Shown here: positions 1-64,000 of the stretch, piece after piece | How positions within the stretch are numbered: position 1 is the stretch's first letter | How the letters are laid out: each line of letters begins with the position of its first letter | Assembly (NCBI GenBank): GCA_044221525.1 | Contig: JBGAPB010000001.1 | Coordinates: 1,892 to 65,891, forward strand | Source: Blastocatellia bacterium | GTDB lineage: Bacteria; Acidobacteriota; Blastocatellia; RBC074 | Direction: 5' to 3' | DNA: 64,000 nucleotides | Notes under the pieces: model-generated | Seen by the model: only the letters and a program-made list of their open reading frames with translations | Database searches by the model: none | What the model was told of the DNA's origin: nothing | Translations under genes and position numbers: made by a program

Positions 1-464
1 ACAGTCGAAGCGAATGCAAAGATGTCTTCGCCGATACTCAGGGCGATGTTAGATACAGGTTCCGGGCTGGTGTTTGCCGCCAGTCTTGTTGCTGCTTTTG
101 TGCCGTGCGAACTGAGCGCAATGCCTCCGCCGACAATCATGGCTGTGGCTTTGACCGCAGGATCGAATTCGGCAAAAGCTGTCGCCGCCAAAATCGCTCC
201 GGCGGGAATTCTGATGAAAGTGTGAATCGCGTCCCAGGCCGAATCCACAGCGGGGATTTTGTCGGCGATGAATTCAATCAGGTAAAGGCCGCCCGCCAAT
301 CCAATCACCCACCATTCGCCCAGCACGTTTAATCCGCCGGGCAATTTGACCAGTTCAAAACGTTGCAACACGCCCAGCGTGACAACCGTGGCATACAGAT
401 TGATGCCCGACAGCCAGGCCGAACCCATAGCCGTGCCAAGTGTGGTCAGCCAGTCAGCAGTCAT
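1..464 (-). CDS. DUF4126-like integral membrane protein (partial; 3' end lies beyond window start)
   Basis: Manual reverse-complement translation gives MTADWLTTLGTAMGSAWLSGINLYATVVTLGVLQRF…, hydrophobic and multi-TM; AAAGGAGG SD immediately upstream of ATG at 462-464; not in ORF track because it runs off the edge. Confidence 0.5.
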   Translation of the reverse strand, partial: MTADWLTTLGTAMGSAWLSGINLYATVVTLGVLQRFELVKLPGGLNVLGEWWVIGLAGGLYLIEFIADKIPAVDSAWDAIHTFIRIPAGAILAATAFAEFDPAVKATAMIVGGGIALSSHGTKAATRLAANTSPEPVSNIALSIGEDIFAFAST

Positions 465-613
465 TGCCAGCCTCCTTTTGCCGTGGTGAATGAATTGTTT
501 GGAGATTCAATGCCGCGCGATTATAACTACCGCTTGTTTGATTGCCAGCAAAATTGCTAATTGGAAATTGCTTTAGAGAGCGGTTATAGTTTGCGGCCTT
601 GTGATGACCCCAA

Positions 614-1594
614 ATGGCTGACAATGGCCGAAGACTCCAAATGACCATTTCACTGGTTGAAAGAATTCTCGCTCGTGATCTGCGCGCGATTGCCCGCGCA
701 ATCTCCAAGATCGAAAACGATGCTGCCGATGCGAATGAAATCTTGAAGTCGCTGTTCGCGCATACCGGCAAAGGTGTGACCATTGGCATCACGGGTGCGC
801 CCGGAGCAGGAAAATCTTCGCTGGTGGACAAGCTGGCGATGCATTACCGCTCGTCGGCCAGGACGGTTGGCATCATTGCGGTTGACCCGTCCAGCCCTTT
901 TTCTGGCGGAGCCATTCTGGGCGACCGAATTCGCATGCAGACATTGGCTAACGATCCGGGGGTTTTCATTCGATCAATGGCTACGCGGGGTAATTTGGGA
1001 GGGCTGGCACGGGCCACGGTTGACGCGGTTGCGGTGCTGGATGCGGCTGGCTACGATAGAACTCTGGTTGAAACGGTTGGCGTGGGCCAGGACGAAGTAG
1101 AGATAGTAAAAGCCGCAGATGTTTCCGTTGTCGTTCTTGTCCCCGGAATGGGCGACGACATACAGGCGATCAAAGCCGGAATTATGGAAATCGGCGACAT
1201 TTTCGTCATCAACAAAGCCGAACGTGACGGGGTCGAACGCACCGAACGCGAGTTGATAACTTTGCTGGAAATGTCTGAGCGCCCTGACGGCTGGCGACCG
1301 ACGATTGTTCGCACGGTTGCCACCCAGAACAAAGGCATCCCAGAGTTCGTTGAGGCGATTGAAAGTTACGTTTCTTTCAAAACACAGCATCGAGCCTCAC
1401 TGGAACGCAGCGCCGAAGTTGCCGAAATTCGAATAATAGAATTGCTGCGCGAACGATTGCTAAAAAAAGTTTTGAAAGAATCCCTTACCCCGGAAAAGCT
1501 GCACGAACTTGCGCTGGAAGTGGCTTCGCGCCAGCGCGATCCGTATTCGATTGTCGAAGACATCATCTGTAACGTGGAAATACGTTCCAGTTAA
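614..1594 (+). CDS. meaB: Methylmalonyl-CoA mutase-associated GTPase MeaB (ArgK/LAO-AO transport ATPase family)
   Basis: P-loop GITGAPGAGKSS, ArgK-family N-terminus (LVERILARDLRAIARAISKIEN); 326 aa. Confidence 0.9.
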   Translation: MADNGRRLQMTISLVERILARDLRAIARAISKIENDAADANEILKSLFAHTGKGVTIGITGAPGAGKSSLVDKLAMHYRSSARTVGIIAVDPSSPFSGGAILGDRIRMQTLANDPGVFIRSMATRGNLGGLARATVDAVAVLDAAGYDRTLVETVGVGQDEVEIVKAADVSVVVLVPGMGDDIQAIKAGIMEIGDIFVINKAERDGVERTERELITLLEMSERPDGWRPTIVRTVATQNKGIPEFVEAIESYVSFKTQHRASLERSAEVAEIRIIELLRERLLKKVLKESLTPEKLHELALEVASRQRDPYSIVEDIICNVEIRSS

Positions 1595-1667
1595 GAATGG
1601 AAAAGTTAAAAGGCCAAAAGCCGGAACACGGCTTGCCTTTTGACATTTGCCTTTTACCTTTTGATTT

Positions 1668-2084
1668 ATGGCTGAAAACAAAATTCAACACCTCGGAGTC
1701 GCTGTCGGTTCGATTGAAGAAGCCCTGACGTTTTGGCGCGATGGACTTGGTCTGGAATTGAAGGAAGTCGAAGTCGTGGAGGACCAGGGCGTGCGCGTGG
1801 CGATGTTGCCAATTGGCGAAAGTCGCATCGAACTGCTGGAACCGACAGGCGAAGACACGCCCGTCGGCAGATTTGTCGCCAAACGCGGCGCTGGAATGCA
1901 CCACCTTTGCGTCGAAGTCGAAAACGTCGCTGCGAAGCTGGCCGATCTGAAAGCCAAAGGCGTGCGGTTGATTGACGAGGAACCTCGCGCGGGTGCGGGC
2001 GGCGCACTGGTCGCGTTTGTTCACCCGGCCAGCACTGGCGGTGTTTTGATTGAACTGACGCAACGAGGAACCGGAAACCATTAA
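1668..2084 (+). CDS. mce: Methylmalonyl-CoA epimerase (glyoxalase/VOC family)
   Basis: 138 aa, HLGVAV…GMHHLCVEV VOC-fold motifs; directly downstream of meaB. Confidence 0.8.
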   Translation: MAENKIQHLGVAVGSIEEALTFWRDGLGLELKEVEVVEDQGVRVAMLPIGESRIELLEPTGEDTPVGRFVAKRGAGMHHLCVEVENVAAKLADLKAKGVRLIDEEPRAGAGGALVAFVHPASTGGVLIELTQRGTGNH

Positions 2085-2086
2085 AG

Positions 2087-2155
2087 GTGGTTGGCGATTG
2101 GTGGCTGGTGGTTCGTTACCAACCACCAGCCACCAATCGCCAACTGCCAACCACC
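2087..2155. terminator. Very long perfect hairpin (about 24-bp stem, 6-nt loop) right after mce stop; terminator or REP-like palindrome
   Basis: ggtggttggcgattggtggctggtggtt cgttac aaccaccagccaccaatcgccaac…ccaaccacc read directly from the sequence. Confidence 0.4.
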
Positions 2156-2184
2156 AAACATTTATTCATCCAAGGAGATTTGTC

Positions 2185-3456
2185 TTGAAAGCATTTACTA
2201 AACTCATCCTGACTCTGGTGGTTTCCGCCAGCATGTTGGCGACACAGTCTTGCGCTTTTTTCACGAAAAGTGAGTTTGTCGAAGTAACCGCCGATGAGCT
2301 GGCGGCGTTGACTGAAAGCTTGTCCGAACCGCAAAAGCGTCAACTGGCGCAGAATAAGGTCGCTCGCGACCAGTTTATAGGCCAGTTCAAAACGCCTTTT
2401 GCCCTGGCTCAAGCGGCAGAAGCTGAAGGGTTACAAAAAACCGATCAGTTCAAACAGGAACTGGCTTTTACTACTGACCGATTGCTGGCGACCGAATATA
2501 CAAAACGTAACCCGGACGTCACTTTGACCAAAGAAGAGCGAGATGCTTATTTGGGTGCGAATCAGGCGAAGTTCGACAGTTTTTTCACCTTCATTACGCG
2601 CGAAGCCAAACAGGCTCCGAGCGACAATGACAAGGAAATGATGCGCGAACAGTGGACGGAAATTATGATTCGCGCTGACAAAGGCAGGCTGGCAGGACTG
2701 GAAAAAGAACCTGGATTCAAAGTTCAACTCAAAATTGGCAAAGCCAGTGTCCTGGCTAATGCTTACTCGAAGTCGCTGAGCGAGAAGCTGAAAATGACTC
2801 CTGAAGAGAAGAAGCGATATGTCGCGGAACATCCTGAAGCCGACGTGGATAAGATTCAGGAGAAAGCCCAGGCCTTGTTGGCTCGCGTCAAAGGCGGAGA
2901 AGATTTCGAGAAAGTTGCCAAAGAGTTCAACGAAGACAGTACCAAAGAAACCGGCGGCGAACTGCCATGGTTCGATAAAGAAGGAAAAGTTGATGGTCAG
3001 CCGGTTGTTGATGAGCCATTCGTCAAGGCGGCGTTTGCGTTGGAAAAAGGCGGAATCGGCAACGAAGTCATCAAGACAAGAGTTGGGTTACATCTGATAA
3101 AACTTGAGGACAAGCGTATTTACGATCCGTCGAAAGACCCGAAAAAAGCTGCAACACCGACTCCGCCTCAAGCGCCAAACGCGGAGCCTACTCCCAGTCC
3201 GACACCACAAGAACCGCAAGAGCAGGTTCATACACGACACATTTTCCTCACCACAGCGCTGGCAGAGGGCTTTGAACAGGAAGAGACAGACAAGAAAGTT
3301 AAGCGCGCCATCGAAGACGCAACTCTGAAATATCCGGTTAAAGTCCCGGCGGATTTCACAGTCAAGGTTGGCGGTTACGACCCCAGCCGCATACCCGGCC
3401 TGGGCAGCGGACAAGGCGGAACGATGAAGGGGATTGACCCGAACGCGAATAAGTAG
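2185..3456 (+). CDS. Parvulin-type peptidyl-prolyl cis-trans isomerase (SurA/PpiD-like) with signal peptide and Pro-rich linker
   Basis: TTG start at 2185 preceded by AAGGAGA; hydrophobic N-terminus LKAFTKLILTLVVSASMLATQSC; PpiC-like segment GGELPWFDKEG…VGLHLIKLEDKR. Confidence 0.6.
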   Translation: MKAFTKLILTLVVSASMLATQSCAFFTKSEFVEVTADELAALTESLSEPQKRQLAQNKVARDQFIGQFKTPFALAQAAEAEGLQKTDQFKQELAFTTDRLLATEYTKRNPDVTLTKEERDAYLGANQAKFDSFFTFITREAKQAPSDNDKEMMREQWTEIMIRADKGRLAGLEKEPGFKVQLKIGKASVLANAYSKSLSEKLKMTPEEKKRYVAEHPEADVDKIQEKAQALLARVKGGEDFEKVAKEFNEDSTKETGGELPWFDKEGKVDGQPVVDEPFVKAAFALEKGGIGNEVIKTRVGLHLIKLEDKRIYDPSKDPKKAATPTPPQAPNAEPTPSPTPQEPQEQVHTRHIFLTTALAEGFEQEETDKKVKRAIEDATLKYPVKVPADFTVKVGGYDPSRIPGLGSGQGGTMKGIDPNANK

Positions 3457-3546
3457 GTTTTAGAAATTAGGTGGCAGGTGACAGGTTTGCAAAAATTGTC
3501 ATCTGCCACAAACCTACAACCAACCACCTATCACCTGTAACCTGAA

Positions 3547-4413
3547 ATGGAAAAAGCTCAAATTGGAATCATTGGCGGCAGCGGTTTGTATCAAATGGAA
3601 GGTTTGACCGACGTGCGCGAAGTCGGCGTTGAAACCCCGTTCGGCAATCCATCAGACAACTTTATTCTGGGCACGCTGGACGGAGTTCGCGTGGCCTTTC
3701 TGGCCAGACATGGACGTGGCCATCGAATCACCCCGACGGAACTGAACTTTCGCGCGAACATTTATGCAATGAAGCTGCTGGGTGTTGAACGCATTATTTC
3801 AGCTTCGGCTGTCGGCTCGCTTCAGGAACAATACGCGCCGACCGACATCGTCATCCCGGATCAATTCTTTGACCGAACGCGAGGACGTGTTTCGACTTTC
3901 TTTGGCGAAGGCATAGTTGGCCACATCACTTTCTCGCATCCTGTGTGCGGAGCCGTCTGGCAAGTCCTGGGTGATGAAACCGAAGCCGCCGGAGTTAAAG
4001 TTCATCGCGGTGGAACTTACCTGAACATGGAAGGCCCGGCATTTTCGACTTTGGCGGAATCGCGGCTTTATAGAAGCTGGGGGATGGATGTCATAGGCAT
4101 GACCAATCTGCAGGAAGCCAAGCTGGCACGCGAAGCCGAGATTTGTTACGCGACCATGGCTTTGGTGACGGATTACGATTGCTGGCATCCAGACCACGAC
4201 GCGGTGACGGTTGAGATGGTAATTGAATTCCTGAATAAGAACTCAACCAATGCTCAGAGGATCATTCGCCAGTCTGTCGGCAAACTTGCCGCCGCGCCTC
4301 GCGATTGCAAATGCGGCTCGGCGCTGAAACACGCGATCCTGACTCACGGAGAAATTCCGGCTGAAACGAAAAAGAAACTTTCAGCGATCATTGGCAAGTA
4401 CGTGGGCGAATAG
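3547..4413 (+). CDS. mtnP: S-methyl-5'-thioadenosine phosphorylase
   Basis: GIIGGSGLY…VGMT PNP-family motifs, 288 aa. Confidence 0.9.
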
Positions 4414-4483
4414 AGGCGCAAGCCGCAGGACACACTACCGTTCATTGACCTTGTCACATAAACCATTCACTTGGGGAGGAAGT

Positions 4484-4978
4484 ATGAAACCTCAAAAAGC
4501 CATCCTGGCTTCATTGTTTCTGTTGTTACTGGTTGGAGCTTATGCGATTCAGGGAGTTTTTTATAAACCCGCTTGCGCTTGTGCTCCTGACGTGGTGTCC
4601 GCTCAACAAGGTCCCAGTCGCGGCTCCATTGCTACGCCGCGCGACCCTGAAATTGAAAAGTCTTCCTACAAAAGTCTGGACGCGGCGAAGTTTTACTTTT
4701 ACAAACGCAAGCCGAACAAGAACGATAAAGACAGCCTGGCCAGATTGAACAAAGCTGTGCTCGACCGTTTGCAGGAAATCATAGACACCAATCCTAACTT
4801 TGCGAAAATTGACGAGGTCTATTTCCTGACCGGCGAAGTTCATTATCGAGACGGCGATACTGAGAAAGCCGTCGAGTTCTGGACAAAAGTCACCAAGGAA
4901 AGCTCAGACGAAAAGGTCAAAGCCGACGCTCAAAAACGTCTGGACGAAGTGCAAAACCAAAATAAGAAAAAGGGGTAA
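4484..4978 (+). CDS. Hypothetical secreted protein, helical/TPR-like C-terminal region
   Basis: ATG at 4484 after GGGGAGGAAG SD; signal peptide MKPQKAILASLFLLLLVGAYA. Confidence 0.4.
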   Translation: MKPQKAILASLFLLLLVGAYAIQGVFYKPACACAPDVVSAQQGPSRGSIATPRDPEIEKSSYKSLDAAKFYFYKRKPNKNDKDSLARLNKAVLDRLQEIIDTNPNFAKIDEVYFLTGEVHYRDGDTEKAVEFWTKVTKESSDEKVKADAQKRLDEVQNQNKKKG

Positions 4979-4988
4979 CTGTTCACCA

Positions 4989-5915
4989 ATGTCATCATCC
5001 AATTCTGCCGCGCCGCTGCTGGTTGTCGGTTCTGTGGCCATTGATTCAATCAAAACACCTTTCGGCGAGCGCGAACGCAGCCTCGGCGGTTCCGGCCTGC
5101 ATTTTTCAGTTTCGGCGTCATTCTTTACAGAAGTCGGTGTGGTCGCTGTCATCGGTGACGATTTCAGCGCTGAAGACGAAGCCGTCTTTCACGAACGCAA
5201 GATCAACATTTCGAATCTGGAGCGCATTCCTGGCGGCAAAACTTTTCGCTGGGCTGGCGAATACGGCTTCGATCTGAACACGGCCAAAACGCTGGACACG
5301 CAACTAAACGTTTTTGCCGACTTCAAACCGAAACTTTCCGAAGCCGCCCGCAAAACTCCTTTTCTGTTTCTGGGCAACATTCAACCAACGCTGCAACGCG
5401 AAGTCCGCGAACAGGTGGATTGCAAGTTCGTGGCAATGGACACGATGAACCTGTGGATTGAAATCGCGCGCGAAGAGTTGCTGAAGACCATCGCCGTTGT
5501 TGATGCGGTAATCATCAACGACGCCGAAGCCCGCGAACTGGCCGGAGAAGCCAACTTGATCCGTGCCGCGCGAAAGATTTTGACTCTGGGGCCGAAAATG
5601 TTGGTGGTCAAACGCGGCGAATACGGCGCGGCGTTTTTTACCAAAGACAGTTACTTCGCCATTCCGGCTTACCCGCTGGAAAGCGTCTTTGACCCAACTG
5701 GCGCGGGCGACAGCTTTGCCGGGGGCTTCATGGGCTACCTGGCGCAATCAGATAAGATTGACGATATAACGTTGCGCCGCGCGATCATTTACGGTTCGGC
5801 GATGGCGTCTTACAACGTCGAAGAATTCAGTTGCGACCGCCTTAGAAAACTGACGCCGGAAGAAATCCGCAATCGCTTCCACCAGTTCAAAGAGTTCACT
5901 CACTTCGAGATTTAA
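4989..5915 (+). CDS. PfkB-family carbohydrate/nucleoside kinase
   Basis: DPTGAGDSFAGGF ribokinase-family signature. Confidence 0.8.
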   Translation: MSSSNSAAPLLVVGSVAIDSIKTPFGERERSLGGSGLHFSVSASFFTEVGVVAVIGDDFSAEDEAVFHERKINISNLERIPGGKTFRWAGEYGFDLNTAKTLDTQLNVFADFKPKLSEAARKTPFLFLGNIQPTLQREVREQVDCKFVAMDTMNLWIEIAREELLKTIAVVDAVIINDAEARELAGEANLIRAARKILTLGPKMLVVKRGEYGAAFFTKDSYFAIPAYPLESVFDPTGAGDSFAGGFMGYLAQSDKIDDITLRRAIIYGSAMASYNVEEFSCDRLRKLTPEEIRNRFHQFKEFTHFEI

Positions 5916-6763
5916 TGCGATTCCATAAATTCCAGGCTTTGGGCAATGACTTCCTCATCGTGCGCGAAAGCGAATTGCGTGCGGTGACCGATGATTTTGA
6001 ATCCTTCGCCCGGTTGATATGCGACAGGCATTTTGGCGCGGGAGCCGATGGTTTGGAGTTGTTGCTGGATTCGCCCCAAGCCGGAGCCGATTTTGAAGTT
6101 CGGTTGTTCAACGCTGATGGTGGAGAAACTCCGATTTCAGGCAATGGAACTCGATGCGTTGGAGCATATCTTTATCTGGTTGAAAACTGGGACAAGCCGC
6201 AGGTCAGGATTGCGACCGGAGCGGGCATCAAAACTCTGAAGCCTGTTCGGCGAAGCAAAAAAAGCTTGGTGTTTGAAACTGAGATGGGGACGCCGCGTTT
6301 TCACAGCAGCGAAATTCCGGTCGCTTTGCCGACTTCGCTTGAACGAGTGATTCGTCAGCCGCTGGAAGTCGCCGGACAGACTGTCGAGATAACTGCGACT
6401 TCGATGGGCAATCCGCATTGCAGTATCTTTGTCGAAGATTTTGAGCAATTGGACTGGCGTCGGCTTGGAGCGGCGATTGAAACTCACGCCGCGTTTCCTG
6501 ATCGAACCAACGTTGAGTTTATTCGCGTCCTGAACCGCAACGAAATTGAAGTGCGGTTTTGGGAACGGGGTTGCGGCGAGACTCTGGCTTCTGGAACCGG
6601 TTCATGTGGAGCTGCTTTGGCTGCGATGCTGAACGAATTGACCGAGCGCAAGGTCAAAGTTGTGACCGCCGCCGGAGAACTGACTGTTGAATGGCAGAAT
6701 GACAACATGGTTGTTCAAACCGGTGAAGCCTGCTCTGTCTTTTGTGGCGAGTGGCTAACTTGA
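5915..6763 (+). CDS. dapF: Diaminopimelate epimerase
   Basis: GNDFLIV, SMGNPHC, GTGSCGAA motifs; ATG overlaps upstream TAA. Confidence 0.85.
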   Translation: MRFHKFQALGNDFLIVRESELRAVTDDFESFARLICDRHFGAGADGLELLLDSPQAGADFEVRLFNADGGETPISGNGTRCVGAYLYLVENWDKPQVRIATGAGIKTLKPVRRSKKSLVFETEMGTPRFHSSEIPVALPTSLERVIRQPLEVAGQTVEITATSMGNPHCSIFVEDFEQLDWRRLGAAIETHAAFPDRTNVEFIRVLNRNEIEVRFWERGCGETLASGTGSCGAALAAMLNELTERKVKVVTAAGELTVEWQNDNMVVQTGEACSVFCGEWLT

Positions 6764-6772
6764 GGTGACCGA

Positions 6773-7054
6773 ATGAGTGAAAAGCAAGATGACAGATTTG
6801 TCGCACTGGCACATTTTTCCAACTCAATTGAGGCGGGGATGGTTGGCGAGTTGCTGGAAAACAACGGCATCACTTCGATTCCGCAGGGCGTGAACTTTGC
6901 CGGTCTGGAGCCGTTGCTGATGCCGGGCGGGTATTCTGAAATTACTTTGCTTGTTCCTGAAAACGAGCTTCAGCGGGCACAGCAGCTTTACGATGCTTTC
7001 TTTGAACAGCAAGCCGACGCCGCTTTGCCTGAAGATGTTGAAGTACAAGATTGA
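6773..7054 (+). CDS. DUF2007-like putative signal-transducing small protein
   Basis: 93 aa, pattern typical of DUF2007 (PII-like fold); inference. Confidence 0.45.
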   Translation: MSEKQDDRFVALAHFSNSIEAGMVGELLENNGITSIPQGVNFAGLEPLLMPGGYSEITLLVPENELQRAQQLYDAFFEQQADAALPEDVEVQD

Positions 7055-7072
7055 CCGAGGCGATGTCAGAAA

Positions 7073-7399
7073 ATGGAAAGCGCATTGGTTGTGATGACAA
7101 CCGCTGAAACGCCAGCCGATGGAGAGCGCTTGGCGAAATTGTTGGTTGAAGCCGAGTTGGCGGCTTGTGTGCAAATATTGCCGCAAATTACTTCGGTTTA
7201 TCGCTGGCAAGGCAAGGTCGAACAGGCAGGCGAAACTTTATTGCTCATAAAAACTACCCGCGCTGCTTATGCCGAGCTTGAAGAGGCAGTCAAACAGAAT
7301 CACTCCTATCAAACTCCTGAGATCATTGCCTTGCCCATCGAAGTTGGTTCATCTGAATACCTGAACTGGCTAAAAGTGTCGGTTAAATCACAGCTTTAA
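7073..7399 (+). CDS. cutA: Divalent-cation tolerance protein CutA
   Basis: 108 aa, CutA1 pattern …SVYRWQGKVE…. Confidence 0.85.
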   Translation: MESALVVMTTAETPADGERLAKLLVEAELAACVQILPQITSVYRWQGKVEQAGETLLLIKTTRAAYAELEEAVKQNHSYQTPEIIALPIEVGSSEYLNWLKVSVKSQL

Positions 7400-7592
7400 C
7401 CGTTTGTTGCAGCAAATCTCTGGCAGCGGCTTAATATATCTTGCTCTCAGCCGGTAAGTTTGTGTAAATTGCGGCTACCGATCCCCGAGACAATTCGATT
7501 CATAGATCATTGCATTGAATGTCCAGCTTCGATCAATCTGGGCCAATGCTCGCCCTTATCCATACCAGTTGTTGGCAATATCGCAAGCTATG

Positions 7593-8297
7593 CGTGTCTT
7601 AGTGATCGAAGACGAACTGAAAATGGCTGATTTGATCAAACGTGGTCTCGAGGAAGAGGGGCTGGAAGTTGAGACGGCTTATGACGGTGAAACCGGAATC
7701 GCCGCTGCCAAATCCGGCAACCACGATATGATAATTCTGGATTTGGGTTTGCCAGGTCTGGACGGCTTGGAAATTGCGCGTGAATTGCGCGAGGGCGGGT
7801 TCGATACGCCTATTCTGGTGCTGACAGCACAAGACAGCACTGAAATGAAAGTCAAAGGGCTGGATACCGGCGCAGATGATTACCTAACCAAACCTTTTGC
7901 TTTTGCCGAATTGCTGGCGCGCATTCGCGCGTTATTGCGCCGGACAAATACCGAAGATACAACCAAGATTCAGGCCGGAGATTTGGTGTTGAACCTGATC
8001 AATCGCCGGGCTTCGCGCGCGGGTAATGAGGTGCAGTTGACCAACAAGGAATTTTCGTTGCTCGAATACTTCATGCGCCATCCGGACGAAATCCTTTCCC
8101 GCGAAACGTTGTCCGAAAAAGTCTGGGAAGAGACCTTCGACACGTTGACCAATGTGATTGATGTTTATATCAATTATTTGCGAAACAAGATTGATCGCAA
8201 CTATGAACCCAAACTGATTCACACAGTTCGCGGCATTGGCTACATGTTCAAAAGTCCTGCGGGCCAATCTCAAATGGTTGCAGAAGCTAAAGCCTAA
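7593..8297 (+). CDS. OmpR-family response regulator (CusR/CopR-like)
   Basis: MRVLVIEDE…DLGLPGLDG receiver domain plus winged-helix C-terminus; ORF track extends to 7515 but the canonical start is at 7593. Confidence 0.85.
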   Translation, partial: RVLVIEDELKMADLIKRGLEEEGLEVETAYDGETGIAAAKSGNHDMIILDLGLPGLDGLEIARELREGGFDTPILVLTAQDSTEMKVKGLDTGADDYLTKPFAFAELLARIRALLRRTNTEDTTKIQAGDLVLNLINRRASRAGNEVQLTNKEFSLLEYFMRHPDEILSRETLSEKVWEETFDTLTNVIDVYINYLRNKIDRNYEPKLIHTVRGIGYMFKSPAGQSQMVAEAKA

Positions 8298-8371
8298 TGC
8301 AGCAATCAAAAATGGCAGAGGTGGTAAATCACTGATTACCGCCTCTGTTTTTACCTGTCCGTCCTGCCCCT

Positions 8372-9799
8372 ATGCCCTCTCTCAGAGTCAAACTCACAGT
8401 TTATTACCTGGCAATCCTTTCGGCAGTTCTGCTGCTGTTTGGAGTGGCAATTTACTTTTATCTTTCGCGCAGCCTGCTGACGACAATAGATCAGGCGTTG
8501 GCGTTTCAGGTCGAAAAGATAGAAGTGGGCATTGCTGTGGGCGCAGGCGCGGATATGTCTAATCATCCATTGATGCAGGACCCCGAAGCTCAGGGAGATC
8601 TGTTGCCACTTGCTCCGCACATCTATCAAATCATCAACGAGCAGGGAAAAATAACAGACGGGGGAATGACAACCCTGAAGGATCATTTACCGGTTGATGC
8701 GGATGAATTGATGAAGCTGGAGGTCGGAAAAACGATTTTCAGTTCGGTCAGGCTCAAATCGGGAGAATCGCTTAGAGTCGCAACTCGACGGGTGAAGGAT
8801 TACGACGGCGATGGAACTTACTTCATACGTTTGGGGCAATCATTGTCCGCTATGGAAAGTGCGCGTCGCCGGGCCTTGCTGGTTTTGGGGATTGCCATTC
8901 CTTTGGCGTTGCTGCTGGGAAGTTTCGGAGGATTATTGCTGGCCAATCAGGCGCTCAGCCCGGTTGATCGCATCACCAGCGTCGCCGAACAAATTGCCAA
9001 CGGCGACCTAACCGAGCGGGTTCCAATGCCTGCAAGCTCTGCGGCCAAGATGGATGAAATCGGGCGACTGGCGGCAACTTTCAATCACATGATTTCGCGG
9101 TTACAGGCGGCGTTCGAGCGGCAGAAACAATTTACTTCCGACGCTTCGCACGAACTCAGGACTCCGCTGGCAGTCATGCGCGGTGATATGGAAATCGCTT
9201 TGCGGCGCGAACGTTCGCCGCAGGAATATCAACGAGTTTTGGGTTCCAACCTGGAAGAGATAGTTCGCCTGACTCGACTGATAGAAGATTTGTTGATGCT
9301 GGCGCGCGCAGATTCTGGCAGAGTCGAGCTTCGCTGCGAACCCGTTGATCTGAACAAGCTCTGCCAGCAAATGACAGATTACATTTCGCCGCTGGCTGAA
9401 CAGCGACAACAGGTTTTGAGTTACGACTCGGAGAATGCTGACGTTTACATTAATGCCGATTTGCAGCGCATCAAACAAATGCTGCTAAACCTGCTGGACA
9501 ACGCGATCAAGTACACCGAACCTGGCGGCAACATTACCCTTGGCCTGAAGATTGAAGGCAATCAAGCTGTCATCACGGTTGCTGATACCGGACGAGGCAT
9601 TCCGACAGAAGACCTGCCACACATTTTTGAACGCTTCTTTCGCCGTTCCGCCAAAACCAGCGACCGCAGCGCGGCGGGGTTCGGTCTGGGGCTTTCGATT
9701 GTTAAGTGGATAGTTGAATCGCACAATGGCCAAATCGAAACTATCAGCCAGCAAGGTCAGGGAACAACCTTCATAGTTAAGTTGCCGTTGATGGATTGA
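8372..9799 (+). CDS. Sensor histidine kinase (TM–periplasmic–TM, HAMP, HisKA, HATPase_c; CusS-like)
   Basis: H-box SHELRTPL, N-box LLDNAIKYT, G-boxes DTGRGI / GLGLSI. Confidence 0.85.
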   Translation: MPSLRVKLTVYYLAILSAVLLLFGVAIYFYLSRSLLTTIDQALAFQVEKIEVGIAVGAGADMSNHPLMQDPEAQGDLLPLAPHIYQIINEQGKITDGGMTTLKDHLPVDADELMKLEVGKTIFSSVRLKSGESLRVATRRVKDYDGDGTYFIRLGQSLSAMESARRRALLVLGIAIPLALLLGSFGGLLLANQALSPVDRITSVAEQIANGDLTERVPMPASSAAKMDEIGRLAATFNHMISRLQAAFERQKQFTSDASHELRTPLAVMRGDMEIALRRERSPQEYQRVLGSNLEEIVRLTRLIEDLLMLARADSGRVELRCEPVDLNKLCQQMTDYISPLAEQRQQVLSYDSENADVYINADLQRIKQMLLNLLDNAIKYTEPGGNITLGLKIEGNQAVITVADTGRGIPTEDLPHIFERFFRRSAKTSDRSAAGFGLGLSIVKWIVESHNGQIETISQQGQGTTFIVKLPLMD

Positions 9800-9807
9800 A
9801 ATCGCGT

Positions 9808-10548
9808 TCAAGCCAGAATCATTTTGATCCCGGCGATTATCAGCACAGCAGCCAGCAATCGCTTCAGGTTAGGCCCGGCGATTCGGCGACTGCCGTATTC
9901 GGCTCCTATAAATCCACCAATGATTGCCGCAATTGCAAAGAAGGGAACTGGCTTTGGCAGGTTTGAAGTTTGAGAAATGACTCCGACGAATCCTGCAATT
10001 GAATTGACCAGAATGAATGCTGCCGCAACTGCCGAAACCTGACGTGTCGCCGCCCAACCCATAAACAACATCACCGGTGAGAGAAAAATTCCGCCGCCTA
10101 CCCCCGTCAGCCCGGACAACAATCCAAGCAATGCGCCGAATATAAGCATCGGCCAGATCGCAGGAGTTTCGTGTGTTGCCTCATCGCCGATGCCTGGATT
10201 TCGAATAAACCTGTAAGCTGAATAAAGCAGCACCGCTCCAACTAGGTATTTGTAATACACATCCGGCAGCCTGGTTTTACCTCCCAGAAAGGCCAGCGGA
10301 ATTGACCCCAGCGCGAATGGCCAGAACAATCGCCAAACGAAATGTCCTGCTCGATAAAATTTGAAGGTTGCTATCGAGGCAACCAGTATGTTCAGCAGCA
10401 GCGCGGTTGGACGCATGACAGTTGGCATCAAGCCAAACAATCCCATTGCGGCCAGATAGCCTGATGCTCCGGCATGACCGACCGATGAATACAAAATTGC
10501 TGCGGCGAAAATAAGCAGTGTCAGTAAAACGATTGCGGTTGGATCCAT
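9808..10548 (-). CDS. TauE/SafE (DUF81) family anion exporter membrane protein
   Basis: 246 aa polytopic protein with duplicated …GAGGG… pattern. Confidence 0.75.
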   Translation of the reverse strand: MDPTAIVLLTLLIFAAAILYSSVGHAGASGYLAAMGLFGLMPTVMRPTALLLNILVASIATFKFYRAGHFVWRLFWPFALGSIPLAFLGGKTRLPDVYYKYLVGAVLLYSAYRFIRNPGIGDEATHETPAIWPMLIFGALLGLLSGLTGVGGGIFLSPVMLFMGWAATRQVSAVAAAFILVNSIAGFVGVISQTSNLPKPVPFFAIAAIIGGFIGAEYGSRRIAGPNLKRLLAAVLIIAGIKMILA

Positions 10549-10651
10549 AACCCTGCTTTAGTAACACGCATCGTCTGCGGCTGGCAAATTTGTCCTGATC
10601 GGCTACAATCCGCCCTCGGAAACTTAATTCAATGAACTCAGGAAGGTCTTT

Positions 10652-10972
10652 ATGGAAGCTTTGGGAATGATCGAATGTCATGGCCTTGTGGCGATGATCG
10701 AAGCCGCGGATGCAATGGTCAAAGCCGCCAACGTCAAATTGGTAGGCTGGGAAAAAGTTGATGCCGGGCTGGTTACCGCCATCGTGCGCGGCGAAGTTGG
10801 CGCGGTTAAAGCCGCAGTCGAAGCAGGAGCCGCCGCCGGTCGCAGAGTCGGCGAAGTGGTTACCACCCACATCATCCCGCGCCCTCACGGCGAAGTTGAT
10901 GAAGGCTTGCCCGTGTTGCATACCGGTGAAACCACGCGAAAGCCGATCAGTGGATCAGTCAACCCATCCTGA
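10652..10972 (+). CDS. Bacterial microcompartment shell protein, BMC-H (PduA/EutM/CcmK family)
   Basis: [79 protein letters not shown] is a near-canonical BMC domain. Confidence 0.8.
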
Positions 10973-11099
10973 TCGGCTTGTTTGATGTGGTGCTCTCTTG
11001 TTTGTGTAATTGTAGGCTGGCCAATGCTTGAGATAGCGTGTCTTCGCTAATTGCCCGGTAACCGACCACGAACAAAAGGCAAACCAGAGTCTTCGACTA

Positions 11100-11375
11100 C
11101 TAAGCAGTGCGGAAAATGCCTATTTTCAGAAGGCTTTCCACGTCATTTGCCTCAACAATATTCAACGGCCGGTCGCCTGAAAAAAAGTATCGTTTTCTTG
11201 ATGCTAACCCACGCACCACAATCGGTTTTTCCTGAAGATAACGCAGGCGCGTCTTATCAGTAGAGCCAGATTGCTCTGGCTTTGAATCGCTTGTAGTAGG
11301 CTGAGATGGGCTAACCGTTGTCGTTTGTGCTTCCGCGCTCTTGAGCGCTTGTCGTTTCTGGCCGCAACAACTCAT
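11100..11375 (-). CDS. Hypothetical small protein
   Basis: ORF with GGAGAGG SD 5 nt before the second ATG (MSCCGQ…); overlaps the 3' end of the DUF1360 gene by about 65 nt in another frame. Confidence 0.25.
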   Translation of the reverse strand: MSCCGQKRQALKSAEAQTTTVSPSQPTTSDSKPEQSGSTDKTRLRYLQEKPIVVRGLASRKRYFFSGDRPLNIVEANDVESLLKIGIFRTA

Positions 11376-11727
11376 ATTGAACCTCTCCATTTTGAAAATC
11401 GGAAATTGGTTGAATCACCGCAGATTCCTGGCTGATGCGTTCTAAAAGGCAAGCTGCGCCTGAAATGGCGAGCAAGACAAATAGCAATTCCACTGGCTGT
11501 CTCGTGACATAAAAAGCCATGGGCGCTGCCACCCATAAGCTCAGGCATTTGAAGCAATCCATCAGCTTGCCCCAAAACCCTTCACCTAACCACAGTCGGA
11601 AACGAAAAACGACATCCCCAGGACCATCCTCCTTGGAGAATAGATGAGTAAGTCGCCATGTTGCGAGGACTGCCAAAATAAAGTTAATTGCTGTCACTTT
11701 TTCGGGCATCAGCAGGTCTTGTGGCAA
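11311..11727 (-). CDS. DUF1360-like small membrane protein
   Basis: WRLTHLF…DGPGDV… and DCFKCLSLWVA motifs with two TM helices. Confidence 0.55.
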   Translation of the reverse strand: MPQDLLMPEKVTAINFILAVLATWRLTHLFSKEDGPGDVVFRFRLWLGEGFWGKLMDCFKCLSLWVAAPMAFYVTRQPVELLFVLLAISGAACLLERISQESAVIQPISDFQNGEVQYELLRPETTSAQERGSTNDNG

Positions 11728-11858
11728 TAAACAAAACTATACAAAACAGGCTGATCCTAACGGTTTGGAATGATACCGTTAGGACAGCCAAGAGCGCTTG
11801 CCTTACTGTTGGTGCTGGTGAAAAATCCTTTCTAAGACCTACCAGCACCAATGGTTGT

Positions 11859-12323
11859 TTACGGCATAACGTAAATGCATGGGCCTTTGCAGTAAGCGCC
11901 AATGCCAATAGGTTTGCCATTGCAATCAAGGAATGCTGCCGTGATGCAAAGGCAATACAAGTCACCACAATCTTGAGGTGAGTCCGGGCATTTGAAGCAG
12001 TCTGAGGGGAAGTTAAATGTGACCGACGGTTTGTCGTTATTACACAGATTGAAATCAATCGTCTGACACTTTTTACCTTCCGGCGCGTTACCGCAAGATT
12101 CCCAAGCGAGACATACACAGATCTTACCGCACAACAATCGTTTGAGATCGCTGCTGCCGGAAAAATCAAATGTGATGGTCGCCGAGGACGCCTCGTTACA
12201 ACGGATGATGGTGGATGGCTCACGACCGGTTCCTGCAAAGAAATCGGCCTTGAGTGAAGCTTTGAGATCAACACACATTTGTGGCGGAAACTCAAGATCG
12301 CATTCGAACGGTACCATGGACAT
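11859..12323 (-). CDS. Cysteine-rich protein (17 Cys in 154 aa), no signal peptide, unknown function
   Basis: Strong AAGGAGG SD 7 nt upstream of ATG; the overlapping 203-aa ORF in another frame is Arg-rich and looks spurious. Confidence 0.5.
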   Translation of the reverse strand: MSMVPFECDLEFPPQMCVDLKASLKADFFAGTGREPSTIIRCNEASSATITFDFSGSSDLKRLLCGKICVCLAWESCGNAPEGKKCQTIDFNLCNNDKPSVTFNFPSDCFKCPDSPQDCGDLYCLCITAAFLDCNGKPIGIGAYCKGPCIYVMP

Positions 12324-12629
12324 TTTCAGACCTCCTTAAGGATGATTAAAGGTTTTCCTGGCAAAATGAGTTTGTTACTTTCAATATGCCAAGGCTGTCG
12401 CAAGTCCGACATATGACTTGACGAAAAGAACTATAAGGAAGCCCGATTAGGCCGTAGTTTATTGTTACTTAATTCAAAAATTTTTTTGATTAAGCAAAAC
12501 ATCGTAGCGATCAATTTTTCTGAAGTGATTTGTAGTGCGTAGGTTTGAGCCTGATTACAAAGAGCTAAAATCCCATTGATATAGCTGAATAAACAGCAAT
12601 CTCCATTCAGTGATTTTACAATTACCAGA

Positions 12630-13631
12630 TCAAAGGACTTGAAGTAGTGGCACCTCAATATGATTCCAGATTGGTTGAACGTCCCGGATAGTAGTAAGAA
12701 TTCTAAGTTGATAGGTTCCAGGTGGGAGTGTAATTGGAGCTAGGTTGGCCATATAAAAAAATTCGTTTTCTTCCAGGGAATCTGGCTGTGAGGCACCAAG
12801 CCGAATGGGTGTATAGGTCAATAAATTGATTGCATGGAAGACCGCACCAAATTCCAAGCTTTTCTTTGTTGCCTTGGCCGCTCCCAAGCCAGTAACTTGA
12901 AAGGAGGCAGTAAGCGAAAACGGTTCCTCTGCTTTTATATACCCCGAAACGGCATGGTGTTGAGTAAAAAGTTCTTGTGGTTGATTAGTCGAAGGTGGCT
13001 GTAGCACCTGAATTCCAGTGATCTCAATGTTTACCGGTGATGATACTGCCGAAACCTCAGTAGAGAGAGCTTCCGTAACAGGTGAATCTTCTTCAGGAGT
13101 AGTTGTTACTTTTTTGCCCAATCGCTTCAACATCCATTTGCAGGCTTCATCGGTTTCAATCCCCGGCCAGCTTGCCTGTTCTTCGGTTTCCATGTGCTGA
13201 ATGCCGGTACGATGCTCTACCTTGGTGCGTTTTTCCTCCTTGCCGCCGACATTTTTGCGCTCGAAACAAACCACGAAATTGGCAAAATCACTCCATTCTT
13301 TTGTCGTCTTGGGTGCGGCGGAAACTTTTTCCGGTTTTGCTTTTGTTGGCGGAGTACTTTCTGGTGCTGATGCTGAGGATTCTTCCGCCAATTCTCTGGC
13401 GCGAGCAAGAATCGGTTCAAGCTCTTCGATTGATATAACTTCACCTGTTTGTTTGCCGCGCGCTCGGATTTTTTGAGCTGACAGCTTTGCAAGATCGGCA
13501 AAGGTATATACCTTCAATGATTCTCGTAACCATTGTTCCAGGGCTTTGCTGACGCCAGGAATGATGGTGAGATTGTCGGTTTTCTGAAGGTCTTCTTGTG
13601 GCGGAATATCGCTTTTTGGGTTGGTTGCCAT
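12630..13631 (-). CDS. Hypothetical protein: HhH-like N-terminus, acidic Ser/Pro linker, beta-rich C-terminal domain
   Basis: GGAGAGA SD; N-terminal IIPGVSKALEQWL…FADLAKLSAQKI is helix-hairpin-helix-like. Confidence 0.5.
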   Translation of the reverse strand: MATNPKSDIPPQEDLQKTDNLTIIPGVSKALEQWLRESLKVYTFADLAKLSAQKIRARGKQTGEVISIEELEPILARARELAEESSASAPESTPPTKAKPEKVSAAPKTTKEWSDFANFVVCFERKNVGGKEEKRTKVEHRTGIQHMETEEQASWPGIETDEACKWMLKRLGKKVTTTPEEDSPVTEALSTEVSAVSSPVNIEITGIQVLQPPSTNQPQELFTQHHAVSGYIKAEEPFSLTASFQVTGLGAAKATKKSLEFGAVFHAINLLTYTPIRLGASQPDSLEENEFFYMANLAPITLPPGTYQLRILTTIRDVQPIWNHIEVPLLQVL

Positions 13632-13781
13632 GGTTCTCTCTCCGGGTTTTGTATAAAAGGATGCGAAGTCTTTACTTTCTGGTGATTACCAGAAGCTTCA
13701 CATGGCAGTAGCATGCTGCTTAAGGCTTAATTAGCGGTGAGGATGCACTATAGCAATTTGACGAGTGAAATTAATTGACCA

Positions 13782-15131
13782 CTAAGCAGATTGCCTGCGT
13801 CTGATTTCGTCGAATAATTGCATGGTTTCTTTGCTTGGCATTATGTTGAGGTCGCGAATCAGGTTTTCGCGGCAATTATGGAATTGACGCAGCGCCAAGT
13901 GCGCATATCCCATCAAGTTGTAACATTGCATTAGCCGACGATGTAGCTCTTCGTTACAGGAATCCACAGCCAGCGCTTTGGAGCACATGGTTACGCACGT
14001 TTCGTAATTTTTCTGATCGAAGTAATAGCAGGACAGGCGATTCATCACGGCCAAATATGTGTCCTGATAGTTTTGTCTGATTGAAACCAGCCATTCCTCA
14101 TAACGATCCTCGACTAAAAACTCGCCCTGATAAATTGTTTCAGCCGCACGATATTCACGAATTGCCGCAGCCTGTTCTCCACGCGCCTCGCATTCTTTTG
14201 CCTTTTGAACGTGTGTTAAAAATGCTTCGGAATCAACCCAAATGTTGGCTTCCGGGTTGAGCAGATAACAGTCATCCTGAAATAGCACATAAGAAAAAGA
14301 GGTATTCACCTTGTTAAGTGATTTGCGCAGGCCATAGATAGCCACATTCAAATTGTTCCTGGCGGCGTCCGGGTCTCCTTCTGGCCAGAAGGCTTCCATT
14401 AAGACTTCTTTGGGAATGGGGCGTTGGCGATGTGTCACCAGATATTTGAAGATTGACTTACCCTTGCAATTTGGCCAGCCAATCACCGGTTGCTCGTCAA
14501 GAAGCACGCGGAATGGGCTTAGAAAGTAAACGGCGAGTGATGGGCGATTTATGGATTGGCTGTCGTCCGTCTCTTCGATGAATGTATCAGGTGTTTCAGT
14601 GTTGGCATTGGCAACCTGAACCACTGGTTGTTCGACGGCTCTTTCCACAACTGGTTTAGGGATTGGTGAAAAAGTTTTTGAATTTGGTGCAGGCCCCAGC
14701 AGGTCCTTAATACACTGCACAAGCCGTTCATACTTGGCAAGGTTGGCATTGAAAGGCTGGCTCAGGTCATTGTTGGAGCCATGAAGTAGATACTTATTGT
14801 TTTTGCCTCCTTCAGTTGGAGGGCTGATCATCTCGATTAGGGCATTGAGTTCCTGTAACAACTTAAGTTGTCGAAGGCTTGCTTTGGAATAAGCATCTCT
14901 GTGCCACTCGACTTCATCCCAGGCGCAACAACAAGCTCTGGATATCCGATAGGCTGCATCAATCATGCAAGCCAGGGATTCATTTCCTGAAAGTTCGCAA
15001 CTTGAACGAACTTCGTTAAGAAGTTCCGCGATGGCTTCATAGCGATAAGTTTTCGGCGCTTCTTCGTCCTTATGTCGCTGCAACGAAGTTTCAATGGTTG
15101 AGTCGGGGGGAATGTTATCTATGGCTATCAT
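13782..15131 (-). CDS. SARP-family (OmpR-like winged helix plus BTAD) transcriptional regulator with about 200-aa unknown N-terminal domain
   Basis: FRVLLDEQPV…LMEAFWPEGDPDAARNNLNVAIYGLRKSL winged helix, followed by a BTAD-like helical repeat region. Confidence 0.65.
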   Translation of the reverse strand: MIAIDNIPPDSTIETSLQRHKDEEAPKTYRYEAIAELLNEVRSSCELSGNESLACMIDAAYRISRACCCAWDEVEWHRDAYSKASLRQLKLLQELNALIEMISPPTEGGKNNKYLLHGSNNDLSQPFNANLAKYERLVQCIKDLLGPAPNSKTFSPIPKPVVERAVEQPVVQVANANTETPDTFIEETDDSQSINRPSLAVYFLSPFRVLLDEQPVIGWPNCKGKSIFKYLVTHRQRPIPKEVLMEAFWPEGDPDAARNNLNVAIYGLRKSLNKVNTSFSYVLFQDDCYLLNPEANIWVDSEAFLTHVQKAKECEARGEQAAAIREYRAAETIYQGEFLVEDRYEEWLVSIRQNYQDTYLAVMNRLSCYYFDQKNYETCVTMCSKALAVDSCNEELHRRLMQCYNLMGYAHLALRQFHNCRENLIRDLNIMPSKETMQLFDEIRRRQSA

Positions 15132-15622
15132 GGCTAAAACTCTTTTCTCAACTTATCTCGCAAAAAGAGGCAACACAGAATTAGTCGAACTTTCATGGGC
15201 TTGTGGTCTTTGCTCGAGCTTGATCTAAAAAAAGGATCAAGCGAGGGTGAACACTAAAAGATCGAATACCTTCTTTAAGGATAACTGGCTAACTCTGTGA
15301 TTGTCGTGCAATTGGTCAGAACTACAGGCGCGCTTGACCAAATGCTGATGGCCGAATGACGAGGACTGATCAATCGGAGAAAACTGTGATATTGGGCAAC
15401 TTAAACTTTGCGTTTGATCGCCAGTTTATGGCGTAGACTGAAAAAAACTGGCCGATCAACAACGGCTGAATTACTTCTTTATTATCGTGTCACTGGGAAA
15501 ATTCTTTAGCTGAGTCCCCCGGCGGCGGCTAATACTACAACGCTCTGTCACTTCAGCCAAAACGAAAAGACAATCTAGAAGTAAAAACTTTCGAGCTGGG
15601 CTTTCAAAAACCGAGCGGCAAT

Positions 15623-15671
15623 CAAAGATAAAGACGGTAACAGAGACTCTCTATTACCGTCTTTATCTTTG
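15623..15671 (-). terminator. Perfect 18-bp-stem hairpin 18 nt downstream of the patatin gene stop
   Basis: caaagataaagacggtaa cagagactctcta ttaccgtctttatctttg. Confidence 0.45.
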
Positions 15672-15688
15672 CGCCGATTTGGTTCGGC

Positions 15689-18600
15689 TTACCCTGTATC
15701 ACCTTCTATGCCGCTCATGGCTTCGTTGTTGATTGGCGGCTTATCTTCGATTCCGAAGTTCTTCTTCATGCGATCAAACAAATCTGTCAGGTCTTTCACA
15801 TCCTTCTTGCCTATGATTTTTTCAACGGCGGTTTCGCCAAGAGAGCGATAGCTCTCGAATTGCGATTCGCTGTACATCTGATCGCCAGTGGTTTCGTGGG
15901 GGAAGGTCGGGTTGTCTTTGGCATAGTTCAGTATATCTGGCGCTTCGGAACCATAGACTGTCGGTTTGATGTAAAGCAGCCAGCCGTTTACAGCTTCTTC
16001 GCCATCAACCGCCTTGTAATTGATTCGGGCCACCGAGCAGTATTGGCCATCGTCACTGCGCCCATCTTTGGTGAACAGCGACTCTGCTTTTATCCGTGGG
16101 CGGATTTTCAGTCTGTCATCGAACTCAATTGGCACGCCTTGATCAATTTGAATCTTCCTGATGGCGCCGCCCAAATCCTCAAAGCTGAAATCGTGGTCGG
16201 CGCTGGCGTCGCTCAGAACGATCAGGTGGCAACGGCGGCGAACCATTTCGTAAAGCCCAAGGTTTTCAAAATGCCCGCCATCCGAAAGATATATGTATTT
16301 GTGTTCGGCATCAGTCAAACCAAATGTTTCCGCCAGCAGATGAATTGGCGCAAAGCGAGGGCTTGAACGCTTGAATTGTTCTTTGCGTGGATTGCCCAGC
16401 CACCAGCCCAAGCGCACGTTGAACAGCGCCAGCAGAAAGGTGACCACTGGCGAAGAGTGATACCCCATGTTGGGACTGGCCGCCGCGCCGGAAATAGCCA
16501 GACAGGTTCCCAGTGAGATTGGTGGTGGGCCAGTTATGTCTGTAGCTCTGCCGCAACCATATTTTTCAGTCGGGCGATAACCAACCAGGCGGCTTCCAGC
16601 GTGTAGCGGAGAGAATGTGAAGGATTCGGCCTTGCGATCTTGCCAGGCCAGATTGCTGTCGGCCACCAAATTAAGCGCGGTGTTAATGACATGCAGAGGA
16701 TGCTGCAACGATGGGCTGATTTTCGATTCGCGCAGCCAGAACATTCTCAAGTTGTCGTCTTCGTCAAAGTTTGTAAATGGGTCTGGCCTCCGTTTGCCGT
16801 TTGTTCTTGAAGCCCCCAGGTAGGCACGAATCAACCGGTCGCGGTAAGCGCCGTGAAGCGAAAACTTGTTGATGTTGATAAACCAACCCGCTATTCCTCC
16901 AAAGGCCATCAGGACAATCGCGGCCAGCACCACAATGTGAGTCGGTGTGTGGTAAAGAACATTCAAGTGCCAGTTTCCGGCAACTGGAAACTGATCGTAC
17001 TTAGGCAAGTAATTCAGGTCGAAAGTGCCCAGTTTTAACAGCCAGTAATTGCCGGTCAGAACTTTGATTGCCAGATTTATCAATTCGCTCCCAGCCGCCA
17101 GTTTTTCCAATATGAACCGAAACATCCAACTGGTCACCAGCGAAAGTGAAACCAGAATGAATGCTGAAAACAAGGGTGCGGCAAAAGGCAACAATGCCTG
17201 GATCAAGTTTTCAGTCTGACTTGGTTTGTGGCCAGAGGCCTGTTTGTTTGCTGCGGTCTTGCCGCTCCACCCGCCCAGCAAAGTCAGCAGACCGGTCAAG
17301 GTGCCAATAGAAAAGAACGATCCTTTCACCATCGGCCCGTATTTGAGCAATAACCAAGGGCCGAAAATCACCAACGATCCGACCACGCTCCAAACCACAA
17401 TTGCTATCAATATCCAGGCGCCAGACCTTGCCAGCCATTCACGATCTGCGTCAGTCATAAAATCGCTGGCCAACCCTGTGTACATTGTTGCGGCAAGCAA
17501 AAGCACCAGCATGAAAAGTGGCGTCGCAAAGCAAACATAAGTCGCGGCATTTAGTGTAAGTGAGTCAAGATAGCCACCGGCCACTTTGGCAGACGGCTCC
17601 CCATATAGCGCCATACCTTCAAAAAAATCATGTTGACCAATGGCAACCGGCGGGAAGATAAAGATTTTTTTGGCGACAAGCCATAAGAAAGCTCCGCCAA
17701 CTGCACCGGTGATTGTGATGTAAAAAACATCCAGCCAACGAAACAGCTTTGATTTAATCGAACGGGCCAAGACCCAAAGCCTGGTTGAGAAGGATTTTTT
17801 TTCACTCAATTCGCTTTCATTGATGCACAGCAGTGAGAGCAGAAAACCTCCGAGATGCAACAGCACGCCGAAGCAGATAAAAATCCAAAACCAGTTCACT
17901 TTCTGGCACCAGCCAGTTTGACATCCGGGCAGATGCGCTCTCAGTTTGGTTTCGCTGACGTGAATCCACGCCCAGTGAATCGCGCTGGTGACGGAAACCG
18001 CCAAAAAAGGAAGTAGACACAAAATGACAAACCAGCTATCACCCAGAGGCACTGGCCAGATTCCAAGAAATTTTTGCCGGCTGCCAGATGTCGCTTTTGA
18101 TCCGGAACCAGGTCGGCAAACGATGACATAAGCAATCGGCAGGGTTCCGCAAGAAACACCCAGCCAAAATAAAATTTTGAATAGTGAATCGCTTGCACCG
18201 GCCCAATGGGCGACCGACATTCCCAAACGCGGAATTACCAGCATCCCCATCAGTAATGGCAATAACACCGACCAGTTCAACAGCAAATTGCGTAAAAATG
18301 TAGCCACCAGCGACCAGGTATCAGCCGACAATAAGCCTAACTTAGGGCTCATATAATTGCTGTATTGACGCAGGTGCGTGATTGGCTCAGGTTCGGGATT
18401 GAGCGCCGACTTGGGCTTGTTGGCGCCGGATGGTTTGCCGGATGTCGCCAGCGCGTTTTCGACGTTATCAACGCCTTGGTGGTAAATCCAGGCCGAAAGC
18501 CAACTGCCGATATATCCTCCGCCTGAAACAGTTGAAAGAAAGTTGAACTCTCTCAGTTTGACGCCCCGTCCGGTCAGCCCCTGTAAAACTCCCAGAGCAA

Positions 18601-18973
18601 AAGTTGCGCTGCGAATACCTCCGCCAGAAAAGCAGAGTGCGGTGCGTTTGATTTTGTGATGATGCAGAGCCTGATAAAAACTATTGGCCAGTTCGCCGGT
18701 TTTCTTCTCAAGATATCTGTGCTGCTCAACCGGCGAAGAAAATTCCTTCAGAGCTGTTTCTTCAAACTCCCTGCATATCTGCTCGATCTCGCCGGTGGTA
18801 AAAGTGATCTGACGACCAGATAGGTCACCGGTTAGCTTTTCTGGCCATGAAGGATTCAATCGTCGTTGATGCTCGAACTCTGCAACTAAAATTTCGACGA
18901 GTGTCAGCGGACGCCCGTCGGTTTCTTGCTGGCGATTGCTGGTTTGCTGATAGCTTTTTGTTTGGGGTTCCAT
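15689..18973 (-). CDS. Patatin-like phospholipase fused to a large polytopic membrane domain (1094 aa)
   Basis: CFSGGGIRSATFALGVL (GGGxR oxyanion hole) near the N-terminus, DGGHFENLGL catalytic Asp motif near the C-terminus; more than 10 predicted TM helices between. Confidence 0.8.
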   Translation of the reverse strand: MEPQTKSYQQTSNRQQETDGRPLTLVEILVAEFEHQRRLNPSWPEKLTGDLSGRQITFTTGEIEQICREFEETALKEFSSPVEQHRYLEKKTGELANSFYQALHHHKIKRTALCFSGGGIRSATFALGVLQGLTGRGVKLREFNFLSTVSGGGYIGSWLSAWIYHQGVDNVENALATSGKPSGANKPKSALNPEPEPITHLRQYSNYMSPKLGLLSADTWSLVATFLRNLLLNWSVLLPLLMGMLVIPRLGMSVAHWAGASDSLFKILFWLGVSCGTLPIAYVIVCRPGSGSKATSGSRQKFLGIWPVPLGDSWFVILCLLPFLAVSVTSAIHWAWIHVSETKLRAHLPGCQTGWCQKVNWFWIFICFGVLLHLGGFLLSLLCINESELSEKKSFSTRLWVLARSIKSKLFRWLDVFYITITGAVGGAFLWLVAKKIFIFPPVAIGQHDFFEGMALYGEPSAKVAGGYLDSLTLNAATYVCFATPLFMLVLLLAATMYTGLASDFMTDADREWLARSGAWILIAIVVWSVVGSLVIFGPWLLLKYGPMVKGSFFSIGTLTGLLTLLGGWSGKTAANKQASGHKPSQTENLIQALLPFAAPLFSAFILVSLSLVTSWMFRFILEKLAAGSELINLAIKVLTGNYWLLKLGTFDLNYLPKYDQFPVAGNWHLNVLYHTPTHIVVLAAIVLMAFGGIAGWFININKFSLHGAYRDRLIRAYLGASRTNGKRRPDPFTNFDEDDNLRMFWLRESKISPSLQHPLHVINTALNLVADSNLAWQDRKAESFTFSPLHAGSRLVGYRPTEKYGCGRATDITGPPPISLGTCLAISGAAASPNMGYHSSPVVTFLLALFNVRLGWWLGNPRKEQFKRSSPRFAPIHLLAETFGLTDAEHKYIYLSDGGHFENLGLYEMVRRRCHLIVLSDASADHDFSFEDLGGAIRKIQIDQGVPIEFDDRLKIRPRIKAESLFTKDGRSDDGQYCSVARINYKAVDGEEAVNGWLLYIKPTVYGSEAPDILNYAKDNPTFPHETTGDQMYSESQFESYRSLGETAVEKIIGKKDVKDLTDLFDRMKKNFGIEDKPPINNEAMSGIEGDTG

Positions 18974-19785
18974 AATCAGTTGAGCGTTGAGTCTTCTTGT
19001 TTCCTTTTCAAAAGGCTAATGTCTCAATATTAGATGATGATCTAGTCAAATTTAGCGAAGCGCTGAGAGGGTAATGAAAACTAAAAAGTGACTAGAGCTT
19101 GTATTTAAGCAAGAAAGCAGGCTGTTTCTGCAATTTGTCAGCCAGATTCCGCCTCTCTTTCGGCATCAGGCAGTAGTTGAGATGTCTTTATCATTTGCTA
19201 GGTAATCATCGTTGCACTCCCAGGAGAAAGTATTGTGTATGGCTTCGGTATAATCTGGAAAATAGTTCGTTTGACTGATAAGGCAATGGCAAATGTAGTC
19301 CAATTGTTATGCAAGCGTCAATTTTTTTGGCGGAGAGTTTGAATTTCTTTTGGTCGCTGAGATTGCCGTTCTCCGGCTTGCGCCTCTGGAATTGATAATG
19401 TAGCATCTCGGCCATCATCGAGCATCAGTAATGAGCTGTGATCGCTGAGGCGCTAAAACACTTCTAGCGCCGTTGCAGATTCCCGCAAAAGTTCCTACGT
19501 TGATCTTCATAGTGGGGAGAAATCTCATCTCTGAACGAAAGGTTCAGAGGCAAGGACACCTAATTCTCAATCTAGTCTTTTGATTGAGCGTCAATCGTCG
19601 GCAATGCTGCGCCTACTTCGGCTGTGCTTAATTGCCTGGAAATAAACCTGAGCGGATAAACTGCTTCAACAATCAATGCTTGACTTGTCGCTGAGGCTCC
19701 AACTTTTGAAAGCAGCCAGTCCGCACTGCTTTCAAAGCCAATTTACCGCATTTGCCCCTGCGCATCTGCACTAAGGAGAAAGAAA

Positions 19786-20253
19786 GTGAACCGAAAACTG
19801 ATTCGCACAACTTTGGCTGAAGTCAAAGAAAGAGAGTATCACCAACAGCAGGTGCGCCGAGCTGAGCCACCGCCCCAACCTCAACATCGTCAGGAGCGTC
19901 CCGAGCGTCCAGCCCATCAGGGGCATCAAGGGCATCAGGCTCAACCTAAGAAGAAAATTCCGCCTGAGCAGACCAATGCTGAAAGCTTTTACTACAAAAA
20001 GCAGATGGACGCTCACACGCCAATGGTTTTGGTTTTACAGGACAATGAAGCTCTGCACGGGATCATTGAATGGTATGACAAAAACAGCATCAAGCTGCAT
20101 CGTGACGAAGGGCCGAACCTGTTAGTTCTGAAACATAACATCAAGTACATGTACAAAGACGAGGATGTGAAATCTTCAAAAGGAAAAGGCGAGTCGAGTG
20201 CCCGGCACGACGATGACGATGACGACGATTATGAAGATTCGGACGACGAATAG
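19786..20253 (+). CDS. Hfq-like Sm-fold RNA-binding protein with basic His/Pro-rich N-terminal extension and poly-Asp C-terminal tail
   Basis: GTG start after AAGGAGAAAG; Sm1-like [24 protein letters not shown] and Sm2-like LVLKHNIKY (compare Hfq [25 protein letters not shown]…YKHAI). Confidence 0.5.
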
Positions 20254-20291
20254 ACCTTTGCTACGAGGCCTGGAAATATTGGGTCTCAACT

Positions 20292-21332
20292 ATGGCTGAT
20301 TTGACCGCTCCTTTGGGAGTCAGCAAAATTGAAGGCAGAAAGCCCCGCATAGGCATCACGATTGGCGACCCTTCCGGAATCGGGCCGGAAATTTCGCTGA
20401 AGGCGATTGCAGATGAAGAGGTGCTTACTGCTTGCACTCCGATATTGATCGGAGACGCTCAGTATTTGGCGCATTGGTCGCGAATCTTCAATCTGGCGCG
20501 AGGATTTGATGTTATCAATGAAGGCGAATCGTGGCCGAGTAATTTAGACTCGCCAGTGATTTACAACTTGGCCAACATTCCCGGCTCAATTGAGATGGGA
20601 AAGGAACAGGCTGATTGCGGCAAGGCGGCGGCGGAGTTTATCGAAGCCGCTGTTATGCTTTGTGGTATTGGTCAGCTTGATGCCATTGTGACCGCTCCCA
20701 TCAACAAGCTTTCGCTTTACCTTGCCGGTTATGCCTATCCGGGCCACACCGAATTCCTGGCCGACCTTACGCATACCAATGAATTTGCCATGACATTCTT
20801 CGCGCCTGCGTTAAGAGTGTCTTTGTTGACGACTCATGTTCCACTGACTGAAGTTTCCAGCTACGTAAAGAAAAATGCATTGGAAAAGCTGATTCGCCTG
20901 GTTCACCGAGAATTGCTGAGTCTGGGTTTTGAGCGTCCACGTATTGCTGTGGCCGCGCTTAATCCACATGGAGGCGAAGGCACGCTTTTTGGCATCGAAG
21001 AAGCTTCTGAAATGATCCCGGCAATCGAAAGCTGTCGTGAGTTGGACGGAATAAATGTCAGTGGCCCGCACTCAGGTGATACGGTTTTTCTGCGTGCTGT
21101 AAGAGGAGAGTTTGATTTGGTGATTTCGTGTTATCACGATCAGGGACTGATTCCTGTGAAATGTTTTTCGTTTGGCGAAGCGGTCAACGTTACACTTGGC
21201 TTGCCGTTCATACGGACTTCAGTTGATCACGGAACCGCCTTTGACATTGCAGGTCAGGGCAAAGCGGATCATTCAAGTATGATTGCTGCGATTAAGCTTG
21301 CGGTTGAGTTGTTTCAGCGGAAGAGTGACTGA
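20292..21332 (+). CDS. pdxA: 4-hydroxythreonine-4-phosphate dehydrogenase
   Basis: PdxA-family motifs ITIGDPSGIGPEI, …AFDIAGQGKADHSSMIAAIKLA. Confidence 0.85.
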   Translation: MADLTAPLGVSKIEGRKPRIGITIGDPSGIGPEISLKAIADEEVLTACTPILIGDAQYLAHWSRIFNLARGFDVINEGESWPSNLDSPVIYNLANIPGSIEMGKEQADCGKAAAEFIEAAVMLCGIGQLDAIVTAPINKLSLYLAGYAYPGHTEFLADLTHTNEFAMTFFAPALRVSLLTTHVPLTEVSSYVKKNALEKLIRLVHRELLSLGFERPRIAVAALNPHGGEGTLFGIEEASEMIPAIESCRELDGINVSGPHSGDTVFLRAVRGEFDLVISCYHDQGLIPVKCFSFGEAVNVTLGLPFIRTSVDHGTAFDIAGQGKADHSSMIAAIKLAVELFQRKSD

Positions 21333-21453
21333 AGGAAAGTTTTAGGTCAAACAAAAGAGGGTACAGTTGACGGGTAGCCTGACAACTGCGCCCTCTTTTG
21401 TTTGAGAAAAAGGTGAGAAAGCCGAAACGACTTTCTCGCCAATAACCCCAAAA

Positions 21454-22191
21454 TTACTTCTTCTTGGCGGCTTTCTTTGCCGGAGCAGCTTTTTTAGCTG
21501 GAGCGGCTTTCTTTGCCGGAGCAGCTTTTTTAGCTGGAGCGGCTTTCTTTGCCGGAGCAGCTTTTTTAGCTGGAGCGGCTTTCTTTGCTGGCATATTTTT
21601 TGGGCCTCCTTTCTTTGAGAGTGATTTTGCAACTTTATTAACTGCCTTTTTGATTGCTTTCTTGGCAGCCTTCTTAGCCGGCTTAACCGGTTGGGAAATT
21701 TTTTGGACAGTCTTCTGAACTGAAGACTTGGCGGCTTTCCTTGCTGATTTTGCAGCCCTCCTAGCCGTCTTTCTGACAGTCTGTTTGATCGCTTTTGGCT
21801 TCGCCAATTTCGGGATTGGCTCCGTTACCGTTGGGCTTGTTTTAGCATCTGCAGTGGTTACGACTTGAGATTTTTCGCTTATCGCAACCGGCGATTCGCT
21901 CACTCGTTCTATGGTGTTAGCGCTTCTGATCGTCAGTTCGTCATTGGCGCCGTCATTGTCATCATCAAACGAATTGTTGTTTAAGTCGCTCTTCAAATAA
22001 TCTTCATCTTCGTAATCGTTCTCATCGCGGTAATCGTCATAATCCCACGGGTCGCGTTCTTCATCCTCTGACTGCAGGAAGTAACTTTTGGGCGCTCTGC
22101 CTTGCGGCGCGAAGTACCTGATTGGTGGCAGACCATCGTCTTTATTCAAGCCAACACTCATACCATCTTTCAAACCACCTTTCTTTGTCAT
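21454..22191 (-). CDS. Histone H1-like Lys/Ala-rich DNA-binding protein with (AAPAKK)n C-terminal repeats and an acidic middle region
   Basis: AAGGAGGA SD before MTKKGG…; C-terminal PAKKAAPAKKAA ×6; acidic DYDDYRDENDYEDEDY stretch. Confidence 0.6.
   Translation of the reverse strand: MTKKGGLKDGMSVGLNKDDGLPPIRYFAPQGRAPKSYFLQSEDEERDPWDYDDYRDENDYEDEDYLKSDLNNNSFDDDNDGANDELTIRSANTIERVSESPVAISEKSQVVTTADAKTSPTVTEPIPKLAKPKAIKQTVRKTARRAAKSARKAAKSSVQKTVQKISQPVKPAKKAAKKAIKKAVNKVAKSLSKKGGPKNMPAKKAAPAKKAAPAKKAAPAKKAAPAKKAAPAKKAAPAKKAAKKK
21464..21600. repeat. 36-bp tandem repeat (about 3.7 copies) inside the H1-like gene
   Basis: gcggctttctttgccggagcagcttttttagctggagc repeated head-to-tail. Confidence 0.85.
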
Positions 22192-22539
22192 AATCCTCCT
22201 TGATCGGTTCATAAAGCCGTCAGAGCGGTGCGCCGCTCACTCCTTCTCTCAACATCGTTGTCGAAATCGTATAGAGAAGCAGACTGTATTACAGCGCGCA
22301 ATTTTGGTTTGTTGATGTAGATTGAATCATAAGGTATTGGCGAAACGCAGGCGGATTATAGCACGTAGCTTTTTTGTCGCTAGAGCAATTGTCTATAGGC
22401 CAACATGAACCAACATTGACTGAATTCAAGAGAGTGTTGAAACCACTTTGCTTATTTTGCATTCGGCGGTTGATGTGTAAAATGGCGTGTCTTTAGTGAG
22501 CGACATATTCAACACTGATATTCAAGGTTAAGAATTTCA

Positions 22540-23640
22540 ATGAAGCATGAAAAGATCGGAATTGGGTTGATCGGCACTGGCTTTGCGCGAAGCGCGCAAG
22601 CTCCGGCTTTTCAATTGTGCGATGGGGCAGAGTTGGTGGCAGTGTGCAGTGGTCAGCACGAGAACGCCGTCAAAGTTTCTTCCGAATTTAAGATTGCCCA
22701 CGCTTGCGAAAGTTATGAACAGCTATTGGCGCTTGAAGAGGTTTCAGTGGTCGTTGTCTCCGCTCCGCCATACCTTCACCATCCGATTTCCATTGCCGCG
22801 CTCAACTCCGGCAAGCACGTCATTTGCGAAAAGCCAATGGCGATGAATTCCGCTGAAGCGCGCGAGATGGCGGATTTGGCTCTGTCGAAACCAAATCAGC
22901 TTTCGATCATAGATCACGAATTACGGTTCAACCCAACCTGGCGGCGGATGAAGGAACTGGTTGATAGCGGATTTTTGGGTGACTTGCATCACGTCAATGT
23001 GACGATTGCTTCAGGCTTTCGTCACTCGGCTCAACGTCCGTGGAATTGGTGGTCGCAAAAATCGGCTGGAGGCGGATTGCTCGGAGCGCTTGGATCGCAT
23101 GTCATTGACGCTCTGCGCTGGACGTTCGGTGAAATCGAATCTGTGTGCAGTACAGTCGCTACTATGATTCCCGAACGCAAAGACGCCAAGACTGGCGAAA
23201 TGAAACAGAACGAAACAGACGATTACTGCTCGTTTCTTGTTCGCTTCAATTCGCAAGATGGTCGCGTTCCTCACGCCGTAGTTCAGTTGTCAGCTTTGTA
23301 TGCCAGTGGCGGAAAAAATCAGGTCACCGCCGTTGGCAGCAACGGCACATTGGTGCTGGATGGCGAAGAAGTGTTGCTTGGCGCTATCGGCTATAACCAT
23401 CCGTTTGAAGAAATGTCGCTGGCTGATCGTGCGCGCGAAATATCAGTTATACCTGATAACGTTTGGGCGCGCTCGTTTTATCATCTTGCACGGGAAACTG
23501 TGCAGGCTTTGCGTGAAGGCAGAACAGAGATTGCTCATGCAGCCACTTTTACTGATGGATTGCGCTGCCAGGAAGTGATTGATGCTGTCTTGCGCTCGCA
23601 CGCCGAACAGAGATGGATAGAACCCGGCGGGCCAAGCTGA
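22540..23640 (+). CDS. Gfo/Idh/MocA-family NAD(P)-dependent oxidoreductase
   Basis: Rossmann N-terminus IGIGLIGTGFAR…, EKPMA motif. Confidence 0.85.
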   Translation: MKHEKIGIGLIGTGFARSAQAPAFQLCDGAELVAVCSGQHENAVKVSSEFKIAHACESYEQLLALEEVSVVVVSAPPYLHHPISIAALNSGKHVICEKPMAMNSAEAREMADLALSKPNQLSIIDHELRFNPTWRRMKELVDSGFLGDLHHVNVTIASGFRHSAQRPWNWWSQKSAGGGLLGALGSHVIDALRWTFGEIESVCSTVATMIPERKDAKTGEMKQNETDDYCSFLVRFNSQDGRVPHAVVQLSALYASGGKNQVTAVGSNGTLVLDGEEVLLGAIGYNHPFEEMSLADRAREISVIPDNVWARSFYHLARETVQALREGRTEIAHAATFTDGLRCQEVIDAVLRSHAEQRWIEPGGPS

Positions 23641-23812
23641 GTCAGAGGCAAAAGTTCCCACAAACTCCGTCGCCGACTGGCCAAATGCGGTTCATTGTGT
23701 ATACTCACACCTTTGCTCGACGCGCCCTGACGCCCATAATGTCAGCGTTTGTCGGCAAATCAGCTTTGAAGTTCAAAGAAATAATCAAATTTCAATTCAG
23801 GAGTATTCGATC

Positions 23813-24022
23813 ATGGCAACAGTTAAACGCTTCAACATTTTTTGCCCGAAGTGTCAGCACAAATTCCCGGTCTTTGCCTCGTTACATCACACTATTGATG
23901 TTGACGGATGGGTCAAGGAAAAGTCAGATAATCACGACTGCAAATCCTACGCCGATCAATTAGCCAAAGAACGGGCGCCGCGCGCTCTGAACCCGATCAA
24001 GGCTTCAAAGAAAGGCAAGTAG
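23813..24022 (+). CDS. Small zinc-ribbon-like hypothetical protein
   Basis: CPKC…HDC pattern; AGGAG SD. Confidence 0.3.
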   Translation: MATVKRFNIFCPKCQHKFPVFASLHHTIDVDGWVKEKSDNHDCKSYADQLAKERAPRALNPIKASKKGK

Positions 24023-24135
24023 TTCGATCTGTCGAGCATTGAAGCTCAGGCTTCAGCTAGCAGCGTTATTTTGCAGTTATTCCGGGGGAGTCAGGCTAAA
24101 GCCTGAATCCCCGGCCTCTTTTGAGGGAGACATCA

Positions 24136-24372
24136 ATGGCAACGAAAATTACTGTCAACAACAATGGTTCGTTACGAGTCGAAGGCGATGTGGAGATTTT
24201 CGACGCCGGCGGCAATCAATTCGGACTTGGTGGAAGGTCGGTCATAGGTTTGTGTCGTTGCGGTCAGAGCGCGAACAAACCTTTCTGTGATGGCTCGCAC
24301 GCTCGCTGCGGCTTTCAGTCGCAAGTCGAAGCCAAAGACCTGCCCCCGCCAGCGCCGAAACCTGCGGCTTAG
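24136..24372 (+). CDS. CDGSH-type iron-sulfur domain protein
   Basis: LCRCGQSANKPFCDGSHARCGF; GAGGGAG SD before ATG at 24136. Confidence 0.7.
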   Translation: MATKITVNNNGSLRVEGDVEIFDAGGNQFGLGGRSVIGLCRCGQSANKPFCDGSHARCGFQSQVEAKDLPPPAPKPAA

Positions 24373-24442
24373 TTGTCGGCGTATTGCTTGGGAAAACAAA
24401 GGCTTACAAAGCCACAAACTCTAAATAATCAGGAATAAAAAC

Positions 24443-25588
24443 ATGAGTACAGCACCATCAGCAGGAGCTGGATTGCGCGACGTGGTCGCCGCGCCGAGCA
24501 GCATCTGTTTTATTGACGGAGAAAAAGGAATATTGGTATACGGCGGTTACGACATTCATCAGCTTGCCGAAAACTCAAATTTTGAAGAAGTGGTCTTTCT
24601 ACTTTGGAACGGACGTTTGCCGAACAAAGCTGAGTTGGACGATCTAAACAAACAGCTCGTGGCCAATCGCGCGCTTCCGACAGAGATCATTTCTCTGATC
24701 AAATCATTTCCAAAAACAGCCGTACCGATGGATTCACTTCGGACGGCTGTTTCGGCTTTGTCCTTCTTCGATCCGGATAAAGGTAACAACTCGCCGGAAG
24801 CTCGCAAGCGTCAGGCGGTTCGTTTGGTCGCTCAAGTGGCCACGGTCGTTGCCGCGATTGATCGCATTCGCAATGGCAAAGAACCGCTAGACCCGAAACC
24901 GGAATTGTCGCACGCCGGCAATTTCCTTTACATGTTGAATGGTAAGGAACCTTCAGACGTTGAAACCAAGGCTTTGGATATTGCCTTGATTCTACATGCT
25001 GATCATGAATTCAATGCCTCGACCTTTGCCGCGCGAGTCACTGCCGGAACTCTGGCTGACATTTATGCCGCGACGACTTCGGCAATTGGAGCTTTGTCGG
25101 GGCCGTTGCACGGCGGAGCTAACGAACAGGTAATGAAGATGCTGTTGGAAATCGGCTCGCCAGATAAAGTTGAGCAGTACGTTGCAGACAAATTTGCCAA
25201 AGGCGAAAAGATCATGGGCATCGGCCACGCTGTTTACCAAACCGAAGACCCACGGGCGACTCATTTGCGTCGTATGTCCGAAGCCACAGGCAAACGTCAG
25301 GGCGACACCAAATGGTTCGATATGTCCAAGCACATTGAAGACATAGTCGTCGCCGAAATGGATCGCAAAGGCAAAAAGATTCGCGCCAACGTAGATTTCT
25401 ATTCAGCTTCGACTTACTACATGCTGGGCATTCCGGTTGACCTTTATACGCCGATCTTTGCTGTCAGCCGCATCAGTGGATGGACTGCTCATGTGCTGGA
25501 ACAACTCAGCAACAATAAATTGATCCGTCCGCGTTCGGAATATCTTGGCGGGATGAATTTGAAATACGTTCCTATTGAAAACCGATAA
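24443..25588 (+). CDS. Citrate synthase (short form; 2-methylcitrate synthase is possible)
   Basis: GIGHAVYQTEDPRA and the His/Asp catalytic region; 381 aa. Confidence 0.85.
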   Translation: MSTAPSAGAGLRDVVAAPSSICFIDGEKGILVYGGYDIHQLAENSNFEEVVFLLWNGRLPNKAELDDLNKQLVANRALPTEIISLIKSFPKTAVPMDSLRTAVSALSFFDPDKGNNSPEARKRQAVRLVAQVATVVAAIDRIRNGKEPLDPKPELSHAGNFLYMLNGKEPSDVETKALDIALILHADHEFNASTFAARVTAGTLADIYAATTSAIGALSGPLHGGANEQVMKMLLEIGSPDKVEQYVADKFAKGEKIMGIGHAVYQTEDPRATHLRRMSEATGKRQGDTKWFDMSKHIEDIVVAEMDRKGKKIRANVDFYSASTYYMLGIPVDLYTPIFAVSRISGWTAHVLEQLSNNKLIRPRSEYLGGMNLKYVPIENR

Positions 25589-25609
25589 GCGCAAAAGAGG
25601 TAACAGCTT

Positions 25610-25828
25610 ATGAGCAACGTCGTTATTTACACCAAACCCGGTTGCCCGTATTGCGCGAAGGCGAAAGCCTGGCACAACGAACAGGGAATCGCTTTTGAAG
25701 AGCGCAATGCTCAAGATAATTCAGCTTATCGCCGAGAGATGTTTGCCTACTCCGACAACGATCCGACTGTTCCGGTTATTGTCGTTGAAGGAGTTTATAA
25801 GCAAAGCGGTTGGGAAGGCAGAGGCTGA
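25610..25828 (+). CDS. Glutaredoxin
   Basis: VVIYTKPGCPYCAKAK CPYC active site; 72 aa. Confidence 0.8.
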   Translation: MSNVVIYTKPGCPYCAKAKAWHNEQGIAFEERNAQDNSAYRREMFAYSDNDPTVPVIVVEGVYKQSGWEGRG

Positions 25829-25875
25829 ACGGTCACTTAAGGTCAGCCGTGAGCTGGTCAAAAGCAAAAACAATC

Positions 25876-25910
25876 AAGGCGGTTCGGCATAAGCTGAAAC
25901 CGCCTTTTTG
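25876..25910 (+). terminator. Rho-independent terminator after the glutaredoxin gene
   Basis: aaggcggtt cggcataagctga aaccgcctt tttg. Confidence 0.55.
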
Positions 25911-25922
25911 ATTTGGTGGGCA

Positions 25923-27011
25923 ATGGCAAAAAATTCAAAACCGACTCGCCGTGAAATTCTGCAAGGCAGCGTTGCCGCTTCGATGGCGCTGTTTGCCGAT
26001 AAAGGAATATCCGCAATGACAAACTCTATTCAACCAAACCCGAAAGGTTCGATCACTGATGTTGCCGGAATCAAAGTCGGCCATTTCACAGACAAGCGGA
26101 GACCGACTGGTTGCACTGTGATTCTATGCGAAGAAGGCGCAACCGGCGGCGTTGATGTTCGAGGTGCAGCGCCTGGAACGCGCGAAACTGATTTGCTTGA
26201 TCCGAAAAATCTGGTTCAGCAGGTTCACGCCATTGTTCTGAGTGGAGGTAGCGCTTTTGGGCTGGATACAGCTACTGGCGTGGTTCGCTATCTGGAAGAG
26301 CGAGGCATCGGTTACGACGTTGGAGTGGCGAAAGTGCCCATCGTTCCCGCTGCAATCCTGTTCGACCTGGGAGTCGGTGACGCCAAAATTCGCCCCGACG
26401 CCGACGCCGGTTACAAAGCCTGCAAAGCCGCCACGACCAACGCGCCTGCCGAAGGTAATGTTGGCGCTGGAGCGGGAGCGACAGTTGGAAAGATGTTTGG
26501 CGGTAAACGAGCGATGAAAGGCGGTATTGGCACGGCTTCGATAACGCTGGCTGGTCTGACGGTTGGAGCCATCGTCGCTGTCAACGCCGTTGGAGACGTG
26601 ATTGATCCGACGACCGGAAAACTCATTGCCGGAGCGCGCAGCGTGGACGGCAAAAAGCTGGCTGGAACGATGGCCGGAATTCTTCGCGGAGAAGCTTTGC
26701 CACCAATGCTGGGCGGAACAAACACGACGATTGGTTTGGTCGCAACTGACGCCAAACTCGACAAAGCCCAAGCCCAGAAAGTTGCTGGGATGGCTCACGA
26801 TGGTTTGGCACGGACGATTAATCCGGCCCACACGATGTTTGACGGAGACACGATTTTCGCCGTCGCCACAGGCAAAACGACTTCAACTAAGCCCGCCAAC
26901 GTCACGCTGATTGGAGCCTTGGCCGCCGAAGCCATGTCGAAAGCCGTCATCCGTGCCATTCGCGCAGCAAAAGGGATTCAAAACTTTCCCAGCGCGGCGG
27001 ACTTGGAGTAA
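25923..27011 (+). CDS. Peptidase S58 (DmpA/L-aminopeptidase family) with Tat signal
   Basis: TRREILQGSVAAS Tat motif; GCTVILCEEGATGGVDVRGAAPGTRETDLL. Confidence 0.75.
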   Translation: MAKNSKPTRREILQGSVAASMALFADKGISAMTNSIQPNPKGSITDVAGIKVGHFTDKRRPTGCTVILCEEGATGGVDVRGAAPGTRETDLLDPKNLVQQVHAIVLSGGSAFGLDTATGVVRYLEERGIGYDVGVAKVPIVPAAILFDLGVGDAKIRPDADAGYKACKAATTNAPAEGNVGAGAGATVGKMFGGKRAMKGGIGTASITLAGLTVGAIVAVNAVGDVIDPTTGKLIAGARSVDGKKLAGTMAGILRGEALPPMLGGTNTTIGLVATDAKLDKAQAQKVAGMAHDGLARTINPAHTMFDGDTIFAVATGKTTSTKPANVTLIGALAAEAMSKAVIRAIRAAKGIQNFPSAADLE

Positions 27012-27346
27012 AGCCGGTTGCCGTTTTTAGCTCACTATTGGCCCAGAAACTTTGAGGTGAAGTATTGAAGCCGATAAATTGCACGAACGAGTAATTTAAC
27101 TCTTTACAAAAAGAAGTTTACCGAAAGATTCCATATTGTTTTGCAGGCATACGATATGGGTTGAAAGAAGATTGGTTGACAATTCTGTCGGTCACTATAA
27201 CCCGCCATAAATTCTTTAAGATAAAGCAGTTAAAACTTTTTTTTGAATAGCACGAATCTATGGCGCGCCAGATGCATTTCACTCAAACGAAAGGAGACCT
27301 GGTATCAGTTGCACTGTCGCACTCTGATGGACTCAGGTGAATGAAC

Positions 27347-27766
27347 ATGAATTTGAAGAAAACTATTATTGCCTTAACTCTCGCGTTTGGATTGGTATTT
27401 ACTGCCGGTTTGTCCAGCCAGGCTTCTGTTCAGGCTCAGGGCTGGGGTTGGGGCTGGGGAAAGAATCGCCGTGATAATCGGCGCGACGACCGGCGTGATC
27501 GCAGAGACGACCGTCGTGATGATCGCTGGGATCGCCGCGACGACCGTCGTGATGATCGCTGGGACAACAATCGTGGTTACAACAACCGTGATTATGACAA
27601 AGGCTTCCGCGATGGTCTGGACAGAGGGCAGGAAGATCTGCGCAAACGGCTCAGAGCTGATCCAAACAATTCCAGTCACTACCGCAATGGCAACTCTTCT
27701 TATCGCGAAGGTTTCCGCAAAGGATACTACGAAGGCTATCGTCAGTATGGCGGGCGTAGGTGGTAA
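27347..27766 (+). CDS. Secreted low-complexity protein with GWGWGWG and (RDDRR)n repeats
   Basis: Signal peptide; about 30-bp tandem repeats at 27474-27570 (cgcgacgaccgtcgtgatgatcgctggga ×2 plus). Confidence 0.5.
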   Translation: MNLKKTIIALTLAFGLVFTAGLSSQASVQAQGWGWGWGKNRRDNRRDDRRDRRDDRRDDRWDRRDDRRDDRWDNNRGYNNRDYDKGFRDGLDRGQEDLRKRLRADPNNSSHYRNGNSSYREGFRKGYYEGYRQYGGRRW

Positions 27767-27785
27767 CTTACGGAGAGCAAAGAAA

Positions 27786-27826
27786 ATAAAAAAGCCGCTG
27801 GCTTGTAAAGTCGGCGGCTTTTTTTG
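27786..27826. terminator. Bidirectional rho-independent terminator between convergent genes
   Basis: A-run, aagccgc…gcggctt stem, T7 run. Confidence 0.6.
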
Positions 27827-27841
27827 CGTCTGTGAAGAGCT

Positions 27842-28711
27842 TCATCGTTTGATCGTGTAAGAATCAATGAGTTTGCCATCAGCGGCAATGGCTTCGATCT
27901 TCATTTCGTCTTCAGTCGCTTGAACAATCAAAAACGAATTAACCGAATCTTCTCCGAAAGCCATCAGCGGAGATTTGCGATCCAGAGTTCTCTTTTTTAT
28001 TTCACCGCTTGCGCCTTCAGTGAAGTAGTGGACGCCTTTTTGAGGCTTGGTGCGTTCGTAACAATGAGAATGGCCTGCGAAAACTGCGCTGACTCCGTAT
28101 TTGACGTAAAGCGGTTCCAATTGCGCGCGCAACTTGGTGTAAGGTGGATGCATTTTGGCCGATGAATAAATCGAATGGTGACTGAAGGCGATTTTCCACC
28201 TGGCTTTCGACGTTTTCAGCGATTCGTCCAGCCAGCCCAACTGCTTGTCATCCATCACGTTCGAATCCAGAGCGAAAAATTCCAGCAGGTTGTCGGCTTT
28301 GCCGAAGTTGTAATAACGCCGTCCGCCCATGTTGAAATTCTTGTAGTTGGTTTGAAACTCAGTTCCTTTGATGATGTCGTGGTTGCCCAACGAGGCGTAA
28401 AACTTCACTCCAGCGGCCAGTAATTCCTGGTAAGGCTGTTCGAAATGAGTGCCGATTTTTTCCTTCTCGCCTTTTTCGTAAATGTTGTCGCCGAGCATGA
28501 TGACAAACTCGAAAGGAGTTTTTTGTCGCTGTATGACCATTTGCCGTGCGACGGTTTTTTGAGCTTCATCGCCGCTGCCGGAATCGCCTATCACTGCAAA
28601 GATGACAGGAGCTTTGGCAGATGAATCCTGCGCTAAGCTCAATGCTGACAAACTGGCCGCGATGACCATTACTGCGACAGTTGCAGCGAGTTTGGAGACG
28701 ATGTTTTTCAT
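27842..28711 (-). CDS. Secreted calcineurin-like metallophosphoesterase
   Basis: GDSG…GDNIY…GNHD…GHSH motifs; signal peptide. Confidence 0.8.
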   Translation of the reverse strand: MKNIVSKLAATVAVMVIAASLSALSLAQDSSAKAPVIFAVIGDSGSGDEAQKTVARQMVIQRQKTPFEFVIMLGDNIYEKGEKEKIGTHFEQPYQELLAAGVKFYASLGNHDIIKGTEFQTNYKNFNMGGRRYYNFGKADNLLEFFALDSNVMDDKQLGWLDESLKTSKARWKIAFSHHSIYSSAKMHPPYTKLRAQLEPLYVKYGVSAVFAGHSHCYERTKPQKGVHYFTEGASGEIKKRTLDRKSPLMAFGEDSVNSFLIVQATEDEMKIEAIAADGKLIDSYTIKR

Positions 28712-28727
28712 TGCTTAACCTCCTTCG

Positions 28728-29588
28728 TCAGATACCACCAGTTAAATCCTTGACCAGGTGGCCCCAGTCCATGACGAAAATCAGAAAAAAACTTTGGATT
28801 GCTTCCTTGTCGTCTGTTATCAATCCGACTTCGCGGCGCATATCGAGTTCCACTTTTCGCAAACTCTGGCTGCCGAAAAAGACCTGCTTGCCGTCGCGGA
28901 TGATTGTCTGAGTGTGCAAACGAATCAAAGGCATAGGGCGAATCTCAATGCCCTTGATTCGTTTGCTCATGGAGCCTATGACTTTGATTTCGACGCCGGC
29001 TTTGGCTCGTGCTTCCAGATGTTTGAGCATTTGCGAGTCACTCAGCTTGCTGTCGTAAATCAGCAATTGTTTTTCAGCACCAAGGATGAATGCGGAAAGT
29101 TTCTTGCGCGCGTTGATCGGACTGATGACAAAATGCTCTGCTTCGACTTTGTGGGACTTGCCGGCCACGTCGGCGTTGAATAGACGAACGGCTTCGGTAA
29201 CCAATTGTTTGTCTTCGGTGATAATGCCGAAACTTCGGCTGTGGTGAATGTCCAGAAAAGAGAAGTTGAAGGTCAGCAAGAACAACTGGCGACGATCAAC
29301 GATCATGACTTTGCTGTGGTAACGAACCAGGTCTTCGGCTGTGCGGGTGACTTTGACTTTGCGTTCTACCAGACGTTTTTCCAGCTTTTTGATTTCGCGC
29401 AAATCTTCTTTGTTGGTGTAAGTAATCAGCGCATGCACGCGAACACCACGCGCGGCGGCCAAGACAAGTGCCTGCTCTATCTCCAGCCGGTCCAGTCGGT
29501 AAATGACAATCTCTACGCTGTCTTTAGCCTGATTGATGCCTTCCAGCAACGGCGCTATGCCGTCGCGAGGTTGAATGATGAGGTGCAT
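28728..29588 (-). CDS. Phospholipase D-like (two HKD motifs) domain protein
   Basis: HSKVMIVD and HTQTIIRDGKQVFFGSQS. Confidence 0.7.
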   Translation of the reverse strand: MHLIIQPRDGIAPLLEGINQAKDSVEIVIYRLDRLEIEQALVLAAARGVRVHALITYTNKEDLREIKKLEKRLVERKVKVTRTAEDLVRYHSKVMIVDRRQLFLLTFNFSFLDIHHSRSFGIITEDKQLVTEAVRLFNADVAGKSHKVEAEHFVISPINARKKLSAFILGAEKQLLIYDSKLSDSQMLKHLEARAKAGVEIKVIGSMSKRIKGIEIRPMPLIRLHTQTIIRDGKQVFFGSQSLRKVELDMRREVGLITDDKEAIQSFFLIFVMDWGHLVKDLTGGI

Positions 29589-29597
29589 TTCCTTGAA

Positions 29598-29662
29598 ACG
29601 ATGAAGGCTGAACGATGAATCTGAGGTCGAAATTCATCACTCATCGTTCAGCCTTCATCGTT
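29598..29662. other. Long near-perfect hairpin (17-bp perfect core) between co-directional genes
   Basis: aacgatgaaggctgaacgatgaat … attcatcactcatcgttcagccttcatcgtt. Confidence 0.45.
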
Positions 29663-29668
29663 AAACTT

Positions 29669-30715
29669 TTACCTTCCTACGGCGGATTTCAGTTCGTTGA
29701 TTTTCTGGCGTATTCGACGTGAAAAGCCTTCGACTTCGGCGGATGTCGCTCCAGCCGCTTTGAAAGCATCCCGAATCTGCGCGTCGGTCAACTGTCCAAT
29801 AATGCCCGCGAACCAGCGAGCGTGTTCGATAGGAATTGTTTTCAGGGAACTACTCATTTTGCCGCTGTAATGCAATTTGATTTGTCCGCCCGAAACTCCG
29901 TCCAAAAAAGCTTGTTTGTTGTAATCGTCCAAATCCCACTTGGAGTGCGAGGTGAAGCCGCCCATCTTGCCGAATGATCCGCCCCAGTCTGCTACCAGAT
30001 ACCAGTCAATGACTTTGCCGTTGTCGTCGAACATTCCAAGCACATTGTTGTTCGTAGCCTTGGCGTCCCAGTTGTTCAACAAAGTGTTAAGAATAGCCAG
30101 ACCGGACAATTCCTTTGTTCCCTTAAACGGATTGTTGTCCCATTCCCAGTTGATGGCGCGACGTGCAATATCGTCGGGGCGTTTTTCAAACATTCCATTG
30201 GTAAATGAGCCGTCCGAGCCGACGAATTTTTTGGCGCGGCCAAGACCGGTTACGCCGCTCACTTTGCCGGAAGGGATGAAGTAACTCTCTTCCACCATGT
30301 ACCCGCAAGCCCAGGCAATGCGGCTGGAAGCGACTTCAGCGTGAACTTCCTCGTCAAACTTGATGTTCCATTTGATGCCGTTGGCGTCAATGATTTTGAT
30401 CTTTGGATTGGTCCCGGTGATGTCTTCCTTGTCGAACTGGAAAGGCGGTTTAGGCATTTCATCAGGGCCGCCGATGCCATAAACCAGATTCAGCGAAGCG
30501 ATATTGCCTCTATCTTCCCACATCGCGGGCGTGCCGGCGGTAGTGGGCGCATTTGATGACTTAGCTTTTTTGCTCTTTTTACCGCTCTTTTTTTGTGGGC
30601 TGGCGCTAACCTTTGAGACGGGGAAAGATGACGAAACAAAAGCGCCAGCGATTGCCAGACAGATGGTCAAAGTAAAAGCGAACATTGCAGATAAACGATT
30701 GTACCGATAGTTCAT
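29669..30715 (-). CDS. Secreted hypothetical protein; possible atypical kinase-like region (LNNWDAKATNNN…DWGGSFG)
   Basis: Signal peptide, Lys/Ser-rich linker; the kinase-like call is inference only. Confidence 0.45.
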   Translation of the reverse strand: MNYRYNRLSAMFAFTLTICLAIAGAFVSSSFPVSKVSASPQKKSGKKSKKAKSSNAPTTAGTPAMWEDRGNIASLNLVYGIGGPDEMPKPPFQFDKEDITGTNPKIKIIDANGIKWNIKFDEEVHAEVASSRIAWACGYMVEESYFIPSGKVSGVTGLGRAKKFVGSDGSFTNGMFEKRPDDIARRAINWEWDNNPFKGTKELSGLAILNTLLNNWDAKATNNNVLGMFDDNGKVIDWYLVADWGGSFGKMGGFTSHSKWDLDDYNKQAFLDGVSGGQIKLHYSGKMSSSLKTIPIEHARWFAGIIGQLTDAQIRDAFKAAGATSAEVEGFSRRIRQKINELKSAVGR

Positions 30716-30850
30716 TGAAACAACCTCCTGGAGTTGGTTTTCAGTTCTTCGGGGTAGTAGCGATTTCGACGGGGCTTAAGCCAATAATTTCCCGCTTTTA
30801 TGCAGTTAAGATATGACGCTCAACAACAGGGAAGCGTGAAGTTACAAAAG

Positions 30851-33409
30851 TTACTTCACATCCAAGTAATCCAATTTTAGATAGCTGCTGGCATCGCCGA
30901 CCAAAAACAGAAGCGGGCGTCCATTGATGATGGCAGCGGTTATCCCTTCGGGTTTGTATTTGGGACTGAGCGTCGCCTGTTCGCGCACTTTGGTTGAAAG
31001 TGCCTCGCCGTCCCATTCCCATAATTTGAACTCAGCTTTTTCAACGCCTTCTGGCGCGCCGGAAATGATCAGGAAAGATTTCAGATGCGCGTCATAAGTT
31101 ATGTCGCGCACTCCCTGACCGCCAAGCTGCAAAAAGATGACTCGCGGATTTTCGACCACCAGATTGTCGGCGTTGAACACCCCACGCGGGTCTTTCAAAC
31201 GCAGTGGAACCAAAACAGCTTGGGCGCCAACCAGTGAGCGCAATCCGACCACCAGTCGGTCACGCAATTTATCCCAGGCCAGGCCTTCGACATTCAAACC
31301 TCCCTGAGCGCTGGGAATTTCTCCCTGGCTTTTCAGTTCAGGGACTTTGCTTAGCAGCAAGCCGCGAAAGTCGTTGATGACTTCGGCTTGTCCGCGAAGC
31401 GTCTCTGTTTGCGGGTCGAATGCAAAACGCACGATGGCGTTGTCACCGCCCCAGGCTGCATCTGACAGCGAGCCGACAATGTAAAAGTGAGCGCCATCGT
31501 TGGTGATGGCTTCAGGGTTCTTGATTGTCACACCAAGCGGGATTGCTTTGGGAGCGCCGACTGGCTCACCTGCCGCGTTCAACTTCATTGCCAGAACGGC
31601 TCCCGGCTGACCATCGTCAACCATTAAAACCAAATCGCTCCCTGGAACGTGAGCCACACCGGAAGCTTCAATTGCCTTGCCTGGCAACGACGACCAGGAG
31701 TCGGAGCTAACGACCTTTGTGACGCTGGTTTTGATGTCGTTGATGACTTTGTCTTCTTTGCTGGGCATGAGCGCATATTTGGCTACAATCACTGACCCCA
31801 CTATACCCACAACTCCACCCAAAACCTGAGCGATGATGCGGCTCATGGCGTTAGCGCTGAAAAAACCGCCCTTGTCTTTGTCTTTCTTCTTTTTCTTCTT
31901 CTCGGATTTTTCTACTTCATCATCTTCGGCTGCGGTGACAACTTTTGAAGGGGGCACAGACCAGGAACTTGGATTCGTGGACGGCGCGGAAGCGACAGGG
32001 CCGCTTTTGAGTGCGGCGCGGCGACGAACGTCTTCCAAAGCTTCCAACGACAATCGAGCGGTTTTGTTTTCTGTGGTTTCAGCCGGATTACGGAAAGTCA
32101 GCATGACATTACCGAGTTGAATTTTGTCGCCATGTTGCAGCGTGTAAGCGTCTCCGCCTTGCCGGTTACCGTTGATAAACGTGCCATTGCTGCTGCCCAG
32201 ATCAACGATGGTGTAACCTCCGTCTCGTACGACGACGATGGCGTGTGTGCTGCTGACCGTTGGGTCATTGACCACCAGCTTGTTGTGCGGAGCTTTGCCG
32301 ATTTCGATTTCCGGCTGATTCAAAAGGGCTTCAATCTTTTCACCCGTTGGCATGACGCCGATCAATCGCGGTGTGAAGTGGTTGTCAATTTGTGCGGTAA
32401 TTTCGCTGGGCAAAGCCAATCTTAGCGAGGCTTTTTTGCCTGTGACGCGTTCGACTTCGTCAATTGTCGCTTTGTCAGTTGGGTCGGCAATGGCCAGCAT
32501 TAACTTGTCTGGCTGTTGACCGATGACAGGGCAAACCGAACGGCTTCGCAAAAAATCAACGCGCAATTTGGCTGCCGTCACGGCGTCAACTTCCATTGTT
32601 CTCATGTCAATTGGAACCAGATTGAAAGTGCGTCCAATCAAATCGCGCAAGCCGATTTCGCTGACCAATTTTTCTTCGGTCAAAGCCTGAAACAGTCTCC
32701 GGCTTTTTTTGCCTGGCGCGCCGACACCTTGCAGGCGACTAATTTCTGTTTGAGCTACAAGTCCGGCAGAAACCAGCGCTTGAGCCAGCGAGGCTTCAGT
32801 CATCGGAGGGGTCTTCGGTGTTGGCGGCGCCAACGGCGGCGGCGGCGGGGCGTTGTCCAGTAACACAGTGCGCGGGATTGATTGTGTGGTTTCGGCTTCT
32901 TTAATCCGGAAAGTGATCGCGCAATGTCCCATCTTGATCAAATCGCCGTGCTGCAATTTGCGCGATTCAGTGACACGGACTTCGTTGACAAAGGTTCCGT
33001 TGCGGCTTCCCAAATCGCTTAAGGTGAAGGCGTCATCGGCAAAACTGATCATGGCATGAGTTGATGACACAGAAGCGTCTGTCAAAACGATTTCGTTTTG
33101 AGGCCCTTTGCCGATTCTGGTTTCAGCGCCAGCCAGACCACGTTCAGTTACCAGGCCTTCGCGCGACAAAATGTGTAGAGTGGCCTCGATGGATTGGGTT
33201 TCTTTCTGGGGAGTTGTCATAGTTTTGAGCGCCGTGGCTTCCAACATATTCTTGGAAAGCGAATCTTTTGGCGGTGAAGATGGGGGCGATTCAAGTTGCA
33301 GATTCGGTTTACTTAAATCAAATGCTTGCAAATCAGCGCCGCATTGATTACAGAACCGGCTGCTTTCGCGCGGAACGGGGAAATTGCATTGAGGGCATTC
33401 ATTAATCAT
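30851..33409 (-). CDS. Multidomain signalling protein: Zn-ribbon–FHA–GspE_N/MshEN-like–FHA–TM–periplasmic domain
   Basis: CPQCNF…CNQCG; two FHA cores (…GRS/GSSNGTF…); LAQALVSAGLV…LAIADPTDKATIDEV T2SS-E N-domain pattern; one TM at about residue 520; K-rich tract. Confidence 0.7.
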   Translation of the reverse strand: MINECPQCNFPVPRESSRFCNQCGADLQAFDLSKPNLQLESPPSSPPKDSLSKNMLEATALKTMTTPQKETQSIEATLHILSREGLVTERGLAGAETRIGKGPQNEIVLTDASVSSTHAMISFADDAFTLSDLGSRNGTFVNEVRVTESRKLQHGDLIKMGHCAITFRIKEAETTQSIPRTVLLDNAPPPPPLAPPTPKTPPMTEASLAQALVSAGLVAQTEISRLQGVGAPGKKSRRLFQALTEEKLVSEIGLRDLIGRTFNLVPIDMRTMEVDAVTAAKLRVDFLRSRSVCPVIGQQPDKLMLAIADPTDKATIDEVERVTGKKASLRLALPSEITAQIDNHFTPRLIGVMPTGEKIEALLNQPEIEIGKAPHNKLVVNDPTVSSTHAIVVVRDGGYTIVDLGSSNGTFINGNRQGGDAYTLQHGDKIQLGNVMLTFRNPAETTENKTARLSLEALEDVRRRAALKSGPVASAPSTNPSSWSVPPSKVVTAAEDDEVEKSEKKKKKKDKDKGGFFSANAMSRIIAQVLGGVVGIVGSVIVAKYALMPSKEDKVINDIKTSVTKVVSSDSWSSLPGKAIEASGVAHVPGSDLVLMVDDGQPGAVLAMKLNAAGEPVGAPKAIPLGVTIKNPEAITNDGAHFYIVGSLSDAAWGGDNAIVRFAFDPQTETLRGQAEVINDFRGLLLSKVPELKSQGEIPSAQGGLNVEGLAWDKLRDRLVVGLRSLVGAQAVLVPLRLKDPRGVFNADNLVVENPRVIFLQLGGQGVRDITYDAHLKSFLIISGAPEGVEKAEFKLWEWDGEALSTKVREQATLSPKYKPEGITAAIINGRPLLFLVGDASSYLKLDYLDVK

Positions 33410-33644
33410 GCCAACTGAGGTGACTCGATTCGTATTCGAATGTGACGCCTGTTTGTTCGGCGATTTGAAGTTAATACTACTGTTGAAAACCGTGCGGGAT
33501 GCTAAATCAGTTTGCGAGCTAAATCAACGAGTTTGATTGGCGGCAACTTTACAGAACCGGTTTCGACTCGGCGGCGTAATGCGGATTCACTTTGCGCGGT
33601 TCCGAAAACGAACAGTTAAAATGACATCTGATATGGAAATCAAA

Positions 33645-34973
33645 ATGAAAAAGCTTACCCTTGCGGCGATGCTCGCCCTGATACTGGCAGCGAACTTTTG
33701 GGCACAGAATCCAGCTCGTCAGCCAGCGGTTGTCGGCGCTGTTCCGGCTCCTGAAAAAACGAAAGCTCATCGGAAATTTGGCGGCGGACTTTTGACATCG
33801 TTTGGCAGACGGTCAGGACAAACATTTCGACCCGACTTTGGGAGGGGTTGATTGGGAGAAAATCCGCCAGCAATACCAACCACAGGTCTCCGGGGTTAAA
33901 TCCGACGCCGAGCTTTATCGCCTGTTGCAACAGATGCTTGGCGAACTTCACCAATCGCATTTCAATATCATTCACTTCCAGCCTTAATCATCGCAGACAA
34001 TTATGTCGACCTCCAACCGGCGGCGCCGGGGCCTGATCTCAGAATGATTGACGGAGCAACGGTTATCACCAGAATTGAGCCGGGTTCAGCGGCTGAAAGC
34101 TCAGGCATGCTTCCTGGATTTGTGGTCAACCGGGTTGGCGATAAGACGGTTGAATCGCTGATTTCACCGCTGGCCAAAACGTTCAAAGACAAAGCGAAAA
34201 AAGTTGCAGATAGCTCTGAACGGGTGATGCGCGAAATAAATGGTGAACCAGGCACGACAGTCAAAATTGTTTATCTGGATGGCAAAGACCAAACGCACAC
34301 GGTTACTGTGACCCGCGCAAAGTTGAAGGGAGAGTTGTCGCCAAGGTTGGGTAATTTCCCGCCTCAATACACTGAATTTGAATCCAAAAGACTGGCTGGC
34401 AACATCGGTTACGTTCGTTTCAACATTTTTACGACACCAATTTCCGAAAAAGTCCGCTCGGCATTAGCTGAGCTAAAAGACGCAGATGGAATCATCTTCG
34501 ATTTGCGCGGCAATCCTGGCGGAGTCGCGGGAATTGCCACCGGCATTGCCAACAGGCTTTCGGACAAAGGCGGATTGTTGGGCACTATGAAGATGCGAAC
34601 AAGCGAAGTGAAATTCGCAATTTTTCCACAAACGAATGCTTACACCGGGCCGGTAGCGATTTTGATTGATGGCTTGAGCGCCTCGACCAGCGAGGTTTTT
34701 TCCAGCGGGATGCAAAATGGATTTGCTGGTCACCGTTCAAGGTCAGTGTCGGAGCTTACCTCACCGCTGGTCTTCGACTTCGACCAGCTCTTTCTGGTCG
34801 CCATCGCTGATTTCAAAACACCAAAAGGCATTTTGATCGAAGGACGCGGTGTCATTCCCGACGCCGAAGTTAAATGGAATCGCGCCAGCCTGTTGGCCGG
34901 ACGCGACGCACAGCTTGAAACTGCGATTGAGCGACTCGCCCAATCGCGCCAACGCGAACGCTCAGTCAAATGA
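33645..34973 (+). pseudogene. C-terminal-processing (S41) peptidase with PDZ domain; reading frame apparently interrupted twice
   Basis: ORF track places the signal peptide (33645-33851), S41 N-domain (33802-33987) and PDZ/catalytic part (34044-34973) in frames 0/1/0. Confidence 0.4.
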
Positions 34974-35040
34974 CGCTCGCATTCAACAATGTGAGAGCAG
35001 GCCGATGGGCTTGCCTCACGATCAGAAAGGATGAACGTTT

Positions 35041-35811
35041 ATGAAGAAATTTGCATTGATGATTGTGTTTGCGCTGATGGCAACTTTGTCAGTTGCGGCA
35101 CAGGAAAAGAAGGCTGACGCTCCGAAGGCCGATGCCAAACCAACGGCTGCTGCGATGCCTTCAGTTGACGAAATTCTGGACAAATACGTCAAGGCCAGCG
35201 GTGGCAAGGAAGCAATCCAGAAGGTGACTTCGCGCACTGCCAAGGGCACGTTCGAGATCGAATCAATGGGAATGACCGGCGGGTTTCAGAGCTTTGCCAA
35301 AGCTCCGAATAAAAGTGCCAGCATTATTGAAATTGGCGGTTTCGGCACAGTTAATAATGTTTTTGACGGCACAACAGGCTGGGACAGCAACCCACAAACC
35401 GGTTTGCGCGAATTGGCCGGTGAAGAGTTGGCCGCGAAAAAACAGGGCACGGATTTTTACCAAACGATCAATCTGAAATCCCACTATTCAAAGATGACCG
35501 TCAAAGGCAAAGAGAAAGTCGGGACGGCAGAAGCTTACGTGATTGAAGCTGTGCCGGCTGAAGGTAGCCCGGAAAAACTCTACTTCGATGTAGCTTCAGG
35601 TTTGCTGGTTCGTCTTGACACCGAACGTGATTCGCCGCAAGGCAAGATGGCCATCGAAGCTTATATGTCGGATTACAAACAGGTGGACGGAGTCAATATC
35701 CCCCACACGATGAAACAGGTTACACCGATGTTTTCCATGACCATTAAGATGGTGGAAATCAAACACAATGTCCCGGTCGAAGACGCGAAGTTTGCTAAAC
35801 CGGCAAACTAA
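35041..35811 (+). CDS. Secreted LolA-like / outer-membrane lipoprotein-sorting-fold protein (putative)
   Basis: Signal peptide, 256 aa; fold assignment is inference. Confidence 0.4.
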   Translation: MKKFALMIVFALMATLSVAAQEKKADAPKADAKPTAAAMPSVDEILDKYVKASGGKEAIQKVTSRTAKGTFEIESMGMTGGFQSFAKAPNKSASIIEIGGFGTVNNVFDGTTGWDSNPQTGLRELAGEELAAKKQGTDFYQTINLKSHYSKMTVKGKEKVGTAEAYVIEAVPAEGSPEKLYFDVASGLLVRLDTERDSPQGKMAIEAYMSDYKQVDGVNIPHTMKQVTPMFSMTIKMVEIKHNVPVEDAKFAKPAN

Positions 35812-35835
35812 ACCAATCCTTGAAACTGGAAAACG

Positions 35836-35870
35836 AAAGGGGCGAGTTGATCTCGCCCCTTTCGTCATTT
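35836..35870 (+). terminator. Rho-independent terminator
   Basis: aaaggggcgag ttgat ctcgcccctttcgtcatttt. Confidence 0.65.
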
Positions 35871-35994
35871 TGTATCTTGTAAATTGTTCAGATAGCGCGT
35901 TTGACTTCGTGAGGCAGCAGATCGGTTGTTGCTTCGGTGATTGGATGCTGAATCGAAGCGGGCGGCTAATTCATTGGTGTCCGGTGCGTTGATT

Positions 35995-36369
35995 TCACGA
36001 TTGCTTTCGCTGAATCCTCGGCGTGACGGTTGCGGCAACGAATCGTGTTCGATTGTTATTTTTTTGCAACCGCCAATATCCGAACAGGATCATTAACAAT
36101 CCAGTGATACCAAGCGAGCCCGAAATTATAAGAACGACTTTCAGAATCTTGGCATAACGAACCGGGTCATCAGTGTGCAAAAAGAGCAGCGGCAAAATCA
36201 ATGTAGCCAGTATTAGAAAAAAGCCCGCACCTATATTTTTGGAACTGGCGTTGGCATTTGAAGTCAATTGCAACACCTCTATCTCTGGCGGGTTGCGATT
36301 ATTAACGGCGAACCACATTGGCGACAGAACCGAGAACTGCCAGCTGTATCCGCTCCGCAAGCTGGACAA
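35995..36369 (-). CDS. Small two-TM membrane protein (may be a frameshifted C-terminus of the upstream zinc-ribbon protein)
   Basis: Hydrophobic core; 90-nt overlap with the upstream ORF. Confidence 0.25.
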   Translation of the reverse strand: MSSLRSGYSWQFSVLSPMWFAVNNRNPPEIEVLQLTSNANASSKNIGAGFFLILATLILPLLFLHTDDPVRYAKILKVVLIISGSLGITGLLMILFGYWRLQKNNNRTRFVAATVTPRIQRKQS

Positions 36370-36761
36370 TGCGCCGCTGCAGTTCGCGCCATTGCCAAGG
36401 CCAGGATCGCTTCTGCTTCGCGTGTCAGAGTCTGACGATCGCCTTTCGCAAGGTAAACGCCCTTCATCTCGTAATCAAAGGTTACCCGTGTAAGGTTGGT
36501 TCCGGCTGATTTCACCCCGATGTTCAACGAAGTTTGATATTGCAGAATGTCCTGGGCGCAGCCGGAAGCTGCGCTACTTTTCGCGTTACGCCGGGCCTGA
36601 ATCGGGCTGTCGTTCAGAATGCGATAGCCCATCTGTTCCAGGGCATCGGCCAATCTCACGCGAACACTTTCCGCATCGCCAAAGACATGTCGTGTTACAT
36701 CATGCTCTAAGCTGTAATACCCGCTGCTGTCGCTCATCGCGGCGATGAATTCCGCGCTCAT
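36279..36761 (-). CDS. Hypothetical protein with C-terminal zinc ribbon (CPACG…CRQCG)
   Basis: GGAGGAAATTT SD before the ATG. Confidence 0.45.
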   Translation of the reverse strand: MSAEFIAAMSDSSGYYSLEHDVTRHVFGDAESVRVRLADALEQMGYRILNDSPIQARRNAKSSAASGCAQDILQYQTSLNIGVKSAGTNLTRVTFDYEMKGVYLAKGDRQTLTREAEAILALAMARTAAAHCPACGADTAGSSRFCRQCGSPLIIATRQR

Positions 36762-36839
36762 AAATTTCCTCCGGTTTTTTGTCTGTAAATGTATTTTGAC
36801 ATCCGCGCTAACGAAAGCACGAAGACGAAAGTTCGCTGG

Positions 36840-37511
36840 CTATTGTGCGTCACTCTTCCGCCAGACGTAAATGTCACGGGCAATTTCGCCTTCCAACGCG
36901 ATCTGGGTTTCATCGCACTGAATAACGAAGCTGGGAAATTTCTGTTTGATTTTGACCGGAACTCCAGGCGAAATGCCAAAGGATGAAAGTTTGCGGATGC
37001 GCGGAAAGTTGGCTGCGCTGACATAAGCGACCTGGGCCTGTTCGCCGACTTCCAGACGATCAATCGAAGTCACCAGCGAATTGACGTGATCTTCAATCTG
37101 ACGACAGCAATCGCCTTCGGGAATTGGGTGATTGTGTGGGCAGAAGCGCGGATGGCCAAGCAGTGTGCAGATGGCGTTGGTGACCCCGCGCGCCAGAAAG
37201 TGTTCAAACTCGCAGGCGTCAGCTTCGCTTTCTTCTAAAGTCATGCCCAGAACGTCAACCACCAAACGCTCGGCCAGCCTGTGGCGGCGGATAATTTCTC
37301 CGGCGGTTTGGCGACCCAGCGGAGTCAGGCTGATGTCTCCATTGGAGTTTCGAATCACATAACCCTCGCGCTCGCATTCGGCCAGCAATTCTTCTGTGAC
37401 TTCGGTTTTGGCGTCATCGGCGATTGTTTCAACAGCCGCCGAACCGCGCTCTTCATTCGTCCAAACGGACTCCAGAACTTCGACAATATCTTGAGAAAGC
37501 CAGTTGTGCAT
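36840..37511 (-). CDS. DtxR/MntR-family metal-dependent regulator with C-terminal FeoA-like domain
   Basis: HTH plus metal-binding helices; C-terminal SH3-like FeoA segment. Confidence 0.8.
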   Translation of the reverse strand: MHNWLSQDIVEVLESVWTNEERGSAAVETIADDAKTEVTEELLAECEREGYVIRNSNGDISLTPLGRQTAGEIIRRHRLAERLVVDVLGMTLEESEADACEFEHFLARGVTNAICTLLGHPRFCPHNHPIPEGDCCRQIEDHVNSLVTSIDRLEVGEQAQVAYVSAANFPRIRKLSSFGISPGVPVKIKQKFPSFVIQCDETQIALEGEIARDIYVWRKSDAQ

Positions 37512-37534
37512 AAGTCAGTAGTTTTTGAATACAG

Positions 37535-39868
37535 TTAAAAGGTAATTTTCAAAACCCGCAAAACCAGATTGACCACTCCACCGACAATGATGGCAAATGG
37601 CGTAAGAAAGGCCAGAATATACATCGCCGTCTTTAATCCCTGCTCGCGAATGATCATAAAAAAGTTGGCGACACAAGGAATGAACAGCGTCAACACAATC
37701 AGCGAAACAACGACTTGAACCGGAGACATCAGGCCTTGTCCAACCATATCAAACAAGCCAGCGGCTCCGTAATCTCGCCGCAGAAAGCCAAGAACCAGAA
37801 CTTGAGCCGTTTGTCTGGGCAGTTCAAGTACTCCGGTTACCAGCGGAGCCAGCGAGTTGTTAATCATGTCCAGCCCGCTCAGATTTCCCCACGGCGTAGG
37901 CACTTTCACGCGGTCAAGTATGAACAGAATCAGTGTGCCGAGCAGAAACAGCGGCAAAGCCTCTTTCAGATACCAGATCATTCGATGGCGAGTTTTCGTC
38001 CAGATGTTTTTGAAAACCGGCACACGGATCGGCGGGATTTCAAAGATGAAATCACCTCGCTTGCCTTTGATAAGTTTTGACGACAGATAACCGATCAAAA
38101 ACATTTGAGAAGCCACAACTCCAAAAACTGTCAGCATCGCCCACGGACTGAGCGAGCCGCTGATGGCCAGAATTACTCCGAGTTGAGCAGAGCAGGGAAC
38201 TCCAAGCGCCAGCAACAATGTGGCAATCAACCGCTCCTTCTTCGTTTCCAAGATTCGCGTAGTCATAGTCGCCATAGTGTCGCAACCCAAACCAAGCACC
38301 ATCGGCAAAACTGCTTTGCCGTTCAAACCCATTACCCGGAAAAGTCTGTCTGACAGAATCGCCAGCCTGGGCAGATAGCCGCTGTCTTCCAACAGGCCGA
38401 AAGCGATAAAGAAGGTCATGACAATCGGCAAAACAATCGCCAACGCATAAGTCAGCCCGACGGAAATTAGACCGTATTTGCCGACAAAAAAATCGTAAAA
38501 AATTCCTTGCGGAATCAAGGCCTGCAAATTTGGAGTGAGCAACACATTGAAGACGTTGTTTTCCAGCGCATCAACCAGCGTGCCTGCTCCGATGACGCCT
38601 ACGAATTCGTACATCAGCAGCAAGATGATAACCATCATCGGAGCGCCAGTTCGCCAATCGCGCGTCCAATGCCCCAGCCTTTCGGCAAAGCGCTCAGACC
38701 GGCGTAACACAAAAGCCAGCGGAAACATGATCGGCGCAATCAAAACTAAAAACTGAGTAATTGCCGGATAAAGCAATCCTGTTTCGTAAGTGCTGCCGTC
38801 GTCTGCCAGCTTTCCAAAAAGCAGCGAACCAAACCAGCCAAGATGTATGTTTTGAAAAAATGACAATGTCGCTGGGATGACGCTGCGATCCATCAGCGAA
38901 TGCAGCCAGCTATAAGGGGTGGGCAATCCAAACAACCGACCGAGTTCCGTGTAAACAAACAACAGCAACCCGACAAGAAGGCAAACCAAGCCTACCTTTA
39001 AGCCAACGCTGTTAGTTTCGCGGAAGACGCTCGGCAAAACTTTTTTGTACTGGCTGACCGATCGCTCCAGAAAAACATTCCGCATTTCTTCCAGCCGGGC
39101 GGCGCAGCCTCTGATTTTCATTCGCGTCCCGGCATCGTTTGGAATTTCGCCTTCGGCAATTTGGCCCAACCAGGATTCAACACCACGGCGAAAACCTGAA
39201 TCCTGGGTTTGCAGCCATTCAACTGTCATTTGCAGGGGCAGTTTGCCTGCCGTTTTCGGCTTCAAGGCTTGGAGGAATTCTTCGTTGCCTAGAAGACGGT
39301 TTCGCTGGGCTTCGAGCGGATCGTTGGGTATTTTGGCGTGAACGATTGATTTGAAAATTGAATAAAGCCCTTCGCCTTCGATTGCGACAGCTGTAACAAC
39401 AGGTATGTCGAACAATTCGCCTATGGCTTTGGCATCAATTTCGATTCCGCGATGCCTGGCTTCGTCCATCATATTCAGCACCAGAACCATGGGGATTTTC
39501 ATTTCAGCCAGTTGCGAAGTTATCAACAAAGTCCGACGCAAATTTTTAGCATCGGCAACCTGAACGATCACATCCGGCTCCGATTCCAGCAACATATCGC
39601 GCGTCACGCGCTCGTCGTCGGATTGGGGAGCCAGCGAATTGACTCCGGGAGTATCAACTACCTCCCATTCCTGGCCGCCATATTTCATCTTGCCGCGTGA
39701 AATTTCGACGGTTGTCCCTGGATAGTTTGAAACGGTGACGTACTTTCCTGTCAGGTAGCCAAAGATAACTGATTTCCCGACATTCGGATTTCCAACCAGC
39801 AACAAACGCGGAGGTTTGGCGTTTGGCTTGGGCAATTTCTCGATTTTGTGCAATGTGATGGTAGACAT
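37535..39868 (-). CDS. feoB: Ferrous iron transporter FeoB
   Basis: GNPNVGKS G1, DTPG G3, NMMD G4, polytopic C-terminus; ORF track extends to 40036 but a start at MSTITLHKIEK fits the FeoB N-terminus. Confidence 0.85.
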   Translation of the reverse strand: MSTITLHKIEKLPKPNAKPPRLLLVGNPNVGKSVIFGYLTGKYVTVSNYPGTTVEISRGKMKYGGQEWEVVDTPGVNSLAPQSDDERVTRDMLLESEPDVIVQVADAKNLRRTLLITSQLAEMKIPMVLVLNMMDEARHRGIEIDAKAIGELFDIPVVTAVAIEGEGLYSIFKSIVHAKIPNDPLEAQRNRLLGNEEFLQALKPKTAGKLPLQMTVEWLQTQDSGFRRGVESWLGQIAEGEIPNDAGTRMKIRGCAARLEEMRNVFLERSVSQYKKVLPSVFRETNSVGLKVGLVCLLVGLLLFVYTELGRLFGLPTPYSWLHSLMDRSVIPATLSFFQNIHLGWFGSLLFGKLADDGSTYETGLLYPAITQFLVLIAPIMFPLAFVLRRSERFAERLGHWTRDWRTGAPMMVIILLLMYEFVGVIGAGTLVDALENNVFNVLLTPNLQALIPQGIFYDFFVGKYGLISVGLTYALAIVLPIVMTFFIAFGLLEDSGYLPRLAILSDRLFRVMGLNGKAVLPMVLGLGCDTMATMTTRILETKKERLIATLLLALGVPCSAQLGVILAISGSLSPWAMLTVFGVVASQMFLIGYLSSKLIKGKRGDFIFEIPPIRVPVFKNIWTKTRHRMIWYLKEALPLFLLGTLILFILDRVKVPTPWGNLSGLDMINNSLAPLVTGVLELPRQTAQVLVLGFLRRDYGAAGLFDMVGQGLMSPVQVVVSLIVLTLFIPCVANFFMIIREQGLKTAMYILAFLTPFAIIVGGVVNLVLRVLKITF

Positions 39869-40312
39869 AAAGAGTAAATCGAAACCACTGTTTACATACT
39901 TAAAGTTATTGAAAGTCAGATTCAACTTAAGTGAATTGGCATTGTACAGACTGTGGACAGGATGAAAAGCCCAAAAATTCATTTGGGGAAAGAAAGGAAG
40001 GCTACCGATGAAAAATCGGTAGCCTTTTTGAGACACAGGACTAGGCAGCTAAGTTGTTTAGCAGGGTACAGTGACCACCTCAATTTTCCCTCAATGAGTC
40101 GTTAAACTTGCCTAAAATCTTTGAATTCAAAATCTAACTGACAGCTAACACTGGGATAACTTTGGCTGAACATATGACAACTATATTTTGTACGAACAAT
40201 CCGGCCAGCGAAGGTGCTGGCCTTTAGATGGGGAACCGAAAAATAAGGAGCAAAGGGTTGGTTCTAAAGCTGGCCGGATTGTTCAGCAAATTGTCAGATT
40301 CATATCAAATTT

Positions 40313-41116
40313 ATGCTCGCAACAATTCAAACCCAACAAATTCACTCGATTCGCACAGGCAAGCTGGAAGTAAGGCTGGCTAGAACTATCACTGAACTTG
40401 ATGCGGCAATGAAGCTGCGCTTCGAGGTCTTCAACCTTGAATTGCAAGAGGGGTTGCGCTCTTCCTACGAACGTGGCTACGACACCGACGCTTATGATGC
40501 CTATTGCGATCACTTAATCGTTAAGGACTTGGAGCTTGGCGAAATTGTCGGCACTTACCGGTTGCTACAACAGAAAGTCGCAGACAAAAACATCGGCTTC
40601 TATTCAGAGAATGAGTTCGATCTGGAAATTCTGAAAAGCTCAGTAAAAGCTAAAGGCGGTGAACTTCTGGAACTTGGCCGTTCGTGCATTGCCGAATCGC
40701 ATCGCTCTTTCGCGACGATCAACCTGCTGTGGAGCGCGATTGTTCGTTATGCCGTTGAGCGCAGAATTACTCATCTGTTTGGTTGCGGCAGTCTTCATCT
40801 TACGGACACAAGCGAAGTTCAACAGGTTTATTCGTATCTGCGGGCTAAGCACCTGGCGGCGAAAGAATACAGCGTTTATCCGTTGGGCAGTTGCCGTATG
40901 GCTGTTGGAGAAGAAGCCGAGCCAGAGATTGATGCGCGTCTGGCAATTAAGAAGCTTTCGCCGATTCTGAAAGGTTATTTGCGAACCGGTGCGGTCATCT
41001 GCGGTGCTCCGGCCTATGACGCAGAGTTTGGCACGGCTGATGTGCTGGTGCTGGTCGAAGTTGCCAAGATGGCAGACCGTTATAAGCAGCATTATGCGAT
41101 GGCGGCTTGCCAATGA
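40313..41116 (+). CDS. GNAT-fold N-acyltransferase of the OlsB/hemolysin-like family (ornithine/amino-acid N-acyltransferase)
   Basis: LRFEVF…DAYDAYCDHLIV…GEIVGTYRLL pattern. Confidence 0.55.
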   Translation: MLATIQTQQIHSIRTGKLEVRLARTITELDAAMKLRFEVFNLELQEGLRSSYERGYDTDAYDAYCDHLIVKDLELGEIVGTYRLLQQKVADKNIGFYSENEFDLEILKSSVKAKGGELLELGRSCIAESHRSFATINLLWSAIVRYAVERRITHLFGCGSLHLTDTSEVQQVYSYLRAKHLAAKEYSVYPLGSCRMAVGEEAEPEIDARLAIKKLSPILKGYLRTGAVICGAPAYDAEFGTADVLVLVEVAKMADRYKQHYAMAACQ

Positions 41117-41178
41117 GGTCAGTCGCTGATGCACGGATAAAGTTGCCAGGCAATGATTGGCAATTGCCGGGAGGAGTT

Positions 41179-41403
41179 ATGTCAAGACGGATATTAAATG
41201 AGTGCGCATACTGCACTGATGGAATTGAAACTGATAACGGAATGATTGGTAGAGACAGAAAGGTTTATTGCTCAGACTTTTGCGTTGAAAAAGGCGAAGC
41301 TCTTTCTGAACGCGAATGGCGGCGGTTAATGAGTGTGGTCACAACAACGCGAACCTATGCATTGCCCGATCAATCCGCTCGTCCGGCTCAGACTTTACCT
41401 TGA
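41179..41403 (+). CDS. Small Cys4 zinc-ribbon-like hypothetical protein
   Basis: CAYC…CSDFC. Confidence 0.25.
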   Translation: MSRRILNECAYCTDGIETDNGMIGRDRKVYCSDFCVEKGEALSEREWRRLMSVVTTTRTYALPDQSARPAQTLP

Positions 41404-41729
41404 TTTGATCTCATCTTGAGCTTGATTTAACAGTCACCTTACCTTGACTTAACTGCTTATTGATAGAGTCCTCGCCTACCGCAATCAAATCATAAAAGTA
41501 GATAACGGGTTCAAGGTAGTGTTTTGGAAATGATGGTGTGGGTTTACCACAATGCCTGCAAGCCGACTAAATCCTGTCCTGGTTCTAGCAGAGTGCCACA
41601 TCATCGTTTCCAAAACATTACTTGATCTCAAAAACATTTCGATTACGGGCAGACTTTTAACGTGCGGGCTGATTCAGCCTAAAACTCCAAAAGCTTTTGC
41701 CCGATCGGAGTCAACAGGAGAGACATTAA

Positions 41730-44700
41730 ATGAGTTCACAAAGATTCAAATTGTCGGGCTTTTTTCTCAACATATCAGTCGTCCTTTTTGCGTTAACGAT
41801 TGTTGCGTTCGGCCAAACCGACCAGGCGCGAATATCCGGTATTGTCAAAGATCAAACCGGCGCGGTTATTCCGGGCGCAAATGTCACTGTCAAAAACGAG
41901 CGCACTGGCGAAGTTCGCACAGCGACTTCAAACCAGGATGGTGGCTTTGCAATCACGAATCTGAAGCCATCCAGTTATATTGTTTCAGTTGCGTCAGCCA
42001 ATTTCGCCAAGACCGATTACACCAATATCGAACTGGTTGTCGGTCAGGAGCTTAACCTGGAAGTTGAGTTGAAACCGGTTGGCGCGTCTGAGACGGTCAA
42101 CATCGTAGGCGGCGAAGATGTTGCGCTGGATTCAAGTTCAGCGCGAATGGGGGCGAACGTCAATCAGCGCGAAGTCGGCGGTTTGCCTTTGAATGGCCGT
42201 CAATTGTCGCAGCTTTATTTACAAGCGCCTGGCGCGCTAAACAGCGGTTCTGGCACATTCGGCGATATCCGGTTTTCGGGGCGAGCTGTCCAGCAAAATG
42301 CGATCCGTTACGATGGCGTCGAAGGTTCAGCTATCATTGACGCTTCACCCGGCAATCTGAACGGTGAGATTCCTTCGCCTTTCCGTCTTCAGGCTTCGCT
42401 AGAAAACGTGCAGGAATTTCGTGTTGATTCAAACAGTTATCCGGCTGAATACGGAACCGGCACGGGCGGCCAAGTCAGCGTAGTCACCAAATCGGGTGGC
42501 AATCAATATCACGGTTCTGTTTTTGAATACCTGCGAAACGACAAGCTTGATTCGCGCAACTGGTTTGACCGTGGCACGAAATCGCCGCTGCGGTTGAATC
42601 AATTCGGAGCTTCGTTGGGAGGAGCAATAGTCAAAGACAAGCTCTTTTTCTTTGGCAGCTACGAAGGGTACCGTCTGCGTTCAGGCATCAATTTCTTTGA
42701 AGCCGTGCCCAGCGCCGCCGCTTGCGCGCGCGCTGTTGCCGCCGTGAAAGCGATTTGCGAACAGGGTTTTAAGAGCAGCAAGGCCGTCACTTTCCCAGGC
42801 ACTTCGACCAACCCGGATTTCGATATTGCGCTGCTTAATGCCAGCAATCCGGTCAACGAGAATTCCGGCGCGTTGCGACTCGATTACAAAGCCAGCGACC
42901 GTAATTCGTTTTATGTTCGCTTTTTCCGCGATCAAGGAAACAACGATCAACCGCAGAACGTTTCGGGCAGCCGTGCGGTCATCAAATCGGTTCCGCAAAA
43001 CGGCGTCTTTGCCTGGCAGAGCCTCTTTGGCCAGAAGGTCAATGAATTCAAGCTTGGTTATAACGGCGCTTTGACGCGAGTTTCGGGCGTTGCGCCGACG
43101 GTCAGCGGCATTGACCTGTCGGGTGTGACCATCAATCTGAGCGGCAGCGTGGCCAATAGCGGCATTGCCGGACAGGGTGCATCGTCGGGTATTTCAGTGC
43201 CGGGCGGATTGGTGCGCGCCAACAGCGCGACCAATGGCCGTGGCGCTCCGTATACGCCTTACACCATCGGGTTGATTGACAGCCTGGCGTGGTTGCGCGG
43301 CAATCACAATCTCAAATTCGGCGGCGAAGTTCGTTTTGTGCGCGCTTACACTGATCGTTTGGGCGGCACGACCTACAGCTTCTCAAACATCACAAATTTT
43401 CTGGCCAATAATGCTGCCACCGTTCAATACCTGGGAGACCTGAGCGCGGCCAGCCTGTTCAACAACGGAGCGACCGGCGAGCGGTTTGCCAAGCAAGAGT
43501 TTTACATTGGCTACGCGCAGGATGAATGGAAGATTCGCCCGAATCTGACCTTTAATTACGGTTTGCGCTACGAATACTTTTCGCCGTTGCGCGAAGACCA
43601 AGATAGACAAGTCGTTTTTGATATTTACAGCGGAACCATCCTGCCTTCGAACGTGATCCCATTGAAGGCAAACAAAAATAATTTCGCGCCACGTTTGTCA
43701 CTTGCCTGGTCGCCAAAAGAGAAAAGCACAGGTTGGATTGGCGGTGGCAAAACCGTGATTCGCGCGGGCTTTGGCATCAACTATGGCCCTGGCCAGATGG
43801 AAGACCAGATTCAGCCGATTGAATCCGACCGCGTCAGCACGACGTTGAGCAACGTTAACAATGCGTTTCCAGTCAATCAGGCGACACTGGTTTCCAATTT
43901 TTCCAGCAACCCTAACAACCGCGGATTCCAACCGCGCGCTTACGACATTCAGAATTACACCTTCCCGGAACGCATCTTTTCTTACACGGTTTCGGTTCAG
44001 CAGGAATTGCCTTTCAAGCTGGGCCTGACTGTGGCCTATGTCGGCAGCCAGGGACGCAATTTGTTCCTGCGCAGCGTGGCCAATAACATTACGTCAGTGC
44101 TGACCAACGTCAATCCGGCCAGCAATGCCATTGTTATTCGTGAGTTTTCGATTGTGACGCCGGGCGCGGCTGGCACAAATCCGACGGTGCTGAATCCGTT
44201 TGCTGAAGTTGATTACAAACGCAGCGGAGGCCACGACAGCTACAATGCTTTGCAGGCGACACTGGCGCGTCGCTTCAATTCTGGTGTGACACTCAACGCG
44301 CAATACACTTTCGGAAAAAGTTACGGCAACACCGCTGGCTCGAACGAAGCCTCGACGGTGGCAAACAATGCGCGCAATACCGCCGACTTCGATTACGACA
44401 ACGGCTACAACAACTTTGACGTTCGGCACACTTTCAATGTCAGCGCTATTTATGCGCTGCCATTCGGCAAGAATTTGACAGGCGTCAGCAAGAGCGTGTT
44501 AAGTGGCTGGGAAGTCGGCACGATCCTGAATTCGCGCAGCGGATTGCCCGTTCCTGTGCAAATTGTCCGGCCTGACGTGGTTTATGTGGACGCAGCCGGA
44601 TTGGTCTATCAAACTCCGGCGGCGGGTCGCTCGGCAGTCATCAACACGCCGCGCGGTGGGGCTTCGCGCAACGTTCGCCGTCCAGACCTGATTCCGGGCG

Positions 44701-45095
44701 TCAATCCTTTCCTGAATTCAGATCGAACTGTTCTGAATCCGGCGGCCTTTGCGGCTCCTAAGCCGGGCACATTCGGCAACCTGGAGCGCAATTCCATTCA
44801 CGGGCCAAACTTCTTTCAGCAGGATGTGATCCTGGCCAAGAAGTTCGCCATCACTGAAACGATGAACATCGAGTTCCGCACTGAAGTCTTCAACATCTTC
44901 AACGTGACGAACTTCGCCAACCCTCCGGGGACGTTACCGAACGTGCTTGGAACGGGCACGAATCAATTGCAGCCTGGGCAGGCCTTCACGGCTGCGGCGG
45001 CTGGAACCTTCGGCATTCTCAATCGCACGGTTGAGCGCACGGTTGGACTTGGCACAAATCGCCAGATTCAATTTGCGTTGCGGCTGAATTTCTAG
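41730..45095 (+). CDS. TonB-dependent-receptor-like outer-membrane β-barrel with N-terminal carboxypeptidase-regulatory-like domain
   Basis: AGGAGAG SD; signal peptide; ISGIVKDQTGAVIPGANVTV…; C-terminal …LRLNF. Confidence 0.75.
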   Translation: MSSQRFKLSGFFLNISVVLFALTIVAFGQTDQARISGIVKDQTGAVIPGANVTVKNERTGEVRTATSNQDGGFAITNLKPSSYIVSVASANFAKTDYTNIELVVGQELNLEVELKPVGASETVNIVGGEDVALDSSSARMGANVNQREVGGLPLNGRQLSQLYLQAPGALNSGSGTFGDIRFSGRAVQQNAIRYDGVEGSAIIDASPGNLNGEIPSPFRLQASLENVQEFRVDSNSYPAEYGTGTGGQVSVVTKSGGNQYHGSVFEYLRNDKLDSRNWFDRGTKSPLRLNQFGASLGGAIVKDKLFFFGSYEGYRLRSGINFFEAVPSAAACARAVAAVKAICEQGFKSSKAVTFPGTSTNPDFDIALLNASNPVNENSGALRLDYKASDRNSFYVRFFRDQGNNDQPQNVSGSRAVIKSVPQNGVFAWQSLFGQKVNEFKLGYNGALTRVSGVAPTVSGIDLSGVTINLSGSVANSGIAGQGASSGISVPGGLVRANSATNGRGAPYTPYTIGLIDSLAWLRGNHNLKFGGEVRFVRAYTDRLGGTTYSFSNITNFLANNAATVQYLGDLSAASLFNNGATGERFAKQEFYIGYAQDEWKIRPNLTFNYGLRYEYFSPLREDQDRQVVFDIYSGTILPSNVIPLKANKNNFAPRLSLAWSPKEKSTGWIGGGKTVIRAGFGINYGPGQMEDQIQPIESDRVSTTLSNVNNAFPVNQATLVSNFSSNPNNRGFQPRAYDIQNYTFPERIFSYTVSVQQELPFKLGLTVAYVGSQGRNLFLRSVANNITSVLTNVNPASNAIVIREFSIVTPGAAGTNPTVLNPFAEVDYKRSGGHDSYNALQATLARRFNSGVTLNAQYTFGKSYGNTAGSNEASTVANNARNTADFDYDNGYNNFDVRHTFNVSAIYALPFGKNLTGVSKSVLSGWEVGTILNSRSGLPVPVQIVRPDVVYVDAAGLVYQTPAAGRSAVINTPRGGASRNVRRPDLIPGVNPFLNSDRTVLNPAAFAAPKPGTFGNLERNSIHGPNFFQQDVILAKKFAITETMNIEFRTEVFNIFNVTNFANPPGTLPNVLGTGTNQLQPGQAFTAAAAGTFGILNRTVERTVGLGTNRQIQFALRLNF

Positions 45096-45131
45096 CTTTA
45101 CTTTGGTTAGTACCACGTGCTGTGGCTTGAT

Positions 45132-45186
45132 GGGATTCGATTTTGCTTGTTGAAAAGACAGGCAAAATCGAATCCCTTTTTTCTGT
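45132..45186 (+). terminator. Strong rho-independent terminator (15-bp perfect stem plus T run)
   Basis: gggattcgattttgc…gcaaaatcgaatccc tttttt. Confidence 0.75.
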
Positions 45187-45338
45187 TTTGGTTGTTCATC
45201 GTTTGGCGTCGCGCAAATTAACACTGATTCAAACCTCTTCTAACTTCGACTTAACTCCTGCCTAGTAAATTCAAACTTACATATCCAAGTATTACGTCAC
45301 ACAAAAACAATTCAAATTTCGAATAGGAGTAAAGACCC

Positions 45339-48329
45339 ATGCGAGTTGCTCGCTTTCTTATCAACTTCAAATCGGGTTTGGCCGGAATGGCTCAAATCAT
45401 CAACCGAACAGCTTTGGCTATGGCCTTTGTTGCGATTGCCGGAATTACTGTTTTCGCTCAATCCGAATCAGGAAGCGCCGCCATTGAGGGCACGATCACT
45501 GACCAGAACGCACAAGCAATCAAAGGCGTGACGGTCATGATTCGCAATCAAGAAACCGGTTACACCCGGCATTTGACTACAGATTATCGCGGCCAATTTA
45601 TTGCCAGCGTAATGCCTGTTGGTATTTATGTCGTGAAGGCAACCGCAATAGGATTTGCAAATGTCCAACGTGAAAATGTGAGACTGACTGTGGGCAACAC
45701 AGAAACCATCAACCTATCGTTAAAGGTAGCTTCAATTGCTGAAGAAGTGGTTGTGACTTCAGAGTCCACTGTTTTGGATTCCGAAGAATCCGCCACCGGC
45801 ACGACTATCGGGCAACGTTCTGTCACCGAATTGCCGATTCGTGGACGCAACTTCACGGACTTTATTCAACTGACACCGGGCATCGTTCAGGATTCAGACC
45901 GTAAAGGTTTGGTCATTGCAGGACAGCGTTCAATCAATTCCAACATCGCGTTGGACGGCGCAGATTTTAACGACGCTTTGCAGGGTAATCAGCGCGGCGG
46001 CAATGACGCGGTGTTTTTCTTTCCGCAAACTGCCATCCGCGAATTCCAGGTTGTGCGTTCTGGCGCGTCTGCCGAAGTTGGGCGAACCGGCGCTGGTTTC
46101 GTCAATGCGGTCACCAAATCCGGCACAAACCAATTTCACGGTGAAGCTCTTTACCTGAATCGTAATCCGAACCTGACTTCGAATGATGCATTCGGCAACA
46201 AGGGCAACAATCAGCAGAACCAGTTTGGCGGATCTGTCGGTGGCGCGCTGAAAAAAGATCGCGCATTCTTTTTCATCGGTGCTGAGCAGAACTTTCTGCG
46301 CATTCCGTACTTCGTTCGCTTTGCAGCACCAGCCGCAGGCTTGACGGTTCCAGCAGACATTGCAAATCTGCAAGGCGAGCATACCAGCACAAACAATCCG
46401 ACAGCAGTGTTTGCGCGCACCGACTTCATTCTTTCCCAGCAAAACACACTCAATATTCAATATACTTACGCGCGATTTCATGGTGAAAATTTCGGCGCAC
46501 TGGCTGACGGAACCACACTGACTGATAATTTTGCTTCAACCAATTACAAGGCGGCTAATTCCAGCAACGGCGTCAAGCTTGGGTTGGTGACGGTTTTTGA
46601 CGCGCGCATGGTTAACGAATTCCGAGCGCAGATCGCCACGGATCACCGTCTGGAAGAGCCGAATGTGATTGGTCCGGAAATTCGCATTGATAACTTCGGT
46701 AGGTTTGGAAATTCCAGCAGTCGCCCTCGTCGCTGGGAAACCGAACGTTACCAGCTTTCCGATAACCTGAGCTTGAATGCGGGCGCGCATCGGTTTCGCT
46801 TCGGGGCGGACTTGAACCTCAACGATTTCACCGCCCAACGTCAGTCAGATTACCTGGGTACGTGGCGTTTCAGCAGTCTGGCCGACTTCCTGAACGGCAT
46901 TCCGCGTCGTCTTACTCAAACTGTTGTGCTGTTTCCTGATTTGATTGTCGCCAAAGGCTCGCAAAAGGAATTGGCATTTTTTGCTCAGGATCGCATCAAG
47001 CTTTCAAGGTCACTGACGCTGACTGCCGGATTGCGTTGGGAAGGTCAATGGAACCCGCAGCCAGTGCGCCCGAACCCGGCGCTACGCGAAACCACATTCA
47101 TCCCGAACGATCTGGAGATGTGGCAACCACGTCTTGGGCTGGCCTGGGATCCGGGTGACAACGGTCGCACCGTCGTCCGTTTGTCGGCTGGGCTTTATGA
47201 TTCGCGCACACCTTCAGTACTGTTCTTGCGAGTGTTTACCAACAACGATCTGGTGACAAAGGATTACAGCTTTGACGAACGCAGCGGCGCGTGCCGCACG
47301 GCGCTTGGGGCGGCCATTCCTGCAAACTGCGTGTTCCGCGGAACGGGCGCAATCGTCACTTATCCAAACATTCTGAACGCTGTTCCAGCCTTGCCGACGG
47401 GAATCGGCAACCGTGTGCAGTCGCGCGTTTTCGGGTTCCAGCCCGACTTCGTTAATCCGCGAACTTTCCAAACTTCGGCCACGGTCGAACAGAGTCTGGG
47501 CAAAGATTTCAGCTTGTCGGTTGGCTACGTTCACAGTTCCGCGTGGAATTTGCAGCGTCGTATTGATAAGAATTTGGGTGCCCCGACGATTGACGCAGCG
47601 ACAGGTTATCCTCGCTTTCTGGCGGCGCGTCCCAATCCAACTATCGGAGTTTTTTCGATCAACGAATCGTCGGCGCATTCAAACTACGATGCCTTGTTAG
47701 TGAATCTGCAAAGACGTTTTGCTAAGCGTTACCAAGTCGGCTTCAATTACACATTCGCCGATAATCAGGATGACGATTCCAACGAACGCAACTTTTCGCG
47801 CGAAACAGTTCTGAATCCATTCGACCTGAAAGCCGAAGCCGGGCCGTCGAAACAGGATGTGCGTCACAACTTCAATTTTAACGGGCTGGTTGATCTGGGC
47901 GCAGGCTTTACGCTGAGCGGCATTCTGATCACACGTTCCGGCTTTCCATACACAGCGGTTGTGGGCGACGATATTCAAGGCGACAACAACACCGACAACG
48001 ACCGCGCAGTCATCAACGGGCGCGTAGTCGGGCGCAACACGCTCCGCCAGCCGAAGTTTTTCAACCTGGATTTGCGATTGCTGAAATCGTTTAATCTGAG
48101 TGAAAACGTGCGACTGGCTTTCACGGCAGAGTTCTTCAATGTGACACGAGCATCTAACAAAAACTTCGGCGTGGATGGGATCAGCGTTTACGGAAATGCT
48201 GGAAATAATTTACCGGCTGTCAACGTGCCGACCGTGTTCCCATTGCCGGGCGAAGCGTTCACTGCGCCTTCAACGGCAAGGTTTGGAGGGCCGCGCCAAC
48301 TGCAACTTGGCGCTCGGTTAGTATTCTGA
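45339..48329 (+). CDS. Second TonB-dependent-receptor-like OM protein with carboxypeptidase-regulatory-like domain
   Basis: AGGAG SD; IEGTITDQNAQAIKGVTVMI…; C-terminal …GARLVF. Confidence 0.75.
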   Translation: MRVARFLINFKSGLAGMAQIINRTALAMAFVAIAGITVFAQSESGSAAIEGTITDQNAQAIKGVTVMIRNQETGYTRHLTTDYRGQFIASVMPVGIYVVKATAIGFANVQRENVRLTVGNTETINLSLKVASIAEEVVVTSESTVLDSEESATGTTIGQRSVTELPIRGRNFTDFIQLTPGIVQDSDRKGLVIAGQRSINSNIALDGADFNDALQGNQRGGNDAVFFFPQTAIREFQVVRSGASAEVGRTGAGFVNAVTKSGTNQFHGEALYLNRNPNLTSNDAFGNKGNNQQNQFGGSVGGALKKDRAFFFIGAEQNFLRIPYFVRFAAPAAGLTVPADIANLQGEHTSTNNPTAVFARTDFILSQQNTLNIQYTYARFHGENFGALADGTTLTDNFASTNYKAANSSNGVKLGLVTVFDARMVNEFRAQIATDHRLEEPNVIGPEIRIDNFGRFGNSSSRPRRWETERYQLSDNLSLNAGAHRFRFGADLNLNDFTAQRQSDYLGTWRFSSLADFLNGIPRRLTQTVVLFPDLIVAKGSQKELAFFAQDRIKLSRSLTLTAGLRWEGQWNPQPVRPNPALRETTFIPNDLEMWQPRLGLAWDPGDNGRTVVRLSAGLYDSRTPSVLFLRVFTNNDLVTKDYSFDERSGACRTALGAAIPANCVFRGTGAIVTYPNILNAVPALPTGIGNRVQSRVFGFQPDFVNPRTFQTSATVEQSLGKDFSLSVGYVHSSAWNLQRRIDKNLGAPTIDAATGYPRFLAARPNPTIGVFSINESSAHSNYDALLVNLQRRFAKRYQVGFNYTFADNQDDDSNERNFSRETVLNPFDLKAEAGPSKQDVRHNFNFNGLVDLGAGFTLSGILITRSGFPYTAVVGDDIQGDNNTDNDRAVINGRVVGRNTLRQPKFFNLDLRLLKSFNLSENVRLAFTAEFFNVTRASNKNFGVDGISVYGNAGNNLPAVNVPTVFPLPGEAFTAPSTARFGGPRQLQLGARLVF

Positions 48330-48409
48330 AAACCTTGGTTGTCTAGGGAATCAGGCTGGCTGGTGGTTTAACTGCCGGTCAGCCTGAATTCAATTTATGG
48401 AGATGCAAA

Positions 48410-49204
48410 ATGAGCCTTGCTAAACGAATCATTGCCGAAACCATTGGCACCACTTTGCTATTGGCAGCAGTGATTGGTTCGGGAATTATGGGCGATCGGT
48501 TGTCAGGTGGAAATGTGGCAATTGCGTTGCTTGCCAACACGCTGGCAACAGGGGCCGCTCTGGTTGCGCTGATTCTGACTTTTGGAACAATTTCTGGCGC
48601 TCATTTCAACCCGGCTGTGACGCTGGCCAATGCCAGGCAGGGAAGTTTGGCTTGGAATGAAGTGCCTGGTTACATCGCTGCACAAATAATCGGAGCTTTT
48701 GCCGGGGGCGCCACTGCTCAGTTGATGTTTGGTATGCCAATTTTTTTCGCTTCGCATAAAGTTCGCGCGGGCGGAGCGCAGATGTTCAGTGAATTCGTTG
48801 CAACGTTCGGATTACTGGCAGTGATTTTGGGAGTTTCCAGAAGTAAGAACACTGTCGTGCCATTTGCTGTTGCCGCCTACATCACAGCGGCGTATTGGTT
48901 TACGTCTTCGACTTCGTTTGCCAACCCAGCTGTGACTCTGGCGCGTGCGGCAAGCGACACCTTTGCGGGAATCAGGATGGCTGATGTGCCGGGGTTTGTA
49001 GTTGCCCAGCTTTTAGGCGCAATGGCTGCGGTTTGGTTATTCAATTGGTTGCTGCCAGTTGAGAAACAAACCATGCAAAAAGACGAATCATGTTGCGAAG
49101 AAGTCGAGGCATTACAGAGTGCGCTCGCCACTGTCTTTCAACCGGAACAGAATTCGCGAACAGGGCGAGAACAAGGAAATCTTTCCAGTCAGCAAGCAAA
49201 GTAA
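48410..49204 (+). CDS. Aquaglyceroporin (MIP family), AqpS-like
   Basis: Two NPA boxes ([18 protein letters not shown]). Confidence 0.85.
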
Positions 49205-49217
49205 AAAGAGGGAACTG

Positions 49218-49652
49218 ATGAGTGAAAAAAAGAGGGTTTTGATTCTTTGCACAGGCAATTCGGCGCGCAGTCAGATGGCTGAGGGCATTATGAGACACGA
49301 CGGAGAAGAGGCTTTTGAAGTTTTCAGCGCCGGCACTCGCGCCAGTTTCGTTCGGCCAGAAGCGATTCAGGCAATGGCGGAAATCGGGATTGATATTTCA
49401 GGCCACCGGTCAAAAAACGTAGACGAATTCATGGGGCAGAGCTTTGATTTCGTCATTACAGTTTGCGACCACGCCAACGAAGTTTGCCCTGTGTTTCCCG
49501 GAAAGTCCGAGCGCATTCATCACAGCTTTGAAGACCCTCCGGCGCCCGGCATGGCCGATGCTGAAACTGCGTTGGCAGTGTTTCGTCGAGTCAGAGATGA
49601 GATTCGATTGTGGTTGAGAGAATTCATTCGGCAGCACAGTCAGGTTTGTTGA
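49218..49652 (+). CDS. arsC: Arsenate reductase, LMW-PTP/thioredoxin-coupled type
   Basis: CTGNSARSQMAEG P-loop and downstream Cys. Confidence 0.8.
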   Translation: MSEKKRVLILCTGNSARSQMAEGIMRHDGEEAFEVFSAGTRASFVRPEAIQAMAEIGIDISGHRSKNVDEFMGQSFDFVITVCDHANEVCPVFPGKSERIHHSFEDPPAPGMADAETALAVFRRVRDEIRLWLREFIRQHSQVC

Positions 49653-49748
49653 CTTGCTCTGTATTTTGGGAAATTGCATCACCGTGGTTTGGCCGTTAGA
49701 CTGCGCCCTGCTCGTGAGCGTTATTCCAAATTATCAGGAGACAATTTA

Positions 49749-50315
49749 ATGAATCAATCGAAGCCGACAGGGGCAACGCCCGTCCGTCTGGTTCAGATCG
49801 AAGGGGTCAAGAAACAAGACGGGCAACAAGCTGAACTCAATATCCCAGTTTTGACCGACCGCCAGATTTTTCAAAAGAAAGCCTACGTTGGCTATCGCAA
49901 AATCATCGGCTTCTTTTATACCAGTCATTCTTATGGCGCGACACGGCGCTGGTTGTTTTCGCATATTCTGCCGGACAAGGTTCTGTATCGCTGGAAACCC
50001 TACTTGCGCGGCGAGTGCAATCGTTGCGGAGCCTGCTGCAAAATCGTTTACCAGTGCTCGTTTTATTATGAAAGCGAGGACTCATCGGCTTGTTCCATCT
50101 ACACATCGGAAAAGCATGCGCCGACTGCCTGTGTCACCTTCCCATTTGATCCGACTGATCTGGACGAAGTGAAGCGCGAGATTCTGCCGGGGACTTGTCC
50201 TTTTTACTTTGAAGGCCAGCCGGAACATCCGACAACCTGGGGAGCGTTGAAAGCCGAAATTCGCGCAGCGTTGGGCAAACGCGTAGACAAGTTGAAAGAG
50301 ATATTTGAGTTTTGA
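49749..50315 (+). CDS. YkgJ-family CxxCGxCC cysteine-cluster protein
   Basis: AGGAGA SD; CNRCGACCK. Confidence 0.5.
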   Translation: MNQSKPTGATPVRLVQIEGVKKQDGQQAELNIPVLTDRQIFQKKAYVGYRKIIGFFYTSHSYGATRRWLFSHILPDKVLYRWKPYLRGECNRCGACCKIVYQCSFYYESEDSSACSIYTSEKHAPTACVTFPFDPTDLDEVKREILPGTCPFYFEGQPEHPTTWGALKAEIRAALGKRVDKLKEIFEF

Positions 50316-50502
50316 GAGAGAAGCAGTTTCTATCGCGAAGGCACACAAAGAAGGCACGGAGAAAGGCAGGAGGAGAAACAGGATTTACAAGATTGAACAG
50401 GATTGGATTTAACGACTCAATCGAACTCTTTATCCTGTTGTCCAAAGTTTTTCTTCTTTGTGTTTTCTTGCTTAAACTTCGTGCGGAAATTTTTTTGGCT
50501 GC

Positions 50503-51825
50503 TTAAACGACCTTGTAATCGCCTTCGCGTGGGTTGGCGGGTTCGGAAATTTTCTTGCGAGGGCGCAAATTCAACCGGCGGCCTGTGATCAGTCGAGCGC
50601 CGCGTTGGTAAGTAAAGTACGACCAAGCCCAATTGAACAGCACCGCGAATCGGTTGCGGAATCCAATCAAGAAAAAAATGTGCAAACCCAGCCAAAACAG
50701 CCAGGCTGGAAATCCTGATAGTTTCAGCTTGCCTACGTGAGCGATAGCGGCCTTGCGGCCAATGGTGGCCATCGTTCCTTTGTCCGTGTAATGAAAATCT
50801 TCGCGCGGCTGACCGGCCAAATCTTTGTTTATATTGCGAGCGACGCATTCGCCCATTTGCATAGCAACCGGGCTGACGCCGGGCAGTGGCTTTTCATCCT
50901 GAATGAACAAAGTCATATCGCCGATGGCGAAAACGTTGCTGTGGCCGGGAATGCTCAAATCTTTGGTGACGACAATGCGACCGGCTCGGTCGGTTTCAAC
51001 TCCCAGCGATTGAGTCAACGCTGTTGCTCGAACGCCAGCCCCCCAAATTACCGTAGCCGCGTTGATCTTTTCCGCATCCAGGCCTTTGGGCAGATAAACG
51101 CCGGTCTCGTCAATGTTTGTAACTTGAGCGCCAGTGCGGACTTTGACTCCAAGCGCAGTCAATTGCCTCAGCGCGCTGTCTGAAAGGTCGGGCGTGAAAC
51201 TGGCCAGGATTTTTTCGCCACCTTCGAGCAATAAAATCTCTGCGGATTCGGGGTGGATAGTTCGAAAATCTCTCGCCAAAACGTAACGAGCCAGTTCGGC
51301 AATCGAACCTGCCAGTTCGACTCCAGTCGGGCCTCCGCCGACTACGACAAAAGTCAACAACTCGCGGCGGCGCTGCGGATCGGTTTCTTTTTCGGCGGCT
51401 TCAAAAGCCATCAGGACTCGGCGGCGAATTTCCACCGCATCGTCCAAATCCTTTAGACCTGGAGCAAACTGTTCCCATTCGTCGTGGCCGAAATAGCTGG
51501 TGCGCCCGCCGGTCGCCAGCAACAGATAATCGTAACTCAGTCGCTGTTCTCCCAAAACGACTTCGTGATTGGCGAAATCAACTCCGGTGGCTTCGGCCAG
51601 CAGCACCGTGACGTTTTTCTGGCTGCGAAGAATTGATCGAATCGGTTCGGCAATGTCGGCTGGCGACAAACCGGCCATCGCTACCTGATAAAGCAACGGC
51701 TGGAATAGGTGATGGTTCGTGCGGTCAATAACAGTGATGCGAACCGGCGCGCGTTTCAGAGCTTGCGCCGCCGTCAGTCCGCCGAACCCGGCTCCGATGA
51801 TGACAAGGTGTGGGACAGTTGGCAT
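50503..51825 (-). CDS. ndh: Type II NADH:quinone oxidoreductase (NDH-2)
   Basis: VIIGAGFGGL FAD motif; second GG motif; start taken at MPTVPHLVIIG (ORF track extends to 51870). Confidence 0.8.
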   Translation of the reverse strand: MPTVPHLVIIGAGFGGLTAAQALKRAPVRITVIDRTNHHLFQPLLYQVAMAGLSPADIAEPIRSILRSQKNVTVLLAEATGVDFANHEVVLGEQRLSYDYLLLATGGRTSYFGHDEWEQFAPGLKDLDDAVEIRRRVLMAFEAAEKETDPQRRRELLTFVVVGGGPTGVELAGSIAELARYVLARDFRTIHPESAEILLLEGGEKILASFTPDLSDSALRQLTALGVKVRTGAQVTNIDETGVYLPKGLDAEKINAATVIWGAGVRATALTQSLGVETDRAGRIVVTKDLSIPGHSNVFAIGDMTLFIQDEKPLPGVSPVAMQMGECVARNINKDLAGQPREDFHYTDKGTMATIGRKAAIAHVGKLKLSGFPAWLFWLGLHIFFLIGFRNRFAVLFNWAWSYFTYQRGARLITGRRLNLRPRKKISEPANPREGDYKVV

Positions 51826-51832
51826 TAGTGGT

Positions 51833-52159
51833 CTAGGTTGCGGCAGTTGCGGCAGTTGCAGCAGCGGCATCGCGCATGCGTTTTTCCTGAGCCGTCAAAA
51901 CCTGGCTTCCAGTTGGAGTGGCGATGGAGATTAATCCCAATCCCAACCCCTTCAAATTGTTGTGCCAGAGCGGTTCGCCTGTCCTGGTGTCCAGGCAGAA
52001 GATTTCGCCTTTGGTCGTGGCGTAAAGCTGATTGCCGTCCAACACAACGTTGACGAAATCGCCGCCTTTCAACGTCGTTCGCCAGAGTTCTTCGCCGGTT
52101 GCGCGATTGAGCGCAATGACGGCTCCTTTGATTCCAAGATAAATTGCATTCAAAGCCAT
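51833..52159 (-). CDS. Small PQQ-like β-propeller-repeat protein
   Basis: AAGGAGA SD; LWRTTL…LYATTKGEIFCLDTRTGEPLW repeat pattern. Confidence 0.5.
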   Translation of the reverse strand: MALNAIYLGIKGAVIALNRATGEELWRTTLKGGDFVNVVLDGNQLYATTKGEIFCLDTRTGEPLWHNNLKGLGLGLISIATPTGSQVLTAQEKRMRDAAAATAATAAT

Positions 52160-52172
52160 TACGAATTTCTCC

Positions 52173-53444
52173 TTAGCTTAGTACTCGTAACAAAACGCCG
52201 ATTTGTTTAGTTGTTGGATGCGCGGTGATTTCTTTCAGCGCGGCTTGAAGCTGTTTTTCCTTCACTCGATGAGTCAGCAAAACGATGGTTGCCGTGCCGT
52301 CTTCGGTCACGCCACGCTGCGTGAAGCTGTGCAAACTGACTCCGTGATTGCCGAATGCCAGACCTAAGTGGCCGATGACTCCGGGCGAATCGTGGGTTTC
52401 CAGCCGTATGTAATAGCCGTTTTCGGATTCTTCAATCGGCATGACCTGACTGACTTCGGAACTGATTGGCAGTTGAAAGTACCGCGCAAAGTCTGGCAGT
52501 TTGACTGCGCTGGCGATGTTGATGACATCGCCCACGACGGCGCTGGCGGTTGGGTAACGCCCGGCTCCTGGCCCCATCAGCATGATTTCGCCTACGGCGC
52601 TGCCACTTATAAAGATGGCGTTGTTGACACCGTCAACTCCGGCCAGCGGATGGCCACGGGGGACCAGCATCGGATGAACGCGAACATCCAGCGCGTCATT
52701 TTCTCCGCGCTGAGCCAGTCCGATCATCTTGATGCGGTAACCGAACTCGCGCGCCAGCTTGATGTCCAAATCGGTGATTTCGGTGATGCCTTGCCGATAG
52801 ACTTTATCCACTTCTATGGGAGCCTGAAACGCCAGCGAAGATAGAATTGTGATTTTGTAAACCACATCGCGGCCTTCTATGTCGTCGCCGGGGTCGGCTT
52901 CGGCAAAGCCTGCGGCCTGAGCTTCAGCCAGCGCGTCGGCAAAAGATTTCTGCTCGCGCTCCATTTTGGTCAGGATGTAATTGGTTGTGCCGTTGACTAT
53001 TCCGGCGACTCGCGAAACTTTGTTGGCCTGCAATCCGCGCTGCAAGGTCGAAATCAGTGGGATGCCTCCGCCGACTGCGGCTTCAAAAAAGATCGTCACG
53101 TTGTGCTGATTGGCCAGGGCGAACAGCTCCGGGCCGTGTTTGGCTATCAGTTCCTTGTTGGCGGTGACGATGTGTTTGCCGGTGGTGATGGCGCGTTTGA
53201 CGACTTCGTAAGCCGGATCAATTCCGCCCGCGACTTCGACCAGGATTTCAATGCCTGGATCGTCTGCCAGCTTGAACGGGTCTTCATTGATCTCGAACTG
53301 CGAAAAATCGAAGTCTCTTGTTTTGCCGCGGTCACGCACCGAAATGGAGCGAATCTCGAATTGCGGGTTGTCACGCAACAGAGCGACTACGCCTGTGCCG
53401 ACAGTTCCCAAACCAAAAATGCCAAGGGTTGTTTTAGTACTCAT
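52173..53444 (-). CDS. hom: Homoserine dehydrogenase with C-terminal ACT domain
   Basis: LGIFGLGTVGTG Rossmann motif; ACT-like C-terminus; start set at MSTKTT. Confidence 0.85.
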   Translation of the reverse strand: MSTKTTLGIFGLGTVGTGVVALLRDNPQFEIRSISVRDRGKTRDFDFSQFEINEDPFKLADDPGIEILVEVAGGIDPAYEVVKRAITTGKHIVTANKELIAKHGPELFALANQHNVTIFFEAAVGGGIPLISTLQRGLQANKVSRVAGIVNGTTNYILTKMEREQKSFADALAEAQAAGFAEADPGDDIEGRDVVYKITILSSLAFQAPIEVDKVYRQGITEITDLDIKLAREFGYRIKMIGLAQRGENDALDVRVHPMLVPRGHPLAGVDGVNNAIFISGSAVGEIMLMGPGAGRYPTASAVVGDVINIASAVKLPDFARYFQLPISSEVSQVMPIEESENGYYIRLETHDSPGVIGHLGLAFGNHGVSLHSFTQRGVTEDGTATIVLLTHRVKEKQLQAALKEITAHPTTKQIGVLLRVLS

Positions 53445-53663
53445 AAGATCGGACTTCTGTTGATTCAAAGTGGTGAGAATGAGGGCGAAGCTTAACTGCC
53501 GATTTCGGCGCATGCAAACCGGTGATTCGACTGCAAGCTGTTCAGCCGCCGTCCGTTCAGCCACTGCTGTCCGAGGCGGTCTAACTGAAGCTATTATTTG
53601 ACACTTTTAGCTGAGGTCAGCTACTTTGGGTCAAAATCTAAGTGGTATTTTCAGGGGAAAACA

Positions 53664-54248
53664 ATGAGGACAATTTTTCAAGATACGGAAGCCAACGCTC
53701 GTGCAGAAGAGGTTGGAAAAAACACCGGGAACAAATATCTGCTGGTGGTTTTGTGGGGAGTGACGATAGCGTTTTTGGTCGGAACCTGGGGCGTTTATCG
53801 TTGGGCTAACTCCCGCCCGGCTCCTTTGCCGCCACCGCCACCGGTATCGCTTCAGGATTTGAAGCAGGTTGCCAAAGTTTATACAGAGTTCAACGGCTTT
53901 GTCCGCGAAGGCAAATGGACGGAGGCTGAAGCGATGATTTCAACCGCCGCTCGCCAGAAATTGACGACTGAAAATAAAACTCTGCGCGATGTTCTGTTCG
54001 GTAAATTCAAAGACCTCAAGCTGGTACAAACCGACGGCACGCCTGATGTTGACCGCTCCGATCCGAATGTATTCAAACAAAGCTTCGTTTACGCTTTCAC
54101 CGACGAACAGGTCGCCAAATCCGAAAGCAAAATTGTTACGCTGTCCCTGATTATCGAAAACGGCAAAATTGTCCTCAGCAATTGGGAGGAAGATAAGCCC
54201 GAAGAAGCGAAACCGGAAGACAAGAAAGCAGACAGCAAAAAAGCCTGA
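53664..54248 (+). CDS. Hypothetical single-pass membrane protein
   Basis: TM helix [19 protein letters not shown]; K/E-rich tail. Confidence 0.35.
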
Positions 54249-54261
54249 CAAGGAGTCATTT

Positions 54262-54780
54262 ATGCTGAAAGTCGTTATTGCATTGGGAATGTGTTTGGCT
54301 TTTGTAGCCGCCTATTCAGCGCAATCGCCTAAACCTGCCAAACAAGAAAAACAGAAAACCGAGCAGGGCAAGCCGGAGAAAAAGGCCAGGGAGAAAGTAG
54401 TGAAGACCGAAGAAGAATGGAAGAAGGAGTTGACGCCGATACAGTTTTACGTTGCGCGTCAAAAAGGAACCGAGCGAGCTTTCACCGGAGAGTATTGGGA
54501 CAACCACGAAGACGGCGTATACGTTTGCGTTGCCTGCGGGCAGGAGCTGTTCAGTTCAAAACACAAATTTGAATCAGGAACAGGTTGGCCAAGTTACTGG
54601 CAACCGATTGAGAAGGCCAATGTTGCCACTCACGAAGATAACAGTTTTGGCATGCAACGAGTCGAAGTCCTGTGCAGCCGTTGCGATTCCCATCTGGGAC
54701 ATATCTTCGACGATGGACCTAAGCCGACCGGTTTGCGTTATTGCATCAATTCAGCTTCGCTGAAGTTCGTCAAAAAATAA
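54262..54780 (+). CDS. msrB: Peptide-methionine (R)-S-oxide reductase MsrB with signal peptide
   Basis: CxxC…CxxC zinc site plus RYCINSASL. Confidence 0.85.
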
Positions 54781-54867
54781 CAACCGCCCTCAACGCCAGC
54801 CCGGTAAGATTAACGGCCAGACGTATAGCCAGTTCCAGCCCGGACCATAAGCGCCGAAAGAAAAATT

Positions 54868-55275
54868 ATGACCAATCGAGACATTGTTTACTGCGCCGGA
54901 GGCATTCTCTGGCGCGAAGCCAGGCAGCAAGTTTTGCTGGTAAAAAGCCGTGAAGACAATGCCTGGAAACTTCCCAAAGGTCACGTTGACGAAGGCGAGA
55001 ATTGGGAAGCCGCTGCTCAACGCGAAGTCAAAGAAGAAACCGGCTATGACACGGTGATCACAGACTTCGCCGGTTTCAGAAAATACCCTGTCAAAAAACG
55101 CCTGAAAGTTGTGCTGTACTGGCATATGGAACCGGTCGGCGATCAGCAATTCCAGCCATCGGATGAAATCGAATGTTGCGAATGGCTGGCGGTGGGTGAT
55201 GCCGTAAATCGGCTGACTTTCATGAACGACAAGCAACTTTTACTGAGCTTCACAGAAGATGGCATCCGTTCCTAA
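54868..55275 (+). CDS. NUDIX hydrolase
   Basis: [22 protein letters not shown] Nudix box. Confidence 0.8.
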
Positions 55276-56194
55276 CGATAACCCGCAATTGATGGTAGAA
55301 ATCGCCGGAGTGCGTTTCAACAACCCTGTTTGGACTGCCAGCGGAACCTGCGGTTACGGTCTGGACATGGCCGAACTGATTGACCTAAATCGGCTGGGCG
55401 GCATTTGCACAAAAGGTTTGTCGGCAAAGCCTATGCGCGGCAATGCTCCGTGGCGAATTGTCGAAACTCACGGCGGAATGTTGAACGCCATCGGTTTGCA
55501 GAACATAGGCGCGCGCGCTTTTGTTGAAGACAAGCTGCCGCAATTGCGAAGTTATGACACGAGAATTGTGCCTAACGTTTTTGGTTACACGATTGACGAA
55601 TACATCGAAGCCATCAAAATCCTGGAAGACGGCGAAGGCATTCATGCTTACGAACTGAACATTTCCTGTCCGAACGTCAAAGCCGGCGGAGAAAGTTTTG
55701 CCAACGACCCTCGGCAGGCTGCCGCTGTTACTGCCGCAGTTAAAGGCGCTGCCAGCCGCCCTGTGATTGTCAAAATGTCGCCGAACGTCACTGACGTGGC
55801 CGCTGTTGCCGTCGCAGTTGAATCCGCCGGAGCCGATGCTTTGTCGCTTATAAACACTGCCGTTGGGATGGCGATTGACATCAACACTCGACGGCCACGT
55901 CTGGCGAACAAAACCGGCGGGCTGTCCGGCCCGGCGATTAAACCAATTGCGGTGCGTTGTGTGTTTCAAGCTTCGCGGGCTGTTAAAATCCCTTTGGTTG
56001 GAATTGGCGGAATCGCAACGACAGAAGACGCTCTGGAATTCATCATCGCCGGAGCTTCGGCGGTTCAAGTTGGCACTGCAAACTTTTACGATCCGTCGGC
56101 TTCGATGAAGATCGTGGATGGTTTGGCCGAATACTGTCAGCGAAACAATTTGAAGAGCATCAACGATCTGGTCGGCTCAGTGGTAGTGGATTGA
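55259..56194 (+). CDS. pyrD: Dihydroorotate dehydrogenase, class 1 catalytic subunit
   Basis: [13 protein letters not shown]…, TIM-barrel FMN motifs. Confidence 0.85.
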
Positions 56195-56218
56195 GACGAC
56201 GCAGCGTTGGGAGGCGCA

Positions 56219-57112
56219 ATGAAACTCCTGGCCTTTTCTCTGTTATGTTTTCTGACCTGGTTGCCGCTTGGCGGAAACTCGAACGTCGTTGTGATTGCTG
56301 CACAACCCGTCAAACTTTCGTTGAGCTTGGAACCGGCGCAACCCATCAATGGTTCGCCAATTCTGTTTCGTATCTGGCCTGGTCAGCCGCTGAAATCGCT
56401 CAGTGGAACGTGGCTGGGGCATAGGGTGTTATTTGAATTCGATCAAGCAGGCAAAGTCTGGTGTGGCTTTGCGGGGGCTGAGCTTGGTGCTTCTGCCGGA
56501 GCGCATCCGCTTCGACTGGAATATGTTTCGGCCAACGGCGCGCGCTCAATCTCCATTCAAAATGTCACGGTTGGTCTGGGAACTTACCCAAGCAGCACTC
56601 TGACTGTGGACGACAAGTTTTTGAAGCCTGACGCCGAAACTCAAGTTCGGATCAGGCAAGAGCGCGAGCTAAAGCGCCAGGTCTTTCGTCGGTTTGGCAG
56701 CAGTCGCCTGTGGAAAGGCGGTTTCGATGCTCCGGTTGATAACATCGTCACTGGATTATTTGGCGTGCGAAGGATTTTCAACGGCAAACACCGCAGCACG
56801 CATCAAGGTTTGGATTATCGCGCCGCGCTTGGAACTCCAGTCAAAGCTATGAACTCCGGCGAAGTGATTCTGGCGCGCCAGATGTTTTACGAAGGCGGCC
56901 TGGTTGTGATTGATCACGGGCACGGTTTGCTGACTTTGTATTTGCACCTGTCCGAGTTCAAAACCAAAGAAGGCAGCCGGGTTGCCAAAGGGCAAGTCAT
57001 TGGTTTGAGCGGCGCAACCGGCAGGGTGACTTCCGAACATTTGCACGTCGCGGTTCGTTGGCAAGGTGAATATCTTGACCCTGCGACTCTGTTGACCATG
57101 AACTTACCTTGA
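56219..57112 (+). CDS. M23-family metallopeptidase
   Basis: HQGLDY…HLH zinc motifs; signal peptide. Confidence 0.8.
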   Translation: MKLLAFSLLCFLTWLPLGGNSNVVVIAAQPVKLSLSLEPAQPINGSPILFRIWPGQPLKSLSGTWLGHRVLFEFDQAGKVWCGFAGAELGASAGAHPLRLEYVSANGARSISIQNVTVGLGTYPSSTLTVDDKFLKPDAETQVRIRQERELKRQVFRRFGSSRLWKGGFDAPVDNIVTGLFGVRRIFNGKHRSTHQGLDYRAALGTPVKAMNSGEVILARQMFYEGGLVVIDHGHGLLTLYLHLSEFKTKEGSRVAKGQVIGLSGATGRVTSEHLHVAVRWQGEYLDPATLLTMNLP

Positions 57113-57133
57113 GTGAATAGGAGAACCTTTAGT

Positions 57134-57907
57134 TTGCAAATCCGCAACCCGCAATCCGTAATCCGCAATCCTATAGTTGTAGCTTTAGACGTTGATACGG
57201 CTGAACAGGCTTTGTCGTTGGTCGAGCGTTTGCGCGGCAAAGTTGGGATGTTCAAGGTCGGCAAGCAGCTTTTCACTGCCACCGGGCCAGACATTGTTCG
57301 CCGGATCATAGGTATGGGTGAACAGGTTTTTCTCGATCTGAAATTCCACGACATTCCGAACACAGTGGCGAAGGCTGGGATCGAAGCAGCCCGTTTGGGA
57401 GTCAGTATCTTCAACGTTCACGCGATGGGCGGATCGAAGATGATGAGTTCTGTCGCCGAAGCCGTGAACGAAACCGTCGAACGCGAGCGAATCGCTCGCC
57501 CGCTGATTCTGGGCGTGACAGTGTTGACCAGCCACACTCAGGAATCGTTGATTGAAATCGGCATTGAACGAACGCTGGAAGATCAGGTTGTCGCATTGGC
57601 TGGGTTGTGTGAAAAATCCGGCATTGACGGAGTCGTTGCTTCGCCTCAGGAGATTGTGCCAATCAGAAAAGCAGTGGATAATCCCGGCTTCGTGATTTTG
57701 ACGCCGGGCGTTAGACCCGCAGGCGCGGCGCTGAATGACCAAAGCCGTGTCATGACTCCCGGCGAAGCAATTTCAGCCGGAGCAAATTTTTTAGTCGTTG
57801 GACGCCCCATAACTGCCGCAGATGACCCAGCGATGGCTGCTCAAAAAATTCTGGAAGAAATTGAACAGGCATCCGATAAACCCTCGCCCAAAGATTTTCA
57901 GCAGTAA
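57134..57907 (+). CDS. pyrF: Orotidine-5'-phosphate decarboxylase
   Basis: VVALDV…FKVG…DLKFHDIPNT; TTG at 57134 after AGGAG (GTG at 57113 is also possible). Confidence 0.8.
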   Translation: MQIRNPQSVIRNPIVVALDVDTAEQALSLVERLRGKVGMFKVGKQLFTATGPDIVRRIIGMGEQVFLDLKFHDIPNTVAKAGIEAARLGVSIFNVHAMGGSKMMSSVAEAVNETVERERIARPLILGVTVLTSHTQESLIEIGIERTLEDQVVALAGLCEKSGIDGVVASPQEIVPIRKAVDNPGFVILTPGVRPAGAALNDQSRVMTPGEAISAGANFLVVGRPITAADDPAMAAQKILEEIEQASDKPSPKDFQQ

Positions 57908-57922
57908 GGCGGAATAATTTTA

Positions 57923-59647
57923 ATGTCGTTTTATAGGTTAGCTCGCAAAATAGTATTTGGTTTAACTGCCGTCGCCGCGATTAGTTATGGCTGGACGCTT
58001 TATGCTTACCAACAGCAAGGTGGTCTGACTCCGCCTCCAAAACCCTCCGAATCCAAAACTTCTTCGACTTCTTCAACTTCTTCAACTTCTTCATCGGGCA
58101 CAACTGGTGCCGCGACAGCTGCCAATGGCTTGCCCGAATACGATGGTTCAACGCTCAGAGTTGGCGAACGGTTGACCTACAACGTTACGTTTTCAGAGTT
58201 TGCTGTCGCAGGACGAATTGAGATGGAAGTTGTCGAACAAGGCAACTTCTTCGGTCAGGATGGTTACCAGATCAGAACCAAGGCCGAGTCTGTCGGGCAG
58301 GTTCGCTCGTTGTTTGGCGACATTGACCATCAATACACCGCTTATGTTAATCCCCGAACCGCAATTCCTTACCGATTGGTGCAATCTATTCGGCAGGGAA
58401 AAACATCAACCGAAGACACCATAGTTTTTGATCAAGCCAAACAACAGGCGACTTTTTCCGACGACAGTTCGGTTGGAATTTCACCTGGAACATTCGACCT
58501 GACTTCGCTGATTTATGCGATGCGTTTGCAGGGAGTGCCGGAAAACGGCAAACGAAAATTCACGGTGCTTTTGGACAAAGAGTTGGTTGAATTTGAAGCA
58601 GTCAGTAAAGGTCGTGAACAACTGGTTACTCAGACAGGGAATTACACGGCCATTCAGGTCAAACTTTATCCGCAGAATAAAAAATATAAAAAGTATCGCG
58701 GCTACGTCTGGTTTTCAGATGACGCCCAACGATTGCCTTTGGCGGTAAAAGCAACACTGTCGTTTGGCGAACTGCGCGCTGACCTGACCAATGCTTCGAT
58801 TGCCGTTCGCGACGCGACTTCGCTGGCCAAAGTAAAAGAGTGGATTGATGAATCCGGCAACAACAGATCGCCGAGCGGCGGGAATTCGTCTGGCGCACCT
58901 TCGGGTAACAATGGCAATAAAAACAGCATAGTGGTTGTTGATACGCCGGGTTCCAAATCAAACAAAGGCGCTGAACCTTCGCCCAATCTGCCATTCAGCG
59001 TTGGAGAAAGGTTGAATTACGAAGTGTCGTGGGGGCAGTTTTCCGCAGTCGGTAAGGTCAGTTTTGAAGTCCGACAGCAGGGAATGCTGGGCGCAAACCG
59101 CGTCTTTGAATTTTACGGCGAAGCTTCGACATTGGGCGCGGCCAGGTCTTTGATCAGTGTCAACGATCAAGCAAATAGCTTTGTCATGGTTGATTCGTTG
59201 TTGCCTGTGAAAACCGATGTGCGATTGCGCGAAGGCCGTCGCACCAAACTTACTTCGGCGACTTATGACTGGTCGAAAAAGTCCGTAACTTTATCCAGCG
59301 GAACCAGCGTTCAACTTCAACCCGGCACGCTTGACCTGCTTACGCTGTTTTACGTCATCCGCGCTGCTGATTTGAAACCCGGCAAGACTCACAGCTTTCC
59401 ATTTCTGGATGCCAATCACCGAATGCAGTTTGTAAACGTGAACGTCATTAAACAGGAAAGCATTGGCGGGCCGATGGGAACGCGCGAAGCTCTGCAACTG
59501 GACATTGTGACGCCAGCGCCGACGCCAATTTTGATGGCTCAGGTTTGGGTTTCGAATGATGCAAAACGTCTGCCGCTTTATTTCGCCACGCGAACCAGAT
59601 TCGGCGAACTGCGGTTCCAGATGACCAGCGCGTCCAACACAAAATAA
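57923..59647 (+). CDS. Tandem DUF3108-like domain protein with Ser/Thr-rich linker
   Basis: Two repeats of …VGERLTYNV…FGELRAD…-type modules. Confidence 0.45.
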   Translation: MSFYRLARKIVFGLTAVAAISYGWTLYAYQQQGGLTPPPKPSESKTSSTSSTSSTSSSGTTGAATAANGLPEYDGSTLRVGERLTYNVTFSEFAVAGRIEMEVVEQGNFFGQDGYQIRTKAESVGQVRSLFGDIDHQYTAYVNPRTAIPYRLVQSIRQGKTSTEDTIVFDQAKQQATFSDDSSVGISPGTFDLTSLIYAMRLQGVPENGKRKFTVLLDKELVEFEAVSKGREQLVTQTGNYTAIQVKLYPQNKKYKKYRGYVWFSDDAQRLPLAVKATLSFGELRADLTNASIAVRDATSLAKVKEWIDESGNNRSPSGGNSSGAPSGNNGNKNSIVVVDTPGSKSNKGAEPSPNLPFSVGERLNYEVSWGQFSAVGKVSFEVRQQGMLGANRVFEFYGEASTLGAARSLISVNDQANSFVMVDSLLPVKTDVRLREGRRTKLTSATYDWSKKSVTLSSGTSVQLQPGTLDLLTLFYVIRAADLKPGKTHSFPFLDANHRMQFVNVNVIKQESIGGPMGTREALQLDIVTPAPTPILMAQVWVSNDAKRLPLYFATRTRFGELRFQMTSASNTK

Positions 59648-59726
59648 ATCGGGTCAACAGCAAATAGATGTGGGCAGAAAGAATTTATAGTTCTTTCTGC
59701 CCGCATCTTCTTTGCTAGCTTTTGCT

Positions 59727-61202
59727 TTATCGCGGCCTGGCAATAAGCAAACTTGAAAGTGTTTCTTGCTGGCGATCGCTGAGCTTGCCTGCTGCCGCCA
59801 ATCGTGCGCGGCCATTCAATTCAATCCGCAGCCCGTAATTTTTCACCCTTTCAGCCAGATCAATTTCCCGCGTGCCTTCTATGTCTTCCCGAATCAAACG
59901 AGCGAAATCGCCTTGCTTGCCGAGTTCTACCAACACTTCACGATTGCCAATTTCGCGGTCAGAGTTGGCATACAAAGCTCTCATCACATCTGCCAAATTC
60001 AGTTTCGAGCGGCTTTGCCAGCGCAGTTCCAGATCGTACAGCGCTGCGACCAGCATGCCTTTGCGATAAACCAGGTCATAACTTGCGGCGCTGGCGAATT
60101 TATCCGGCGAAGCCTCAATCAACGAAACCTGAGCGCGCATTGGGTTGAACATGTAAGCGTCGTATTCACTGTTGACCGCGTCCAGGTATTCGTTCAAATC
60201 AATCAGTCGCAATTCAGCCAAGGTCATCAACGCCACATATCGCGTAAAGCCTTCCCAAAACCAGTCGAAGTTTTCCCTGATGCGAAATGCGTTCGGCAGG
60301 TAAAAGTGAAACATCTCGTGCGCCAGATGGCGGCGGAAATGTTTCAGCGTTTGGTCTGAGTTGTTGTTCGTGTTCAGCATCAGCACGACGGTTCGGCCAA
60401 TGGTCACGGCGCTTGATCGCAACCCCGTCAGCGGTTGAGGGAATGGCATAATCGTCACCAGAAAATCGCCTTGCTCACGACTGCCGATCATAGCCGCCTG
60501 TTGCCGTGCGATGTCGGCGGCCAGCGGAAAAATATCCTGGTCGGAAAAATTCCACTCACCGGCAATGGCGACTCGCAGGTTCGTCTGGCCGATCTGGGTT
60601 GTTTGTTCTCTGAACCTGGCAAGAAAGAAAACCGCGTGCGCGCTGTCGGCAAAGTCAAAACCGCCATCGCGTTCAAGTTCAGTCGTCGCCAGTTGCCAAT
60701 CTTTCGGGGTGGAAATTTTCAATCGAGTTGGGTTGTTTGATTCGCAACCTTGCTCGCTTGAACAAACTCGCGGCAACAGGTCAGCCATCATTAAAACAGC
60801 GGAGTCAGTGCCAATGGTTGAGGTCAGCGCGAATTGAGACGGATCAAGCGCACGCGCCAGTCTCATCTCGTAACTGATTTTCACCGGGCCAGGTTTAGCT
60901 GAAATCAGGTACAACCCGTTGCCGCGAATTTCCACAGGCAGAGCTTCCCCGCTGGCCGTGGCGATTTTCAGCGAATGAACGCGCTCGCTCAGCCGATCAA
61001 CTCCGGCAAACCGGTCAACAAAGCTGATTGCCGTTTTGTCTTTGCCCGATATTTCAACCGAACAGGAAATCTCCAACGAATGATTGGGTTGTGAAAGACG
61101 GCTGATCTGGCAATTGATTGGCGTTGGTTGCGACGATTGCCCGTAAGCAGTGAAGCTGAAAAAGGCGAGCAGCGAAATGAACAACCGGAAGTTTATGTTC
61201 AC
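59727..61202 (-). CDS. Secreted HExxH zinc metallopeptidase (M61/M1-like)
   Basis: Signal peptide; LAHEMFHF. Confidence 0.5.
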
Positions 61203-61978
61203 AGGTCTTCAAAATGCAGGTTGATTCGATACATTGTGTCAACGATCAACACGGCGATGGGCGGGTAAACCATGGCGACGAACAGTGAATCCTGCATTGT
61301 CCAGCCATCGTTTGGCTGAGTCGGCGAATCCGTCAGCACACCGATCAACATACCGGCAAGCAAGGAAAGCAAATATCCGCAAACTACAAAAGTCCAGGCG
61401 ACGCTGCGTTTGAATCGTTTGTCGTCTTTTTTGCGGCGGCGGGAAATTGAGATTCGTTCAGGAGTGTAAGTGTAATGGTCGAAATGCTCTTTCAGGCTTT
61501 TGAACAGGTGCCAGACGCCGACGGCAAACAAAACGATAATGGTGATTTTCCAAGCCAAGTGTCTGGGGTCGAAGATGGAAGGATTCATTGCCACAAAAAA
61601 CGTCGAAACGAAAAGCGTGACTGTCGTGTAAACGGCTTTGCCACGGGCGCGGACTTCTTCACGTTCGCGTTCCAGCCACTCATTGACAACCTGATTTGCG
61701 CGTTCCTGGTAATAAGCCTGACGAGCGGCTCTGTTTTCCTGAGCGTTGGCCTGGCGGGCGGAAGTTGTCTGAGTTCGCCCGGTGCGGTCATAAGAAAGGC
61801 GTCGTTCCGGGTCAATCAATACGTGATAAGCGTCGTTGATCTGAGCAAAACGGTTTGCCGCCGATGGATCGGAGTTCACGTCAGGATGATACTGGCGCGC
61901 CAATCGGCGGTAAGCGGATTTGATTTCAGTGTTTTTAGCCGTGCGGGTGATTCCCAGAACGGCATACAGATCAAGCAT
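61199..61978 (-). CDS. DnaJ (J-domain) membrane protein
   Basis: YAVLGI…YHPDVN J-domain; C-terminal TM segments. Confidence 0.75.
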
Positions 61979-62281
61979 CGTTTATCACTCAATGGAAAAC
62001 TCGTCGGTCAATTCGGCGGGGCCGCCGAATCGCAGCCGTATTTTACGTAGCCTTCACGCAGTTTCAAGCTAGATGTTCTTTAGCCTATATATTTTTATCA
62101 AACATTGCGCGGCGATTTACTCAACTTGTGCCCGATGCCTATAATTCGTCAGTCAATTCACGAAGCATCTTTCTCAAGCTGTCTTTTCAGATTTCAATGC
62201 AACTTTGGTTTTCGCCTTCGCGTACAGCCGAGCCGATTGTGACCCCCCACATAAACAGATTTTATTCACTGGGAGAAATTT

Positions 62282-64000
62282 ATGGCATCCATCCGTCGTT
62301 CCGAATCCTTTCCGGCCCAATTCTTTTCAAATCGTAACCGTTTCTTTAAGCATTTGACTGTTCGCTCCAGCCGTTCGGCAATTATTTTAGCCAGCTTGGC
62401 GCTGTTGCTGCTTGGCGCGCTGCGTTTTGGCAACTTGCTGCCAGCAATGCGAGCCGCCGCGACGGTTCAAAACAGCGTCTCAGTAACCAGTGTTTCGGCG
62501 GCCAGCTATGTTCCTTCCCCGGCGCCGCTTGGACAGAATTCAATTGCCGCGGCATTCGGAACCGAACTGGCATCAGGCCTTCAAGTCGCAACGACCCAGC
62601 CTTTGCCGACAACGCTTGGCGGAACGACGGTAACGGTCGGAGGCATTGCGGCTCAGTTGTTTTTCGCTTCGCCGGGGCAAGTCAATTATCTGGTTCCGTC
62701 CAATGTCCCGCCCGGTGATGCGGAGGTGGTGGTAACTGCCAACGCGATCAATGGAGACCAGATTGTTTCGCGCGGCCAAATCAAAGTTGCAGCCAGCGCG
62801 CCTGCCATCTTCACCGCCAATTCCAACGGAGTAGGCGTTCCAGCTGCAGTCACTGGCCGCGTTAATGCCAATAACCAGTTTGTCTTCGATCCGAATCCGC
62901 CGTTTGAACCTGATCCAGTCACACCGGGACGATTGATAGCCTCGCCAATTGACGTAGGCACATCCACTCAACCGGCGTTTTTGATTTTGTACGCTACTGG
63001 ACTCCGAAACGCCGCCGCAGGTTCCGTCAGGGCGATCATTGGCGGCATTGAAGTTCCGGTCGAGCCGGTCGCCGCTCCGGGCTTTACGGGGCTGGATCAA
63101 GTCAACTTGCAGATTCCGCTCAGTTTGAAAGGACGCGGTCTGGTGGACGTGTCAATTGTTGCCGCTGGAGTTTCGTCAAATTCAGTCGCGGTCAATCTGG
63201 CCGGGACGCCCAGCGCCACGCTGGCCATCACAAGTTTCAGCATCACCGAAGCCGCAATTGCCGGACAAACCATCAGCATCAACGGCAATGGATTTTCGAC
63301 CAACGCAGCCGACAATGTCGTTCGTTTCGGGTCGGCTCAGGCTCGCGTCATTGCGGCGACGACGAATCAGTTGACGGTGATCGTTCCTTTCGGAGCCGAA
63401 TCCGGGCGAGTGTTGATTCAAAACCAGTTGGGTGAAACCCGCAGCGCGGCTTCGTTTAGAGTCAAAACTTCGCTGAGCGGAATTGTGCAATCAACCGGTT
63501 CGACAACTTCAGAGCCTGTGCCGTTGGAAGGGGTGGCAGTTCGCGTCGTCGGAACGAACATCAGCGTGCGAACCAATTTGCAGGGAGCTTTTGTCGTGGC
63601 GGATGTTCCGCCCGGCCCGGCTCAGGTTGAAGTTGACGGAGCGACGACGAACGTTTCGCCGCCATTCCCGCGCATCACGCTGAAGAAAACTGTCCTTGCC
63701 GACCGCGACAATCAGATCGTCCAACCCGTCAGTTTGCAGCAAACCAATGGCGGTTCAGGCACTGTTGGCAGCTTTGATGGTGATGGGGCGTCGGTGGCCG
63801 GTGATCGGTTGTCGGTTGTCGGTGACCAGTTAATGGCCGCGTTGAATCAAAAGCGGCGGGCGACGAACGAAGCCGAATCGCCGACCACTGACAACCGGCA
63901 ACCGACCGCCAAACAACAAGGAGCAAACAAAAACACAGTCATTTCCGACCAGGGCGTTTCGCTGGAAGTTCCGATTGGGACAACGATGAAATTTCCAGAC
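62282..64000 (+). CDS. Large secreted protein (partial): SAASY…PLPTTLGG (TIGR03437-like) β-sandwich, IPT/TIG-like and carboxypeptidase-regulatory-like domains
   Basis: Manual translation from ATG 62282 (GGGAGA SD) is open to the window end; absent from the ORF track because it runs off the edge. Confidence 0.55.
   Translation, partial: MASIRRSESFPAQFFSNRNRFFKHLTVRSSRSAIILASLALLLLGALRFGNLLPAMRAAATVQNSVSVTSVSAASYVPSPAPLGQNSIAAAFGTELASGLQVATTQPLPTTLGGTTVTVGGIAAQLFFASPGQVNYLVPSNVPPGDAEVVVTANAINGDQIVSRGQIKVAASAPAIFTANSNGVGVPAAVTGRVNANNQFVFDPNPPFEPDPVTPGRLIASPIDVGTSTQPAFLILYATGLRNAAAGSVRAIIGGIEVPVEPVAAPGFTGLDQVNLQIPLSLKGRGLVDVSIVAAGVSSNSVAVNLAGTPSATLAITSFSITEAAIAGQTISINGNGFSTNAADNVVRFGSAQARVIAATTNQLTVIVPFGAESGRVLIQNQLGETRSAASFRVKTSLSGIVQSTGSTTSEPVPLEGVAVRVVGTNISVRTNLQGAFVVADVPPGPAQVEVDGATTNVSPPFPRITLKKTVLADRDNQIVQPVSLQQTNGGSGTVGSFDGDGASVAGDRLSVVGDQLMAALNQKRRATNEAESPTTDNRQPTAKQQGANKNTVISDQGVSLEVPIGTTMKFPD

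Follow-up and report, generated by a model that had tools for sequence, protein, structure and literature searches.

Our analysis of positions 11100 to 19785 of a 64,000-nucleotide stretch of Blastocatellia bacterium DNA (the window) points to a five-gene cassette, a real, previously undescribed, conserved gene neighborhood. The cassette comprises the genes for a SARP-family regulator (SARP), a 333-residue protein (p333), a cysteine-rich protein (Cys154), a DUF1360 membrane protein, and a small protein with a CC motif (orf96). We put it at slightly better than even that the stretch consists of two unrelated units, this cassette and an adjacent patatin lipase gene, together with regulatory RNA and DNA (Table 1).

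Table 1. Coding and noncoding features of the stretch, in window coordinates
Feature	Position	Strand	Basis
orf96, small CC protein (~91 aa)	11100-11375	-	Conserved from Met6
DUF1360 membrane protein	11311-11709	-	PF07098
Two strong RNA hairpins, Cys154-DUF1360 interval	11749-11851	-	Folding, alignment
Cys154, 154-aa cysteine-rich protein	11859-12323	-	17 Cys, no family match
Operator-like palindrome CTTAATC-N13-15-RATTAAG	12467-12495		In the 306-nt gap upstream of Cys154
p333, three-part 333-aa protein	12630-13631	-	No family match
Conserved motifs in the 150-nt SARP-p333 gap	13725-13777	-	Invariant or nearly so in 10 loci, three contexts
SARP-family regulator	13782-15131	-	Pfam domains and EmbR match
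Promoter-like TTGGCT-N17-TAGTAT and ~170-nt conserved block with three hairpins	15352-15560	-	Conservation in 7 loci
Likely patatin terminator, 24-bp near-perfect hairpin	15623-15671	-	18 nt past the patatin stop codon
Patatin/cPLA2-like membrane-integrated lipase	15689-18973	-	PF01734, motifs, hydrophobic segments
Patatin promoter-like site TTGACG-18-TACATT	19292-19321		Sequence pattern
Promoter TTGCGC-N17-TAGCAT (19378-19406) and ~370-nt structured 5' leader of the hfq-like gene	19378-19785	+	Conservation, covariation

Layout and composition of the stretch

Six open reading frames lie on the minus strand, each where a preliminary description of this DNA had placed it, and the noncoding gaps that it had put at about 300, 560, and 810 bp measure 306, 557, and 812 nt. 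The GC content is 0.506 for the whole window and 0.472 for the 8,686-nt stretch, and it is at least 0.492 in every other segment of the same size. The dip is confined to positions 11100 to 15688, where a GC content of 0.456 (versus 0.508 ± 0.012 in other segments of that size) is the minimum of the window, a deviation of the kind expected of a genomic island. The p333 and SARP genes have a GC content of 0.46 to 0.47 (GC3, 0.40 to 0.48) and the gaps 0.36 to 0.44, and the patatin gene is unremarkable (GC, 0.503; GC3, 0.554). The AT richness attributed to the stretch, and the comparison with the flanks suggested as a check on it, thus hold for positions 11100 to 15688 and not for the patatin gene.

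A conserved and rare five-gene cassette

The five genes occur side by side in one constant order in the window and at L002, L003, L004, L009, L010, L011, L012, L014, and L016 (four of the five at L014, where the contig ends early). Besides a distant rearranged set, the cassette stands at nine independent loci, which represent three or more genomic settings: hfq/pdxA...BMC/TauE, PMT_2...metallophosphoesterase, and RHS/TonB/HEPN-MNT/IS fragment. The distant locus (L095/L096) has all five genes in a changed arrangement between leuCD and bio genes, and the rearranged set surrounds a homologue of ~34% identity; L097 and L098 retain the BTAD, Cys, and HhH components. Because the five genes stay together across settings and after rearrangement, we regard them as a unit.

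This unit is rare. Only ~13 protein clusters among 5.8 billion match p333, and a pattern-limited census of species representatives indicates that the cassette is confined to a few Blastocatellia-like lineages of soil Acidobacteria. The synteny comparison proposed in the preliminary description gave a divided answer: at least six related genomes preserve the synteny of the entire arrangement, and no such block is present in L019, despite flanks 85 to 88% identical, or in more distant relatives, in which ftsZ sits upstream of hfq.

Could the genes be unrelated orphan or decaying reading frames, chance neighbors in AT-rich DNA under little constraint? An annotated function is lacking for four of the five proteins, the GC content is low, and the gaps are long. 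We give this explanation almost no credence, since all genes are under purifying selection (dN/dS, 0.06 to 0.30), the association survives changes of context and rearrangement, the AlphaFold2 models are confident, and the intergenic motifs are conserved. The earlier judgment that none of the genes is housekeeping-like stands.

A SARP activator paired with a three-part protein

The regulator carries an OmpR-type Trans_reg_C winged helix (residues 226 to 276; E 4.6e-7) followed by a BTAD domain (residues 299 to 444; E 6.3e-23), the domain order of SARP activators such as AfsR, DnrI, ActII-ORF4, and EmbR, and residues 14 to 257 of EmbR (2fez) match its residues 202 to 446 (E 3e-5). Like cluster-situated SARPs, it stands directly upstream of a few conserved, co-oriented genes. 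It differs from known SARPs in that a 200-residue N-terminal domain of no known family precedes the winged helix, in that its host belongs to the Acidobacteriota and not the Actinobacteria, and in that its constant partner is an (HhH)2-like protein, p333, which it adjoins at every cassette locus. The idea that a CCC motif in the N-terminal domain serves as a redox or Fe-S sensor was dropped, because distant homologues do not keep the motif.

SARPs typically control an adjacent secondary-metabolite biosynthetic cluster. Here, in contrast, no biosynthetic enzyme domains are present in the cassette or its conserved neighbors, and the locus does not qualify as such a cluster. Characterized SARPs bind direct (heptameric) repeats overlapping the -35 element of their target promoters, whereas no conserved direct repeats were seen near the cassette genes, and the conserved half-sites preceding p333 and Cys154, ATTAAG/CTTAAT, are inverted. 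This inverted orientation sits uneasily with regulation of the cassette by a SARP.

Three parts can be recognized in p333: a predicted (HhH)2-like helical domain (residues ~20 to 87), a charged and strongly conserved middle (residues 113 to 172), and a predicted Ig-like beta-sandwich (residues 200 to 333) that is hypervariable and the most variable structured part. Cys154 is also predicted to fold as a beta-sandwich. The two were considered as paralogues, an idea dropped at a profile-profile probability of 0.2%. Both beta-sandwich folds are generic, and we therefore draw no function from structure. Structure prediction, suggested earlier for these two proteins, yielded confident models and the (HhH)2-like fold and nothing specific from the beta-sandwiches; PDB sequence searches, apart from the EmbR match of SARP, were negative.

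Cys154, the DUF1360 protein, and orf96

Cys154 has no signal peptide, and its gene has a strong Shine-Dalgarno sequence (AAGGAGG) upstream of the ATG. No other cassette gene varies as much; identity is only 39 to 51% between genomes whose flanks are 84 to 97% identical. Cysteines nevertheless make up 9 of its 31 invariant residues, and seven Cys positions are 70 to 93% conserved in the wider family, in which a cupredoxin fusion occurs in one member and N-terminal tails rich in His and Gly occur in some.

The DUF1360 reading frame spans 11311 to 11727, with a probable start, judged by start codon context, at the ATG at 11709. Its C-terminal half matches PF07098 (profile positions 52 to 100 of 102; E 4.9e-6; 26.9 bits, cutoff 21), including the CxxC-W signature. 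An alignment of 10 loci shows a conserved ATWR.THL..KEDGP motif and a CxxC (MDCFKCLS) beside a hydrophobic segment. To our knowledge, the DUF1360 family has no known function, and we found nothing useful on it in the literature. Unlike DUF1360 proteins generally, this member has a translational overlap with a conserved CC protein and is linked with both a SARP and a Cys-rich protein.

That CC protein is encoded by orf96 (11100 to 11390, 96 aa), in which conservation begins at Met6 (11375), so that the product starts MSCCGQKR. The N terminus, M-[SAG]-C-C-G-[QR]-K-R, is invariant, as are its CC and the CxxC of DUF1360, and the C terminus has a conserved motif, RYLxxxPIVVRG..G+.YfFS...P...VD..D. 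Its start overlaps the 3' end of DUF1360 by 65 nt, an overlap kept in all loci with orf96. The gene is present in 9 of 10 module loci (32 to 83% amino acid identity; the tenth contig stops short of it), has a homologue at the distant locus L095 (E 7e-21), shows a dN/dS of 0.17 to 0.30, and has no Pfam or PDB match.

Most of what the preliminary description had reported of the proteins was borne out: the patatin domain (27.5 bits, just under the cutoff of 27.7), a SARP with a family-less N terminus, DUF1360 above cutoff, and the 17 cysteines and near-perfect Shine-Dalgarno sequence of Cys154. NCBIfam, PHROGs, PADLOC, and Pfam (to E 10) returned nothing for orf96, Cys154, p333, or the SARP N-terminal domain, in line with the earlier statement that two of the proteins, Cys154 among them, have no recognizable family.

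Conserved regulatory DNA and RNA in the gaps

The long gaps are apparently regulatory and not empty, holding what look like conserved promoters and RNA leaders. Generic sigma-70 promoter and terminator scans gave results at chance level; the promoters that we propose rest on conservation patterns, and the proposed transcription units on sequence.

Upstream of Cys154, the operator-like palindrome is followed by a conserved AACAAWAAAC and is kept in 10 of 10 aligned module loci. Among 99 fetched loci, the exact pattern occurs at this position only (10 locus identifiers, representing 6 distinct loci). ATTAAGY itself is not enriched across the window (11 found versus 10.75 expected); only the spaced palindrome is specific. 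The motifs in the SARP-p333 gap are CAATTAATT, then, ~37 nt downstream, YGATTAAGCC, and then CATRCT.

Between Cys154 and DUF1360, the two hairpins have a minimum free energy of -52.9 kcal/mol (z, -5.4), a value reached by 0 of 200 shuffles. The second hairpin, GGCUGUCCUAACGG...CCGUUAGGAUCAGCC, followed by UGUUUUGU, is recognizable in 6 of 10 aligned loci. The pair looks like an attenuator, terminator, or stabilizer.

The block preceding SARP is kept in loci that include L001, where no SARP follows, and L003, where no patatin gene precedes. It has no Rfam family match and may be either a SARP leader, giving a 5' untranslated region of about 390 nt, or a small RNA in its own right.

A candidate leader RNA of the hfq-like gene

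The promoter and leader on the plus strand occupy half of the 812-nt gap and precede an hfq-like gene that starts at 19786. Its product is an atypical Hfq_1 protein with N- and C-terminal extensions; our literature search on Blastocatellia Hfq found nothing useful. The leader is >90% identical in 5 loci, versus 85% for the adjacent coding DNA, and of 80 metagenome loci searched with nhmmer, 29 have it directly upstream of hfq, invariably on the strand of that gene. Pairing in its four helices holds for 93.5% of cells, compared to 40 to 58% when the helices are slid, and there are 65 double changes versus 25.8 ± 4.6 in shuffles (0 of 500 reached this number). This covariation, from a MAFFT alignment with 21 pairs tested, gives moderate support, and position, strand, and covariation together suggest a candidate new structured cis-regulatory RNA. 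Rfam, at gathering and E-value thresholds, gave nothing real for it.

Escherichia coli hfq has an autoregulatory 5' untranslated region. Like that region and other long cis-regulatory leaders, the leader described here is long, conserved, and structured and immediately precedes an Hfq-family gene on that gene's strand. It differs in having no sequence or Rfam relation to the E. coli region, in its length of ~370 nt, and in being specific to a Blastocatellia clade.

The patatin gene as a separate neighbor

The patatin protein matches the N-terminal half of PF01734 (profile positions 1 to 51 of 191; E 4e-6) and has the hallmarks of patatin/cPLA2-like phospholipases (patatin, ExoU, CapV, and cPLA2), namely, the GGGxR oxyanion motif (SGGGIRS, ~116 to 122), the Ser nucleophile elbow (~146 to 150, with a VSGGG motif), and the DGG Asp (SDGG, ~897 to 900). 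All three motifs are kept in the full-length L002 ortholog. It differs from these enzymes in its elbow, T-V-S-G-G instead of G-x-S-x-G, and in an insert of ~460 residues that parts the catalytic halves and contains nine hydrophobic segments (residues 230 to 690), predicted to form ~9 transmembrane segments. The lipase would deacylate membrane phospholipids. The family has >7,800 homologues, mostly in Acidobacteriota, the majority with a precomputed PF01734 match. A PDB sequence search gave no relative, a literature search on patatins with transmembrane segments in Acidobacteria gave nothing useful, and, as far as we found, this large membrane-integrated family has no characterized member.

The preliminary description had joined all six genes into one horizontally acquired island encoding a SARP-controlled, lipase-based defense, toxin, or lipid-remodeling system. 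In the window, L002, L004, L010, and L016, the genes share one orientation and lie next to each other, the stretch as a whole is low in GC, and patatin effectors are known from defense systems such as CBASS (CapV). We nonetheless find this reading very unlikely. L003 retains the cassette without the patatin gene, L001 has the patatin gene without SARP and with a different gene downstream, and the patatin gene was not found at the other cassette contexts. The patatin family far exceeds the ~13 clusters of p333, no cyclase or other defense partner accompanies the enzyme, and integrase or transposase domains, tRNA genes, and flanking att-like direct repeats, looked for as island marks, are all missing from the region. 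The likely terminator behind the patatin gene has arms that are 96% complementary and a 1-nt loop, and L002 and L004 have a hairpin of other sequence in the same place (GGCGGTAAGGAAGGA...TCCTTCCTTACCGCC).

Because of its normal GC content, its own promoter-like site and terminator hairpin, its flank-like synonymous divergence, and its absence in L003, the patatin gene appears to be a stand-alone unit, inherited vertically together with hfq and pdxA, and a neighbor of the cassette and not a component. It adjoins the cassette in most loci of one subclade, an adjacency that leaves room for a loose functional tie.

Allelic replacement in the payload genes

Compared to the closest genome (L010), dS is 0.18 to 0.46 in the flanks, 0.36 in SARP, and 0.31 in the patatin gene. 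In the payload genes, it rises to ~3 times the flanks, with 0.86 in p333, 0.82 in DUF1360, and 0.91 in orf96 and saturation in Cys154. The pattern reverses against the distant L002: flanks of 1.2 to 2.1 (BMC, 0.64) and values of 0.61 for Cys154, 0.39 for DUF1360, and 0.33 for orf96, so that this payload lies ~4 times below the flanks. Since dS is above the flanks in one comparison and below them in the other, horizontal allelic exchange is clear for p333, Cys154, DUF1360, and orf96, old allelic lineages swapped by recombination; p333 is a domain mosaic, and the shuffling extends even between its domains. SARP and the patatin gene were inherited vertically with the backbone.

The island proposal is therefore upheld only in part. 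Deviant composition, absence from L019 and distant relatives, and the discordant history of the four payload genes favor it; SARP and the patatin gene are concordant with the flanks, and the patatin gene is separate. A recent acquisition is contradicted by the synteny in relatives and by the flank-like dS of SARP and the patatin gene.

Possible functions of the cassette

SARP and the always-adjacent p333 would form a regulatory pair that acts on the ATTAAG-type sites conserved ahead of p333 and Cys154. Cys154 may be the abundant product, because its gene has a strong Shine-Dalgarno sequence and hairpins right past the stop codon. Read-through would then yield smaller amounts of the membrane protein with the CxxC and of the CC protein coupled to it in translation.

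Tentatively, because the family conserves its cysteines, we suggest that the cassette carries out thiol-based chemistry (metal, sulfur, or redox handling) at the cytoplasm-membrane boundary, an assignment that we consider possible, short of probable. Allelic replacement of the payload would be unexpected for a plain metal or redox housekeeping module and suits a biotic interaction better.

More doubtful is a polymorphic system for biotic interaction (anti-phage defense, kin or self recognition, or toxin-immunity, for example), in which a variable partner would be recognized by the hypervariable Ig-like domains of p333 and Cys154 and DUF1360 would be the effector. Old allele lineages exchanged in exactly the four payload genes, the shuffling of p333 domains with the Ig-like domain most variable, the low identity of Cys154 between genomes with 84 to 97% identical flanks, the low GC content, the rare and patchy distribution, and one context adjoining a HEPN-MNT pair and an IS fragment are all consistent with it. 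However, PADLOC matched none of the six proteins, the viral contigs scanned held no relatives, and the only PHROGs match was a weak one of DUF1360 to phrog_781 (E 1e-4), so the defense or toxin role advanced earlier finds no backing in these searches. At least five of six contexts are housekeeping neighborhoods and not defense islands; no nuclease, NTPase, protease, or known toxin domain is present; selection is purifying throughout, with no dN/dS >1; and a dedicated SARP activator is uncommon for defense systems. Nothing ties the cassette to lipids, as lipid remodeling would have it, and it is probably not a lipase-coupled defense.

Cys154 might instead be an abundant coat, matrix, or inclusion protein, possibly cross-linked through its cysteines, with DUF1360 and orf96 aiding its assembly or export and SARP switching on production in a developmental or stress programme. 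The ribosome-binding site, a gene order in which hairpins follow the major product, tails of Pro/Tyr/Gly-rich repeats, as is typical of structural proteins, in some family members, cysteines kept while the rest drifts, and an Ig-like fold as in adhesins and S-layer proteins would fit. We judge this improbable, given that Cys154, p333, and orf96 have no signal peptide or known export signal, that no assembly or secretion machinery lies nearby, and that seven conserved cysteines, an odd number, do not point to a pure disulfide scaffold.

More broadly, and with low confidence, the cassette could be a new kind of polymorphic system with no homology to described ones, in which an activator pair would license an abundant Cys-rich Ig-like protein and its membrane partner, diversified by allelic exchange; it may serve self/non-self discrimination, anti-phage activity, competitor sensing, or thiol-based metal handling.

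Implications

The Acidobacteriota rank with the most abundant bacteria in soil, and the majority of genes specific to their lineages are uncharacterized. The immediate impact of our findings is modest, as the organisms are uncultured. A widespread, little-studied membrane-integrated patatin lipase is now told apart from the genes beside it, and DNA that looked empty would be explained as regulatory RNA, including a candidate leader for an Hfq-family gene. The rare five-gene neighborhood is defined, so that its members can be studied jointly. Its payload genes are exchanged between lineages, which is usually the sign of genes confronted with a changing partner.

A five-gene cassette beside a separate patatin gene

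The preliminary description had read positions 11100-19785 as what looked like one horizontally acquired island of six genes that might serve defence, toxicity or lipid remodelling. Its observations were borne out, and its interpretation only in part. An ORF check recovered all six minus-strand ORFs, and profile searches and motifs upheld the domain calls (patatin, SARP regulator and DUF1360). The 154-aa protein (Cys154) does contain 17 cysteines, with AAGGAGG upstream of its start, and the long noncoding gaps measured 306, 557 and 812 nt. The stretch of 8,686 nt is AT-richer as described (GC 0.472 versus 0.506 for the window); the lowest GC among nonoverlapping windows of that length outside it was 0.492. 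The dip is confined to 11100-15688 (0.456 versus 0.508 ± 0.012). Intergenic gaps have a GC of 0.36-0.44, and the SARP gene and the gene for a 333-aa protein (p333) have GC 0.46-0.47 and GC3 0.40-0.48, versus a typical ~0.55. The composition of the patatin gene is normal (GC 0.503, GC3 0.554).

Does the patatin gene belong with the other five? Our data demonstrate that it is a neighbor, separate from the five-gene cassette (SARP, p333, Cys154, DUF1360 and a 96-aa protein, orf96), and not part of one six-gene island, since it is missing from several cassette loci and has its own hairpin and promoter-like site. In L003, one of the related loci retrieved, the hfq-like gene is followed by 885 nt and then SARP. 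Patatin-free cassettes also occur in the contexts PMT_2...metallophosphoesterase (L009, L011), RHS/TonB/M23/HEPN-MNT/IS fragment (L014) and leuCD...bioBFDA (L095, L096); L097 and L098 likewise lack patatin. Conversely, L001 carries the closest patatin (83% identical to that of the window) with a different gene downstream, and DNA homology between the two ends at 15308. A 24-bp hairpin lies 18 nt past the patatin stop codon (at the equivalent position in L002 and L004 the hairpin differs in sequence), and the promoter-like site upstream is common to the window and L001. The protein has GGGxR, Ser-elbow and DGG motifs, a Pfam patatin match that falls just below cutoff and takes in only the profile's N-terminal half, and about nine hydrophobic segments in residues 230-690. 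With >7,800 homologues in a protein search, predominantly from Acidobacteriota MAGs, the gene is a typical representative of a large, uncharacterized acidobacterial family. We consider a lipase-based defence island highly improbable.

Features in and around the cassette (window coordinates)
Feature	Position	Strand	Remarks
BMC-domain gene	10652-10972	+	microcompartment shell, PF00936, E 3e-29; between cassette and TauE
DUF1360/orf96 overlap	11311-11375	-	65 nt, out of frame
Promoter-like TTGGCT-N17-TAGTAT and ~170-nt block	15352-15560	-	between patatin and SARP; conserved
Patatin gene	15689-18973	-	
Promoter-like TTGCGC-N17-TAGCAT	19378-19406	+	TTG...N17...TAGCAT invariant, spacer variable
Candidate hfq-like 5' leader, ~370 nt	within 19378-19785	+	>90% identical in five loci versus 85% for adjacent coding DNA
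hfq-like gene	19786-20253	+	GTG start codon
Orphan ORF, 252 aa	21454-22212	-	between pdxA and GFO oxidoreductase; low GC3 (0.455)

The cassette is rare and stays together across contexts

A search of 5.8 billion proteins yielded only 13 clusters homologous to p333, each of Blastocatellia-like origin, and a pattern-based scan found p333 in 4 of 185,579 species-representative genomes. Wherever p333 or a close Cys154 homologue occurs, the five cassette genes occur together; in L014 this covers four genes, the contig stopping within DUF1360 and orf96 lying beyond its end. HMMs from the cassette loci recovered all five in L095 and L096, where the Cys protein is ~34% identical and Cys-DUF1360-orf96 faces p333-BTAD. 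L097 and L098 retain BTAD, Cys and an HhH-type p333 relative. An association that outlasts rearrangement and a change of context is a classic sign of a functional link.

The gene order of the window, GFO-orphan-pdxA-hfq-like-(patatin)-SARP-p333-Cys-rich-DUF1360/orf96-BMC (opposite strand)-TauE-HK-RR, is repeated in L002, L003, L004-6, L016 and the closest genome, L010 (flanking proteins 95-97% identical); therefore, this is no strain-specific insertion. Nor is the patatin/cassette block ancient. The flanks of L019 are 85-88% identical, yet neither patatin nor cassette lies upstream of its hfq, and among remoter relatives the hfq-like gene comes straight after ftsZ, where the dcw cluster ends.

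Several observations concern the surroundings. At L014 6181-7656, the cassette adjoins a toxin-antitoxin-like HEPN/nucleotidyltransferase pair plus a fragment of an ISL3 transposase; none of the other loci seen has a mobile or defence-like setting. Two cassette-bearing MAG contigs, L007 (= L002; CAZMXG010000160.1) and L012 (JALAHR010001491.1), are listed as "uncultured Heliomicrobium sp." and "Nitrososphaera sp.", respectively; they are probably mis-binned, because their gene content matches the Blastocatellia loci. The lone BMC gene is 93-97% identical among relatives, and no further microcompartment genes were seen near it. Similarity between the 252-aa orphan and the L002 gene in the equivalent place is limited to the first ~50 residues (49% identity); the orphan seems to be a further case of a gene that evolves fast or has been replaced while its position stayed fixed.

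Allelic exchange at a fixed locus

Synonymous distances revealed different histories within the locus. By this measure, SARP and patatin followed the backbone, and the other four genes (the payload) are long-standing allele lineages that recombination has carried from genome to genome.

Synonymous distance (dS) between the window and two relatives
Gene(s)	L010	L002
Flanks	0.18-0.46	1.2-2.1 (BMC 0.64)
SARP	0.36	2.06
Patatin	0.31	1.79
p333	0.86	1.10
Cys154	saturated (51% aa)	0.61
DUF1360	0.82	0.39
orf96	0.91	0.33

One recombination breakpoint lies near the p333/Cys154 gap and others lie within p333, the three domains of which (N-terminal, middle and C-terminal) assort independently of one another. 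Because dN/dS is 0.06-0.30 throughout, there is no decaying gene and no gene-wide positive selection. A search of the region for tRNA, integrase and att-like repeats found none. Horizontal acquisition thus holds for part of the region, as allelic exchange at a fixed locus. Exchange of payload alleles speaks for a biotic-interaction role, a reading that we regard as unlikely.

Conserved noncoding elements

The 557-nt gap contains, in order, the likely patatin terminator hairpin, TTGGCT-N17-TAGTAT and a conserved stretch of ~170 nt that includes three hairpins. Because L001, which has another gene in place of SARP, and L003, which lacks patatin, both keep this block, it could be an extended leader of SARP or else a small RNA in its own right. 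The SARP position may itself be replaceable, because in L001 a different ORF follows the block (6246-6443, MKQTNVLLLDLQ..., cut by the contig end). The 150-nt SARP-p333 gap carries CAATTAATT...YGATTAAGCC (13725-13777), conserved across all contexts. In the 306-nt gap we found the palindrome CTTAATC-N13-15-RATTAAG (12467-12495), a pattern that, in the 99 loci fetched, is confined to this position. The Cys154-DUF1360 spacer forms two strong hairpins (z -5.4), with a U-rich run after the second.

The 812-nt gap contains a pattern that looks like a typical promoter and the candidate hfq leader RNA, a useful by-product of this analysis. In 29 of 80 related metagenome loci, nhmmer detected the leader immediately ahead of the hfq-like gene and in its orientation, and four of the leader's helices show covariation. 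It contains no ORF and has no Rfam match. In more distant relatives it is located between ftsZ and hfq. The hfq-like gene is atypical, scoring at the Hfq_1 cutoff (PF21979, 27.2 bits), with an N-terminal extension of ~75 aa bearing His/Gln/Pro repeats and, at the C-terminus, a poly-Asp tail. In most retrieved Acidobacteriota loci the gene is linked to pdxA.

Cassette proteins and possible function

SARP combines a winged helix and BTAD with an EmbR match, its N-terminal 200 aa belonging to no family, and DUF1360 scores above the Pfam cutoff. The 96-, 154- and 333-aa proteins had no match in Pfam, NCBIfam, PHROGs, PADLOC or PDB sequences. The gene orf96 is genuine: it is conserved from Met6, has an invariant N-terminus (MxCCG[QR]KR) and is under purifying selection. 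Its start overlaps the DUF1360 end by 65-90 nt in every locus; for codirectional bacterial genes such overlaps are unusually long.

A beta-sandwich is predicted for Cys154 (pTM 0.71), whose structural neighbors are all generic; homology to the C-terminal sandwich of p333 was considered and is not detectable. A full HMM search placed its family at 78 clusters (50% identity), mostly of 150-170 aa and none with a Pfam model. One cluster is fused to a cupredoxin, and a few carry N-terminal tails rich in His/Gly or Pro/Tyr. The hallmark is cysteine, which accounts for 9 of 31 invariant Cys154 residues in ten loci; within the wider family, conservation reaches 70-93% at seven Cys positions. Conserved cysteines also occur as CxxC in DUF1360 and CC in orf96. 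None of the soluble cassette proteins has a hydrophobic N-terminus.

We suggest that SARP and p333, with its (HhH)2-like N-terminus, would form a pair that regulates through the ATTAAG sites, with Cys154 as the abundant product and DUF1360 and orf96 made at lower, coupled levels. A structural role for the cassette seems quite unlikely. Rare and so far undescribed, this SARP-associated gene neighborhood consists of orphan families. The reading that we tentatively favor is that the cassette may carry out thiol-centered chemistry (metal, sulfur or redox handling), because the family conserves its cysteines and includes the cupredoxin fusion and His-rich tails.

Follow-up and report, generated by a model that had tools for sequence, protein, structure and literature searches.

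The DNA analysed here, which we call the window, is a 64,000-nucleotide stretch from a Blastocatellia bacterium (GenBank assembly GCA_044221525.1). It contains a gene predicted to encode a protein 154 aa long with 17 cysteines (the 17-Cys gene); we refer to this protein and its homologues as the family. The gene lies in a cassette of co-oriented genes for, in order, a SARP-type regulator, a protein that we call 'mid', the 17-Cys protein, a DUF1360-like protein, and a small protein. The features of the locus are as follows.

13782..15131 (-): gene for the SARP-type activator, 449 aa (Pfam BTAD 6.3e-23, Trans_reg_C 4.6e-7)
12630..13631 (-): gene for the 'mid' protein, 333 aa, conserved beside the family gene
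12430..12493 (-): predicted SARP-type operator and promoter, with phased repeats, an 8-nt spacer and a -10 box
12487-12493, 12466-12472 and 12444-12450 (-): operator repeats TTAATCA, TTAAGTA and CTAATCG, respectively, with starts 21-22 nt apart
12430-12435 (-): -10 box TATAGT, after the 8-nt spacer that follows the proximal repeat; TAnAnT is invariant
12324..12429 (-): predicted leader (5' UTR), about 100 nt long and with a transcription start predicted near 12423, that forms three hairpins; hairpin 3 pairs CCUUUA with UAAGG of the Shine-Dalgarno sequence
12331..12337 (-): Shine-Dalgarno sequence AAGGAGG, 7 nt upstream of the ATG and partly sequestered by leader hairpin 3
11859..12323 (-): coding sequence of the 154-aa, 17-Cys protein, an ATG-to-stop ORF with homologues and with purifying selection on its frame
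11684..12295 (-): overlapping 203-aa ORF
11749..11851 (-): two long stem-loops directly after the stop codon (MFE -56 kcal/mol, z = -5.3)
11749-11789 (-): the second of these stem-loops, GGCUGUCCUAACGG...CCGUUAGGAUCAGCC, followed by a U-rich tract
11311..11727 (-): gene for the DUF1360-like small membrane protein (Pfam PF07098, 5e-6), probable start ATG at 11709
11100..11390 (-): gene for the small protein, 91-96 aa, N-terminus M[SG]CCG[QNK]KR, probable start the second ATG at 11375

The 17 cysteines make up 11.0% of the 154-aa protein. This is far outside the background of the window, where 53 long non-overlapping ORFs have a median Cys content of 0.7%, a mean of 1.2% and a next-highest value of 4.5%. 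The cysteines are residues 8, 17, 42, 65, 69, 71, 77, 86, 94, 109, 112, 119, 124, 126, 134, 145, and 149, and their spacings include CxC (69/71, 124/126), CxxC (109/112), CxxxC (65/69, 145/149), and CxxxxC (119/124). The N-terminus (MSMVPFECDLEFPPQMC...) is acidic and has no hydrophobic h-region, and no signal-peptide-like stretch was found in any family member by inspection and a Kyte-Doolittle scan. The ORF, its composition and the AAGGAGG sequence thus bear out the original prediction, made from this DNA alone, of a cytoplasmic protein of 154 aa with 17 cysteines and a strong Shine-Dalgarno sequence.

Expression of the 203-aa frame had been named as an observation that would count against this prediction. 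That frame exists and is uninterrupted in the window and in its two closest relatives, L020 and L011, where the 154-aa protein is 94% identical, but it has 4-7 stops in each of L002, L013, L006, and L008. When the 154-aa frame was compared with L020 and L011, codon position 3 accounted for 44 of 53 and 35 of 47 nucleotide differences, and the ratios of synonymous to non-synonymous codon changes were 39:10 and 32:10. Because substitutions concentrate at position 3 of the 154-aa frame and the 203-aa frame is broken in relatives, the 154-aa frame is the one expressed. The 154-aa protein also has about 200 homologues. We therefore reject the reading that the 17-Cys ORF arose by chance or that the 203-aa frame is the true gene, to which we give virtually no chance. 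As judged from these alignments, the 17-Cys ORF is shown to be a real gene under purifying selection.

A search of 5.8 billion proteins for the sequences closest to the 154-aa protein returned only six clusters with 49-94% identity, all labelled 'hypothetical' and all derived from metagenomes or MAGs. Searching 1.84 billion representatives with a family profile yielded 78 relatives at E<1e-3, and a second family profile search yielded 112 further clusters. The family comprises about 197 sequences, and none of the relatives found is named or has a Pfam domain. Against the family HMM the window protein reaches 191 bits, and its match to the profile of family members extends over its full length. 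A provisional hallmark of the family is ...LCGxWCVxVxxES(I/C)GPGPE...PC...CGxxY...VT...D.CG.P..I.G.C.... Carriers named in the records are Blastocatellia/Acidobacteria, Chloroflexi/Anaerolineaceae, and Pseudonocardiales/Actinomycetota MAGs, and all of the family sequences come from uncultured Acidobacteriota, Chloroflexota, Actinomycetota, and others. That the protein belongs to no recognised family, as had been predicted, is in agreement with the database searches. The 154-aa protein has no Pfam match at E<=10 and no match in NCBIfam, PADLOC or PHROGs, Pfam has no match among 36 family members either, and sequence-profile searches of the PDB returned noise only (E above 0.1). A comparison of PADLOC anti-phage defence models with six cassette proteins gave 0 matches at E<=0.1. 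A literature search on DUF1360, DUF4332, and SARP combined with cysteine-rich and Acidobacteria found nothing relevant and no description of the family of the 154-aa protein.

An AlphaFold2 model of the 154-aa protein, built from a 36-sequence alignment, has a pLDDT of 87.4 and a pTM of 0.78. The modelled fold is a single all-beta domain in the form of an Ig-like sandwich with eight to nine strands. Foldseek with this model found only generic Ig-like sandwiches (probability about 1.0, TM 0.45-0.55). The topology is common to the ester-bond adhesin repeats 8fha and 8f90, the Wzt carbohydrate-binding domain, ApaG, and the arrestin N-lobe, but identity to these is 7-15% with an rmsd of 4-7 A and no shared functional site, so the likeness is at the level of fold only. 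Those known sandwich domains are mostly extracellular, whereas the 154-aa protein is cytoplasmic. Thus, the modelling shows the 154-aa protein as a predicted stand-alone, cytoplasmic, single-domain Ig-like beta sandwich. Many family members carry low-complexity N-terminal extensions rich in Tyr, Pro, Lys, and Asp, or acidic tails. The family is an undescribed one of small cytoplasmic beta-sandwich proteins that spans phyla. While the fold class and the logic of SARP activators with phased repeats are already known, the protein family, the cassette, and a beta sandwich with 11% Cys are new, being undescribed in the resources searched.

The same cassette occurs in every locus of the window clade that is long enough to judge, and it persists in L015, L016, and L018, where the family protein is only 20-32% identical; two of these three loci have a second family copy. 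In the window the SARP/BTAD regulator and the 'mid' paralogue adjoin the family gene, with the regulator two genes upstream of the 17-Cys gene, and the SARP activator adjoins the family gene across phyla. Among 57 loci sampled from metagenomes, 'mid' was the next gene in 20 of the 40 that could be judged, and 11 of 36 had a BTAD gene directly upstream. Only the family gene and an adjacent BTAD regulator are kept from the cassette in Actinomycetota MAGs. One family subgroup is without a nearby BTAD gene (BTAD was present in only 1 of 8 long metagenome loci and absent from L031 and L033). A soil subgroup with 5 cysteines occurs alone or in tandem arrays, and arrays of family genes were found at five loci. 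The cassette contains no enzyme genes, and no genes for a radical-SAM protein, YcaO, a lanthipeptide synthetase, a protease, or an exporter were found in any locus examined.

The activator starts with a helical N-terminal domain rich in Cys, which is followed by an OmpR-type wHTH (residues 226-276) and then by BTAD (299-444). The 'mid' protein has an N-terminus with a weak resemblance to helix-hairpin-helix (HhH) domains, a conserved central domain, and a C-terminal beta domain, and it gave no match in Pfam, NCBIfam, PADLOC or PHROGs. The family HMM gives the C-terminal domain of the L077 'mid' orthologue 37.7 bits, and the hallmark LESIGPGEE is retained there. An hhalign comparison of diverged Acidobacteria 'mid' proteins with the family was collinear but weak (probability 9%), too weak to decide alone, so it is the bridging L077 sequence that identifies the C-terminal domain of 'mid' as a family paralogue. 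This domain has no cysteines in the window. Orthologues of the DUF1360-like protein have an invariant DCF.CLS motif. The small-protein gene overlaps the end of the DUF1360 gene, and its product had no match in Pfam, NCBIfam, PADLOC or PHROGs. The flanks of the cassette are lineage-specific: the window has patatin-like, BMC-H, and TauE genes and a two-component pair, and other loci have PMT_2, Metallophos, and GT2 genes. We considered the BMC shell gene, TauE, and CutA1 as cassette parts and rejected them because flanks vary by lineage. CutA1 is 4 kb away in the window, and genes for a P-type ATPase and Feo are near L032; neither association is conserved.

The 306-nt spacer upstream of the 17-Cys gene has 36% GC compared to 51% for the whole window. 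Its proximal 190 nt have a mean column identity of 72% across eight loci, and this proximal region is conserved more strongly between alleles than the coding sequence is. A sigma-70 consensus scan found no promoter on the strand of the 17-Cys gene, which fits a promoter that depends on an activator and lacks a -35. The 64-kb window has a single occurrence of the pattern TTAA-N17/18-TTAA-N17/18-YTAA-N11-TANNNT, against 0.00 expected in shuffles. The pattern is found once in each of 20 loci, a short way before the family gene. These include the distant L015 and L018, which have TTAATTn repeats and TATTCT. The pattern is also present, by eye, in the Anaerolineaceae (Chloroflexi) locus L032. The AT-rich putative promoter region of the original prediction can therefore be specified further as a conserved SARP-type operator, a -10 box, and a structured leader, all of them predicted.

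The SARP sites described in PMC10972967 and PMC11301090 consist of directly repeated heptamers that are separated by 4-15 nt and extend over the -35; the proximal one lies 8 nt before the -10. The window has a regulator in which an OmpR-type wHTH is followed by BTAD, as well as phased repeats at the -35 position that end 8 nt before a -10. The match in geometry suggests that the SARP of the cassette activates the 17-Cys promoter, and we infer that the 17-Cys gene may be its principal or only local target. The OmpR-type wHTH and BTAD are common to the cassette regulator and the Streptomyces SARPs AfsR (acting on afsS), ActII-ORF4, and DnrI. Also common to their promoters and the candidate promoter are direct repeats on one face of the DNA with 14-15-nt spacers and a proximal repeat 8 nt upstream of the -10, without a good -35. 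In contrast to the Streptomyces systems, the carriers here are Acidobacteriota and Chloroflexota, the regulator has an extra 200-aa helical Cys-rich N-terminal domain, the repeats are TTAAnnn in AT-rich DNA, and the target is a single small-protein gene rather than a biosynthetic cluster.

The leader is conserved in 10 Acidobacteria loci. With 10 distinct sequences aligned on a model, 88% of cells were paired versus 26-50% in slid controls, and double changes were seen in 9 of 22 pairs versus 4.2 in shuffles; the single-sequence z-score was only -1.9. A covariance model recovered only the Acidobacteria loci from which it had been built, which indicates that the leader is limited to the clade, and Rfam found nothing real in window positions 11000..13000. 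These patterns are suggestive of a conserved leader structure that would pair with the Shine-Dalgarno sequence. At the other end of the gene, the second hairpin is conserved in L020, L002, L013, L006, and L001 and has compensatory changes in L011; it is kept even between loci with only about 50% identity in their coding regions. It is likely to be a terminator or a 3' stabiliser. The 17-Cys gene looks like a transcription unit of its own that runs from a SARP-type promoter to a terminator-like hairpin, and these signals suggest that it is probably tightly controlled and highly expressed.

Within the clade (at least 49% identity), 12 cysteines are invariant: C8, C17, C42, C65, C69, C77, C94, C112, C119, C126, C134, and C145. 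We compared cysteines across the whole family by aligning about 197 members to the family HMM. The number of cysteines per member ranges from 0 to 20. Four of them, C65, C69, C94, and C119, each occur in 66-74% of members, and the other ten of the window protein in only 2-25% each. The tetrad occurs alone in 61 members and together with C8 and C145 in 32, and 37 members have no core cysteine. The alignment thus shows that C65, C69, C94, and C119 are kept or lost together in most members, so that the four appear to be conserved as a unit, in the manner of a generic Cys4 site. This all-or-none pattern is what a cooperative site would predict, either a Cys4 metal site or two disulfides. Since the protein is cytoplasmic, a metal site is likelier, and structural disulfides are unlikely.

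Cysteines are entirely absent from 31 of the approximately 197 members, and some of these Cys-free proteins are encoded in the same cassette of activator, family gene, and paralogue, for example in the Anaerolineaceae locus L032 and in L076, L082, and L088. Cys richness is therefore specific to clades, and the basic job of the module needs no thiols. Homologues without the conserved cysteines had been named as evidence that would refute the prediction, and at the level of the family such homologues exist; within the clade, 12 of the cysteines are kept. Strong enrichment in Cys has arisen in several separate branches (20 in P0037, 19 in P0028 and P0082, 18 in P0061), and P0028 also carries a fused plastocyanin/azurin copper-binding domain (PF00127, 2e-9).

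Several known groups of small Cys-rich proteins invite comparison. The copper storage proteins Csp3 and Csp1 are small, have over 10% Cys, and store soft metal on their thiols; they are four-helix bundles with cysteines lining the core, and Csp3 has no signal peptide. Csp3 and the 154-aa protein have in common their small size, a Cys content >10%, and the lack of a signal peptide, and metal binding is putative in the latter. The 154-aa protein differs in being modelled as an all-beta sandwich and has no Pfam match to the Csp family (DUF326, PF03860). The bacterial metallothioneins SmtA and BmtA are proteins of about 55 aa with a zinc-finger-like fold and a Zn4 cluster, under control of ArsR/SmtB repressors. 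They resemble the 154-aa protein in being inducible (here a prediction), cytoplasmic, and rich in Cys with CxC and CxxC spacings. At 154 aa, with a predicted beta sandwich, a SARP activator, and no Pfam match to PF02069, the window protein differs from them. The spore coat and exosporium proteins CotY, CotZ, and ExsY are likewise rich in Cys (roughly 10% of about 150-160 aa) and lack a signal peptide; after synthesis in the cytoplasm they assemble by themselves and are cross-linked. Bacillus also has DUF1360 proteins. The likeness to CotY, CotZ, and ExsY lies in size, Cys content, and the absence of a signal peptide, but neither the window protein nor 36 family members have a Pfam match to PF10612, and the carriers belong to non-sporulating phyla.

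Metal or thiol binding is our best guess for the function of the 154-aa protein, a tentative one that we hold with less than even confidence. In the mechanism that we propose, the SARP protein would bind the three repeats, replacing the missing -35 contact, and the 17-Cys gene would be expressed strongly only on the SARP signal, with the leader further gating translation. The Cys4 site (C65, C69, C94, C119) would hold the protein together and would most likely bind Zn or Fe. The Acidobacteria clade appears to have gained about 10 further cysteines, many of them in CxC pairs predicted to point to the same side of a strand; from strand register only, we infer that the cysteines cluster in space. 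The thiol-rich protein could then be inducible and bind or buffer either soft metal ions (Cu(I), Zn, Cd) or compounds that react with thiols. It would probably work with its paralogous partner 'mid', perhaps joined by the membrane protein with CxxC and the small protein with CC. The 12 clade-invariant cysteines, the all-or-none tetrad, the repeated enrichment, and the fusion to a copper-binding domain count for this reading. The Cys-free homologues count against it, as does the regulator, which is not a usual metal sensor (MerR, ArsR, CsoR), and no metal transporter is consistently linked to the family loci. The metal-binding or redox function suggested earlier is putative. The other suggestion, a modified-peptide (RiPP) precursor whose core would be rich in Cys, took its appeal from the high Cys content of the C-terminal two thirds. 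We reject it as highly improbable because the whole 154 aa are conserved and modelled as one confident domain (pLDDT 87), because no maturase, protease, or exporter genes are present in the loci examined, and because Cys-free homologues occupy the same cassette.

A structural role is the main alternative, although a rather unlikely one. Here the sandwich and its paralogous partner would build an intracellular or envelope assembly, such as a coat, an inclusion, or a nucleoid-bound layer, as part of a developmental or stress programme under SARP control, and surface cysteines would be cross-linked by disulfide or metal bridges like those of CotY and ExsY. Two paralogous domains in one cassette, the tandem arrays at five loci, and the low-complexity extensions and acidic tails, which are typical of material-forming proteins, are consistent with an assembly. 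A dedicated activator, a strong Shine-Dalgarno sequence, and a strong terminator would suit a burst of expression, and a cassette without an enzyme and with Cys-free members is compatible with a structural part. The resemblance to CotY and ExsY in size, Cys content, and lack of a signal peptide also points this way, but there is no sequence or Pfam relation to CotY/CotZ and the carriers are not known as spore formers. In addition, oligomerisation is putative, the paralogous domain of the partner has no Cys in the window, and the cytoplasm is unfavourable for cross-linking by disulfides. We regard as more doubtful a regulatory role, in which the protein would sense redox state or a ligand, bind the SARP activator or the HhH-like partner, and thereby modulate transcription by feedback. 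The activator and family genes are a tightly kept pair, the only part of the cassette retained in Actinomycetota MAGs, and the N-terminal domain of the regulator is Cys-rich in the window clade (RACCCAW). Cys counts of the family protein and the regulator are correlated (rho 0.45-0.62), but we rejected this correlation as evidence because it is confounded by phylogeny and is equal for the DNA-binding half of the regulator. The strong Shine-Dalgarno sequence, promoter, and terminator suggest an abundant product, not a stoichiometric regulator, and the subgroup that lacks a nearby BTAD gene also argues against this role.

A broader reading that combines elements of metal binding and assembly is speculative, and we think it rather unlikely to hold. 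According to it, the activator, the stand-alone sandwich, and the HhH-linked paralogue would form an unrecognised module that spans phyla. The module would make a two-component cytoplasmic assembly, possibly tethered to the nucleoid via the HhH-like domain, whose stand-alone subunit would have turned, in the Acidobacteria clade, into a new class of thiol-rich beta sandwich for metal storage or cross-linking. If the thiol-rich sandwich does bind metals, this would add to metallothioneins and Csp bundles a third structural answer to metal buffering in the bacterial cytoplasm. Whatever the role of metals, a new unannotated family of about 200 sequences has been defined, and its carriers belong to abundant but uncultured phyla of soil and sludge. 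A compact module outside Actinobacteria that is predicted to be under SARP control, with a readable operator, is also a tractable one in which to study SARP activation in Acidobacteriota and Chloroflexota.

The locus is a mosaic. At the DNA level, identity of the window to L002 and L005 is 88-98% outside roughly 11100..13000 and only 45-80% inside this interval. Inside the same interval, the window is 82-93% identical to L020 and L011. The identities of the window proteins or domains to those of L002 and L020 are as follows.

Regulator (C-terminal 240 aa): 98% to L002, 82% to L020
'mid' N-terminal part: 83% to L002, 68% to L020
'mid' C-terminal domain: 53% to L002, 74% to L020
Cys protein: 52% to L002, 94% to L020
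DUF1360 protein: 73% to L002, 87% to L020
Small protein: 71% to L002, 81% to L020

This switch in identity suggests that lineages have exchanged, as one block, the C-terminal domain of 'mid' together with the Cys, DUF1360, and small genes. Such an exchange of alleles argues for parts that co-evolve and for unusual selection on the locus, and would imply that this selection is diversifying. The Cys protein of L002 is itself closest to its counterpart in L008, with 74% identity.

Comparison with the related loci L002, L005, L011 and L020 showed that window 11100-13000 is a recombination mosaic. The mosaic block is made up of the C-terminal domain of 'mid' together with the Cys, DUF1360 and small-protein genes, and its DNA is 82-93% identical to L020 and L011, which hold the closest relatives of the window Cys protein, versus only 45-80% identical to L002. 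The flanks of the block show the opposite pattern, with 88-98% DNA identity to L002. At the protein level the regulator of the window is 98% identical to that of L002, while the Cys protein is only 52% identical. The features in and around this block that we compared among loci are as follows.

11100-11390 (-), small protein gene, compared in L005, L011, L015, L016 and L018
11311-11727 (-), DUF1360-like membrane protein with an invariant DCF.CLS.W motif
11749-11789 (-), 15-bp stem-loop, GGCUGUCCUAACGG...CCGUUAGGAUCAGCC, a short way 3' of the Cys gene
13782-15131 (-), SARP regulator whose N-terminal helical domain is Cys-rich around residues ~40-75

The sequence of the stem-loop is kept among loci whose coding regions are only ~50% identical, and the matching stem-loop of L011 contains compensatory changes. 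Possible roles for this element are termination, RNA stability or protein binding.

The small protein gene and the DUF1360 gene overlap at the 3' end of the latter. The small protein, which had no family-library match in searches of Pfam, NCBIfam and PHROG, has the N-terminus M[SG]CCG[QNK]KR that is retained even among cassettes whose family proteins share 20-30% identity. The DCF.CLS.W motif of the DUF1360-like protein contains a CxxC that coincides with a predicted membrane segment; this protein weakly matches phrog_781, a phage family of unknown function. In the Acidobacteria clade, the helical domain at the N-terminus of the SARP regulator has the pattern SCE...LAC...RACCCAW with 5-9 Cys, and its counterparts in Actinomycetota are Cys-poor (0-3 Cys). 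The Cys content of the SARP regulator is 3.3%, placing it among the most Cys-rich proteins of the window.

Many distant members of the Cys protein family carry low-complexity N-terminal extensions of 70-120 aa formed by Tyr/Pro/Lys/Asp/Glu repeats, for example YPEKDYPEKGYPEK, and other distant members have acidic C-terminal tails. One family member, P0028, has a plastocyanin-type copper domain at its C-terminus. Examples of members with such extensions or tails are P0049, P0053, P0057, P0122-P0125, P0129 and P0132. In the 5-Cys soil subgroup, family genes occur in tandem arrays of two or three (metagenome loci L054, L058, L041 and L061), and the contigs of these loci contain no BTAD or 'mid' gene.

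Two contigs that carry this same Acidobacteria-type cassette in synteny are labelled as MAGs of other groups. These are L006 (GCA_022615665.1), labelled as archaeal ('Nitrososphaera sp.'), and L020 (CAZMXG010000160.1), labelled as heliobacterial ('Heliomicrobium sp.'). L020 has ~78% DNA identity to the window. Both contigs are probably mis-binned.

A lone gene for a BMC-H shell protein is found at 10652-10972 (+) (Pfam BMC, 3e-29), and the 64-kb window contains no further BMC paralogues. The protein is EutM-like at 124.9 bits, which is under the NCBIfam cut-off of 133. This gene adjoins the cassette in L002-L005 and L011, and not in other lineages. Just downstream of a gene encoding a 1094-aa patatin-like protein and upstream of the SARP gene is a 49-bp near-perfect palindrome (15623-15671) comprised of 24-nt arms that are 96% complementary and separated by 1 nt. 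This palindrome is also kept in L002 and L005.

Follow-up and report, generated by a model that had tools for sequence, protein, structure and literature searches.

Lysophospholipases and transacylases are both found in the patatin/cPLA2 superfamily, among cPLA2 and the PNPLA members. In cPLA2, a GGGxR loop is combined with a nucleophile elbow of the form x-S-G-[GS], after which comes an aromatic residue; the Asp stands in the pattern D-x-G...N-L, and a large insertion separates it from the Ser. The cap and lid that control substrate entry sit in this interval between nucleophile and Asp (1CJY). The enzyme itself is soluble and is recruited by a C2 domain, and the insertion forms a soluble, lidded cap. 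Bacterial patatins (PF01734; CapV, ExoU, RssA-type) have an unbroken domain of about 190–300 aa and are either soluble, secreted or tethered to the outer membrane. One of them, CapV, is reported to be soluble, to be activated by cGAMP and to relocate to the membrane (PMC12480259). In PlpD, a lipase of the patatin type forms one chain with a membrane domain; the protein consists of a patatin passenger, POTRA and Omp85, with a contiguous patatin domain and a C-terminal outer-membrane beta-barrel (PMC11116518). Little is understood of how bacteria break down, in a controlled way, the phospholipids of their own membranes. PlaF of Pseudomonas aeruginosa, an inner-membrane phospholipase A1 that remodels endogenous glycerophospholipids, is among the very few inner-membrane phospholipases A that have been studied (PMC9132575). 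It is an alpha/beta-hydrolase anchored by one N-terminal TM helix, and its catalytic domain lies on the periplasmic side.

The gene investigated here lies in a window of 64,000 nucleotides, the whole stretch of contig JBGAPB010000001.1 of a Blastocatellia bacterium that was analysed, and its product differs from each of these systems. It shares with cPLA2 a Ser-Asp dyad and, at motif level, the loop, elbow type, Asp context and large insertion described above; cPLA2 is also its best structural match (cPLA2 alpha 1CJY, cPLA2 delta 5IZ5/5IXC), a likeness that holds at the level of structure and motifs only, as sequence searches (PLA2_B, PDB) were empty. However, it lacks a C2 domain, and in place of the soluble cap it has an insertion of ten TM helices. 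The four patatin blocks are recognisable but are interrupted by a stretch of membrane helices 490 aa long. Compared with PlpD, the membrane part is alpha-helical, is predicted to lie in the inner membrane and is inserted within the catalytic domain. CapV-type effectors are soluble, whereas this lipase is integral to the membrane, a contrast already drawn in an earlier sequence-only reading of this DNA, and no signalling partner accompanies it. The likeness to PlaF is one of functional analogy only (intracellular, cytoplasmic-membrane-bound, endogenous lipid substrate); the folds are unrelated and PlaF has no polytopic domain.

We read the protein as a permanently membrane-integrated acyl hydrolase of the phospholipase A or lysophospholipase type, belonging to the patatin/cPLA2 superfamily and deacylating the cell's own lipids, with a probability of about 0.6. 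Its molecular identity as a membrane-integrated Ser-Asp lipid hydrolase is, taken by itself, probable.

Table 1. Coordinates of the lipase gene, its parts and its flanks within the window.
Feature	Residues	Position	Strand	Basis or remark
Lipase gene, single 1094-aa ORF	1–1094	15689..18973	(-)	Split patatin/cPLA2-like acyl hydrolase with inserted 10-TM domain
N-terminal helical extension	22–105	18659..18910	(-)	Invariant L25, L29, E32; AF2 and alignment
N-terminal catalytic half	108–214	18332..18652	(-)	Strand, oxyanion loop, helix, strand, nucleophile elbow
GGGIR oxyanion-hole / phosphate-binding motif	117–121	18611..18625	(-)	Sequence motif
Nucleophile elbow T148-V-S150-G-G	148–152	18518..18532	(-)	GxSxG variant
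Membrane domain, ten TM helices	215–700	16874..18331	(-)	Family-mean hydropathy and AF2
DADREW motif, predicted cytoplasmic TM6-TM7 loop	508–513	17435..17452	(-)	Alignment and topology
C-terminal catalytic half	701–1060	15794..16873	(-)	Beta-sheet, block III, Asp loop, conserved C-terminal segment
Patatin block III-like motif AISGAAASP	826–834	16472..16498	(-)	Sequence motif
DGG motif, putative catalytic Asp898	898–900	16274..16282	(-)	Sequence motif
SARP-like gene (wHTH + BTAD)		13782..15131	(-)	Pfam Trans_reg_C and BTAD; neighbour of the lipase gene
Spacer between lipase gene and divergent Hfq-like gene		18974..19785	.	812 bp, non-coding; presumed promoter region

Catalytic halves and the inserted membrane domain

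The sequence-only reading had proposed a patatin-like lipase that is integral to the membrane and has its motifs on either side of a polytopic domain, and the ORF, the motifs and the ten helices all agree with that proposal. Ser150 and Asp898 are 748 aa apart, and residues 701–897 of this interval already belong to the catalytic fold. Strands at aa 110–116 and 145–149 were modelled by AF2 in the N-terminal half. Across 120 homologs, G117, G118, G119 and R121 of the oxyanion loop, S150, G151, G152 and G153 at the elbow, A826, S828, G829, A830, A831 and P834 of block III, and D898 and G899 of the Asp loop were all invariant. The motifs are therefore not degenerate in homologs, the catalytic residues being retained in 120 of 120. 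The GGGxR and DGG motifs were present as previously noted, whereas the elbow reads TVSGG and not GxSxG: its −2 position is Thr (T148) in place of the canonical Gly, giving TxSxG in 116 of the 120 homologs. The C-terminal half is likewise rich in invariant columns of the alignment, and its conserved C-terminal segment follows the pattern FPHExTxDQxYxExQFExYR.

Profile searches recovered only part of this architecture. The Pfam Patatin family (PF01734) matched aa 113–166 alone, corresponding to profile positions 1–51 of 191, with a score of 27.5 bits (E 4.4e-6) that falls just below the gathering cut-off of 27.7 bits. Joining the two soluble halves did no better (25.6 bits), and the C-terminal half had no Pfam match; a precomputed PF01734 match is nonetheless present in most homologs. 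PF01735 (PLA2_B) and the C2 domain gave no match even at E up to 5, and searches of PDB sequences with the family profile and with the joined soluble halves returned no patatin or cPLA2.

The full-length AF2 model had a pTM of 0.78, with pLDDT above 90 across aa 21–110 and below 50 at the block III loop, the DGG loop and both junctions with the membrane domain. In a Foldseek search with this model, each of the ten best PDB matches was a cPLA2, either alpha or delta (E 1.4e-4 to 4.6e-2, prob 0.96–1.0). Human cPLA2 alpha 1cjy ranked first (E 1.4e-4, prob 1.0), followed by cPLA2 delta 5iz5 and 5ixc, and cPLA2 matches extended up to E 8e-4 at prob 1.0. On the basis of the model, the fold is assigned to the patatin/cPLA2 superfamily (FabD/lysophospholipase-like), and the predicted catalytic domain is structurally closer to cPLA2 than to a classical patatin. 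Ser150 may correspond to cPLA2 Ser228, Asp898 to cPLA2 Asp549 and Arg121 to cPLA2 Arg200, the Foldseek result being a likeness of the whole model.

Hydropathy and AF2 both indicated that the central region is membrane-spanning. The motif-separating domain anticipated earlier is thus real, although it measures about 490 aa rather than roughly 600 aa and has 10 conserved hydrophobic helices rather than more than 10. TM1–TM5 are located at about aa 230–248, 267–285, 315–333, 361–379 and 416–434, and TM6–TM10 at about aa 481–499, 519–537, 549–567, 594–612 and 681–699. When modelled alone, the domain gave a pLDDT of 81.8 and a pTM of 0.83, with 10 helices. A Foldseek search of the PDB with the domain matched no fold (best E 0.18), the domain alone matched no Pfam family, and it matched no known polytopic fold, solved or curated, among transporters and lipid enzymes. 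No 5+5 internal duplication within it was found with hhalign. A search for the domain in other proteins yielded 1,320 cluster representatives, and it occurred only inside the lipase architecture; the GGGxR and serine motifs were present in 127 of the 141 new representatives checked, and those lacking them were mostly shorter sequences that are probably fragments.

Hydropathy showed no hydrophobic segment before aa 229, and there is no signal peptide. Family-wide, K+R stood at 19.4 on the 'in' loops vs. 9.8 on the 'out' loops (120 sequences), with in exceeding out in 97.5% of them. Because the helix count is even, a signal peptide is lacking and the charges follow a positive-inside bias, both catalytic halves are predicted to be on the cytoplasmic face. 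Among the polar features of the membrane domain, conservation is highest at the DADREW motif, in and beside which D508, D510, R511, E512 and R516 were invariant in all 120 homologs. Further invariant polar residues were R228/N229 and N702/H707/R711.

Selection was estimated against a relative of 83% identity. dN/dS was 0.12 for the whole gene, 0.07–0.08 for the catalytic halves and 0.09 for the membrane domain, while the fast-evolving aa 1–99 reached 0.33. Both catalytic halves and the membrane domain are under strong purifying selection, and given the values for the whole gene and the membrane domain, conservation is far beyond chance.

Gene surroundings and family distribution

The lipase gene is probably monocistronic, with spacers of 812 bp and 557 bp on its two sides. 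The 812-bp spacer contained no ORF of note and no Rfam family, and in a promoter and terminator scan, which did no better than on shuffles, the frequency of its promoter-like matches did not exceed that in shuffles. Rfam and tRNA scans of the window gave no match. The neighbours in the window encode a SARP-like protein, a hypothetical protein, an Hfq-like protein, PdxA, citrate synthase and DapF, a housekeeping setting. All-against-all clustering of 4,414 ORFs from 81 related loci in many phyla revealed no conserved partner gene, and the annotated neighbourhoods agreed with this. Only lineage-restricted neighbours were seen, namely a soluble patatin, UPF0114 and DUF87 in Nitrospira and a Pyr_redox_3 flavoprotein in Acidobacteriota.

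Homologs number more than 7,800 in at least 589 species and many phyla or groups, including Acidobacteriota, Nitrospirota, Verrucomicrobiota, rhizobia and Methylobacterium, and the carriers are thousands of soil and freshwater bacteria. Cultured carriers include Methylobacterium radiotolerans JCM 2831 (WP_012329697.1) and Azospirillum ramasamyi (WP_111069335.1). E. coli genomes searched at the DNA level gave no match. The family is patchy across phyla and is found on megaplasmids in rhizobia and Methylobacterium. Patchiness and megaplasmids suit lipid homeostasis and an accessory or conflict role equally well.

Proposed function and rival explanations

We propose that the enzyme serves a stand-alone, single-gene accessory function and forms no operon with the SARP gene. 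The 10-TM domain separates the nucleophile from the Asp, at the cPLA2 cap/lid position, and for that reason may well have taken the place of the cap; replacement of the cap by a substrate-gating membrane domain has a chance just short of even. The domain would hold the enzyme in the membrane and pass cytoplasmic-leaflet lipid into the active-site funnel, or control its entry, with the DADREW loop at the predicted interface with the catalytic domain. As the likeliest physiological role we favour a regulated removal of acyl chains from the glycerolipids of the cell's own membrane, which would be functionally analogous to PlaF. Remodelling or turnover of those lipids is a plausible, if tentative, assignment. 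That the ten-helix insert is a new membrane fold in the role of the cPLA2 cap, acting as a lipid gate or conduit or as a membrane-state sensor that feeds the Ser-Asp site, is a more speculative suggestion, which we hold to be possible rather than probable.

A self-contained conflict or suicide effector would also account for several features of the family. In that case, the membrane domain would sense envelope damage or phage entry and unleash the lipase on the inner membrane, a CapV-like abortive infection without a nucleotide signal, or else the protein would be a toxin that depends on an immunity partner. Among CBASS effectors, patatin lipases are the most frequent kind (PMC12480259), and the patchy distribution, the megaplasmids, two paralogs in one MAG and a variable downstream flank would be in keeping with such a role, as would the Nitrospira gene, which adjoins a second, soluble patatin gene and a DUF87/HerA-like ATPase. 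Nevertheless, we consider this explanation unlikely. PADLOC matched neither the lipase nor its neighbours, and no cyclase, sensor, immunity-like partner or defence island was found in the window. The 81 loci share no conserved partner, and synteny around the gene is stable within Nitrospira. The family had no member in 50,697 phage records and one match in 2.9 million viral contigs (IMG/VR), and BFVD structures were negative or near-negative. Selection is uniformly purifying, and the membrane domain is without a fast-evolving sensor surface. With PADLOC, phage records, BFVD and IMG/VR all negative or near-negative and with housekeeping surroundings, the defence framing implied by the earlier reading found no support. 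The same fold could carry out other chemistry, either as a transacylase or acyltransferase or as a hydrolase of a non-phospholipid membrane substrate, with the membrane domain binding the acceptor or a specific lipid (candidates are lysolipids, ornithine or aminolipids, acylated glycolipids, triacylglycerol, wax esters and lipoprotein acyl chains). Lysophospholipases and transacylases occur in the superfamily, the invariant polar residues appear to exceed what an anchor needs and suggest a specific binding site, and the Pyr_redox_3 flavoprotein often adjoins the gene in Acidobacteriota (8 loci). On the other hand, sequence does not discriminate hydrolysis from transfer, and the gene has no conserved neighbour for an acyl carrier, a ligase or lipid biosynthesis; we regard a different chemistry as improbable.

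The proposal that the adjacent SARP protein regulates the lipase fared worse. The two genes are adjacent on the same strand, the neighbour has the Trans_reg_C and BTAD domains of a regulator of this family, and the pair is kept in near-identical relatives (>90% identity). Yet the SARP gene is downstream of the lipase gene, beyond the 557-bp spacer, and tblastn with the SARP-like protein, orf333, orf203 and orf252 found no match in the 81 related loci. The 83%-identical relative keeps the Hfq-like/PdxA side and has an unrelated gene in the SARP position. The SARP/orf333 block differs in composition (GC of the SARP-like gene is lower, 0.467 vs. 0.503), and on another contig the SARP gene is accompanied by orf333 and not by the lipase. 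With SARP homologs in 0 of 81 related loci, the partnership was rejected, and we consider a functional pair very unlikely. The patatin halves could also be catalytically dead, in a protein that is essentially a transporter or receptor, as the Pfam score below threshold and the non-canonical elbow might suggest. Against this, the catalytic residues are invariant throughout the homologs, the catalytic halves have the low dN/dS given above, and the membrane domain matches no transporter fold, so that we consider a dead relic extremely improbable.

If the insert is a new fold in the role of the cPLA2 cap, passing bilayer lipid directly to the Ser-Asp site, phospholipases A integral to bacterial membranes would form a widespread class that had gone unrecognised, and cPLA2 would have a counterpart in bacteria that needs no recruitment step. 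Lands-cycle-type remodelling or regulated self-lysis would then be testable in Acidobacteriota, Nitrospira, rhizobia and Methylobacterium. The family sits in phyla that dominate soils and nitrification. The split catalytic domain would be a natural experiment in the substrate access of interfacial lipases, and the membrane domain would offer a new fold for structural study. If the protein were a self-destruct device, it would combine sensor and effector in one chain. A literature search, outside which most subscription journals fall, found no paper on a patatin/cPLA2-like domain split by a polytopic insert, and the family appears to have been studied by nobody. Its homologs are labelled 'patatin-like phospholipase family protein' or 'hypothetical' in databases, and NCBI holds a protein identical to the 1094-aa lipase from an Acidobacteriota MAG.

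Catalytic motifs and predicted fold of the lipase

The 1094-aa lipase has an identical database entry that comes from a metagenome-assembled genome of Acidobacteriota. The GGGxR, serine elbow, and DGG motifs named in the sequence-only reading were all present, but the elbow, T-V-S-G-G, was a non-canonical variant of the claimed GxSxG. The Pfam Patatin profile matched only aa 113–166 (profile positions 1–51 of 191; E 4.4e-6) at 27.5 bits, just below the curated threshold of 27.7 bits, and detectable sequence-level likeness was limited to this first block. Pfam PLA2_B did not match the lipase, and neither the family profile nor the joined soluble halves matched PDB sequences. Given the missed threshold and the non-canonical elbow, we filed the lipase as a divergent branch rather than an ordinary patatin.

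Coordinates of the lipase gene, its motifs, and its neighbors
Feature	Position	Strand	Description
Lipase gene	window 15689..18973	minus	single 1094-codon ORF
GGGIR motif	aa 117–121	minus	oxyanion-hole motif
Serine elbow T-V-S-G-G	aa 148–152	minus	variant of GxSxG, with Ser150
Patatin 'block III'-like AISGAAASP	aa 826–834	minus	patatin-type block
DGG motif	aa 898–900	minus	putative catalytic Asp898
Upstream spacer	window 18974–19785		812 bp, non-coding
Downstream spacer	window 15132–15688		557 bp, non-coding
Hfq-like gene	window 19786–20253	plus	upstream, divergent
pdxA			upstream, divergent
SARP-like gene	window 13782..15131	same as lipase	downstream; Pfam Trans_reg_C + BTAD
333-aa ORF	window 12630..13631	same as lipase	downstream; no known domain

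The full-length AF2 model (pLDDT 74.8, pTM 0.78) was of low confidence at the membrane-domain junctions and at the DGG and block III loops. Its best match among solved structures was human cPLA2 alpha (1cjy; E 1.4e-4, probability 1.0), cPLA2 delta (5iz5, 5ixc, 5izr) was also significant, and all other matches were insignificant. Since these were the sole significant matches, the modeled catalytic domain, of which residues 701–897 are already a part, is placed structurally in the patatin/cPLA2 superfamily, and it looks nearer to the cPLA2 branch. Motifs and predicted fold together make the lipase a member of that superfamily. Motif details of cPLA2 also agree, namely SGGG-aromatic-x-x-S-W past the serine and D-G-G-x-F-x-N-L around the aspartate.

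Residues G117–G119, R121, S150–G153, D898, and G899 were invariant in the alignment of the best 120 homologs, as were ~280 further positions, so the degenerate motifs that would have refuted the sequence-only reading were not seen in these homologs. Compared with an 83%-identical relative (locus L001), dN/dS was 0.12 overall, 0.07 and 0.08 in the catalytic halves, and 0.09 in the membrane domain. The N-terminal extension (aa 22–105, window 18659–18910) was modeled with pLDDT above 90, carries invariant L25, L29, and E32, and may serve in regulation or oligomerisation; its remainder is fast-evolving (dN/dS 0.33, aa 1–99).

The inserted membrane domain

Ten conserved hydrophobic segments were identified between aa 230 and 699, both by single-sequence hydropathy and in the family average of 120 homologs, and AF2 built the same ten as long helices, whether the full-length protein or the membrane region only was modeled (pLDDT 81.8, pTM 0.83 for the latter). 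The claimed membrane-spanning center therefore stood, corrected in size to ~490 aa and 10 helices from ~600 aa and more than 10. Together with the invariant motifs, these helices support the predicted integral membrane lipase. Long homologs (P0008, P0025, and other members of 1200–1480 aa) carry 150–250 additional residues within this domain, resembling a repeat of the TM4–TM5 unit (FGxLxHxxGY...TGAxGG), so helix number varies across the family.

The membrane domain matched no Pfam family, contained no detectable internal repeat, and gave no significant match to PDB (best E 0.18, TM-scores ≤0.21) or BFVD structures. When 1.84 billion cluster representatives were scanned in full by HMMER with this domain alone, 1,320 relatives were retrieved, the best 150 of which were long proteins with the domain internal. 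GGGxR and serine motifs were found in 127 of 141 new representatives checked; those without a motif were mostly shorter and are probably fragments. Across the proteins checked, the domain is thus found only within this enzyme and is not a free-standing module fused once.

Hydropathy showed no hydrophobic segment before aa 229, so the 228-aa N-terminal part should remain cytoplasmic, and ten helices return the chain to its starting side, as one split domain requires. Predicted cytoplasmic loops averaged 19.4 Lys+Arg versus 9.8 in the opposite loops, with the excess on the inside in 97.5% of 120 homologs. Taken together, these features predict a catalytic domain facing the cytoplasm. An invariant DADREW motif (aa 508–513, loop TM6–TM7) is predicted on the same side.

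Family distribution and gene neighborhood

Among 5.8 billion proteins searched, >7,800 were homologous to the lipase at E ≤ 1e-5, and the best 120 (920–1480 aa) shared its layout. A one-genome-per-species pattern scan found relatives in at least 589 species, including Acidobacteriota, Nitrospira, Verrucomicrobiota, Bacteroidota (Spirosoma, Dyadobacter), Gemmatimonadota, Methylomirabilia, and Alpha-, Beta-, Gamma-, and 'Delta'-proteobacteria. Family members occurred on 42 plasmid records, mostly megaplasmids or chromids of Rhizobium, Sinorhizobium, Methylobacterium, Cupriavidus, and Azospirillum, annotated as 'patatin-like phospholipase family protein' or 'hypothetical protein'. Two paralogs (L004, L081) lie on separate contigs of one Thermoanaerobaculia genome (MAG DATARD01).

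The neighborhood of the lipase gene is housekeeping in character, with citrate synthase, a GFO/IDH/MocA-family oxidoreductase, dapF, and a two-component system farther out. Both flanking spacers are unusually long (GC 0.44); they held no Rfam family, tRNA, or convincing ORF, and promoter and terminator matches were no better than random. The Hfq-like protein (155 aa; Hfq_1/Hfq core aa 77–127) has a long N-terminal extension rich in Gln, Pro, and His and a C-terminal tail of poly-Asp, and its gene also lies beside pdxA in L001.

Clustering all ORFs of 81 related loci, the neighborhood check proposed earlier, yielded lineage-specific neighbors and no partner gene common across phyla; the lipase gene stands alone. 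In several Acidobacteriota the neighbor is a Pyr_redox_3 flavoprotein gene. A soluble, full-length PF01734 patatin gene (~480 aa) lies directly upstream in eight Nitrospira loci (L007, L008, L015, L016, L017, L048, L063, L074) and in two others (L024, L050), each time ~1.5 kb ahead of position 8001 of the locus. The Nitrospira loci also have a convergent gene for an ~830-aa DUF87/HerA-like ATPase just downstream and UPF0114 farther upstream; this arrangement may be a lineage-specific multi-gene unit. Elsewhere in the window, an 852-aa protein (30851–33409, minus strand) unusually combines two FHA domains, MshEN, and DUF3616.

Proposed role and alternatives

In the lipase, a cPLA2-like fold bears a conserved Ser-Asp dyad and an oxyanion loop, and a conserved 10-TM domain interrupts it between nucleophile Ser150 and Asp898. 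In cPLA2 this interval is occupied by the cap with its lid (1CJY structure), so the membrane domain most likely stands in place of the cap. It would press the active-site funnel onto the cytoplasmic leaflet and supply or gate the route of a membrane-lipid acyl ester to Ser150. Invariant polar residues at both junctions (LSADTW...R228-N229 and N702...H707...R711-R713), together with the DADREW loop, suggest that the domain does more than anchor. The lipase most probably serves to deacylate the cell's own membrane lipids in a controlled way, by functional analogy with PlaF (PMC9132575), whose fold is unrelated and which has one TM helix.

Known bacterial patatins are secreted, soluble, as is CapV (PMC12480259), or, like PlpD, tethered to an outer-membrane barrel (PMC11116518). 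No other patatin is known to have its catalytic domain split by a polytopic alpha-helical insert, and full-text literature searches found none. Databases already list the family sequences with a generic label; the new element is the recognition of the split architecture, the cPLA2-like nature, the likely orientation toward the cytoplasm, and the unrecognised fold of the membrane domain.

A catalytically dead protein is at odds with the alignment, in which every catalytic residue is invariant across the 120 homologs. Sequence cannot discriminate between the proposed role and transacylase activity or non-phospholipid substrates. A one-protein sensor of membrane damage acting as a suicide lipase is a rival that loses weight because all defence signatures looked for were missing: PADLOC models matched neither the lipase nor its neighbors, phage genomes held no relative, and only 1 of 2.9 million viral contigs did. 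The defence-system framing is not supported. Regulation by the adjacent SARP protein, whose N-terminal 225 aa matched no family, is likewise disfavoured. The SARP/333-aa ORF block had no counterpart in the 81 related loci, and in L001 the Hfq-like/pdxA side is kept while the other side holds an unrelated gene. With the 557-bp spacer, the block (window 12630–15688) has GC/GC3 of 0.44–0.47/0.40–0.48 versus 0.503/0.55 for the lipase gene (window GC 0.506), and it has the look of a segment that is variable or was inserted.

Follow-up and report, generated by a model that had tools for sequence, protein, structure and literature searches.

A membrane-spanning Blastocatellia protein with two FHA domains, an MshEN-like domain devoid of the c-di-GMP motif and a DUF3616 propeller, encoded in a conserved four-gene operon

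The analyzed stretch of DNA from a Blastocatellia bacterium, 64 kb in length and called the window in the following, contains four genes on the same strand with intergenic gaps of 16–135 bp. In the order of the operon they encode an 852 aa protein with two FHA domains, an unannotated protein of 348 aa, a PLD/PPK-C-like protein, and an exported metallophosphoesterase. The features of the locus are as follows, with the residue numbers of the 852 aa protein for its domains and the type of evidence in brackets:

27792..27804, minus strand: terminator-like hairpin with a T-run, immediately downstream of the last operon gene (terminator scan)
27842..28711, minus strand: exported metallophosphoesterase (Pfam Metallophos, weak PhoD match)
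28728..29588, minus strand: cytoplasmic PLD-superfamily protein with HSKVMIVD at residue 91 and HTQTIIRD at residue 225 (Pfam PLDc_2, PP_kinase_C_1)
29669..30715, minus strand: 348 aa protein with signal-peptide-like N-terminus, K/E/D-rich tail and predicted protein-kinase-like fold (AlphaFold2, Foldseek, invariant residues)
30851..33409, minus strand: whole gene of the Zn-ribbon-FHA-MshEN-like-FHA-TM-DUF3616 protein, 852 aa (ORF, Pfam, AlphaFold2, homologues)
30854..31702, minus strand: periplasmic DUF3616 beta-propeller, residues about 570–852 (Pfam, AlphaFold2, Foldseek, paralogues)
31772..31846, minus strand: single TM helix, residues about 522–546 (hydropathy, AlphaFold2 helix)
31865..31912, minus strand: Lys-rich juxtamembrane tract, residues 500–515, with the Lys tract proper at 503–513 (sequence; KKKKK conserved)
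32048..32089, minus strand: Thr-rich segment NPAETTENKTARLS, residues 441–454, directly after FHA2 (conservation)
32087..32365, minus strand: FHA domain 2, residues about 349–441, with G371-K372, S386, H389 and N408 (Pfam; OdhI/GarA alignment)
32366..32800, minus strand: MshEN/GSPII-like domain, residues 204–348 (Pfam; alignment with the PilB/XpsE/MshE N-domains)
32801..32854, minus strand: Pro-rich linker, residues 186–203 (sequence, pLDDT <50, prolines conserved)
32903..33187, minus strand: FHA domain 1, residues about 75–169, with G100-K101, S115, H118 and N137 (Pfam; GarA alignment)
33329..33397, minus strand: N-terminal Zn ribbon, residues 5–27, C5xxC8...C20xxC23 (Cys pattern)
33537..35811, plus strand: divergent syntenic pair encoding an S41 C-terminal-processing peptidase and a LolA-like protein (Pfam; synteny)

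The FHA protein is encoded by a single unbroken minus-strand ORF, which starts with ATG at 33409 and ends at 30851. It comprises, in this order, the Zn ribbon, the first FHA domain, the Pro-rich linker, the MshEN/GSPII-like domain, the second FHA domain, the Lys tract, the TM helix, and the DUF3616 beta-propeller. This domain order and an N-in/C-out topology had been proposed in an initial annotation, and both were borne out by Pfam, AlphaFold2 (AF2), and the distribution of hydropathy and charge. In the AF2 model, which has a mean pLDDT of 78.6, both FHA domains are confidently predicted sandwiches, the MshEN-like module is made up of a helical and an alpha/beta part, and the TM helix is followed by an all-beta domain at the C-terminus; the inter-domain arrangement is of low confidence (pTM 0.42). 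The lysine-rich tract and the one TM helix noticed earlier were both recovered: the segment of residues 525–543 has a mean Kyte-Doolittle value of 2.35, and 121 homologues contain on average 7.8 Lys and Arg in the 20 residues before the TM helix versus 2.1 in the 20 residues after it. For the proposed zinc ribbon, the four-Cys pattern held, with CxxC-x11-CxxC encoded at the N-terminus in 41 of 50 species-level orthologous loci, but the Pfam models PF13240/PF12773 scored only 13–19 bits, below their cut-offs of 25–27.3.

The same architecture is present in at least 120 clusters at 90% identity from about 50 species-level genomes. All carriers belong to the Acidobacteriota/Blastocatellia, and the proteins are annotated just as "DUF3616/FHA protein"; in many database homologues the annotated start is the internal Met64. 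The gene is a genuine, conserved gene for an uncharacterized membrane-spanning protein of soil Acidobacteria of the class Blastocatellia, and its operon locus is syntenic and vertically conserved. The fusion had been called uncommon, which is correct insofar as it is taxonomically restricted and only generically annotated, but it is not rare within its clade. Literature searches for a fusion of MshEN or T2SSE_N with FHA, also in combination with a DUF3616 propeller, returned nothing relevant, and no FHA fusion is listed in the main text or the supplement of Wang et al. (2016; PMC5013675). Paralogues that have a single FHA domain or consist of the propeller only are encoded outside of the operon.

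The three same-strand genes that had been seen downstream are present, and a comparison of 30 species-level loci revealed that the operon is kept: the PLD-like gene is found in all 30, the 348 aa gene in 28, and the phosphoesterase gene in 27 of them. In the lineage that lacks the latter two, the PLD-like gene adjoins the FHA gene with a gap of 8 bp. Look-ups that were begun from the 348 aa protein arrived at the same gene cluster. A promoter and terminator scan of the region yielded a total number of sites not above that of shuffled sequences; the hairpin at 27792..27804 is the only well-placed terminator-like site, and only its position is suggestive. Scanning the window with Rfam yielded no match. 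The divergent S41 peptidase and LolA-like genes are syntenic in 22/33 and 24/33 loci, respectively, and the peptidase gene is disrupted in the window. In about half of the lineages (about 13 loci), the operon is followed by PhoU-PhoB-PhoR genes, of which PhoU passes the TIGR02135 cut-off and the other two are PhoB-like and PhoR-like; they are absent from the 64 kb window, and their vicinity to the operon may simply reflect synteny between related genomes. In addition, the ornithine-lipid genes OlsB or OlsA are found upstream of the operon in many loci, in the window at 40313–41116. An anti-phage defense function, considered on the basis of PADLOC, was rejected, as just the PLD-like protein resembles a defense protein, DrmC, and the other three have no match.

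The HSKVMIVD and HTQTIIRD motifs of the PLD-like protein are conserved, and its scores with the NCBIfam models for NucT, DrmC, and PPK1-C are under the cut-offs. In the metallophosphoesterase, the signal peptide and all metallophosphoesterase motifs are conserved. The 348 aa protein belongs to a family with 65–97% identity and no annotation. It has no credible sequence match in Pfam, NCBIfam, or the PDB, with Pfam profile searches extended up to E 10, and only two of 54 family members touch HipA_C, with E=0.05. Its AF2 model (pLDDT 81.6, pTM 0.77) retrieved HipA, Fam20C, actin-fragmin kinase, and PI3K-like proteins as Foldseek top matches, all of them weak (E 3e-4 to 1e-2, TM 0.3–0.4). Invariant in the family are K119, E127, D217-x-K219-x-x-N222, and D243-W-G, and these residues are placed like the beta3 Lys, the alphaC Glu, the catalytic loop, and the DFG motif of kinases. 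The likeness to HipA, Fam20C, and actin-fragmin kinase lies in the predicted fold and in the invariant kinase-type residues, whereas the differences are the lack of detectable sequence homology, the weak structural scores, and a probable export of the 348 aa protein. The N-termini of about 30 homologues have the classic n-h-c organization of signal peptides with an AxA-type site, which suggests that the protein is probably exported. A cytoplasmic membrane-anchored kinase, with the Lys-rich tract following the hydrophobic segment, was also considered, but the signal peptide argues otherwise. If the protein is cleavably exported, it would be periplasmic and, therefore, unable to feed the cytoplasmic FHA domains. 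The initial annotation had listed it simply as a secreted protein, but it is better termed an unannotated kinase-fold protein.

The extracytoplasmic end of the FHA protein was expected to be a periplasmic beta-rich domain of about 300 aa, and the AF2 model indeed has an all-beta domain of 20 predicted strands at residues about 570–852, with pLDDT values mostly >90. The DUF3616 profile PF12275 matches residues 686–803 with 34.6 bits (cut-off 20.6), covering only profile positions 147–263 of 327, and the match is also present in homologues. A Foldseek search with the full-length model against the PDB was dominated by FHA matches and retrieved, for this domain, only beta-propellers of the generic WD40 type, without functional resolution. 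The propeller is 45–55% identical to abundant stand-alone exported DUF3616 paralogues of the same class, from which it differs in being membrane-tethered and fused to a cytoplasmic signaling region. Like DUF3616/Phytase-like (PF12275/PF13449) proteins, the domain passes the DUF3616 cut-off, and some family members also match Phytase-like PF13449 (below cut-off) and SdiA-regulated PF06977. Acidic residues at the blade starts are invariant, i.e., the E and D in EASG, PEAIT, NxEGxAWD, RDITYD, and KPEG. These matches and residues, together with the neighboring exported metallophosphoesterase, PhoU-PhoBR, and OlsBA, would fit a phosphate-scavenging module with the propeller as its business end, either with a Ca-dependent phosphoesterase activity of the phytase type or by sensing organophosphates or another ligand, while the FHA/MshEN part regulates it or relays signals from the outside to the inside. 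However, the partial coverage of the DUF3616 profile, the sub-threshold Phytase-like matches, and the occurrence of stand-alone paralogues outside of phosphate-related contexts render this explanation rather unlikely, and the literature found to mention DUF3616 contains neither an assigned function nor defined catalytic residues.

Both FHA domains were recovered by profile and by predicted fold. Pfam FHA (PF00498) matches twice with E=1.6e-40 and 137.8 bits versus a gathering cut-off of 20.7, FHA2 aligns with OdhI/GarA with E=2.7e-13, and the AF2 FHA fold superimposes on the FHA domains of GarA/OdhI with a Foldseek TM of about 0.85–0.94 and an rmsd of 1.3 A. The canonical pThr pocket consists of G69, R70, S85, H88, and N107 in the numbering of Rad53 FHA1. 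Four of these five residues are retained in each of the two domains: Gly, Ser, His, and Asn are strictly invariant, in FHA1 across 74 sequences, and are shared with GarA/OdhI. In place of the phosphate-binding Arg, both domains have an invariant Lys (K101, K372; in FHA1 the GR of GarA is GK), and both contain Ser-Thr where GarA/OdhI carry Arg-Arg. The protein differs from GarA/OdhI also in having two FHA domains. Of the claim of a phospho-Thr-binding FHA pair, the two domains and four pocket residues stand, but, because Lys replaces the canonical Arg, pThr binding by FHA1 and FHA2 is plausible and predicted rather than assured. The family has conserved Thr segments downstream of each FHA domain. 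T445 and T450 do not vary in the segment after FHA2, NPAETTENKTARLS, and T450-x-x-L453 is compatible with a pTxxL FHA ligand, so that the segment is a candidate phospho-site. It contains ETT and lies next to FHA2, which, as we presume, recalls the ETTS phospho-switch motif of GarA/OdhI.

The exchange of Arg for Lys in both pockets and the loss of the second basic residue could also mean that the FHA domains mediate interactions independently of phosphorylation, like that of YscD, and that the protein constitutively anchors the PLD-like enzyme to the membrane. In line with this, no Hanks-type kinase and no PP2C phosphatase are encoded in the operon or the 64 kb window, and of the three partners only the PLD-like gene is never missing, and it is directly adjacent in the lineage without the other two. 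Nevertheless, the strict invariance of the other four pocket residues in both domains, the ability of a Lys to still contact phosphate, and the conserved Thr segments behind each FHA domain make such an anchor quite improbable.

An FHA domain, one TM helix, and an extracytoplasmic domain are also the common layout of FipA, TagH, SctD, and GltG. Together with a Pfam Yop-YscD_cpl match of 113 bits, with NCBIfam matches over the FHA parts, and with the derivation of MshEN from T2SS/T4P ATPases, this could indicate a structural subunit of a trans-envelope machine, a ring or anchor component of the SctD/YscD, TagH, or GltG type, in which the GspE-N-like domain docks an ATPase platform. However, the equivalog scores are all under cut-off and cover the FHA fold alone: T3SS SctD/YscD TIGR02500 reached 16 bits versus 86, T6SS TagH TIGR03354 106.2 versus 120.25 (FHA part only), GltG NF033760 93.8 versus 650, and FhaB-FipA NF049868 112.9 versus 125. 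No T3SS or T6SS genes are nearby, neither the conserved neighborhood of about 40 loci nor the rest of the window contains a gene for an ATPase, secretin, platform, or baseplate component, and the AF2 model shows a compact propeller and no ring-building domains on the periplasmic side. A role in such a machine is very unlikely.

The assignment of the central domain as MshEN-type was corroborated, as PF05157 matches residues 265–345 with 43.7 bits (cut-off 23.1) and both subdomains align with PilB, XpsE, and MshE. Over their full length, residues 198–347 can be aligned with the N-terminal MshEN region of PilB (5zfr/5tsg; PilB 13–157) with E of about 1e-6, and also with XpsE-N (2d27, E=9e-5) and MshEN (5htl). 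The N-terminal helical subdomain contains two degenerate 24-residue motifs at 207–230 and 238–261, in which the two helical hairpins are separated by a short spacer as in MshE/PilB, and residues 263–348 form the C-terminal alpha/beta subdomain. The motif has been defined by Wang et al. (2016; PMC5013675) in a strict form, RLGxx(L/V/I)(L/V/I)xxG(L/V/I/F)(L/V/I)xxxxLxxxLxxQ, and in a relaxed form, [RKPN]hGxxhhxx[GAS]hhxxxxhxxxhxx[QNKRYWST]. None of the 121 family members matches the tandem motif in either form, and the c-di-GMP input that had been thought possible was not upheld. In motif I, Arg1 is replaced by S/A, Gly3 by Ala, and Gln24 by G/D; in motif II, Gly3 is replaced by C/Y/A/F, the turn Gly10 by K/N, and Gln24 by Thr, and all these replacements are conserved. 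Comparable or smaller deviations abolish c-di-GMP binding in XpsE (PMC5013675) and in PilF GSPII-A (PMC12002112). In contrast to MshE/PilB, from which it also differs in its position between two FHA domains and in having no secretion ATPase attached, the domain looks like one without the residues needed for c-di-GMP binding. That it nevertheless binds c-di-GMP and gates FHA-mediated signaling to the periplasmic domain is extremely unlikely in view of these substitutions, in spite of the real homology, the preserved hairpins, and the precedent of high-affinity receptors among MshEN domains fused to non-ATPase partners (PMC5013675), for which NfrB is a reported example (PMC8669469). In fold, degenerate motif, and presumed protein-protein docking, it resembles the c-di-GMP-blind N-domains of GspE/XpsE (N1, 2D27) and PilF GSPII-A, the difference being that no GspL/PilM-like partner or ATPase is encoded nearby.

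GspE-N1 binds the cytoplasmic domain of GspL, and the MshEN/GSPII-like module with its lost c-di-GMP pocket would probably serve protein-protein interaction in the same manner as GspE/XpsE N1 with GspL/XpsL. Together with the Zn ribbon, FHA1, and FHA2, it may constitute a cytoplasmic docking platform, in which the FHA domains most likely bind pThr sites, either on partners or in the protein's own conserved Thr segments. The Lys-rich tract and the TM helix would join this platform to the periplasmic propeller. The other three products of the operon are all predicted phosphoryl-transfer enzymes: the kinase-fold protein, which is probably exported, the PLD/PPK-C-like protein in the cytoplasm, and the exported metallophosphoesterase. 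The protein, as a scaffold, would organize or regulate these enzymes at the two sides of the membrane. The frequent proximity of PhoU-PhoB-PhoR and ornithine-lipid genes leads us to infer that the process served could be phosphate-ester or envelope-lipid metabolism. A transmembrane scaffold that reads Ser/Thr phosphorylation, as suggested initially, is reasonable in view of the domain order and topology. We tentatively favor a c-di-GMP-independent, probably pThr-dependent, single-pass inner-membrane scaffold that links the phosphoryl-transfer enzymes of the operon across the inner membrane. A more far-reaching interpretation, which we regard as doubtful, is that the four genes represent a previously undescribed, Blastocatellia-specific trans-membrane phospho-signaling/phosphoryl-transfer module with the dual-FHA scaffold organizing an unannotated kinase-fold enzyme family, a PLD/PPK-C-like phosphotransferase, and the exported metallophosphoesterase at both faces of the inner membrane, an MshEN domain re-purposed from c-di-GMP sensing to docking, and a function in the turnover of envelope phospholipids or organophosphates under the control of the Pho regulon.

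The FHA protein is a natural example of an MshEN/GSPII domain outside of the secretion-ATPase context that has lost the c-di-GMP motif. A Pfam MshEN match alone would over-call c-di-GMP receptors, which matters for genome-wide counts. The most interesting feature of the FHA protein is the tight four-gene operon, and the more valuable by-product is the 348 aa partner, which represents a highly conserved unannotated family with a predicted kinase-like fold. Signaling is almost unexplored in the Acidobacteria, which rank among the most abundant bacteria in soil. The conserved, single-copy, operon-embedded FHA protein offers an entry point to a Ser/Thr-phospho-dependent control of envelope or phosphate metabolism in Blastocatellia.

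The FHA protein, a product of 852 aa, is encoded by a single open reading frame that runs on the minus strand from an ATG start at 33409 to 30851. Pfam detected two FHA domains, which score 137.8 bits (cut-off 20.7). Residues 265-345 match MshEN (T2SSE_N) with 43.7 bits (cut-off 23.1), and residues 686-803 match DUF3616 with 34.6 bits (cut-off 20.6). In a search of the PDB sequences, residues 198-347 aligned over the full length with the N-terminal MshEN region of PilB from Geobacter (5zfr/5tsg, E about 1e-6), and also with XpsE-N (2d27) and MshEN of V. cholerae (5htl). Therefore, both MshEN subdomains are present there, the N-terminal helical hairpins and the alpha/beta C-subdomain, the latter being the part that Pfam picks up. 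The protein further contains a lysine tract (residues 503-513) and a single hydrophobic helix (residues 525-543), which obeys the positive-inside rule: averaged over 121 homologues, the flanking 20 residues contain 7.8 Lys plus Arg before versus 2.1 after the helix. An AlphaFold2 model based on a 74-sequence alignment had a mean pLDDT of 78.6, with values mostly above 85-90 in the domains and with disordered linkers; its C-terminal domain is all-beta with 20 strands, and the Foldseek matches are beta-propellers. The N-terminus is inside and the C-terminus outside, with the propeller in the periplasm, and the cytoplasmic region is of the docking type. The architecture proposed in the initial annotation, including the MshEN-type central domain, the lysine-rich tract and the periplasmic beta-rich domain, is thus borne out. 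As to its N-terminal zinc ribbon, two CxxC knuckles are present (C5/C8 and C20/C23), and the zinc ribbon models of Pfam score under the cut-off.

Neighbourhood look-ups started from the FHA protein and from the 348-aa protein, quantified by tblastn of species-level loci, revealed a tight same-strand block of four genes. The features of the window are:

30851-33409, minus strand, FHA protein (first gene of the operon)
30854-31702, minus strand, propeller part of the FHA protein
29669-30715, minus strand, 348-aa protein (second gene)
28728-29588, minus strand, PLD-like protein (third gene)
27842-28711, minus strand, metallophosphoesterase (fourth gene)
27804-27792, terminator-like hairpin
33537-34973, plus strand, S41 C-terminal-processing peptidase gene, divergent from the operon
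40313-41116, plus strand, OlsB-like gene
15689-18973, minus strand, 1094-aa protein
13782-15131, minus strand, SARP-type regulator

The intergenic gaps of the operon are 135, 80 and 16 bp, and the sole terminator-like hairpin in a suitable position lies after the last gene. In 30 loci the downstream sequence is 3.5 kb or longer; among them, the phospholipase D and phosphoesterase genes that had been pointed out downstream in the same orientation recur in 30 and 27 loci, respectively, and the gene for the 348-aa protein in 28. In one lineage the genes for the 348-aa protein and the phosphoesterase are missing, and the PLD-like gene is only 8 bp away from the FHA gene. Paralogues that have a single FHA domain or consist of the propeller alone map outside the operon. 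Upstream, the divergent genes encode an S41 peptidase and a LolA-like protein, which occur in 22 and 24 of 33 loci, respectively. Compared with the 465-aa orthologue in the species-level locus L006, the S41 gene of the window is disrupted by two in-frame stops near 33849-33900 and by out-of-frame stretches near both ends; the longest intact open reading frame (34044-34973) comprises 309 aa, and the gene is either a pseudogene or affected by assembly indels. Elsewhere in the window, the only match of the 1094-aa protein is a marginal one to a patatin-like phospholipase at its N-terminus, and the adjacent SARP-type regulator (Trans_reg_C and BTAD) is EmbR/AfsR-like without an FHA domain.

The 348-aa protein had no match in Pfam, NCBIfam or the PDB sequences. 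It is better conserved than the FHA protein, with 65-97% identity across Blastocatellia. With its AlphaFold2 model (pLDDT 81.6, pTM 0.77) as the query, Foldseek ranked HipA, Fam20C, actin-fragmin kinase and PI3K-like kinases highest, with weak scores (E 3e-4 to 1e-2, TM 0.3-0.4). The residues K119, E127, D217-A-K219-x-x-N222 and D243-W-G are invariant and have the predicted layout of an active protein-kinase-like enzyme. The N-terminus exhibits an n-h-c organisation in which an AxA-type site precedes a conserved (S/A)PQK; a K/E/D-rich tail comes next. We are inclined to read it as the cleavable signal peptide of an exported protein, although it may instead be an N-out/C-in anchor, because a strongly basic tail follows the hydrophobic segment. 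The 348-aa protein is the secreted protein that the initial annotation placed after the FHA gene. Judged from the model, the 348-aa protein may represent a new exported family with a predicted kinase fold. The PLD-like protein lacks a signal peptide and is cytoplasmic; it contains one canonical HxK(x)4D motif and a second, family-wide conserved HxQ(x)4D motif, and it resembles the NucT and DrmC nucleases and the C1-C2 domains of PPK1, with all scores under the cut-offs. The metallophosphoesterase has a signal peptide and the full set of catalytic motifs.

Alignment with OdhI/GarA and the conservation within the family revealed that the pockets of both FHA domains are invariant (Gly100, Ser115, His118 and Asn137 in FHA1; Gly371, Ser386, His389 and Asn408 in FHA2). 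In either domain the Arg that contacts the phosphate is replaced by Lys without exception (K101, K372), and GarA/OdhI have "SRRH" whereas the FHA protein has "SSTH". The two domains may plausibly bind pThr. Conserved Thr-containing segments directly follow FHA1 ("KEAxDTLSxPRT") and FHA2 ("NPAETTENKTARLS"). In the latter T445 and T450 are invariant, and T450-x-x-L453 fits a pTxxL ligand. Both are candidates for FHA ligands, be it within one molecule or between molecules, and may resemble the ETTS switch of GarA/OdhI.

The FHA protein is a conserved operon partner of three predicted phosphoryl-transfer enzymes, of which one is cytoplasmic, one exported and one probably exported. Our preferred, though tentative, reading is that it would be a transmembrane scaffold that unites or regulates these enzymes. 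On the cytoplasmic side it would rely on FHA contacts that depend on pThr and on a protein interface of the MshEN type, and on the outer side on the propeller. The process served may be the turnover of phosphate esters or envelope lipids, which is hinted at by two of the operon products (the PLD-like protein and the phosphoesterase) and by the neighbouring Pho and ornithine-lipid genes. OlsB/OlsA-like genes are located upstream in many loci, among them the window (OlsB-like, 40313-41116) and L001 (6668-8451), with scores under the equivalog cut-offs. The operon is followed by genes for PhoU, which exceeds the cut-off of TIGR02135, for a regulator similar to PhoB and for a PhoR/PnpS-like kinase in some 13 species loci and about half of the lineages. 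Pho genes and a dUTPase gene are found downstream on the same strand in L001, L007, L013, L023, L029, L030, L032-L034, L042, L045, L049, L054, L058 and L088; the PhoU/PhoB/PhoR/dUTPase set is absent from the window. As an alternative to the scaffold, the protein could centre on the propeller and act as an enzyme or sensor in phosphate scavenging, which is unlikely. Phospho-independent anchoring of the PLD-like enzyme by the FHA protein is quite improbable. It is very improbable that the FHA protein forms part of a secretion, pilus or gliding machine, because every equivalog score is under the cut-off and machine genes were not found nearby.

The two tandem 24-residue c-di-GMP motifs and a relaxed search pattern have been defined by Wang et al. 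(2016; PMC5013675). None of the 121 family members matches the strict or the relaxed form, and the possible c-di-GMP link via the MshEN domain is not supported. In motif I (207-230) the stacking Arg has given way to S/A and the Gly of RLG to Ala (109 of 121), with G/D in place of the terminal Gln. Motif II (238-261) has retained Arg-Leu and contains C/Y/A/F at the Gly, K/N at the turn Gly, and Thr at the Gln (118 of 121). Comparable substitutions have been held responsible for the lack of c-di-GMP binding by XpsE (PMC5013675), and small deviations from the motif suffice to prevent binding by GSPII-A of PilF (PMC12002112). By its sequence the domain has lost the c-di-GMP pocket, and a c-di-GMP receptor is extremely improbable. 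The replacing residues are themselves highly conserved across the family, which suggests that the domain is under selection for another function. By analogy, protein-protein docking is the most plausible one, as for the N1 domain of GspE, which serves protein-protein docking in type II secretion.

A word-indexed search of 5.8 billion proteins yielded 400 matches. The best 120 clusters were 50-100% identical to the query, stemmed from Acidobacteriota/Blastocatellia, and were named merely "DUF3616 domain-containing protein" or "FHA protein"; all but two also matched DUF3616, the exceptions P0029 and P0032 being truncated or partial. When 1.84 billion 50%-identity representatives were scanned exhaustively with HMMER, about 12 full-length representatives were retrieved, together with the Pfam-confirmed variants Zn-MshEN-FHA-TM-propeller, FHA-TM-DUF3616 and MshEN-FHA and with many stand-alone exported DUF3616 proteins; all representatives with a source name were from Blastocatellia or Acidobacteriota. 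In 185,579 species-representative genomes about 50 loci with a full-length relative were found, all in Acidobacteriota. The fusion had been called uncommon, which is true for its restriction to this group and its generic names; within the group it is recurrent, with at least 120 clusters and about 50 loci. Metagenome-assembled genome records named 'uncultured Heliomicrobium sp.' or 'Heliobacteriaceae bacterium', i.e., with Firmicutes names, carry a Blastocatellia-type operon with 52-85% identity (L010, L013, L015, L022, L024, L025, L030, L036, L038, L045, L047 and L056). These labels are probably wrong, because the proteins are 66-85% identical to those of Blastocatellia. The zinc ribbon is seemingly absent from about 60% of the database proteins, yet 41 of 50 loci have the coding sequence for it in frame further upstream; the short versions mostly represent start-codon calls at the conserved Met64. 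It is truly missing in four lineages. The propeller shares 45-55% identity with the stand-alone exported DUF3616 proteins of 310-350 aa that abound in Blastocatellia/Pyrinomonadaceae (e.g., P0268, P0405 and P0410), which suggests a lineage-specific expansion of DUF3616, one copy of which would then have been fused to the FHA-MshEN-FHA module.

Every domain of the FHA protein belongs to a known family, and its layout is like that of the FHA-TM-periplasmic scaffolds FipA, TagH, SctD and GltG. Literature searches on the FHA protein did not yield any publication. For the possible c-di-GMP/pThr integrator of the initial annotation, the c-di-GMP half is not supported and the pThr half is plausible. 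This weakens the original headline, and the operon and the unannotated partner family restore some value. What is new is this particular set of domains in one protein, together with the re-purposed MshEN domain and a conserved operon that includes an unannotated family of predicted kinase fold.
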